Source: Gemmatimonadota bacterium
GTDB taxonomy: Bacteria; Gemmatimonadota; Gemmatimonadetes; Gemmatimonadales; GWC2-71-9
Assembly: GCA_003221005.1 (NCBI GenBank)
Contig: QHTZ01000109.1
Location: 1-32,393 of the forward strand
Direction: 5' to 3'
DNA: 32,393 bases
Shown: positions 1-32,393 of the stretch, piece after piece
How positions within the stretch are numbered: position 1 is the first letter of the stretch
Layout: the number at the start of each line of letters is the position of its first letter
Position numbers and translations under genes: made by a program
Notes under the pieces: model-generated
What the model was told of the DNA's origin: nothing
The model's database searches: none
The model's input: only the letters and a program-made list of their open reading frames with translations

Positions 1-2
1 TG

Positions 3-272
3 TACTGGCTGGTGGTGGATCCCGCGCGGCAGCACCGGGGCGTTGGGACCCAACTGCTGGACGCAGTGGAGGAGCGACTAAGGGCTGACCGCTGCCGGCT
101 GGTAGTCGTGGAGACCTCGTCGCGTGAGGACTACGCCGCGACGCGCGCGTTCTACGAGCGGCGTGGATACGGCCGGGTCGCCGCAATCCCGGCGTACTAC
201 GCGCCCGGCGACGACCTGGTGATCTACCTCAAGGACCTGGGGCATGGAGTCCTGGCAGGAACTACTGCGTAA
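3..272 (+). CDS. GNAT family N-acetyltransferase (5'-truncated by window edge)
   Basis: Frame open from nt 3 (YWLVVDPARQHRGVGTQLL). Acetyl-CoA motif A QxRGxG, then VETSS and 'TRAFYERRGY' motif B. Overlaps the kamA start by 29 nt. Confidence 0.85.
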   Translation, partial: YWLVVDPARQHRGVGTQLLDAVEERLRADRCRLVVVETSSREDYAATRAFYERRGYGRVAAIPAYYAPGDDLVIYLKDLGHGVLAGTTA

Positions 273-1323
273 GCGCAGCCTCGCGTCGCTGGACGCGCTC
301 GTGGCCAAGTTCGGCGCCGAGCACTTCCCGGATCTCGATCGCCTGCGGCAGGCGGCCGAGAACTTCGAGTTCCGGATCGCGCCCGCCATGGTGGACCTGA
401 TCAAGTCCCCCGGCGATCCGATCTGGCGCCAGTACGTGCCGGACCTCCAGGAGCTCGAAGTGCACGATGGGCTCGTGGACTCGCTGGCCGAGGACGCGCA
501 CTCACCGGTCCCCAACATCACGCACCGCTATCCCGACCGCGCCCTGTTCCTCGTCTCTCCCGTGTGCGCTTCCTACTGTCGCTTCTGCACGCGGCGCCGC
601 AAAGTCGGGGACCCGAGCAAGATCCCCATGTCGCAGCTCGAGTCGGCGTTCCGCTACCTCGAGGAGCACCACGAGATCCGCGACGTGATCATGTCGGGCG
701 GCGACCCGCTGCTCCTCTCCGACCGGCGCATCGAGGACCTCCTCAAGCGGCTGCGCGCGATCCCGCATCTTGAGGTTGTGCGGATCGGCAGCCGCATCCC
801 CTGCCACCTCCCGGAGCGGATCACGCCGCAGCTGTGCGGCATCCTGCGCAAATACCATCCGCTCTACATCAACACGCACTTCAACCACCCGGACGAGCTG
901 ACGCCGGAGGCGGTGAAGGCCCTCGGCATGCTCGCCGACGCCGGCATCCCGCTCGGCTGCCAGACTGTACTGTTGAAGGGCGTGAATGACGATCCCGTGG
1001 TGATGAAATCCCTGATGCAGAAGCTGCTCGCCGCGCGGGTGCGGCCGTACTACATCTACATGTGCGACCAGGTGGCGGGCGCCGAACACTTCCGCACCAC
1101 CGTGGAAAAGGGACTCGAGATCATGAAGGCGCTCCGCGGCTGGACCTCGGGGCTCGCCGTGCCGCACTTCGTGATCGACGCGCCGGGGGGCGGCGGGAAG
1201 ATCCCGCTCTTGCCCGAGTACGTCGAGTCGATCACGGACGACGAGGTAGTGCTGCGTAACTACGCCGGCCAGCGCTACGTGTACAAACAGCCGAAGGAGC
1301 TGGAGCCGGCACTGGTGGGGTGA
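244..1323 (+). CDS. kamA: KamA-family radical SAM protein, lysine 2,3-aminomutase-like
   Basis: THRYPDR, CASYCRFC (CxxxCxxC) followed by TRRR, SGGDPL, HFNHP, QTVLLKGVND, PYYIYMCD and the PLP-lysine motif DAPGGGGKIP. Confidence 0.92.
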   Translation: MESWQELLRKRSLASLDALVAKFGAEHFPDLDRLRQAAENFEFRIAPAMVDLIKSPGDPIWRQYVPDLQELEVHDGLVDSLAEDAHSPVPNITHRYPDRALFLVSPVCASYCRFCTRRRKVGDPSKIPMSQLESAFRYLEEHHEIRDVIMSGGDPLLLSDRRIEDLLKRLRAIPHLEVVRIGSRIPCHLPERITPQLCGILRKYHPLYINTHFNHPDELTPEAVKALGMLADAGIPLGCQTVLLKGVNDDPVVMKSLMQKLLAARVRPYYIYMCDQVAGAEHFRTTVEKGLEIMKALRGWTSGLAVPHFVIDAPGGGGKIPLLPEYVESITDDEVVLRNYAGQRYVYKQPKELEPALVG

Positions 1324-2126
1324 CGCCGGCCGCATCGCGTCGCTGGGCCCGATTGGGATTTTACGCCGGCTTCGGCACCAGCGTGGTGCTCCTCGTGGCA
1401 TGGATGGTCGCCGCGCGCGCCGCCAACTGGGCGGACTTCGAGGACGACCCGCTGACGGGGCTGCGCCGCTTTACGTGCGCCTTCGCCTTCCCCCTCTCGT
1501 GGGCGGTGTCGCGCCTGTGGCCGGGGATCGGGTGGCGCTGGGTGGCGCTGCTCGGCCCGGGACTCAACCTCGCGTTGCTCGGCGCGGTCGCAGGTTGGTT
1601 GCAGGAGTATACCGGCCGTCACGCGCTGGTCGGGGCGATCGCGGACCGATTGCGGGACCGCGCCCATCGCCGCCGGCCTCAGGCATCGTACCGGGTGATC
1701 CTGGCCGCGACCACGGCCTGGGCGCTCGCCCCGGCGCTGCTTGGGCACTACCTCAAAGAGGACGTGGACCTATCCCGGCTCGGGCTCTACGGCTGGTCGG
1801 TGACGCATGCACCGGACTTCCTGGTGGCCGCGGGAGTCGTCGCGCTCGCGCTCCTCCTGGCGTGGCCAGCCGCTCCCAGAGCGCTGCTCGCCGCGCGCAT
1901 TGCGACCGGTTTTGGATGCCTCGGCACAGCCCTAATTGTCCCCTTGGCCGCCCTCTATAGCTACTACTTCGCCGCCATAGTCTTCTACGTTCACTCGCAC
2001 TTCTGGCTGCCGATCATCCCCCTCCTTCCCCCGCTCGTCCTCGGCGCCCTGCAGCTCGAGGTGCTGCGCATGCTCCGGAAGCCGTTCGCGCCGGACGGGC
2101 CACGGCCTCCCGGCACGCCAGCGTAG
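1320..2126 (+). CDS. Hypothetical multi-pass membrane protein
   Basis: GTGA overlap with the kamA stop. About 6-7 hydrophobic segments. Fills the gap exactly. No family recognised. Confidence 0.65.
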   Translation: MTPAASRRWARLGFYAGFGTSVVLLVAWMVAARAANWADFEDDPLTGLRRFTCAFAFPLSWAVSRLWPGIGWRWVALLGPGLNLALLGAVAGWLQEYTGRHALVGAIADRLRDRAHRRRPQASYRVILAATTAWALAPALLGHYLKEDVDLSRLGLYGWSVTHAPDFLVAAGVVALALLLAWPAAPRALLAARIATGFGCLGTALIVPLAALYSYYFAAIVFYVHSHFWLPIIPLLPPLVLGALQLEVLRMLRKPFAPDGPRPPGTPA

Positions 2127-2145
2127 GGGCAAGCCTTGCCCCTAC
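2123..2145. repeat. GTAG-type REP-like palindrome, possibly acting as an intrinsic terminator
   Basis: GTAGGGGCAAG-C-CTTGCCCCTAC has perfect 11-bp arms, contains the TAG stop of the upstream CDS, and is followed by TGGTTTTTG. Confidence 0.8.
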
Positions 2146-2172
2146 TGGTTTTTGTGACACCGTTCAGGTGCC

Positions 2173-3171
2173 ATGCGCGCCATGCTGCTCGACGCCGCCC
2201 GCCACTCCTTGCGCGCCGCGCAGATTCCCCGCCCCGAGCCCGGCCTCGGTCAGATCCTGCTCGCGGTCCAGGCCTGCGGCGTGTGTCGCACCGACCTTCA
2301 CGTCGCCGACGGCGACCTGCCAAACCCAAAGCTGCCCCTCGTCCCCGGGCACGAGATCGTCGGCACAGTCGCGGGCCTGGGAGCCGACGTTCGTGGCTGG
2401 GCGTTGGGCGAGCGTGCGGGCGTGCCCTGGCTCGGCTGGACCTGCGGCGAGTGCCGCTACTGTCGCACAGGGCGCGAGAACCTGTGCCAGCGCGCCCGCT
2501 TCACCGGCTACCACCTCGACGGCGGCTACACGGAATACACGGTCGCCGATGCGCGCTACGTCTTCCGAATCCCGGCTGACTATCAGGACCTCGAGGCCGC
2601 GCCGCTCCTCTGCGCAGGGTTGATCGGCTACCGGTCCCTCGTCGCAGCGGGTGACGCGGAGCGGCTCGGCCTGTATGGCTTCGGTGCCGCGGCCCACATC
2701 GTGGCGCAGGTCGCCCGCCACCAGGGGCGCCGCGTCTTCGCGTTCACTCGCGCCGGCGACACGACTGCGCAACGGTTCGCGCTCGAGCTCGGCGCCGCGT
2801 GGGCGGGGGATTCTGAGGCCGCGCCCCCCGAGCCGCTCGACGCAGCGATCATCTACGCGCCCGTGGGAGCGCTCGTCCCGAGCGCGCTCCGGGCCGTCGT
2901 ACCGGGCGGCACCGTCGTATGCGCCGGCATCCACATGACCGACATCCCCGCGTTCCCCTACCAGCTCCTCTGGGGCGAGCGGGTCGTCCGCTCGATCGCG
3001 AACCTCACCCGGCGGGACGGCGAGGAGTTCCTCGCTCTCGCACCCCGCGTCCCGGTGCACACGCAGATCGAGTCCTTCCCTCTCGACGAGGCGAACGAGG
3101 CCCTCAACCGGCTGCGCGCGGGAGCGGTGCGGGGTGCGGCCGTGCTCGCCGTCAACAGTCCCGCCGAATGA
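2173..3171 (+). CDS. Zinc-dependent alcohol dehydrogenase family protein (MDR)
   Basis: CGVCRTDLH, PGHEIVG, structural Zn motif CGECRYC...NLC, APLLCAG, and Rossmann-like GLYGFGAAA. Confidence 0.93.
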   Translation: MRAMLLDAARHSLRAAQIPRPEPGLGQILLAVQACGVCRTDLHVADGDLPNPKLPLVPGHEIVGTVAGLGADVRGWALGERAGVPWLGWTCGECRYCRTGRENLCQRARFTGYHLDGGYTEYTVADARYVFRIPADYQDLEAAPLLCAGLIGYRSLVAAGDAERLGLYGFGAAAHIVAQVARHQGRRVFAFTRAGDTTAQRFALELGAAWAGDSEAAPPEPLDAAIIYAPVGALVPSALRAVVPGGTVVCAGIHMTDIPAFPYQLLWGERVVRSIANLTRRDGEEFLALAPRVPVHTQIESFPLDEANEALNRLRAGAVRGAAVLAVNSPAE

Positions 3172-4322
3172 GCGAGTACGACGTCGCGGTGGTGGGCGCC
3201 GGTCCCGCAGGCAGCTCGGCGGCACTGGTGCTGGCCCGGAGTAGCGTGAAGGTCGCCCTGCTCGAGCGGGAGGCCCTCCCGCGCTACAAGACGTGCGGCG
3301 GCGGGGTCGTCTACCGCGCCGCCAGGTTCGCGGGGCTCGACCTGACCCCCGTGACCGAGCGCCCCTGCTACCGCGCGGCGCTCTACCTGCACGACCTGGG
3401 GCGCCACTACACCGTGCGGCGCGCCGAGCCGCTCATCGCGATGACGATGCGGGACCGGCTCGACCTCTTCCTGGTCGAGCGGGCGGTACAGGCGGGCGCG
3501 CGGCTGCTCGCCCCCTGTCGCGTCCGGCAGGTGGCCGCGCACGGACGCCGCGTCCGCCTCGACACCGATCGCGGAGCGCTGTGGGTGGACTTCGTGGTGG
3601 CGGCGGACGGGGCGTTGGGAGACGTCGCGCGGCTCGCGGGGTGGCACGACGACCGCCTCGCCATCCCCGCCCTCGAATACGAGATGCCGGTGGACGACGC
3701 CACGCTCCTACGGTTCGCCGAGGAGCCCCGGTTCGACGTGGGCATGGTGCCGCACGGCTACGCGTGGGTCTTCCCCAAAGCGGCGCACCTTTCGGTCGGC
3801 GTGCTGAGCACGCACCGGGGCGCGGGCGCGCGCGACCTGCACGACCAGCTGGCACGCTACCTCGCGCTCCTGGAGATCAAGGCCAGCGGAGAGGTGAAGC
3901 GGCACGGGTACGTCATTCCGGTGCGGCGCCGCTCCGGGCCGTTGGTCCGGGGCCGCATCCTGCTGGCGGGCGATGCGGCGGGCCTCGCCGATCCGCTCAC
4001 GGCCGAAGGGATCAGCTACGCGATCCGGAGCGGCCAACTGGGAGGAGCAGCCGTGGCGCAGGGGATCGGCGACGCAGCTCTCGTGCAGACCACGTATCAC
4101 ACAGACCTTCGCCGGGAGATCCTCCCCGACCTCAGAAGCGCGCGACTGCTCGCGACACTGCTGTACGAGCGGCCCGCGATCCGCCGCTGGCTGTTCCGGA
4201 CGTGGGGACAGGGCTTGAGCGAAGCCATCGCCGACGTACTGCTCGGCGCGCGGAGCTACCGCGACGTATGGGGCCTGGCGGTTCGCAGCCTCGGCCGCCG
4301 CCTCCTCGCGCCGGCGCGCTAG
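3168..4322 (+). CDS. Geranylgeranyl reductase family FAD-dependent oxidoreductase
   Basis: True start is ATG 3168 (ATGA overlap with the ADH stop). YDVAVVGAGPAGS, PRYKTCGGG, AADG, GYAWVFPK, LLAGDAAGLADPLTAEGISYAIRSG. Confidence 0.9.
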   Translation: MSEYDVAVVGAGPAGSSAALVLARSSVKVALLEREALPRYKTCGGGVVYRAARFAGLDLTPVTERPCYRAALYLHDLGRHYTVRRAEPLIAMTMRDRLDLFLVERAVQAGARLLAPCRVRQVAAHGRRVRLDTDRGALWVDFVVAADGALGDVARLAGWHDDRLAIPALEYEMPVDDATLLRFAEEPRFDVGMVPHGYAWVFPKAAHLSVGVLSTHRGAGARDLHDQLARYLALLEIKASGEVKRHGYVIPVRRRSGPLVRGRILLAGDAAGLADPLTAEGISYAIRSGQLGGAAVAQGIGDAALVQTTYHTDLRREILPDLRSARLLATLLYERPAIRRWLFRTWGQGLSEAIADVLLGARSYRDVWGLAVRSLGRRLLAPAR

Positions 4323-4331
4323 CGTCGCGCG

Positions 4332-5309
4332 TCAGGGCAGCTGCCACACCTCCACCCGGTTGCCGGGGAACACCGGGATCAGCACGCGGTTCCGCTTCGC
4401 GTCGTAGCCGATGTCGGCGGGTCCGGCGATGCCGGTGATGAGCTTCACTTCCTGACCGGTCTCATAGCTCGACACCGTGGAATCGGTCCAGCTAGACACG
4501 AGGATCTTGCCCCCCGCGACCACGACGCCGTCGAACCCTCCCGGGCCCTTCGCGATCACACTCGGCGCCCGGTCCCCCGGCTTCCAGGCCAGGATCGATC
4601 GCCCACCGAATTCCACGATCACGAAGCGCTTGCCCACGGGGTCCAACGCAATCCCGTTGGGCCGGCCCAGCGTGTCTCCTCGCACCGCCACCGTCACCGT
4701 CCGGTCAGGCGCGATGCGAAAGATGCGATCCGGGCCCGGGTGCAACACGTTGCCCACGTCGTCGAACCGGATGCCGGTATCGGTGATGTAGATCGCACCG
4801 GTCGGGGCGACGACCAGGTCGTTCAGGAACACGGCGCCCAGCTTGCTCAGGCTCACGCTGTCGATCGCGGCTCCCGTCTTCGCGTTGAAGGCGCGGACCA
4901 CGTCGATGTCGGCCACCCACAACGTGTCGCCAGCGAGCGCCAGGCCCTTCGGCGCGTTCAGGACGATGCCGTTCCGTCCACCCTCGATGAACTTGAGATT
5001 CTCGACCGCGCCGTCCGGCTTCACACGGCTGATGAAGCCGTTGTTGTCTTTCGCGAGCGGGCTGCCGTTGACGTTGGAAACGAAGTAGATGTCCTGCGTC
5101 GTGTCGTGCAGCACCGATTCCGGCGCGAGGAACCCTTCGACCGTCACGACCTTCGAGACGGACGGCGCGGACGGCGGGCTCGGCGCGGTCGCGGGCGGCG
5201 CGGGGGTCGTGACCGCCGCGACCGTGGAGTCTGCCGGGGCGCGCCGCTCGATCGGCTTGCAGGCCGCGCCCGCGAGCGCGAGGGCGGCACACAGGATGGT
5301 GACTCTCAT
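4332..5309 (-). CDS. SMP-30/gluconolactonase/LRE-family beta-propeller lipoprotein
   Basis: Start ATG 5309 overlaps the upstream stop. Signal peptide with lipobox-like LAGAAC, Pro/Thr linker, then PESV, NAPKGL, FLNDL, PNGI, DG and PADIG propeller motifs. Confidence 0.85.
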   Translation of the reverse strand: MRVTILCAALALAGAACKPIERRAPADSTVAAVTTPAPPATAPSPPSAPSVSKVVTVEGFLAPESVLHDTTQDIYFVSNVNGSPLAKDNNGFISRVKPDGAVENLKFIEGGRNGIVLNAPKGLALAGDTLWVADIDVVRAFNAKTGAAIDSVSLSKLGAVFLNDLVVAPTGAIYITDTGIRFDDVGNVLHPGPDRIFRIAPDRTVTVAVRGDTLGRPNGIALDPVGKRFVIVEFGGRSILAWKPGDRAPSVIAKGPGGFDGVVVAGGKILVSSWTDSTVSSYETGQEVKLITGIAGPADIGYDAKRNRVLIPVFPGNRVEVWQLP

Positions 5310-6658
5310 CGGTGCTCCTCCTCGGCCAGGACCTTGATGTGCCGCAGTACCCGCGTGTGAATCGCCGCGATGATGCGGCCGGCGGGCAGCGTCCAATAGC
5401 TCTGCGGGAACATCGCCACAGCGTAGGTCGTCCGCCCCTCGAGCCGCGTGCGGCCATCCGGCAACGGCGTGAGCCGGAACTCGCCGTGGGTCGCCCGGAA
5501 GTACCCGTCGAGATGCGGGGGGTTCACGTCGCGGTAGGGGCTCCACTCCCGCAGCGGCGGCGCCTGCCGCACTATGTCGAACGCCAGCACGCGGTTCTCT
5601 TCCCAGGCGGTCACCGGCTCCACGAAGCTACCCGTTGTGAAGTCGCAGTACCGCACAGCGCCCACGCCCGTCCCGTCCATTCGCGCGCGCACCGGTGCGG
5701 CGACGCCGATCCGGAACAGCCATTCGCCGGGGCGTGGGAGATCGGCGAACGATACGACGTGGCGCCACACCACGTCGGGGCGCGCAGCGATTTCCACAAC
5801 CGAAAGGACCTCGTGCGCCGGAGCCGAGGCGCGCGGCTCGGCAAGGACGAGGAGCGGCGCGAACGCCGCAGCCATCCCGGTCCGGTACGGCGGCTCCGCC
5901 CCGTGCAACGCGATCGCCCGGCCGAACAGACCACCACACACTCCGACGAAGGCGGCGAGCGGGAACGCGAGCGCGAGACAGAACGCGCCCTCGGCCGCGA
6001 ACAGGAACAGCGCGGCCGCGGCGAGCCCTAGCGCGATCAGCACGACTTCGATCGTCTGTCCCACGGTGCGCCCGTGCCGATGGTTGAACACATGGGCACT
6101 GATGTAACCGATGCTGAAGGGCGTGCCCAGGAACAGCCCCGCCGAGTAGCTCTTCTTGAGATAGACGCCGATCAGCACGCTCGGAATCGTGATCGCCAGC
6201 GACGCCGCGATGCCGAGCAGCCCGCTCTTCAAGCGGTCGCTCATCACCGGCACGGGCGCCGTCCGCCGCCACTCCGGAACCGCGGCGGTGGGAAGCAAGC
6301 TGAGCGTGACCATGAGGACGTAGTTCAAGACGGGGACGAAGAACAACAGCGCCCACCACGCCGATCTGCCCGCGTCCGCGGCGCGGCGCACCGACATTCC
6401 GAAGCCGATCCACAGAAACGGCAGCGTCCACAACGCCAGGGCGAGCATCACCCCGGGGGAGACGCCCAGCAGGACGCGCTCCCGGAGCAGCGACACGGAC
6501 CTCAGATAGTTGGCGGGGCTCCACAGCCGGCCGCTGTACGTCCAGACGAGCGCCGCGTCCGCCGCATACTTGAACAGCAGGAGCCCGGCGCCGCTCACAA
6601 CGTAGGCGCGCCGGTTCACTGGCTCGGAGAAACCGAACCAGAGGCGAAGCCACCGCAT
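5306..6658 (-). CDS. DUF805-like membrane protein with C-terminal SRPBCC/START-like domain
   Basis: Start ATG 6658 (TGATG overlap with the EF-G stop). N-terminal 'VNRRAY...SVRRAADAGRSAWW' resembles DUF805, followed by more TM helices and a C-terminal 'VEIAARPDVVW...GVGAVRYCDF...F.L.P..DGRT.L' SRPBCC-like region. Confidence 0.78.
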   Translation of the reverse strand: MRWLRLWFGFSEPVNRRAYVVSGAGLLLFKYAADAALVWTYSGRLWSPANYLRSVSLLRERVLLGVSPGVMLALALWTLPFLWIGFGMSVRRAADAGRSAWWALLFFVPVLNYVLMVTLSLLPTAAVPEWRRTAPVPVMSDRLKSGLLGIAASLAITIPSVLIGVYLKKSYSAGLFLGTPFSIGYISAHVFNHRHGRTVGQTIEVVLIALGLAAAALFLFAAEGAFCLALAFPLAAFVGVCGGLFGRAIALHGAEPPYRTGMAAAFAPLLVLAEPRASAPAHEVLSVVEIAARPDVVWRHVVSFADLPRPGEWLFRIGVAAPVRARMDGTGVGAVRYCDFTTGSFVEPVTAWEENRVLAFDIVRQAPPLREWSPYRDVNPPHLDGYFRATHGEFRLTPLPDGRTRLEGRTTYAVAMFPQSYWTLPAGRIIAAIHTRVLRHIKVLAEEEHR

Positions 6659-8757
6659 CACGACGCCTTCGCCTGTTCCAACTCCTTCTTCCGCGCTTCG
6701 GCCACCTTGTGCGCGGCGTCGGGCGGGACTTCCTGGTACACGTGGAACTTCTGCCGGTACGTCCCCCGCCCGTGGGTGAGCGAATGCAGCGTCGTCGCGT
6801 AGCGATCGAGCTCCGCCTCCGGCACGAGCGCCCGCACCTTCGTGAGCCGGCCGTCCTTGTCGCTGCCGAGGATCTGCCCGCGCCGCGACGAGAGATCGCC
6901 CATGACGGCGCCCAGGTACTCGTCGGGCGTGAAGACCTCGAGCTCGAGGATCGGCTCGAGCAGGGTGGGCCGCGCGTTCGGGCTGACGTTCCGGAATGCG
7001 AGAATGCCGGCCATCTTGAACGACTGCTCGTTCGAGTCCACGTCGTGATAGCTGCCGTCGTACAGCTCCACCTTGAAGTCCACCACGGGATACCCCGCGA
7101 TGGGGCCGCGGGCCGCTGCCTCCTGGATCCCGCGCTCCACCGCCGGGATATACTGGCGCGGAATCACGCCGCCCACGATCTCGTCCGCGAACTGGATCCC
7201 TGAGCCGCGCGGCAGCGGGGCGATGCGGATCCAGCAGTCGCCGTACTGGCCGCGGCCCCCTGTCTGCTTCTTGTGCTTCCCCTGCCCCTCCGCCCTGCCC
7301 TTGAACGTCTCGCGGTAGGCGACCTTCGGCTTGGTGATCAGGGCGTGGACGCCGAACTTCCGCGCCAGGCGACCCACGATGATCTCGAGGTGCCGCTCCC
7401 CCAGGCCGCGGATCAGCGTCTGCTGCAGCTCGCCGTTGTACTCGTGCTGGAACGTCGGGTCTTCCTCGTGCAGCTTGTGCAGTCCGTTCGAGAGCTTCTC
7501 CTCCTCGCCCCGCTGCTTCACCTCGATCGCTTCCGTGAGCACGGGCTCGGGGAACGGAATCTTGGGGAGCACCATCGCCGCGTCCTTCGTGGAGAGCGTG
7601 TCGTTGGTGTGCGTGTCGCGCAGCTTCGCGACCACGCCGATGTCCCCGGCGTGGAGCTCGGCGATCTCGACCCGGTCTTTCCCGACAGTGACGCAGAGGT
7701 GATTCAGTTTCTCCGTCGCCTCGCGCGGCGCGTTGTAAACGTCCTGGCCATTCTTCACGGTGCCCGAGTACAGCCGGAAGAAGGTCACGTCGCCGACATG
7801 GGGCTCGGAGATCGTCTTGAACACCTGCGCGACGAACGGTCCGCCGTCGTCCGGCTTGAGCGTGACCTTCTCCGCGCTCCCCCACTTGTGCGCCTCGACC
7901 GGCGGGCGCTCTCCCGGCGGGGGGAACAGCTCCACCATCTTCGACAGCAGCGCCCGAGTCCCGTACGTGAGCTCGGCCGCGCCGCAGAACAGCGGGTACA
8001 GCTCGCCCCGGGCCATGCCCGCCTTCATGGCGGCGATGGCCTCGTCACGCCCGATCTGCTCGCCACCCAGGTAGCGCTCGAGCAGCGTGTCGTCCGTCTC
8101 GGCGATCCGCTCGATCAGCTCCTTTGAGTACCGCTCGAACCGCTCCCGGTACTCCGCCGGCACGTCGACTTCCTCGTATTCCCCGTTCTTCGTCCCCTTT
8201 TTGTAGAGGTGACATTTCTGGGAGAAGAGGTTGATGATCCCGTGGAACTCCGGTCCCTCGCCGACCGGGATCTCCACCGGGATCACCTTCGGGGTGAGGG
8301 CGTCCTTGATCTGCCCGTACACGCGCTCGAAGTTCGCGTGTTCCTTGTCCATCAGGGACACAAAGAAGAGCCGGGGGATCGCTCGCCGCTCGCAGTAATC
8401 CCACACTTTCTCGGTGCCCACCTCGACGCCGCCCGTCGCCGACACGACTACCACGGCGGCGTCGGCGGCGTAGACGCCCGCCAGCGCGTCGCCGGTGAAG
8501 TCGAGGTAGCCGGGGGTGTCGATCAGGTTGAGCTTCGTCTCCATCCACTCGGCCACGCCGAGCGCCAGGTTGATGGAGTACTTGCGTTCGATCTCGTCGG
8601 GGGTGTAATCGGTGAGGGCGGTGCCGTCCTTCACGGACCCGTGGCGCTTGCTCGTTCCAGCCACGAACGCGAGGGCGTCGACCAGCGACGTCTTGCCGCT
8701 CGCGCCGTGGCCGACGACGGCCACGTTGCGGATCTCCGCGGTCCTATATACGCGCAT
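6658..8757 (-). CDS. fusA: Elongation factor G paralogue (EF-G2 / EF-G-like GTPase)
   Basis: 699 aa with GHGASGKTS, DTPGY, EEDPTF, GLGERHLE, AYRET, KKQTGGRGQYGD, DGSYHDVDSNE, LLEPI and RRGQILG. Not in an rpsL-rpsG-tuf context. Confidence 0.93.
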   Translation of the reverse strand: MRVYRTAEIRNVAVVGHGASGKTSLVDALAFVAGTSKRHGSVKDGTALTDYTPDEIERKYSINLALGVAEWMETKLNLIDTPGYLDFTGDALAGVYAADAAVVVVSATGGVEVGTEKVWDYCERRAIPRLFFVSLMDKEHANFERVYGQIKDALTPKVIPVEIPVGEGPEFHGIINLFSQKCHLYKKGTKNGEYEEVDVPAEYRERFERYSKELIERIAETDDTLLERYLGGEQIGRDEAIAAMKAGMARGELYPLFCGAAELTYGTRALLSKMVELFPPPGERPPVEAHKWGSAEKVTLKPDDGGPFVAQVFKTISEPHVGDVTFFRLYSGTVKNGQDVYNAPREATEKLNHLCVTVGKDRVEIAELHAGDIGVVAKLRDTHTNDTLSTKDAAMVLPKIPFPEPVLTEAIEVKQRGEEEKLSNGLHKLHEEDPTFQHEYNGELQQTLIRGLGERHLEIIVGRLARKFGVHALITKPKVAYRETFKGRAEGQGKHKKQTGGRGQYGDCWIRIAPLPRGSGIQFADEIVGGVIPRQYIPAVERGIQEAAARGPIAGYPVVDFKVELYDGSYHDVDSNEQSFKMAGILAFRNVSPNARPTLLEPILELEVFTPDEYLGAVMGDLSSRRGQILGSDKDGRLTKVRALVPEAELDRYATTLHSLTHGRGTYRQKFHVYQEVPPDAAHKVAEARKKELEQAKAS

Positions 8758-8825
8758 AGCGCGGGCAACTCCGGGGCTAGTGGACAGGAGAATATGACGC
8801 AGAAAACAGGGGGTGGGCTAGGCAT

Positions 8826-8931
8826 AGGCTAGACGGGTAGACGGACAGCGGTGTCTAGTCGCGAGTGGCCAGGAGAACGTCTTCCTGTAGCCTCCTACCT
8901 GCACACCGCTACCCGTCTATCCGTCTAGCCT
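8826..8931. repeat. 29-bp inverted repeat built from ~8-bp TAGACGG(G) units
   Basis: Arms 8826-8854 and 8903-8931 are complementary at 26 of 29 positions, with a 48-nt loop. The right arm contains the MFS stop codon. Confidence 0.85.
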
Positions 8932-10130
8932 TGCACGGCCTGTTGACTCACAACTCGATCCTGTTCGCTCTTTGGCACCTTCAGGGTCGCCAAGCCCCCC
9001 AATGCCATAACTGCCCCCGCGACCAGAAACGCCGCCGCATGCGACCCGTCGTATACCTCGCCGACGACGATGGGCCCGAGCAGGCGGCCCAGGGCCGAGA
9101 GCGCCTGAGCCGCGCCCAGCACCGTACCCTGCTCGGTGGGATCGGCGAAGATCGACACGAGGCCCGACGCCGCCGGACCGAAGATGCTGTTCGAGAACGC
9201 GAGCACGACGGTCCACGCGTACAGCGCCGGCGTCGAGTGAAGCGCCGGGATCACGGCGATGGCGAGCGCCATGCCGAAACCCCCGGCGATGAGCAGCCTG
9301 CGATCACCGACGCGATGCGCGAGCTTGCCGAACAGGTAGCCCTGCACCACGGCGGCGGTGGCGCCGATCACGGTGAACAACCAGCCGAGCTGCTGTTCTC
9401 GCCAGCCGAAGGCGAGCCCCGCCCACAGCGGCAGCGCCACCGAGTACCCCGCGAACGCGAACGGCGCGATCCCCCAGGCGGCCATGAGCGGCGCGAGCTT
9501 GGGATTGCGCACCGCATCCCCGATGTGGGAGAGGTCCCAGGTACCGCGCTCGCTGCGATGCTCCGCGCGGAGCGACTCGGGGAGAATCAGGTACGCCGAC
9601 ACGAAGTTCAGGAGCGACAAGCCCGCCGCCACGAGGCCGGGCGCCGCCGGGCCGAGGTAGTGCGCCGACAGCCCGCCCACCGCCGGCCCGATGATGAAGC
9701 CGAGCCCGAACGCGGCCCCGATCACGCCCATGCCGCGCGAGCGCTCGCTACGCGTCGTGATGTCCGCCACATATGCCTGCGCCGCCGAAATGTTGCCGCC
9801 CGCGAACCCGGACACGACTCGCGCCAGGAACAACAGGGCGTACGAATGCGCCGCTGCGAACAGCAGATATCCCGCCGCGTTACAGAGCATCGTCGCGAGC
9901 AGGATGGGCCGGCGGCCGACGCGGTCGGAGGTGCGCCCCAGGACGGCCGTGGCCACGAATTGCATCAGTGAGAACACACCGAGCAGCGCTCCCAGGCCGA
10001 ATCCCCCGGCCCCGAGACGCTGCGCGTAGTAGGGCAGGATCGGAATGATGATCCCGAACCCGATGAGATCGACGAGGATGGTGAAGAAGATGACGGACAG
10101 GCGGGAGCGGGCCGCGGGCATGAGGGCCAC
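8925..10130 (-). CDS. MFS transporter, DHA1/TetA-like
   Basis: DLIGFGIIIPILP, motif A GRTSDRVGRRP, motif C-like GLGFIIGPAVGG, about 12 TM helices. Start is GTG 10130 or ATG 10121. Confidence 0.9.
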   Translation of the reverse strand: MALMPAARSRLSVIFFTILVDLIGFGIIIPILPYYAQRLGAGGFGLGALLGVFSLMQFVATAVLGRTSDRVGRRPILLATMLCNAAGYLLFAAAHSYALLFLARVVSGFAGGNISAAQAYVADITTRSERSRGMGVIGAAFGLGFIIGPAVGGLSAHYLGPAAPGLVAAGLSLLNFVSAYLILPESLRAEHRSERGTWDLSHIGDAVRNPKLAPLMAAWGIAPFAFAGYSVALPLWAGLAFGWREQQLGWLFTVIGATAAVVQGYLFGKLAHRVGDRRLLIAGGFGMALAIAVIPALHSTPALYAWTVVLAFSNSIFGPAASGLVSIFADPTEQGTVLGAAQALSALGRLLGPIVVGEVYDGSHAAAFLVAGAVMALGGLATLKVPKSEQDRVVSQQAVQG

Positions 10131-10147
10131 AAATCTAACCCAGAATC

Positions 10148-10206
10148 GTCGGACAGTCGGACGGACTCGCTAGTCCGCCGACAGTCCGACTGTCCGACCG
10201 TCCGAC
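10148..10206. repeat. Inverted array of 8-bp GTCGGAC(A)/GTCCGAC(N) units
   Basis: GTCGGACAGTCGGAC (10148-10162) is the perfect reverse complement of 10184-10198. One further unit runs to 10206, abutting the HtrA stop. Confidence 0.85.
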
Positions 10207-11235
10207 TTAGGAGTCCTCCGGGACGACCCGGAGCTCGCGCTTCTCGGCTCCCCGCACGATCACGATCGGAACCGTCATGCCGACCACGTCACCGGTCAGC
10301 ACCCGGTGCAGGTCGTCGATCCCGGCGACGGCGTGGCCGTTCAGGCTCACGATGACGTCGCCCTTGGCCAGCCCGGCCCGCTCAGCCGGGCTCCCGGACT
10401 CGACGGACATCACGAGCACGCCCCCGGGAACGTCGAGCGCGTGCTCGCGGATCGTGAGCCGCCGCAGCGGCACGTTCTGTCCCGCCACCCCGATCCGGCC
10501 CCGGCGAATGCGCCCTTCCTTGATCACCTGTGCGGCGACGAACTTCGCGGTGTTGATCCCGACCGCGAAGCAGATTCCTTGCGCCGGCAGGATGACGGCG
10601 GTGTTCACCCCGACGACCTGTCCGCGGCCGTTGACGAGCGGACCGCCCGAGTTGCCGGGATTGAGCGCCGCGTCGGTCTGGATCACGTCGTCGATGAGGC
10701 GGCCTCCCACCGACCTGAAGGAGCGGCCGAGCGCGCTGACGACGCCGGCGGTCACGGTCTGCTGGAACCCGTAGGGATTGCCGATCGCGACGACCAGCTC
10801 GCCCACGCGCAGCGCCCGCGAATCACCTAGCGCCGCCGCCGGCAGCCCCGCCCCATTCACGCGGATGACGGCGAGGTCGGTGTCGGGATCGTCACCCGCC
10901 AGCTCGGCCTGGAGGTGGCGGCCGTCGGAGAGTGCGACCTCGATCTTGCTCGCCCCGTGTACCACGTGGCTGTTGGTGAGCGCGAAGCCGTCTTGCGTGA
11001 ACAGAAACCCCGAGCCGTGACCGGGCACATCGCGGAAATCGGACCGGCCGCGGCGCCGGACGCGCTGCTGGACTTCTACTGTTACGACCGTCGGTCCCAC
11101 ACGCTCCGCCGCGCCGATCACCGTGCGGGAATACGCATCGAGCGGCGCCTCGTCGGTTGGGACAGGGATCGGCCCGCCAGCGGCGGGCGGCTGGCCCGTC
11201 TCGGTCGTTGAAAGCGGCGTGAATACAGGAGTCAT
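10207..11235 (-). CDS. HtrA/DegP-family trypsin-like serine protease with one PDZ domain
   Basis: GSGF, TNSHVV (His), DPDTDLAV (Asp), IQTDAALNPGNSGGPL (Ser), and C-terminal PDZ GSPAERAGL..GDVI. Confidence 0.93.
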   Translation of the reverse strand: MTPVFTPLSTTETGQPPAAGGPIPVPTDEAPLDAYSRTVIGAAERVGPTVVTVEVQQRVRRRGRSDFRDVPGHGSGFLFTQDGFALTNSHVVHGASKIEVALSDGRHLQAELAGDDPDTDLAVIRVNGAGLPAAALGDSRALRVGELVVAIGNPYGFQQTVTAGVVSALGRSFRSVGGRLIDDVIQTDAALNPGNSGGPLVNGRGQVVGVNTAVILPAQGICFAVGINTAKFVAAQVIKEGRIRRGRIGVAGQNVPLRRLTIREHALDVPGGVLVMSVESGSPAERAGLAKGDVIVSLNGHAVAGIDDLHRVLTGDVVGMTVPIVIVRGAEKRELRVVPEDS

Positions 11236-11325
11236 CAGGCGCCCTCGCGTCGGAGTTCTCTAGAGGAAACGCCGGGCGGTTCCCCCCGGGCTCCTCGCAC
11301 ACCTGCCGCCGCGGTAGCTTGGAAC

Positions 11326-11853
11326 ATGGTCCTGGCGACCATCCCCCGTCCCGATCTCGTCGAGTATGAGCCGCACTACGAGTCGTACGTGTCCAGGGTA
11401 CCGGCAGGAGACCTCCTAACAATCCTCGAAGACCAGCGGCGGGAAACCCAGCAGCTCCTGAGCGGCATCGCGGACGCCAAGGCCCTGTATCGCTACGCCC
11501 CCGGCAAGTGGAGCATCAAGGAGGTCGTGGGGCACGTGACCGACGCGGAGCGAATCTTTGGCTATCGCGCGCTGCGCTTCGCACGCGGGGATGAGACGCC
11601 GCTACCGGGGTTCGACGAGCAGTCCTACGCGCCCGCTGGCAGGTTCGACGCCCGCCCGCTCGCGAGCCTGGCGGCCGAGCTCGATGTAGTGCGCCGCGCG
11701 ACGATCGCACTGTTCGGCGGGCTGGACCCCGCGACGCTCACCCGACGGGGCACGGCGAACCAGCACGAGATCTCGGTGCGCGCCCTCGCGTACGTCATCG
11801 CCGGACACGAGCGGCATCACGTGGCGATCCTGCGGGAGCGCTACCTGCGGTAG
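11326..11853 (+). CDS. DinB family protein
   Basis: YAPGKWSIKEVVGHVTDAERIF, LPGFDE and IAGHERHH metal-binding histidines. Confidence 0.9.
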   Translation: MVLATIPRPDLVEYEPHYESYVSRVPAGDLLTILEDQRRETQQLLSGIADAKALYRYAPGKWSIKEVVGHVTDAERIFGYRALRFARGDETPLPGFDEQSYAPAGRFDARPLASLAAELDVVRRATIALFGGLDPATLTRRGTANQHEISVRALAYVIAGHERHHVAILRERYLR

Positions 11854-11866
11854 CGGCGTCGCGGAG

Positions 11867-13756
11867 TTACCGGTAACCCGCCGCCTGCAGGCTGAACAGC
11901 TCGGCGTATAACCCGCCGCGCGCCACCAGTTCCTCGTGGGTCCCCTGGTCCACGAGCTCCCCACCTTGAAGCACGAGGATCCGGTCCGCCATCCGCACCG
12001 TGGAGAACCGGTGCGAGATCAGCACCGCCATCCTGCCCTTCGTCAGCTCGGCAAACCGCAGGAACACCTCGTACTCGGCGCGTGCGTCCAGGGACGCCGT
12101 CGGCTCGTCGAGGATCAGCACCTGCGCGTCGCGCATGTAGGCGCGCCCCAGGGCGACCTTCTGCCACTCGCCGCCTGACAGCTCGACGCCGCCGTCAAAG
12201 CGGCGGCCGAGCATCTGGTCATAGCCCTTCTCGAGCCGGGACGCCACCGAGTCCGCGAGGCTGCGGCGCGCCGCCTCGCGCACCCGCGCCTGGTCGTCCA
12301 GCGCCTCCACCTGGCTCACCCCGATGTTCTCCTTGAAGATGAAGTCGTACCGCACGAAGTCCTGGAAGATCACGCCGATGTTGCGGCGCAGGCTCTCCAG
12401 GCCGTAGTCGCGCAGATCGACCCCGTCCAGCAGGATGCGCCCCTCGTCCGGGTCGTAGAGGCGCGCGAGCAGCTTCACGAGAGTCGTCTTGCCCGCGCCG
12501 TTCTCTCCCACCAGCGCGATCCGCTCCTCGGGCTCGAATTTGAAACTCAGGTGCCGCACCGCCCAGCGGTCCGAGCCGGGATAGCGGAACCCCACGTCCT
12601 GGAACTCGAAGCCCGTGCGGATCGGCACGGGGACGGCGCGGGCGCCCGGCCGGGACGTGACCCGTGGCCGCACGTCGAAGAAGCTGAACAGGTCCGAGAG
12701 ATACAGGCTCTGCTCGAACACCTGAGAGACGGAGAGCAGGATCCGCTGGATCAGATCGCGGCTCTGGCGGAACGAGCCCGCCAGGAACGTGAGCGCGCCG
12801 ACGGTGAAGCGACCGAGCACGGTGAGATAGATCGTCACCGCGTAGGCACCGTAGTAGCCCAGCGTACCGATCGTGACGAACACGGTGGAGACGACGTTAC
12901 GCTTCACCGCAAGGCGCTTGTTGGCGTCGTAGAACTGGTCGGAGAGCTTCGCGTAGCGGCCCACCAGGAAGTCCGACAGGCCGAACAACTTGACTTCCTT
13001 GGCCATCTCGTCGGACGCGCCCGCGTAGCGGAGGTAGTCGAGCAGCCGCCGCTCGGGCGTCCAGGAGAAGAGCAGCGAGTATCCCAGGGCGGCGTAGTGC
13101 GTCTCGCCCAGGAAGGATGGCAGCACGGCGACGACGAGCAGCAACAGCAGCCACGGGAGCTGCACCAGCAGCACCCCGGCCAGCGAAGCGAGGGTCACGA
13201 AGTCCTGCGTCGTCGACAGCAGCAGCGCGATCAGCCCGATCCGCCCGACCGTCTGACGGCGGGCGCGCTCCAGGTGATCGTACGTCTCCGCGTCCTCATA
13301 CTGCGCCAAGTCGAGCGTGGCCGCGTGCTGCATCAACCGCACGCTGATGCGGTTTGAAAACAGGTCGCCGAGCAGGCTCTCGAGCAGAGAAGAAAGCCGG
13401 GCGAGCCCTTCACCCCCCACGGCGATCCCGAGCTCTAGCCCCACGAGCACCCCGAGGTGCCACCAGTCGACGGCACCCCCCGCCGACCGCGCTCGCATCC
13501 CGGCGATGACGCCGTCGATGATCAGTTTCCCGATCCACAGGACGGCGAGGGGGATGAACGACCGCACGGCGCGGAGCGCGAGGATCGCGACGGTGTAGCC
13601 ACGGTGCGTCTGATAGACCAGCCGCAGCAGCGGCGGCACGTACTTCAGGGCCTGCAGCCGCTCGTTCCAAGTTGGCGGCTTGCCATCGCCCCCCGAGAGC
13701 AAGCTCCTGGGGCTCGGCAGGATGCCGTGGGAGACGAAGCGAGTTGGCGCGCTCAC
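11867..13756 (-). CDS. ABC transporter, fused permease/ATP-binding exporter
   Basis: N-terminal TM domain, Walker A GENGAGKT, signature LSGGEWQK, Walker B LILDEPT, H-loop ISHR. GTG 13756 chosen for the upstream GGGAAG and to avoid overlap with the divergent gene. Confidence 0.92.
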   Translation of the reverse strand: MSAPTRFVSHGILPSPRSLLSGGDGKPPTWNERLQALKYVPPLLRLVYQTHRGYTVAILALRAVRSFIPLAVLWIGKLIIDGVIAGMRARSAGGAVDWWHLGVLVGLELGIAVGGEGLARLSSLLESLLGDLFSNRISVRLMQHAATLDLAQYEDAETYDHLERARRQTVGRIGLIALLLSTTQDFVTLASLAGVLLVQLPWLLLLLVVAVLPSFLGETHYAALGYSLLFSWTPERRLLDYLRYAGASDEMAKEVKLFGLSDFLVGRYAKLSDQFYDANKRLAVKRNVVSTVFVTIGTLGYYGAYAVTIYLTVLGRFTVGALTFLAGSFRQSRDLIQRILLSVSQVFEQSLYLSDLFSFFDVRPRVTSRPGARAVPVPIRTGFEFQDVGFRYPGSDRWAVRHLSFKFEPEERIALVGENGAGKTTLVKLLARLYDPDEGRILLDGVDLRDYGLESLRRNIGVIFQDFVRYDFIFKENIGVSQVEALDDQARVREAARRSLADSVASRLEKGYDQMLGRRFDGGVELSGGEWQKVALGRAYMRDAQVLILDEPTASLDARAEYEVFLRFAELTKGRMAVLISHRFSTVRMADRILVLQGGELVDQGTHEELVARGGLYAELFSLQAAGYR

Positions 13757-13797
13757 AGCGTTAACTTCCCTCGAGGACCGTGCGTCAATATAACCGC

Positions 13798-15393
<1,596 letters not shown>

Positions 15394-15430
15394 GCGGTAG
15401 GGGCGGTCAGAGGCGGTATCAGGCGGTAAG
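15394..15430 (+). repeat. Tandem ~10-bp GGCGGT-core repeats (4 units), intergenic
   Basis: gcggtagggg cggtcagagg cggtatcagg cggtaag, immediately after the DUF1800 stop. Confidence 0.8.
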
Positions 15431-15448
15431 CGTTTGGAGGAGCGACCG

Positions 15449-16708
15449 ATGTCGATCTCGAGAAGAGTGTTCGTGAAATCAGGCGGCCTGGCGCTGTTCA
15501 GCTTGGGCATGGATCCACTGTTTCTCGCCCGGGCCGCGTTCGCCTCCTACCGCCCCCTACCGCCCCTTACCGCCTCCGACCGTCCGACGCTCGTCTGTCT
15601 GTTCCAGCGTGGCGCCGTGGACGGGCTCAACATGATCGTCCCTCACGGCGACCCCTTGTACTACCGCGAGCGCCCGCGCATCGCCGTGCCGCAGACGGAC
15701 GTCGTGGACCTGGACGGCTACTTTGGCCTGCATCCGCGCCTCGCTGCGCTCGAGCCCTTGTGGGACAACAAGAGCCTCGCTGCGATCCACGCCGTTGGGT
15801 CCCCGGATTCAACCCGCAGTCATTTCGACGCGCAGGACTATATGGAGTCGGGCACACCGGGCGTGAAGGCAACATCCGACGGCTGGCTGAACCGCTACTG
15901 CGAACACGATCGGGAACATCAGCAGACGCCGTTCCGAGCCGTGGCCTTCAGCGCGCGGCTGCCGCGCATCCTCGCGGGCTCGGCGCCGAGTCTGGCGATC
16001 GACGACCTGCAGGCGTTCGGGCTGCGCGCGCCCGGCGCGGCGCGCGACCGCCTCACCCGTGCCTTCGAGGAGCTGTACGCGGGCGCCGCGACCGGGCTGG
16101 TCTCCACCTCGTCGCAGGAAGCGTTTGCAGCGGTCCAGCAGCTGAAGCAGGCGAATCCAGCGCAGTACCAGCCTGCGAACGGCGCCGCATACCCACGCGG
16201 GCGGTTCGGCCATGCGCTGCTGCAAATCGCTCAGCTCATCAAGGCCGACGTCGGCCTGCACGTCGCCTTCGCCGATGTCACCGGCTGGGACACGCACGTC
16301 AACCAGGGGGCGAGCGAAGGCCAGCTCGCGGCCCGGCTCGCCGAGTTCGGCGGGGCGCTCGCCGCATTCGCGCAGGACCTGGGCGAGCGCATGCGTGACG
16401 TCGTGGTGCTCACGATGTCCGAGTTCGGCCGCACCATCCAGGAGAACGGCAACAGCGGCACCGATCACGGTCACGCGACGGCGATGCTCGTGCTGGGCGG
16501 TCCGGTGAATGGAGGCAAGGTGCTGGGCCGGTGGCCGGGACTCGATCCTGCGCAACGCTTCGAAGGACGCGACGTCGCGGTGACGACCGACTTCCGCGAC
16601 CTGTTCGCGGAGGTTCTGGCGCGGCATTTGGGTGCCCCAGACCTGGCGGCGATTTTCCCCGGGTTCACGCCGGACCCGACGCGGTTCGTGGGAGCGATCA
16701 GGGCGTAG
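15449..16708 (+). CDS. DUF1501 domain-containing protein with Tat signal
   Basis: RBS GGAGGAG, ATG 15449, SRRVFVK twin-arginine motif, QRGAVDGLN, FGLHP, RSHFDAQ, GWDTHVNQ, SEFGRT..ENGNSGTDHG, DFRD. Confidence 0.92.
   Translation: MSISRRVFVKSGGLALFSLGMDPLFLARAAFASYRPLPPLTASDRPTLVCLFQRGAVDGLNMIVPHGDPLYYRERPRIAVPQTDVVDLDGYFGLHPRLAALEPLWDNKSLAAIHAVGSPDSTRSHFDAQDYMESGTPGVKATSDGWLNRYCEHDREHQQTPFRAVAFSARLPRILAGSAPSLAIDDLQAFGLRAPGAARDRLTRAFEELYAGAATGLVSTSSQEAFAAVQQLKQANPAQYQPANGAAYPRGRFGHALLQIAQLIKADVGLHVAFADVTGWDTHVNQGASEGQLAARLAEFGGALAAFAQDLGERMRDVVVLTMSEFGRTIQENGNSGTDHGHATAMLVLGGPVNGGKVLGRWPGLDPAQRFEGRDVAVTTDFRDLFAEVLARHLGAPDLAAIFPGFTPDPTRFVGAIRA
15541..15588 (+). repeat. Tandem 10-bp (T)ACCGCC repeats inside the DUF1501 CDS, complementary to 15394-15430
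   Basis: cgcctcctac cgccccctac cgccccttac cgcctccgac cgtccgac, encoding ASYRPLPPLTASDRP. Confidence 0.8.
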
Positions 16709-16836
16709 AACGGCGTCACCAAACGACGTCGAGAAGAGACGTCAAGAAGAGGCGTACCGCCTCAGCGATCGGGGGGCGGGTTCTGGTACAGTCTCGCAAT
16801 CATCATTTACGACAAGCGTCGCTCTGCTGTGCCGCG

Positions 16837-17130
16837 CTAGACCTCGAGGATCAGCTTGCGGTAGTAGGCCAGCGCGCCGCCGCCATACACGCCGATGCCG
16901 AGCAGCAACAGGCCCAGCGCCGGGTGGAGGGTGAGCTGCCACAACCCGAAACCGGCGTAGCCAGCGCTCAAGGCGAACCCCAGCGCCACCACCTCCCGGC
17001 GACCCATGTAGATCCCGAACACATACCCCCAGCTGACCGCGGTGACGCTCAAGAACGCCACCGCGTGCAAGTACTTCGTGGGATCGATGAGGTTGAGCCC
17101 GCCGGCGAAGAGGCAGAACAGGCCGATCAC
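16837..17130 (-). CDS. Small hypothetical membrane protein (about 4 TM); start uncertain
   Basis: Hydrophobic C-terminal part of the 16837..17385 ORF. GTG 17130 is the first standard start that does not overlap the divergent GNAT. Confidence 0.55.
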   Translation of the reverse strand: MIGLFCLFAGGLNLIDPTKYLHAVAFLSVTAVSWGYVFGIYMGRREVVALGFALSAGYAGFGLWQLTLHPALGLLLLGIGVYGGGALAYYRKLILEV

Positions 17131-17160
17131 GGTGTAGGCCGCGAGGTGCAGGCTGTCATC

Positions 17161-17667
17161 ATGCAGGCCACGCGAACCTATCTCGAGCTCACCGACCCCA
17201 CGCAGTTCCGGCCGGCGTTCGGCGATTTCCCGGGTCTCGTTGTGACGCACGTGGAGCACCCCGCTCCGACGCTCTATCGCGACTGTTACCGCACCGTCGG
17301 CGAGGCGTATCATTGGCGCGACCGCTGGAACTGGAGCGACGTGGAGATCGCCGCGCATCTCTCCCGGCCCGAGATCACGCTGCACGTGGCGCAGCGGGGC
17401 GGGCGGCTAGCGGGATGGTATGAGCTGCGTCGGGTGCCCGACGACCGATCGGTCGAAATCGCCTACTTCGGCCTCGCGCCCGACGCGATCGGCCGCGGGC
17501 TCGGCAAACACCTCCTCTCCTGCGCCGTGCGCGACGCATGGGCGCTCGGCGCCGCGAGGGTGTGGCTGCACACTTCCACCCTCGACCACCCGCACGCGCT
17601 GCCGAACTACCAAAAGCGCGGGTTCGTAGCCTACAAGACCGAGGCGTACGAGGTGGCTCGACCGTAG
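17161..17667 (+). CDS. GNAT family N-acetyltransferase
   Basis: ATG 17161 (MQATRTYLEL). YRTVG..YHWRDR, EIAYFGL....GRGLGKHLL, RVWLHTSTLDHPHALPNYQKRGF. Confidence 0.9.
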   Translation: MQATRTYLELTDPTQFRPAFGDFPGLVVTHVEHPAPTLYRDCYRTVGEAYHWRDRWNWSDVEIAAHLSRPEITLHVAQRGGRLAGWYELRRVPDDRSVEIAYFGLAPDAIGRGLGKHLLSCAVRDAWALGAARVWLHTSTLDHPHALPNYQKRGFVAYKTEAYEVARP

Positions 17668-17689
17668 ACCGCCCCGAACCCACCCCGAT

Positions 17690-17793
17690 CCGTGCGCTGA
17701 AGCGCCGGCTCGGCCCAGGCGCGTCTTGAAAGACGCCCGCGCTCCCGTCCTTCAGGACGCGTCGTACGCCGAGCCGGCCCTTAAGGGCACGGA
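17690..17793 (+). repeat. Left copy of ~105-bp structured direct repeat (REPIN-like) flanking tnpA
   Basis: CCGTGCGCTGAAGCGCCGGCTCGGC...GCCGAGCCGGCCCTTAAGGGCACGGA. Near-identical to 18295-18399 and internally palindromic. Confidence 0.93.
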
Positions 17794-17888
17794 CACGTCG
17801 AGCGCCGCGCCTTTTCGATGTGGCCCGCGTTGGTCTGACACTGCGTCGGGACGGATGCTGGCGAGATTGAAACCCGAGGAGGCCGCCC

Positions 17889-18305
17889 GTGCCCGTTCGC
17901 ATCTACGCCCACCTTACGTGGACCACGTTTGCCCGCCTCCCTTTGATCGACGCCTCCATCGCGGCTTTCCTCGAGAAATTCCTTGGCGCCGAGTGCGAGC
18001 GTCAGGGAACCAGAATGCTGGCGGTCGAGATAGTCCGCGACCATGTGCATCTATTGATCGAGCTCCCCGCCGCCTACAACGTCCCCCGACTCGTGCAAGG
18101 TCTCAAAGGGGCGAGTGCACGAATCGCGAATCGTGACCACATCGCGCGGCACGAGTCACTCCGGTGGGCGCAAGGCTACGACCTGCGTTCGGTCGGGCAG
18201 CGACAACTTACCACGGTGGAAGCCTACGTCCGAAACCAACCGGCTCACCACAAGGGCCGAGGACGAGAAGGAAGAGAGTCCGCCCCCGCTGAACCCGTGC
18301 GCTGA
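17889..18305 (+). CDS. tnpA: IS200/IS605-family HUH (Y1) transposase TnpA, without TnpB
   Basis: RBS GAGGAGG. YAHLTWTT, HUH motif DHVHLL, LKGAS, W..GY...SV, catalytic Y in AYVRNQ..HH. 138 aa. Confidence 0.9.
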   Translation: MPVRIYAHLTWTTFARLPLIDASIAAFLEKFLGAECERQGTRMLAVEIVRDHVHLLIELPAAYNVPRLVQGLKGASARIANRDHIARHESLRWAQGYDLRSVGQRQLTTVEAYVRNQPAHHKGRGREGRESAPAEPVR

Positions 18306-18399
18306 AGCGCCGGCTCGGCCCCAGGCGCGTCTTGAAAGACGCCCCGGCCCCCGTCCTTCAGGACGCGTCGTACGCCGAGCCGGCCCTTTAGGGCACGGA
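18295..18399 (+). repeat. Right copy of ~105-bp structured direct repeat
   Basis: Differs from the left copy by one extra C, a few central-loop substitutions and TTAAG>TTTAG. Contains the tnpA TGA stop (18303-18305). Confidence 0.93.
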
Positions 18400-18452
18400 T
18401 TACGCTCGAGCCCGCCGCCCGCTGCGTGCGCTGAACACCCCGCCGACTAACC

Positions 18453-19151
18453 TCACCAGTGGACCTCCCGCCGGTCGCGGAACAGTCTGCCCGTCGGCCC
18501 GCCGTCGGGGAGCGTCGCCAGGAACACGGCGGTGTCGGCACCCCGGGACGCGGAGCGCGGCGCACCGGCGCCGCCCATGTCGGTTCGCACCCAGCCCGGA
18601 TCCACAGCGTTCACGAGCACACCTGAGTCCCGCAACTCGTCCGCTAGAATCCGCGTGATGCCGTTGAGGGCAAGCTTGGAGATCTTGTAGGCGAGCGTAC
18701 GGCTCGTCATTGAGTCCATCTGGCCGTAGCCGCTCGTGACGTTGACGATGCGACCGTAGTGGTGCGCGGTCATGAGCGGTACCAACGCCTGGCAGAGCTG
18801 CAACGGGCCGAGTGTGTTGGTCTCGAGCGTGGCCCGAACGGTGCCGGCATCCACCTCGAGTCCGGAGGCGCCCTCGTCGAGGTAGACTCCGGCGTTGTTG
18901 ACGAGCACGTCGACGCGGCCGAGCTCACGCTCGAGCCACTCCTTGACCGCAGCGATGCTGTGCGCGTCTGTGACGTCGAGCGGTTGCGCGACGATCTGGC
19001 CGCCCTGCGCCTCCAGCGCTGCGACGGCCGCCCGCGCCTTGGCCTCGTCTCGCGCCGTGAGGACGACCTTCAGCCCCAGCCGGGCGAGCTGCCGGCATAC
19101 TTCGAGCCCGATGCCCCGGTTGGCGCCCGTGACCAGGGCGACACGCGGCAC
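18453..19151 (-). CDS. SDR family oxidoreductase (carbonyl reductase-like)
   Basis: VALVTGANRGIG, LVNNAG, catalytic YKISK, AVDPGWVRTDMGG. GTG 19151 with GGAG upstream. Confidence 0.92.
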   Translation of the reverse strand: MPRVALVTGANRGIGLEVCRQLARLGLKVVLTARDEAKARAAVAALEAQGGQIVAQPLDVTDAHSIAAVKEWLERELGRVDVLVNNAGVYLDEGASGLEVDAGTVRATLETNTLGPLQLCQALVPLMTAHHYGRIVNVTSGYGQMDSMTSRTLAYKISKLALNGITRILADELRDSGVLVNAVDPGWVRTDMGGAGAPRSASRGADTAVFLATLPDGGPTGRLFRDRREVHW

Positions 19152-19164
19152 TAGATTCTCCGGC

Positions 19165-19542
19165 GTGACATTCACGCTCTCCCGCACCCACAAACTCATC
19201 ATCGCTGCCGTGATCGCCGTCCCCGTGGCGCTGCTCGCCTTGTATACCTGGTTCGTCGTCTCCTGGACCTACTCGACCGGCGAGCGCGCGGGGTACGTGC
19301 AGAAGTTCTCGAAGAAAGGCTGGATCTGTAAGACCTGGGAAGGTGAGCTGGCCATGGTGGCCATCCCGGGCAGCATGCCCGAAAAATTCTACTTCACGGT
19401 CCGGAACGATTCCGTTGCCGGCCTCATCAACGGCTCACTCGGCAAGCGCGTCGCCCTGACCTACCGCCAGCACGTGGGTGTCCCCACCAGTTGCTTCGGC
19501 GACACCCAGTACTACGTGTCCAATGTGAAGACGCTCGAGTGA
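19165..19542 (+). CDS. Conserved hypothetical membrane-anchored protein
   Basis: N-terminal TM helix, then [27 protein letters not shown]...F.FTV...L.Y.QH.....FGDTQYYV, a motif set I recognise as a widespread uncharacterised family. TGATG overlap with acnA. Confidence 0.8.
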
Positions 19543-22349
19543 TGGCCGGGAATAGCTTCGGCACCAAGGCGGAGCTCAAAGTGGGCGGCCGGACGTTCGA
19601 GATCTTCCGGCTCGACGGGCTGGAGCGCCGCGGCATGCCGATCGCCCGGCTTCCCTACTCACTCAAGCTGCTGCTCGAGAACCTGCTGCGGCGCGAAGAC
19701 GGCCGCACCGTGCGCGCCGCGGAGATCGAGCGGCTCGCCCGCTGGGAAGCGAAGACAACCTCCGACGACGAAATCGCGTTCATGCCCGCCCGCGTTCTGC
19801 TCCAAGACTTCACCGGCGTGCCCGCGGTGGTGGACCTCGCTTCGATGCGCGACGCGATGCAGGCGATGGGCGGCGACCCAAAGCGCGTGAATCCCCTGCT
19901 CCCGGCGGAGCTCGTCATCGACCATTCCGTGATCGTGGACCAGTTCGGCACGCCGCTCGCCTTCCAGGCCAACGCCGATCTCGAGTTCCAGCGGAACCGC
20001 GAGCGCTATGCACTGCTGCGCTGGGCCCAGCAGGCATTCCAGGGGTTCCGCGTCGTGCCCCCCGATACCGGAATCGTCCACCAGGTGAACCTCGAGTACC
20101 TGGCCCGTGTCGTCTTCACGAGTCAGGACGCCTCACAAGACGCCAAGTCGCCAGGGCGCCAAGGGTCGATCCCGCAGGTCTACCCCGACACCCTCGTCGG
20201 CACCGACTCGCACACCACGATGATCAACGGCCTCGGCGTGCTCGGCTGGGGCGTGGGCGGCATCGAGGCCGAAGCCGCCATGCTCGGCCAGCCGGTGTCG
20301 ATGCTGATCCCCCAGGTCGTGGGATTCCGCCTCACCGGGCGGCTCCCCGAGGGCGCGACCGCGACCGACTTGGTTCTCACCGTCACCGAGATGCTCCGCA
20401 AAAAGGGCGTCGTGGGGAAGTTCGTGGAGTTCTACGGGCCGGGCGTCGCCGCACTCCCCGTCGCGGACCGCGCCACGATCGGCAACATGGCGCCCGAGTA
20501 CGGCGCCACGGTGGGCCTCTTCCCCGTGGACGAAGAGACCCTCCGCTACCTCACGTTCACGGGTCGCCCCAAGGAGCAGATCGCACTCGTCGAGGCGTAC
20601 ATGAAGGAGCAGGGACTGTTCGGCGCAGGCGGCGCCTCTGTGGAGTACTCGGACACCCTGGAGCTCGACCTCGCGAAAGTCGAGCCGAGTCTCGCGGGGC
20701 CGCGCAGGCCCCAGGACCGGGTGCCGTTGCGCGACGTCAAGCAGCAGTTCCTCACCGCCCTCCCGACGCTCGTCAAGCCGACGTCGCCGATCGGTCCCCC
20801 GACCTCACCCAACGCGGTGCGCTGGGAGGAGGAAGGCGGTCAGGTCGCCACGCAGGTAGAGGCCCCGCCCCAGCGCCGCACCCACGTCGACCTCACGATC
20901 GACGGCGTCGGCCACGAGCTGCGACACGGCTCCGTCGTGATCGCCGCGATCACGAGCTGCACCAACACATCGAACCCGTCGGTGATGGTGGCGGCCGGCT
21001 TGGTCGCGAAGCAGGCGGTCGAGAGGGGGCTGCGCACGGAGCCCTGGGTGAAGACCAGCTTGGCCCCCGGCTCCAAGGTGGTCACGGACTACCTCCGCCA
21101 GGCCGGCCTGCTCCCGTACCTGGAGCAGCTCGGCTTCCACCTCGTGGGTTACGGCTGCACCACCTGCATCGGGAACTCGGGACCGCTGCCCGAGCCGGTC
21201 TCGGCAGCCATCGCCGAGGGCGAGCTGGTCACCTGCGCCGTGCTCTCCGGCAACCGCAACTTCGAGGGCCGCATCCAGCAGGAGGTGCGCGCCAACTACC
21301 TCGCGTCGCCGCCGCTCGTCGTCGCCTACGCGCTCGCCGGGCGGATCGACCTCGATCTCGAGCGCGAGCCACTGGGTACGGGCAAGGACGGCAAGCCGGT
21401 CTACCTACGCGACGTCTGGCCGTCGCCGCGCGAGGTGGATGGGCTCATCCGCAGCTCGATCCAGTCCGCGATGTTCCACAAGGAGTATGGCGAGGTCTTC
21501 AAGGGCGACGAGCGTTGGGCCGGCCTCCCGGTCCCGAAGGGCGACCGCTTCGCGTGGGATCCCGCTTCCACGTACATCCGCCGCGCGCCCTACTTCGACG
21601 GGATCCCTCGGACGCCGGGGCCGATCCAGGACATCCGCGGGGCGCGAGTCCTGTGCCTGCTTGGTGACAGCATCACGACGGACCACATCTCACCCGCCGG
21701 CTCGATCCGCAAGACGAGCCCAGCAGGCCAGCATCTGATCGCGCACGGCGTCGAGCCCGCCGATTTCAATTCCTACGGCTCGCGGCGCGGCAACCACGAG
21801 GTCATGGTGCGCGGCACGTTCGCCAATGTGCGCCTGAAGAATCAGCTCGCCCCAGGCACGGAAGGCCCGTTTACGGTCCACGTCCCCGACGGGGAGCAGC
21901 TGACGATCTACGACGCCTCGGTCAAATACCGCGACGAGGGGACGCCGCTGCTGGTCATCGCCGGCAAGGAGTACGGCGCCGGGTCGTCACGCGATTGGGC
22001 TGCGAAGGGCCCGCGGCTGCTCGGCGTGCGCGCCGTGATCGCCCAGAGCTACGAGCGGATCCATCGCTCAAACCTCGTGGGCATGGGCATCCTACCGCTG
22101 CAGTTCCTCGCGGACCAGGGCGCCGAGGCGCTCGGGCTCTCCGGCACGGAGCGCTATGACATCTCGGGGCTGGCGGGGATTCTCGCCGAGGGTTTCCCCC
22201 AGGGGAAGGACCTCACGGTGCGGGCGACGCGAACCGACGGAAAAGCCGTGGAGTTCCGGGCGACCGTCCGCATCGACACGCCGCAGGAGCTACAGTACTA
22301 CCGCCACGGCGGCATTCTCGAGTACGTGCTGCGTCAGCTGGCACACTAA
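19542..22349 (+). CDS. acnA: Aconitate hydratase AcnA
   Basis: ATG 19542. [103 protein letters not shown]. Confidence 0.98.
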
Positions 22350-24061
22350 GTCTCCGCCTCGCGCGCCACCGTGGGCGTGGCGAACGCCGGCCGCGGCACC
22401 TGGGGCAGGCCGAGATGCTCCCGCGCCCGGTTCAAGGCGTCGTCCAGGTTGCCGAGCACGTTTGCCTCGCCGATTTCATCGCGCATCCCGGACTGCACCA
22501 GTGCCACCACGGGCTGGGCGTGCACGTCGGACAGCACGACCAACGTGCCGTCACGGCGGCTGCGCTCCACCACGTCCCGCAGGGCGTGCAGCCCGGTCGA
22601 GTCGATCGTGAGCACGTGCCGCATCCGCAGGATCAGCACCTTCGGCCGGCCGGCGATCCGCGCCAGCCGGTCCTTGAACATCTCCGCCGCGCCGAAGAAG
22701 AACGGCCCGGTGATCTCGTACACCTCCACTCCCGGCGGCACCGAGCGGCGCCCGACCCAGTTGGGATCCCGCTCGTAGTCGTCCACAGGGTCCCGAAGCT
22801 CGTGCGTCAACACGCTGACGCTCGTGACGGTGGCCATGCGCCGCATGAACAAGAACACGGCTAGCACCATCCCGACTTCGATCGCGACCGTGAGGTCCAC
22901 GAGGACTGTCAGCAGGAACGTCACGAGCAGCACGGCCACGTCGCTCTTCGGCGAGCGCAGCTCGGCCCGGAACGTGCGCCACTCGCTCATGTGATAGGCG
23001 ACCACCACAAGGATGGCCGCGAGCGTCGCCATCGGGATGAGGCCGGCCCAACGGCCGAAGAACAGCATGATCAAGAGCAGGGTGACGGCGTGCACCATCC
23101 CCGCGACCGGGGTGCGCCCGCCGTTCTTCACGTTCGTCGCCGTCCGGGCGATGGCGCCCGTCGCGGGAATGCCGCCGAAGATGGGTGAAGCGAGGTTCGC
23201 GATCCCCTGGGCCACGAGCTCCATGTTGGAGCGGTGCCGGCCGCCGATCATGCCATCCGAGACGACGGCGGAGAGGAGCGACTCGATGCCACCCAGCAGC
23301 GCGATCGTGAACGCGGGCGCGATCAGGCCGGTAGCCTGGGAGAGGGTCAGTGCCGGCAGCGCGGGAGCGGGCAGCGACGCGTGGATCGCGCCGAATCGCG
23401 ACCCGATCGTCTCGACCGGCAGGTGAAACAGCTGCACCAGCGCCGTCATGGTGATGAGCGCGACGAACGGCCCGGGAATGCGGCGATTGACACGTGGCCA
23501 CAGGAGAACGATCGCCAGGCTCCCGACCGCAACCAGCACCGCCGCCGGGTTCAGCGACCCCATGTGGGACGCGAACGCGCGCCACTTCCCGAGGAAGTCG
23601 ACCGGAACCACGCCCATCGGCAGTCCCAGGAAGTCTTTCACCTCGCCGGAAAAGATGATCAGGGCGATACCGCTGGTGAAGCCGAGCGTGACCGGGTACG
23701 GGATGAACTTGATCGCGCCGCCGAGCCCCAGGAGGCCGAACGCCAGGAGCATGCCGCCCGCCATCAGCGTGGCCACGGTCAGGCCATCGAGGCCGTACTT
23801 CTGCACAACCGCGTAGACGATCACCACGAAGGCGCCCGTCGGCCCACCGATCTGTACGCGCGAGCCGCCCAGCGCCGAGATGAGAAACCCGGCGACGATC
23901 GCCGTGTAGAGCCCACGCTCCGGCGTGACGCCGCTCGCGATCGCGAAGGCGATCGCGAGCGGCAGCGCCACGATGCCCACGATCACCCCGGCGGTCGCGT
24001 CGGCGTAGAGCTGCTCACGGGTGTACCCACGGAGCGTCGTGACGAGCTTGGGGACGAGCAC
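22346..24061 (-). CDS. sulP: SulP/SLC26 family inorganic anion transporter with STAS domain
   Basis: [58 protein letters not shown], and STAS region GPFFFGAA...IDSTG. Confidence 0.95.
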
Positions 24062-24160
24062 CGCTCAATCCTCGCTTCAGGGGAAAGAGGCGAGGTAAGA
24101 TAGCGCGAGATGGCCGGCGTGACGGTCGGCCGGGCGGGCAGCCCGGCCGGTTACTACCGC

Positions 24161-24571
24161 TTACCGCGCGAGGTGCAGGACGTGATCGAGGGACAGCGCG
24201 CCGGGCCCGATGGTCGCCACGGCGAGCGCAGCGACGGCGAGCACCACGTTGTACTCGTAGCCGCCGTTCTGCACGAAGAACCCCTTGGGCGCGTGCACCT
24301 TGAAGATCGCCACCAGCATCGTGGCGATGGCGAGCAGCCCGGCCAGGGGAGTCAGCAGTCCCAGGATGAACATCGCCCCGGCGGCGAGCTCCCCGCCCAC
24401 CGCCAACGCCGTCCACAGCCGCGCCGGCCGGAAGCCCAGGCTGCCGATGAATCCGGTCGCGCCCTCGAACCCGGGGCCGCCGAACGCCCCCACCGCCTTC
24501 TGCGCCCCGTGCCCCAGGAATACCACCCCCAGAGCCACCCGCAGCGCCAATAAGCCGAGATCCGCAAACAT
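24161..24571 (-). CDS. DoxX family membrane protein (MhqP-like)
   Basis: GLLALRVALG..F.GHGAQK..G.FGG.G, GE, KVH..KGFF..NGGYEY, GPGALSLD. RBS GGAGG. Confidence 0.9.
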   Translation of the reverse strand: MFADLGLLALRVALGVVFLGHGAQKAVGAFGGPGFEGATGFIGSLGFRPARLWTALAVGGELAAGAMFILGLLTPLAGLLAIATMLVAIFKVHAPKGFFVQNGGYEYNVVLAVAALAVATIGPGALSLDHVLHLAR

Positions 24572-24587
24572 GTTCCCACCTCCCTAA

Positions 24588-24635
24588 TTGTTCGAAATCG
24601 AGATATTTGACCTCTAACAATATCGGAACCATCTT
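24588..24635. promoter_or_regulatory. Putative MarR (MhqR-type) operator overlapping a sigma70-like promoter
   Basis: AT-rich imperfect palindrome TTGTTCGAA-ATCGAGATA (24588-24605) and a second inverted degenerate copy to 24620. TTGACC (24607)-17 nt-CATCTT (24630) points at marR. Confidence 0.65.
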
Positions 24636-24658
24636 CCTGCCCGGGAGGTTCCTAGAGC

Positions 24659-25168
24659 GTGAAAAGCCAACAGCCGGCGCAAGTATCGCGGGACTCGGCG
24701 CTCAGCCTGTGGGTGGTCCTCGCCCGTGCATTCGACTCGGTAGAGCGCCATTCCCGGGCGAGCATCGCCCGCTTCGGGCTCGGCGCCACGGAGTTTGGGG
24801 TCCTGGAGGTGCTGTACCACAAGGGAGAGCTGCCGGTGTGCGAGGTGCGGCGGCGCATCCTGGTCGAGAGCAGCAGCACCACCTACGTGGTGGACAAGCT
24901 CGTGGACCGGGGGCTGGTGCAACGCCGCCCCAGCGGGACGGACCGCCGGGTCATTCTGCTCGAGCTCACGCCGCGCGGGCGCAAGCTGATCGGACGGATT
25001 TTCCCGCCGCACGCCGCCGTAATACGGCACGCGGTTGGCGCCCTTTCCGCGCGACAGCAGGCCCAGGCGGTCCGGCTGCTGCGCGCGCTCGGCATAGGCG
25101 CGGCCGCACGACTCAAGAACCCACAGGCAAACGAGGATCGCCGCCACCCGAATCGCGACCTTCCCTGA
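24659..25168 (+). CDS. MarR family transcriptional regulator (MhqR-like)
   Basis: GL..TEFGVLEVLYHKG, ILV.SSS.TYVVDKL, DRRV..L.LT..G, IFP.H, the pattern of Bacillus MhqR as I recall it. RBS GGGAGG. Divergent from doxX. Confidence 0.9.
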   Translation: MKSQQPAQVSRDSALSLWVVLARAFDSVERHSRASIARFGLGATEFGVLEVLYHKGELPVCEVRRRILVESSSTTYVVDKLVDRGLVQRRPSGTDRRVILLELTPRGRKLIGRIFPPHAAVIRHAVGALSARQQAQAVRLLRALGIGAAARLKNPQANEDRRHPNRDLP

Positions 25169-25216
25169 GGCGTCCCGTGTTTTAGGATTCAGCAGGGCTC
25201 CTACCGGAGATGCGAG

Positions 25217-25558
25217 ATGCCGGACCGCGACCAGTACTACCATCGCCACGACCTGCCGCGCTTCCGGGAGATCGCGCGCGGCGCGCCTGAGCTGGCGAAA
25301 AAGTTCTTCGAGTGGTACGACGCGGTGTTCGCCGAGGGCGCGCTCACGGCACGCGAGAAAGCGCTCGTCGCCCTCGCGGTCGCGCACGCGGTGCAGTGCC
25401 CCTACTGCATCGACGCGTATTCCAAGGACGCCCTCGAAAAGGGCTCCAACCTCGATCAGATGACTGAGGCAGTCCACGTCGCGGCGGCGATCCGGGGCGG
25501 CGCGTCGCTGGTCCACGGCGTGCAGATGCTGAACCACGCGGACGAGCTGGGGATGTAG
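25217..25558 (+). CDS. AhpD/CMD-family peroxidase-like protein (type associated with ArsS radical SAM)
   Basis: YY...DL..F, KFF.WY..VF.EGAL..REK.L.ALAVAHAVQCPYCIDAY, EAVHVAAAIRGGASLVHGVQM. Confidence 0.9.
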   Translation: MPDRDQYYHRHDLPRFREIARGAPELAKKFFEWYDAVFAEGALTAREKALVALAVAHAVQCPYCIDAYSKDALEKGSNLDQMTEAVHVAAAIRGGASLVHGVQMLNHADELGM

Positions 25559-25563
25559 CGGGC

Positions 25564-26603
25564 ATGGGACGCGTGCTCCCGACGCTTCACAAGCAGGGGG
25601 CCCCGCTCGCGAGCGGCGCCGCCCAGCGCGCGCGCCTCGCCCACCTACCGCTGCCCCGCAGCTTCGCGGCCGCGCTCGCCACGACCGGGCTGTACAGACG
25701 TGCCGGCACTGCCACGTGGACGCGGGGCCCGACCGGTCCGAGGTCATGCCGCGCGTCGTACTCGAGGCCTGCCTGTCGTTCCTCGCGCGCGCCGGCATCC
25801 CCACCCTCGATATCACCGGTGGCGCGCCGGAGCTGCACCCGGACTACCGCGAGATCGTGGTGCGCGCCACGGGGACCGGCGCGCATGTGATGCATCGCTG
25901 CAACCTCACGGCGATGCAGCTGCCGAACTATGACGACATCCCGGAGCTGCTGGCGGCTCACCGCGTGGAGGTGCTGGCCTCCCTGCCGTACTTCCAGGCG
26001 CGGGAGACCGACGCGCAGCGGGGAGAGGGTGTGTTCCAGGAATCCCTCGTCGGCCTGCGGCGCCTGAACGCCCTCGGCTACGGCCGGGGCACCGGCCTCA
26101 CCCTCAACCTCGTCACCAACCCCGTGGGCACCTACCTGCCGGGCGACCAGGCGGCGCTGGAGCGCGACTGGAAGCGGGAGCTGAAGCGGCGCTACGCTAT
26201 CGACTTCGACCACCTGTACACGATCACCAACATGCCGATCAGCCGGTTCCTCGCCTTCCTCGAGGAACGTGGGCAGACCGACGAGTACCTCACCCGGCTC
26301 GCCAACGCGTACAACCCGGTGGCGGCGGCGGGCGTGATGTGCCGGACCATGCTGTCGGTGGGGTGGGACGGGACGCTGTACGACTGCGACTTCAATCAGA
26401 TGCTCGACCTGCCGATCGCGGCCACCGCGCGAACCATCTTCGAGGCAGACCAGGCGATGCTCGGGGGGCGGGAGATCGAGACCGGCCCGCATTGCTTCGG
26501 TTGCGCCGCGGGCGCTGGCAGCTCCTGCGGTGGGGCCGTGACCGCCGCGCTAGTGGAAAGTGGTCACAGTCCCTGCCGGAACCGGAGTGCCAGCGTTCGG
26601 TAG
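25564..26603 (+). pseudogene. arsS: ArsS-type (arsenosugar biosynthesis / Cys-rich tail) radical SAM gene disrupted by a frameshifting deletion near 25695
   Basis: The N-terminus (MGRVLPTL...TTGLY) is in one frame. QTCRHCHVDAGP, DITGGAPELHP, RCNLT, ASLP, QRGEGVF, ITNMPISRF, MCR..LSVGWDG.LYDCDFNQML and HCFGCAAGAGSSCGG are in another. The first Cys of CxxxCxxC and the preceding strand are missing. Confidence 0.82.
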
Positions 26604-28045
26604 CGGAACTCCTCGGTTCGCGTGCCGCTCGTGGCCGTGGCTCCGGCGCTGTTGGTGAGCGCTCCGACGAGCGCGATCTCGTTGTTCGCGCCCCAGCCCC
26701 GGGTCAGAGACACGCCGACATGCCAGGCGAGCTGCCGAGCCGCGCCCTTGAAGACCTGCTGCGTCCCCGCGCCGCCGTCCGCCCGTACTCCCCAGCGATC
26801 GCGCCGCCAGTCGTAGATCGCTCGCGCTTCCAGAACCGTGAAGCGGTCCGGAGCGAAATACCCGTGCCCTGGTGTCGTGTCGTAGCTCAGGAGCCGCGCG
26901 AACGGGCCGAGCTGTAGTCCAGGCGCTGCCCGGCCGAGCACCGCGAGCACCGCCGAGGCACGCCGGTTTCCATCCGAAAGCCACGCTACTCCCCCGCCCG
27001 CGGACACGGACCAGTGCGGTGAGGGAGAGACGTCCAGGGTCGCATCCACCGCATCGATCACGAACCCGCTGTCGATCAGGAGCGCCGTCTCGTCGAACGC
27101 CGTGCGGCTGTAACCGATGCCCGCCGCGGCGTACCGCCCCGGCCGGATCCCGAGGCCGAGCTCGGCGGTGAGTGGTGTCGTCGCCGCGCCGCCCTCGGGC
27201 TCGAGCCGCCGCACGCCGGCGCCGGCGCGCAGCACGGCGCCCCGGCCCAGCGCGGCAACGGCAACCCCTCGCGCCCCATAGCTCGCGCCCGCGCGGAACG
27301 GGTCCGTCGCGTGACGCCAACCCGCGGCCAGCGTGCCGCGCACGTCGGAGCCGAGTGAAGTCGTGTACGAACCGTCCAGCGCGACGAAAGCGTTGTCGTC
27401 CGAGTCGCCGGCGCCGTCGCTCGACGTCACGAGCTCGGGCCGCAGCGCTGCCCGCAACGCTCGCTGGAGCTCCAGCGCCGCGCGATCCCCCGGAGCGAGC
27501 GCGCGTGCCCGTGCGGCGTAGGCTTCGGCAAGCCCCGGCTGCCCCTTCCAGTAGAGCGTCTGCGCCAGCCCGATCAGGAGCTCGGCGTCATCGGGATGCA
27601 GGGTGAGGGCCTCGCGCCAGAGGTGCTCCGCCCGGGCAAGGTCGCCCCGCCAAGCCACCGCCCGCGCCCGGCCCGCGAGCGCGTCCGTCCGCCCGGGCGA
27701 CCGGGCGAGCACCGAGTCGTACAGCGCTTCGGACTCTAGGGTGCGGCCCGCCCACGCCAGCACCCGCGCCTGATCCACCATGATGTCCTGATCTGCGGGC
27801 ACAAGACGCCGCAGCCGGCCCAGCCGCTCGAGCGAACGAGCCAGCTTGCCGCTCCAGCTGTCGAGAATCGCGAGCTGGTGCAGCGCTCGCACGTTCGTCG
27901 AATCGGCCGCGAGCACGCGCTCGTACGCCGCGCGCGCGCCGCGGTAGTCCCCGCGCTTAAAGGCTGCGTCAGCCTGAGGCAGCTGAGCGTGCAGCGGCAC
28001 CAAGAGCGCAACCGCGGCGACCGCAGTGCAGAACGGGGCCCTCAC
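26564..28045 (-). CDS. TPR-repeat exported protein with C-terminal beta-barrel-like domain (PgaA/YaiO-like porin)
   Basis: GTGA overlap with the upstream stop, signal peptide, TPRs with repeated 'LA..(L/V)(S/A/Y)W.G', then amphipathic beta-strands and GYFAP. Confidence 0.75.
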   Translation of the reverse strand: MRAPFCTAVAAVALLVPLHAQLPQADAAFKRGDYRGARAAYERVLAADSTNVRALHQLAILDSWSGKLARSLERLGRLRRLVPADQDIMVDQARVLAWAGRTLESEALYDSVLARSPGRTDALAGRARAVAWRGDLARAEHLWREALTLHPDDAELLIGLAQTLYWKGQPGLAEAYAARARALAPGDRAALELQRALRAALRPELVTSSDGAGDSDDNAFVALDGSYTTSLGSDVRGTLAAGWRHATDPFRAGASYGARGVAVAALGRGAVLRAGAGVRRLEPEGGAATTPLTAELGLGIRPGRYAAAGIGYSRTAFDETALLIDSGFVIDAVDATLDVSPSPHWSVSAGGGVAWLSDGNRRASAVLAVLGRAAPGLQLGPFARLLSYDTTPGHGYFAPDRFTVLEARAIYDWRRDRWGVRADGGAGTQQVFKGAARQLAWHVGVSLTRGWGANNEIALVGALTNSAGATATSGTRTEEFRYRTLALRFRQGL

Positions 28046-30582
28046 CACGCACCCCACACGTCACGCAGCGCCCCGTAGACAGGCTTCAGGTGCTCGTGCC
28101 AAACGGGCTCGTCCCATGCGGGCCACGCGTACGTCGTGCCCGCCGGCAGCCACTCGCGCACTGCCCCGCCGCCGCGAGCGACGGCCGCCACGCCGAAGCG
28201 GAATCCGTCCGTTACGGTAGCCTCGAACGTCTCCTGCGACCGGATGCGGCGCAACACCCGCCGCGACGACGGATCGGTGACGTTGAGTAACCCCCACGCC
28301 AGCCGCACCTCGATCAGCCCGGCGTTCCGGTCGGCGTACCAGTCAGCGAGGCTTGACCCCTCCACCCGCCCGTAGCCCAGCCGTCCGCGGTTCACACCGC
28401 GGGCCGGATATGTCTTCCCATCTCGTCCGATACGCCAGCGATTGGTCGCCACGAACAGCGAATCCCACTCACCTCCGCGGCGGCTTGTCTCCACCGTCGC
28501 CCCGGAGTTGTAAAACGCGTCCAGCGCGGTGGGACCGTCCCCCGCGCGCGGAGCCACATACGGGTTGTACGAGGGCACGACGCGAAGCTGAGCGTCGGTC
28601 GTATCGTTGAGCACCAGGGCGAATTCGAAGCCCACGCCGCTCGCGAGCGTCACGCCCGGCAGCGTCGTTTCCCCCCGATCAGGGTGGTAGGTGTCGATCC
28701 CGACGACGTAGCGCGTCGAGTCGAGCGACGCGCCGTCCAGCGCTAGATAGAGGTACGACGCGTCCGCTCCCACCCGCAACACGACCGCGTGACCGCGCTC
28801 CAAGACTTCCAGGCCCCGCCACCCGCCTGGGTCCCCTCCCGGCTGCGGGGTGGTCGCCGCGTTTCCGGCGTACTCGCCCAGCAGACCGTAGTGCTGCTCC
28901 GCGTCCATCACGTTGTGCCACAGACGGGTCCGCTCGGCAGGCAGCTCGAGGTCGATCGTCACCCAGGTATGCTTGAACCACTCGTCCAGCCACGAGAACA
29001 CGATCCCTCCGGCGAGCCCGGCGTCGTGTATCTCCTGCGTGAGCCGGACGTCCACGGCCGCCATTTGGCGCTCGTCGAGTCCCCCGTGGTCCATTCCCTC
29101 GGGCTGCAAGTGCGACACCCCACGCGACGAGGGCACTCCGTACTCGGCGATGAGGAGGGCCCGCCCCGCATGGTGCCGTTTGAGATCGAGCAAATAGCCG
29201 AAATAGTGCGACGGCCCATGGGCCGCCTTGGTGATCCCGTACCCAGAATCGAGCGCCACGAAATCCGGATAGTATGGGTACGCGTGATACGCCGCGAAGT
29301 ATCCGGCAAGATCCGCCGGCGTGGTGCGCACGAGCATGGCGTCGAGCGCCACCAGGTCGTTGTCGTACTCCTTGAGCCGCCGGTTGGGAGGATAGCCGTG
29401 GCGGCGCCGCAGGGCCTGCTCCTCGGCGAGGCTCGCCTCGGTGGGATGGTGGAGCGGGTCGAGCGTGGGCCAGTTGGTGTACGCGATCGGACGCTGCGCC
29501 CGGTAGCCGTCCCACTCGTAGGCCAGGAGGTAGTCGCACTGCTCCGCCAGCCAGACGTCGGCCGCGCTGCCGCGGTCGACCGCGAGGAAACGGCCGGAGT
29601 AGGCCCGGAGCCCCGAGCGCTTCCGATCGTAGGCGCCGACCGAGAACGGCTCCCACTCCCGTCCCAGCACGAACGCCAGTACGTGATCCGAGACATCCAC
29701 TTCGTACCGCCCCCAGGCCCGCCCACGCTGAGTCGCGACCAAGGCATGGCCGTGCACCGCGTCCACGACGCGACGCATCTCGCGGCGAAAGTCGGCTTTC
29801 CACGCGGGCAGGTCGTAGTCATGGTGCGGAGGGGGCTCGGCCCACACGCCGTGCACTAGCCAGAGGGAATGCTCGGGGTGCGCGTCATTCCAACGCCGTA
29901 AGGCGCGGTAGAAGGCCGGCGGGAAGAGGGTGTACAGCCGCACCACGTTGGCATTGGCGCCGGCCATCAGCTCGAGCCACCGCGCGTACGTCGAGTCGTC
30001 GGCAGGAAACTGGGACGGAAAACGCCCGGGAAGAGCCGCGCCCAGGTTTATCCCCTTCACATAGAACGGACGCCACCCCTGCGGCGTCCGCACCTCGAAG
30101 CGCTCTCCCGCCGTGCGAGCGGGCACTCGCAGCTCAGGGGGAAGGGCGATCGGGGCGAGAGGCAGGCCGGAGTCGACGCCAAGCCCCAGCAGTTGGTCCG
30201 CGGCATCGCGATAGTCGGGGGCGCGGCGCAACGCGCTGCGGAACGCCAGGACTGCAGACGCCCGCTCACCGCGCCGCAGGCGGGCAAGGCCCAGGCCGTA
30301 CCAGGCGTCGGCGTCACTCGAGTCGGCGGCAAGGGCGCGAGTGAACCGTTGCTCCGCGTCCGCCAGGCGACTCTGCCGCAGCGCCACGAAGCCGAGGCCG
30401 GTCTGCGCGCCGGGGGCCCGAGGACAGAGCGAATCCGCCGTCGCAAACAGGCGGGCCGCCGCCGCGACTGCTCCCCTGCGGTAAGCCTGCCACGCGGAGT
30501 CCAGCGCGGCGGCAGCGGGGACACGCGGGCATGGGGCGGAAAGCGGGACTTGCGCGGACAGTGCCGCGACGAGGGCAAACAT
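28042..30582 (-). CDS. TPR protein fused to a putative clan GH-A (GH2-like TIM barrel) glycoside hydrolase
   Basis: N-terminal TPRs, KGINLG, GANANVVRLYT, GREWE (acid/base candidate), YHAYPYYPDF, IAEYGVP (nucleophile candidate), FSWLDEWFK, EQHYGLL. Confidence 0.75.
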   Translation of the reverse strand: MFALVAALSAQVPLSAPCPRVPAAAALDSAWQAYRRGAVAAAARLFATADSLCPRAPGAQTGLGFVALRQSRLADAEQRFTRALAADSSDADAWYGLGLARLRRGERASAVLAFRSALRRAPDYRDAADQLLGLGVDSGLPLAPIALPPELRVPARTAGERFEVRTPQGWRPFYVKGINLGAALPGRFPSQFPADDSTYARWLELMAGANANVVRLYTLFPPAFYRALRRWNDAHPEHSLWLVHGVWAEPPPHHDYDLPAWKADFRREMRRVVDAVHGHALVATQRGRAWGRYEVDVSDHVLAFVLGREWEPFSVGAYDRKRSGLRAYSGRFLAVDRGSAADVWLAEQCDYLLAYEWDGYRAQRPIAYTNWPTLDPLHHPTEASLAEEQALRRRHGYPPNRRLKEYDNDLVALDAMLVRTTPADLAGYFAAYHAYPYYPDFVALDSGYGITKAAHGPSHYFGYLLDLKRHHAGRALLIAEYGVPSSRGVSHLQPEGMDHGGLDERQMAAVDVRLTQEIHDAGLAGGIVFSWLDEWFKHTWVTIDLELPAERTRLWHNVMDAEQHYGLLGEYAGNAATTPQPGGDPGGWRGLEVLERGHAVVLRVGADASYLYLALDGASLDSTRYVVGIDTYHPDRGETTLPGVTLASGVGFEFALVLNDTTDAQLRVVPSYNPYVAPRAGDGPTALDAFYNSGATVETSRRGGEWDSLFVATNRWRIGRDGKTYPARGVNRGRLGYGRVEGSSLADWYADRNAGLIEVRLAWGLLNVTDPSSRRVLRRIRSQETFEATVTDGFRFGVAAVARGGGAVREWLPAGTTYAWPAWDEPVWHEHLKPVYGALRDVWGAW

Positions 30583-30603
30583 GATGTGGGACCAAAATAA
30601 CGA

Positions 30604-30631
30604 ACGCCGGTGCCCCCAAGGGCTCCGGCGT
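30604..30631 (-). terminator. Possible intrinsic terminator after the outer-membrane protein gene
   Basis: Stem ACGCCGG-T-GCCC/GGGC-T-CCGGCGT with a 4-nt loop, followed on the minus strand by TCGTTATTTT. Confidence 0.45.
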
Positions 30632-30663
30632 CCTCCCGCCGCCTGCGAGCGACATCTCCTACC

Positions 30664-31248
30664 TCAATGGAAGGTCAAGCCCAGCGAGAAGTCGAGGTAG
30701 TTTTGCTTCCATCCGGTGGTGTAGAACCCGCCGCCGTCGCCGTATGAGAGGTCGCCGACGCCCCCCCAACCGTAGTTCGCGACCGGCGTCAGTGACAGCT
30801 CGCCCCCGATGCGCAGGTCGTACCCGAGGCCGACCGTGAACCCCCACCCGGTCCCCGTGATCGAGGGGCTGGTGTCCACGCGATAGTCCGAGAAGCCCGC
30901 GCCGCCGGTGAGGAAGAAACCACTGGAGGCGCGCGGATATAAGAAGACCGATGCCGTGAGGTTCCCCATCGTTTCAGTCACGCCTGACGAGATGTGAGAC
31001 CAGCCGTCGGCCAGGACGCCGAGCCGCACGGACGGGTTCAGCGTGCCACCCGCCTTCAGCCAGGCGGTGTAGCCGCCGACCCGTGGGCCGCTCGTGCAGT
31101 CGTCGCACGACGTGTTGGCCGAGCCGTACCCGATGCCGAAGCCGGCCCAGAAGCCTTGGCGCCTGTGTGGGCCCTGCGCCGTGGCGCCGGCGGCGGCTAT
31201 GCACGTGAGAATGCCCAGGATCCCTAGGGGACGCATCACGACTCGCAT
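30664..31248 (-). CDS. Outer-membrane beta-barrel protein (about 8-strand, OmpA-like TM type)
   Basis: RBS GGAAGGAG, signal peptide ending ATA-Q, Gly/aromatic alternating strands, C-terminal DFSLGLTFH. Confidence 0.8.
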   Translation of the reverse strand: MRVVMRPLGILGILTCIAAAGATAQGPHRRQGFWAGFGIGYGSANTSCDDCTSGPRVGGYTAWLKAGGTLNPSVRLGVLADGWSHISSGVTETMGNLTASVFLYPRASSGFFLTGGAGFSDYRVDTSPSITGTGWGFTVGLGYDLRIGGELSLTPVANYGWGGVGDLSYGDGGGFYTTGWKQNYLDFSLGLTFH

Positions 31249-31447
31249 GACGACTCCTTCCGCTATTCCGACGGTAGACCCGGGAGTGGGACACTTGTTT
31301 CCGCCGGGCGTGCGGACGCCCCGGAACCCCTCACCAAGACGTCACTAAGAACTTGCGTCCGAAGCACATTTTGAACAACGCCCGGTATGGCGCAGCCTCT
31401 TCTTCGAGCATTTCTAGCCGGGGTCGTGCAAGGACTGCAGGAATGGT

Positions 31448-31475
31448 TTGACAACCCGGCGCGGAGCGGTAGCTT
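31448..31475 (+). promoter_or_regulatory. Sigma70-type promoter of glnK-amtB, probably giving a leaderless mRNA
   Basis: TTGACA (31448-31453)-16 nt-TAGCTT (31470-31475). The ATG is 8 nt downstream, with no SD in between. Confidence 0.65.
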
Positions 31476-31483
31476 CCCCCGCC

Positions 31484-31896
<413 letters not shown>

Positions 31897-31900
<4 letters not shown>

Positions 31901-32393
31901 GCCTGCCTGTGCTGCCTGACACGACCGTCATCTCGAGCGGGGATACCGCTTGGGTGCTCGCGTCTTCTGCCCTGGTGATGGTGATGACGGTGGGGCTGGC
32001 GTTTTTCTACGGCGGCCTCGTGCGCCCCAAGAACGCGCTCAACACGATGATGATGAGCGTGGTGGCACTCGGGGTGATCAGCGTGCAATGGGTGCTGTTC
32101 GGATACTCGATCGCCTTCGGCCACGGCACCCCGATCTGGGGCGGCCTGTCGTGGCTCTGGTTCCGGGGCGTGGGCGTCGATCCCGACCCGGCCTACGCCG
32201 CGACGATCCCGCTCCAGGCGCACTCCATGTTCCAGCTGATGTTCGCGATCATCACGCCCGCGCTGATCTCCGGGGCGATTGTCGAGCGGATGCGCTTCCG
32301 CGCCTACGTGGTGTTCCTGGTCCTCTGGTCCACGTTCGTGTACGACCCGCTCGCACACTGGGTTTGGGGAGCGGGGGGCTGGCTGCAGAAAAA
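31897..32393 (+). CDS. amtB: Ammonium transporter (3'-truncated by window edge)
   Basis: Missing from the ORF track and translated by hand from ATG 31897 (ATGA overlap): GDTAWVLASSALV..MT.GLAFFYGGLVRPKNALN, GYSIAFG, FQLMFAIITPALISGAIVERMRF, VYDPLAHWVWG.GGWL. Confidence 0.96.

Follow-up and report, generated by a model that had tools for sequence, protein, structure and literature searches.

To our knowledge, work on REP and REPIN sequences and their RAYT transposases has been performed almost entirely in Proteobacteria, on class 2 enzymes and on GTAG-tagged REPs. Classical REP systems comprise tens to hundreds of copies per genome, insertion sequences that target REPs exist, and IS200/IS605 elements of subclass 1.1 are present as several approximately 99% identical copies per genome, often on plasmids. 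In Escherichia coli, the gene for TnpA(REP)/RayT was described as bordered on both sides by inverted REP pairs of two sequence types, and binding of a REP by TnpA(REP) was reported to need the mismatch in its stem (Ton-Hoang 2012, PMC3333891). For IS200/IS605 elements, short ends of which the left differs from the right are tabulated by Quentin 2018 (Table 1, PMC6006769), where the class 3 enzymes are also described as REPtron-like and as associated with atypical hairpins. A RAYT-like group within the IS200 family was flagged as 'IS200 Group 3' by Bertels 2017 (PMC5581495).

In the window, i.e. the whole stretch of 32,393 nucleotides of the Gemmatimonadota contig QHTZ01000109.1 that was analysed, a gene for a Y1 HUH transposase (tnpA) lies between two near-identical composite repeats. 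This locus is likely to represent a REPtron-like system, that is, a single-copy and chromosomally fixed IS200/IS605-class Y1 HUH transposase located between its cognate repeats, which are also dispersed as non-autonomous REPIN-like elements. The original prediction had proposed such a domesticated system, in which an IS200-clade enzyme is combined with a nested double REPIN, and this proposal was supported by the analyses presented here. The system is, however, less undescribed than had been thought, since RAYT- or REPtron-like groups of IS200 type are reported in Bertels 2017 (PMC5581495) and Quentin 2018 (PMC6006769); the string 'Gemmatimon' is absent from the text and two supplementary files of the latter.

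The features of the locus are compiled in Table 1. The two flanking units have the same orientation and share 95.2% identity over 105 alignment columns (blastn, E 8e-41). The four perfect mini-hairpins a to d of each unit could be read exactly as they had been predicted, and the differences between the copies avoid their stems, as had also been claimed: one C is inserted between a and b, three substitutions are located between b and c, and an A/T exchange is found in the loop of d, so that all differences are confined to spacers and the hairpin d loop. Both flanks of tnpA are complete units and not halves of one interrupted unit, and the left four-hairpin unit was scored by the covariance model at 72.6-73.9 bits. 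The basic REP comprises a 7-bp hairpin and, directly behind it, the invariant hexamer CTCGGC, and a unit consists of two inverted REPs with one central hairpin (dispersed copies, approximately 80 nt) or two central hairpins (beside tnpA, approximately 105 nt). The predicted recurrence of an 11-nt fragment of the repeat start downstream of the right unit was found as well. The stop codon of tnpA, for which a position inside the right repeat had been noted, is the TGA at 18303-18305, which forms the hairpin a loop in the right unit. A promoter scan of 17500-18600 gave no sigma-70-like match.

Table 1. Coordinates of the features at the tnpA locus, given as positions in the window.
Feature	Position	Strand	Description
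Left four-hairpin REPIN-like unit	17690..17793	+	104 nt; REP a, central hairpins b and c, inverted REP d
REP a, left unit	17690..17714	+	7-bp stem with bulged T, CCGtGCGC-TGAA-GCGCCGG (17690-17708), then invariant CTCGGC (17709-17714)
Central hairpin b, left unit	17721..17736	+	GCGTCTTGAAAGACGC; homologous to the sole central hairpin of the dispersed copies
Central hairpin c, left unit	17746..17759	+	CGTCCTTCAGGACG; extra hairpin, about 24 nt including spacer, missing from the dispersed 80-nt copies
REP d, left unit	17768..17792	-	CCGtGCCC-TTAA-GGGCCGG, then CTCGGC (minus-strand reading)
Shine-Dalgarno-like GAGGAGG	17877..17883	+	5 nt upstream of the GTG start of tnpA; read from the sequence
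tnpA	17889..18305	+	138-aa Y1 HUH transposase; PF01797 Y1_Tnp, 83 bits
Right four-hairpin REPIN-like unit	18295..18399	+	105 nt; orientation as left unit
REP a, right unit	18295..18319
Central hairpin b, right unit	18327..18342
Central hairpin c, right unit	18352..18365
REP d, right unit	18374..18398
REP-start fragment	18425..18435	+	11 nt (CGTGCGCTGAA), without completing stem; between right unit and SDR gene stop
SDR gene (context only)	18453..19202	-	Pfam adh_short; true start probably GTG near 19151

The concern that the duplicated flank might be an assembly artefact was refuted, because independent soil-metagenome contigs tile both repeat copies. Logan contigs from three soil runs of three studies cover the locus with 0-5 differences per piece, and the tiling spans the left flank with the left repeat, the left-specific centre, tnpA, the right-specific centre and the right flank. 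Sequencing runs of 15 studies contain the window's own stretch, and loci of the clade are frequent in soil metagenomes. In a metatranscriptome library, in whose run 15% of the sampled words were found, one 151-nt contig of depth 2 covers the 3′ end of the GNAT gene and the whole left repeat without tnpA; this library may contain DNA, and transcription is not implied.

The neighbours of tnpA are a GNAT gene and an SDR gene. As predicted, no tnpB is located beside tnpA, and a search of the 94% complete assembly gave no TnpB zinc-ribbon domain. The SDR gene is missing from the equivalent site in four related loci (L074, L075, L076 and L078) and none of six congeners has an orthologue of it at E≤1e-40; the gene is a lineage-specific insertion beside the right unit and outside the conserved system. 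The comparison of the interval in relatives, which had been suggested as a check, revealed that its GNAT side is empty in all six species-representative congeners, which carry neither tnpA nor a repeat there and have only 25-45 nt between the GNAT stop and a conserved TAGATTC box. These sites bear on the second idea of the original prediction, namely that the unit excises by enzyme-mediated or homologous recombination between the direct repeats, yielding a circle with one repeat and tnpA and leaving a solo repeat behind. In chemical terms, a Y1 enzyme could plausibly perform such a reaction at equivalent sites, and the two 105-nt repeats are indeed direct and 95% identical. However, a repeat is missing from all six empty sites, none of the contigs from three DNA runs leads from the left repeat directly into the right one (contigs drop rare variants), and the copy-specific differences have been retained, which argues against frequent exchange. 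As an explanation of the locus, excision of this kind is regarded as extremely unlikely; rare excision events may still occur.

Searching the genome (G000) with the repeat revealed seven full three-hairpin copies of approximately 80 nt as well as a half copy and a divergent one, each of them intergenic. Only one tnpA of the clade is present in this 94% complete genome, together with one 26% identical paralogue (two PF01797 matches), and thus the intergenic solo copies outnumber the single gene, as the original prediction had anticipated for a REPtron. Dispersed and flanking copies align end to end save for the extra hairpin of 23-24 nt. Among six of the dispersed copies, stems and loops are 92% identical and spacers 33%. 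A recent derivation of the dispersed copies from the flanking units is contradicted by the different REP stems that they use and by the low spacer identity of 33%. At two sites, the REPIN is absent from relatives: the site of copy C75 is empty in all four congeners in which both flanks were found, and that of C45 in the one congener compared, which indicates REPIN mobility in the form of lineage-specific insertions. At the sites of C80 and C102, either approximately 0.65-1 kb of additional DNA is present in the relatives or just one of the two flanks is conserved.

With regard to the secondary structure, two foldings had been predicted, the four local mini-hairpins and, alternatively, one long stem in which a pairs with d and b with c. 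The latter is the minimum-energy single-strand fold of either unit (-72 and -77 kcal/mol), whereas the covariation supports the local mini-hairpins, as judged from the sequences of related elements. Hairpin pairing was retained in 98.3% of 1021 cells, compared to 79.2% after shuffling and 25-45% with the partners slid, and compensatory changes between genomes were observed in 23 of 26 pairs, all counted in the model-fitted alignment A3, which leans to the structure of the model and includes the two strands of every element. A MAFFT alignment of elements from four genomes (A1) was not used for pair counts due to the fact that the 3′ strands of the hairpins were out of register. Local covariation was also seen for hairpin c in related loci. 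The pair of stem sequences is specific to each genome, whereas the CTCGGC hexamer does not vary; the REP foot, which is CCGTG in the genome analysed here, varies between genomes, and the conserved box is CTCGGC/GCCGAG.

A total of 78 loci of the clade were fetched, and the flank count was based on 55 metagenome loci with at least 300 nt on both sides. REPs were present on both sides of the gene in 44 of these loci and on one side in the remaining 11, and no locus lacked them. The density of REPs was 3.8-4.6 per kb beside the gene and 0.68 per kb farther off, which corresponds to a 5-7-fold enrichment within 450 nt of tnpA. In related genomes, direct repeats of at least 39 nt flank the gene on both sides in 14 of 29 homologue loci. 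This clustering weighs against the view that the repeats are host elements, such as terminators, mRNA stabilisers or protein-binding sites, and that the transposase only targets or hitch-hikes in REP arrays without mobilising them. The strong conservation of stems and loops next to randomised spacers would fit such a host function, as would the seven related genomes with model matches that have no Y1 gene and, to a small degree, the metatranscriptome contig over the GNAT end and the left repeat, given that its library may hold DNA. On the other hand, none of the 55 loci is without REPs, the stem pair differs from one TnpA lineage to the next, a pattern of co-evolving enzyme and substrate, and both flanks are complete units. 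Moreover, the repeats contain no T-tract and a terminator scan gave no site inside them; its one terminator-like site within tnpA, on the minus strand, corresponds to the frequency expected by chance. Rfam returned nothing relevant for 17500-18600, with two chance-level matches only (E 0.13 and 0.19). That the repeats are host elements which the enzyme does not mobilise is thus considered very unlikely.

The protein encoded by tnpA has the HUH motif H52-V53-H54, the catalytic residue Y113 and Q117 as the presumed third metal ligand, and its tyrosine motif is YVRNQ (Y-x3-Q). No exchange of H52, H54 or Y113 was seen among 43 homologues, and Q117 is conserved in at least 90% of them; the catalytic residues are intact. 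In agreement with the original prediction, the enzyme belongs to the IS200/IS605 class and is not a canonical RAYT, which is based on the concordance of profile HMMs, PDB sequence search, fold comparison and a small tree. The NCBIfam IS200/IS605 equivalog model NF033573 was passed with 72.2 bits (cut-off 55), and the RAYT model REP_Tyr_transpos (NF047646) was failed with 31.2 bits (cut-off 80). The nearest solved structures found by sequence search in the PDB are of IS200, IS608 and ISDra2 type, and the best fold matches of the AlphaFold2 model (pLDDT 90) are the TnpA proteins of ISDra2 and IS608. The structure 4ER8 of E. coli TnpA(REP) ranked only 30th among the fold matches, at 10% identity, and was absent from the sequence matches at E≤1. 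In the small tree, the TnpA clade is sister to the IS references and separate from them. The 'Y.xNQ..HH' tail, which had been taken as an IS200-like hallmark, is present in the query, and its Y-x3-Q part is general (117 of the 120 closest relatives, counted as clusters), but the HH follows in only 17 of these 120 clusters and is not a trait of the clade. The protein tail beyond residue 122 is not conserved and was modelled with low confidence.

The gene order GNAT, tnpA and small ORF-aconitase is kept in seven loci (L068, L069, L079, L074, L075, L076 and L078), in which TnpA is 74-98% and aconitase 81-97% identical. In the aconitase tree, the genome analysed here, L068, L074 and L075 form one clade (98/98 support), and L078 is placed without resolution. 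Since six congeners are without the gene at this site and L078 is unplaced in the aconitase tree, tnpA may have been inserted repeatedly and site-specifically between GNAT and aconitase. TnpA homologues of 78% identity occur in a different gene context in L070-L073, which implies that the unit was relocated or transferred at least once. The absence of the gene from this site in the six congeners and the homologues in another context are also what would be expected if the locus were an ordinary autonomous insertion sequence of the IS200 family with long, near-identical multi-hairpin ends, the 80-nt copies being MITE-like deletion derivatives and the whole repeat-tnpA-repeat unit being mobile. 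The match to the IS200/IS605 equivalog model, the nearest structures and folds, and the occurrence of 2-3 paralogues or tandem copies in some genomes (G023 and L082) point in the same direction. Against it, near-identical tnpA duplicates were not seen, the closest within-genome paralogue pair being 84.6% identical, and the genome analysed here has one copy of the clade. The same chromosomal site has apparently been kept while TnpA identity drops to 74-82%, and all 629 matches on plasmids are at most 35% identical, so that no close plasmid copy was found. Furthermore, the dispersed copies differ from the flanking units in their REP stems and spacers as outlined above, and the ends are not of the short, left/right different type given for IS200/IS605 in Table 1 of Quentin 2018 (PMC6006769). 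Taken together, an autonomous insertion sequence is an unlikely explanation.

The REPtron-like reading is favoured because the dispersed repeats outnumber the single gene of the clade and are all intergenic, because flanking and dispersed copies are one repeat family, and because the structure is conserved in its pairing, compensatory changes and constant CTCGGC. Further reasons are the recurrence of the gene-repeat architecture at homologue loci, the apparently fixed locus without IS-like spread, the mobility of the REPINs, the invariant catalytic residues and the co-occurrence of gene and repeats within the genus. With regard to the latter, the three of six congeners which have a homologue (G001, G003 and G006) all possess REPIN arrays, found by covariance model in G001 and G003 and seen in locus L030 for G006, and the three congeners without a homologue have none. 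Of 60 related genomes, 8 have both model matches and a Y1 gene, 7 have only model matches, 17 have only a Y1 gene and 28 lack both; this association is only partial and counts against a REPtron. Where populations comprise at least 12 matches, a Y1 gene is present in seven of eight genomes, the exception being G020, an unpublished genome of 83% completeness. The small REPIN population of about nine dispersed copies, in which the commonest flanking 16-mer occurs only 6 times, also counts against it, as do the low score with the RAYT model and the absence of the Y-x3-NP motif and the GT[AG]G REP foot by which canonical class 2 RAYT systems are recognised. The homologues in another gene context (L070-L073) and the lack of the gene at this site in the six congeners point in the same direction.

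Compared with the E. coli REPtron, the locus shares the single Y1 HUH gene between inverted REP pairs of two types, REPs that are also dispersed between genes, possibly the inheritance of the gene at a single locus rather than transposition as a unit, and an imperfect REP stem, here with a bulged T. It differs in its class 1 enzyme (Y-x3-Q, 138 aa, no C-terminal extension), as opposed to the class 2 enzyme of E. coli (Y-x3-NP, 165 aa), in the lack of a GTAG foot, in place of which CTCGGC adjoins the hairpin, in one or two extra conserved hairpins in the spacer, and in approximately 10 instead of hundreds of copies. As described for the RAYT-REPIN systems of Pseudomonas, inverted REP doublets appear as the replicating unit (Bertels and Rainey 2011, PMC3116915; Bertels 2017, PMC5581495), and a cognate single-copy transposase between REP doublets, possibly vertical inheritance and a genome-specific REPIN sequence are likewise shared (PMC5581495). 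In contrast to Pseudomonas, the enzyme comes from another branch of the family, the central hairpin is conserved, and the REPINs form a very small, old population with spacers of 33% identity.

With IS608, ISDra2 and Salmonella IS200, the protein core, the catalytic motifs, the fold and the hairpins flanking the gene are shared. Unlike IS200/IS605 elements, the locus does not occur in several near-identical copies, neither a tnpB nor a close copy on a plasmid was detected, and near-identical composite ends of 104/105 nt are found in place of short, distinct subterminal hairpins. The enzymes of subclass 1.2, as characterized in Quentin 2018 (PMC6006769), resemble TnpA in the Y-x3-Q-x2-HH motif, the low copy number and the lack of IS-type ends. 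That subclass is reported there without REPs and with a conserved C-terminal domain of approximately 30 aa (PMC6006769), whereas here REPs are present and the domain is absent. The FKEEYL-type tail of sequences from Persicobacter and Bernardetia (Bacteroidota), which have the subclass 1.2 motif and fall outside the TnpA clade in the small tree, is missing as well. Class 3, as outlined in the same source (PMC6006769), combines an IS200-like Y motif with REPtron-like atypical hairpins that are also dispersed, as does the present system, but its Y-x4-Q motif, 155-aa core and CnGA foot are not found here. 'IS200 Group 3', which can be compared by behaviour only, is similar in having no duplicates, no plasmid copies and repeated flanking 16-mers, although the commonest flanking 16-mer has only 6 occurrences here versus 21 in that group (PMC5581495).

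By analogy with the TnpA proteins of IS608 and ISDra2 and with E. coli TnpA(REP), TnpA would bind the REP hairpin and the adjacent conserved hexamer on transiently single-stranded DNA. Y113 would then cleave nearby, with H52, H54 and Q117 holding a metal ion, via a 5′-phosphotyrosine intermediate, and rejoining of the strands by TnpA would move or maintain the REPINs in trans while the gene stays put. We infer the binding, the cleavage sites, the action in trans and a possible benefit for the host only from these related enzymes. As a tentative and rather doubtful extension, the clade may represent an independent domestication of an IS200-class enzyme, apart from the origin of the Y-x3-NP RAYTs, which has been retained for a very long time in soil bacteria of the Gemmatimonadales and keeps a small, modular population of three- and four-hairpin REPINs, the hairpins and CTCGGC being held intact by selection or enzyme-mediated homogenisation and the spacers being randomised.

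The REPtron-type organisation at this locus is built from the IS200/IS605 branch and has a different putative recognition box. If the enzyme acts on the REPs, the domestication of Y1 transposases would have happened more than once, and the system would provide a minimal enzyme-substrate pair for the recognition of single-strand hairpins. In that case, the conserved hairpins next to randomised spacers would also bear on the question of whether REPINs are selfish replicators or elements which serve the host. If the independent domestication should prove true, the locus would offer a second, tractable and compact model (138 aa, 25-nt REP) for the conversion of a transposase into a genome-resident enzyme that keeps repeats.

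The interpretation favoured in the original prediction, a domesticated REPtron-like system with an IS200-clade enzyme, is supported by dispersed repeats, a single gene copy and the IS200 class of the enzyme. The two near-identical direct repeats described around the transposase gene (tnpA) were confirmed with 95.2% identity over 105 aligned columns (E 8e-41 in a search of the entire 2.79-Mb assembly), and all four mini-hairpins claimed for each of them (a and d, the outer REPs; b and c, the central hairpins) are present and perfect. Each of the five differences between the two copies lies in a spacer or a loop. The tnpA ORF has GAGGAGG as its ribosome-binding site, and its stop codon, correctly placed within the right repeat, doubles as the loop of hairpin a there. 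Genes for a GNAT acetyltransferase and a short-chain dehydrogenase (SDR) are the neighbours of the unit, and tnpB, already reported as missing, was found neither beside tnpA nor anywhere in the 94%-complete assembly. An assembly artefact, the alternative explanation of the duplication, is excluded because contigs from three soil runs of three studies tile both copies and their flanks, from the left flank through the left repeat, the left-specific centre, tnpA and the right-specific centre to the right flank. A 151-nt contig of a soil metatranscriptome library is identical to window 17653-17803 (zero differences, depth 2) and spans the GNAT stop codon and the entire left repeat, DNA carry-over being possible; no tnpA coverage was present among the contigs of the same library.

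Features of the tnpA locus and REP stems of the window's own assembly (G000), its congeners (G001, G003, G006) and other related genomes (G009, G025, G033)
Feature	Position	Strand	Remarks
Left direct repeat	17690-17793		four perfect mini-hairpins
tnpA ORF, 138 aa	17889-18305		between the two repeats; Y1 HUH transposase
Right direct repeat	18295-18399		four perfect mini-hairpins
SDR gene	18453-19202	minus	absent at the site in L074, L075, L076, L078 and six congeners
REP stems, G000			GCCC/GGGC, GCGT/ACGC, GCGC/GCGC
REP stems, G025			CCCC, GGGC
REP stems, G003 and G001			GCGCCC, CCGGGC
REP stems, G006, G001, G009 and G033			CGCGGC, CGCGAG

Dispersed copies in G000 were searched with an nhmmer profile and then with a covariance model of the multi-hairpin REPIN-like repeat family. 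Seven more full copies of about 80 nt each (contigs C45, C28, C40, C102, C118, C80 and C75), a half copy on C125 and one divergent copy on C46 were detected, all of them intergenic. The dispersed copies match the flanking ones over their whole length, apart from a central hairpin (about 24 nt) that they lack. The basic module is the REP, a 7-bp stem with CTCGGC immediately after it (in G000 CCG(t)GNNN-TGAA-NNNCCGG with the T bulged), and a full unit consists of an inverted REP pair around one or two central hairpins. Among six of the dispersed copies, identity is 92% for stems and loops and 33% for spacers, so that they are old, have stayed intact at the parts that matter and do not stem from a recent burst. 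The divergent REPIN (C46:23899-24017) has the same CTCGGC/GCCGAG frame with other stems (CCATCC, CCACGC), is similar to the repeats adjoining a second paralogue in G033 (locus L044), and perhaps represents what is left of another enzyme's repeat population. Directly 3′ of CACGG at the REPIN right end, three copies read ATAC, two ACAC and one ATTAC (C118, C40, C75, C28 and C27 left and right); these letters may extend the element or serve as a motif for targeting or cleavage. The commonest 16-mers of G000, C-rich periodic simple repeats (CCGCCCCCGCCCCC-type, CCCCGTCCCCCGTCC-type) and an AATGCGG heptamer array, bear no relation to REPINs.

In related genomes, the same frame occurs with different stems. 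Pair counts come from a 40-row alignment fitted to the model, in which about 20 elements of five genomes are represented by both strands. In it, 98.3% of the cells pair versus 79.2% after shuffling and 25-45% with slid partners, and compensatory changes occur in 23 of 26 pairs; this alignment is biased towards the model, and the stem tables give the same pattern independently of it. Repeat structure rather than sequence is conserved. The long alternative stem (a:d, b:c) of the original prediction is indeed the computed minimum-energy fold of the flanking repeat, but at the loci that share the window's synteny both halves of hairpin c and both halves of hairpin d are altered while hairpin a is unchanged, which shows selection on the local hairpins and not on that stem.

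A TnpA homologue was present in 18 of 60 related genomes, and 14 of 29 examined homologue loci have flanks with common direct repeats of 39-184 nt, which within the genus show the same multi-hairpin frame. A metagenome scan yielded 78 loci with TnpA 57-98% identical, on which the covariance model gave 460 matches concentrated beside the gene. With a simple REP detector (hairpin plus CTCGGC), REPs were found on both sides of the gene in 44 of the 55 metagenome loci with enough flank, on one side in 11 and on neither side in none, at a density of 3.8-4.6 per kb adjoining the gene versus 0.68 per kb farther off. The association of tnpA and repeats is general across loci and weaker across whole genomes: among the 60 relatives, 8 have model matches and any Y1 gene, 7 model matches only, 17 a Y1 gene only and 28 neither, the model detecting only the CTCGGC-type REPIN and many Y1 genes having other repeats. 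A Y1 gene is present in seven of the eight genomes with at least 12 model matches; the exception, G020, is an unpublished, 83% complete genome included in the co-occurrence counts. Among the six species-representative congeners the match is complete, with gene and REPIN arrays in G001, G003 and G006 (those of G006 being visible in locus L030 and missed by the model) and neither in G002, G004 and G005.

No sign of IS-like spread of tnpA was seen. One copy of this TnpA clade is present in G000, the closest within-genome paralogue pair seen is 84.6% identical, and all 629 plasmid matches are at most 35% identical and represent classical IS200/IS605 genes. Unlike the gene, the dispersed REPINs have inserted in a lineage-specific manner: all four congeners that keep both flanks have an empty C75 site, and the one congener compared at the C45 site is empty there too, two further sites being uninformative. 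Some lineages have paralogues in tandem or in clusters (73% and 85% identical), with REPINs interspersed (metagenome locus L082:60-422 and 958-1266; three genes within 80 kb on contig C10 of the related genome G023). A second Y1 transposase gene of G000, 26% identical (C66:6398-6736; L022 about 1380-2110), is accompanied by GC-rich hairpins of its own (CCCCGGGGCGWCGCCCCGGGG), which occur at three loci of contig C66 and nowhere else; one copy lies in frame within the next gene (HemN-like radical SAM). Relatives of this second transposase form a long-branch subclade of a 45-row TnpA tree.

In all six congeners a conserved TAGATTC box lies 25-45 nt past the GNAT gene, with a small membrane ORF and then aconitase beyond it, so that window ~17680-19150 is extra DNA relative to them. 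In the metagenome contigs L074, L075, L076 and L078 the repeat-tnpA-repeat unit occupies precisely this site and the SDR is absent (TnpA 74-82% and aconitase, over the compared parts, 81-87% identical to the window's), and L068 and L079 have the SDR too (TnpA 85-97%); L069 (TnpA 98%) stops within tnpA and is uninformative on the SDR. Since four contigs hold the unit without the SDR, the extra DNA is two-layered with the SDR as the later insertion, and the tnpA unit seems to have diverged at one site about as far as its neighbour genes. An aconitase tree places G000 in one clade with L068, L074 and L075 (98/98), L078 having no firm placement. Against strict immobility, homologues 78% identical occur in a different gene context in L070-L073. 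As annotated, the SDR gene extends at its 5′ end into the TAGATTC box and the beginning of the divergent small ORF, and the GTG near 19151 is therefore probably its true start. The DUF1501-GNAT interval is just ~350 nt in G000 (window 16708-17050) versus ~1-3 kb, including another SDR-like gene, in G003, G001 and G004 (L062, L063, L066), and the neighbourhood has therefore been rearranged more than once. In L079 (3344-3755), a close relative with the same GNAT-tnpA-SDR context, tnpA aligns as two overlapping pieces in different frames, which suggests a frameshifted, decaying copy.

The 138-aa ORF matches Pfam Y1_Tnp (83 bits), passes the NCBIfam IS200/IS605 equivalog (72 bits, cut-off 55) and fails the NCBIfam REP-associated tyrosine transposase model (31 bits, cut-off 80). 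Its PDB sequence matches are IS200-type transposases (2EC2, 2FYX, 2F4F, IS608, ISDra2; E 2e-9 to 2e-7), E. coli TnpA(REP) being absent from them at E<=1, and the best fold matches of its AlphaFold2 model (pLDDT 90) are ISDra2 and IS608 (E about 1e-9), with 4ER8 at rank 30 and 10% identity. All of 43 homologues keep H52, H54 and Y113, and nearly all keep Q117. Of the IS200-like Y..Q..HH tail noted originally, Y-x3-Q holds in 117 of the 120 closest clusters, whereas Y-x3-Q-x2-HH is found in just 17. In the 45-row tree, the Gemmatimonadales sequences form a single group (90/82), sister to Thermus, Deinococcus and Salmonella IS references (96/97), with E. coli RayT and two Bacteroidota sequences bearing the subclass 1.2 motif outside; with few references and a very long RayT branch, the tree shows no more than that this is a distinct, class 1 clade.

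Three relevant TnpA groups are described in the text of Quentin 2018 (PMC6006769): subclass 1.1, true insertion sequences; subclass 1.2, with Y-x3-Q-x2-HH, low copy and no REPs, in Cyanobacteria and Bacteroidetes; and class 3, with Y-x4-Q and REPtron-like atypical hairpins. The main text of Bertels 2017 (PMC5581495) ascribes RAYT-like behaviour to 'IS200 Group 3'. The REPtron was defined in Ton-Hoang 2012 (PMC3333891), where E. coli TnpA(REP) is shown to require a GTAG foot and a stem mismatch. The window system shares the REPtron organisation and differs from the E. coli REPtron in its class 1 enzyme, its own REP box and its extra central hairpins. The string 'Gemmatimon' does not occur in the text and two supplements of Quentin 2018 or in the main text of Bertels 2017, and other supplementary sequence sets could include relatives; a literature search returned nothing joining 'REP-associated tyrosine transposase' to 'Gemmatimonad', and only unrelated work for 'REPIN' with 'Gemmatimonadetes'. 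The evidence supports a REPtron-like system whose enzyme is of the IS200 class and whose mechanism is inferred by analogy; the system is widespread in soil Gemmatimonadales, a taxon name taken from the sources given for homologues 62-68% identical. What is new here is a REPtron-type organisation, known elsewhere, in a variant form with an IS200-class enzyme.
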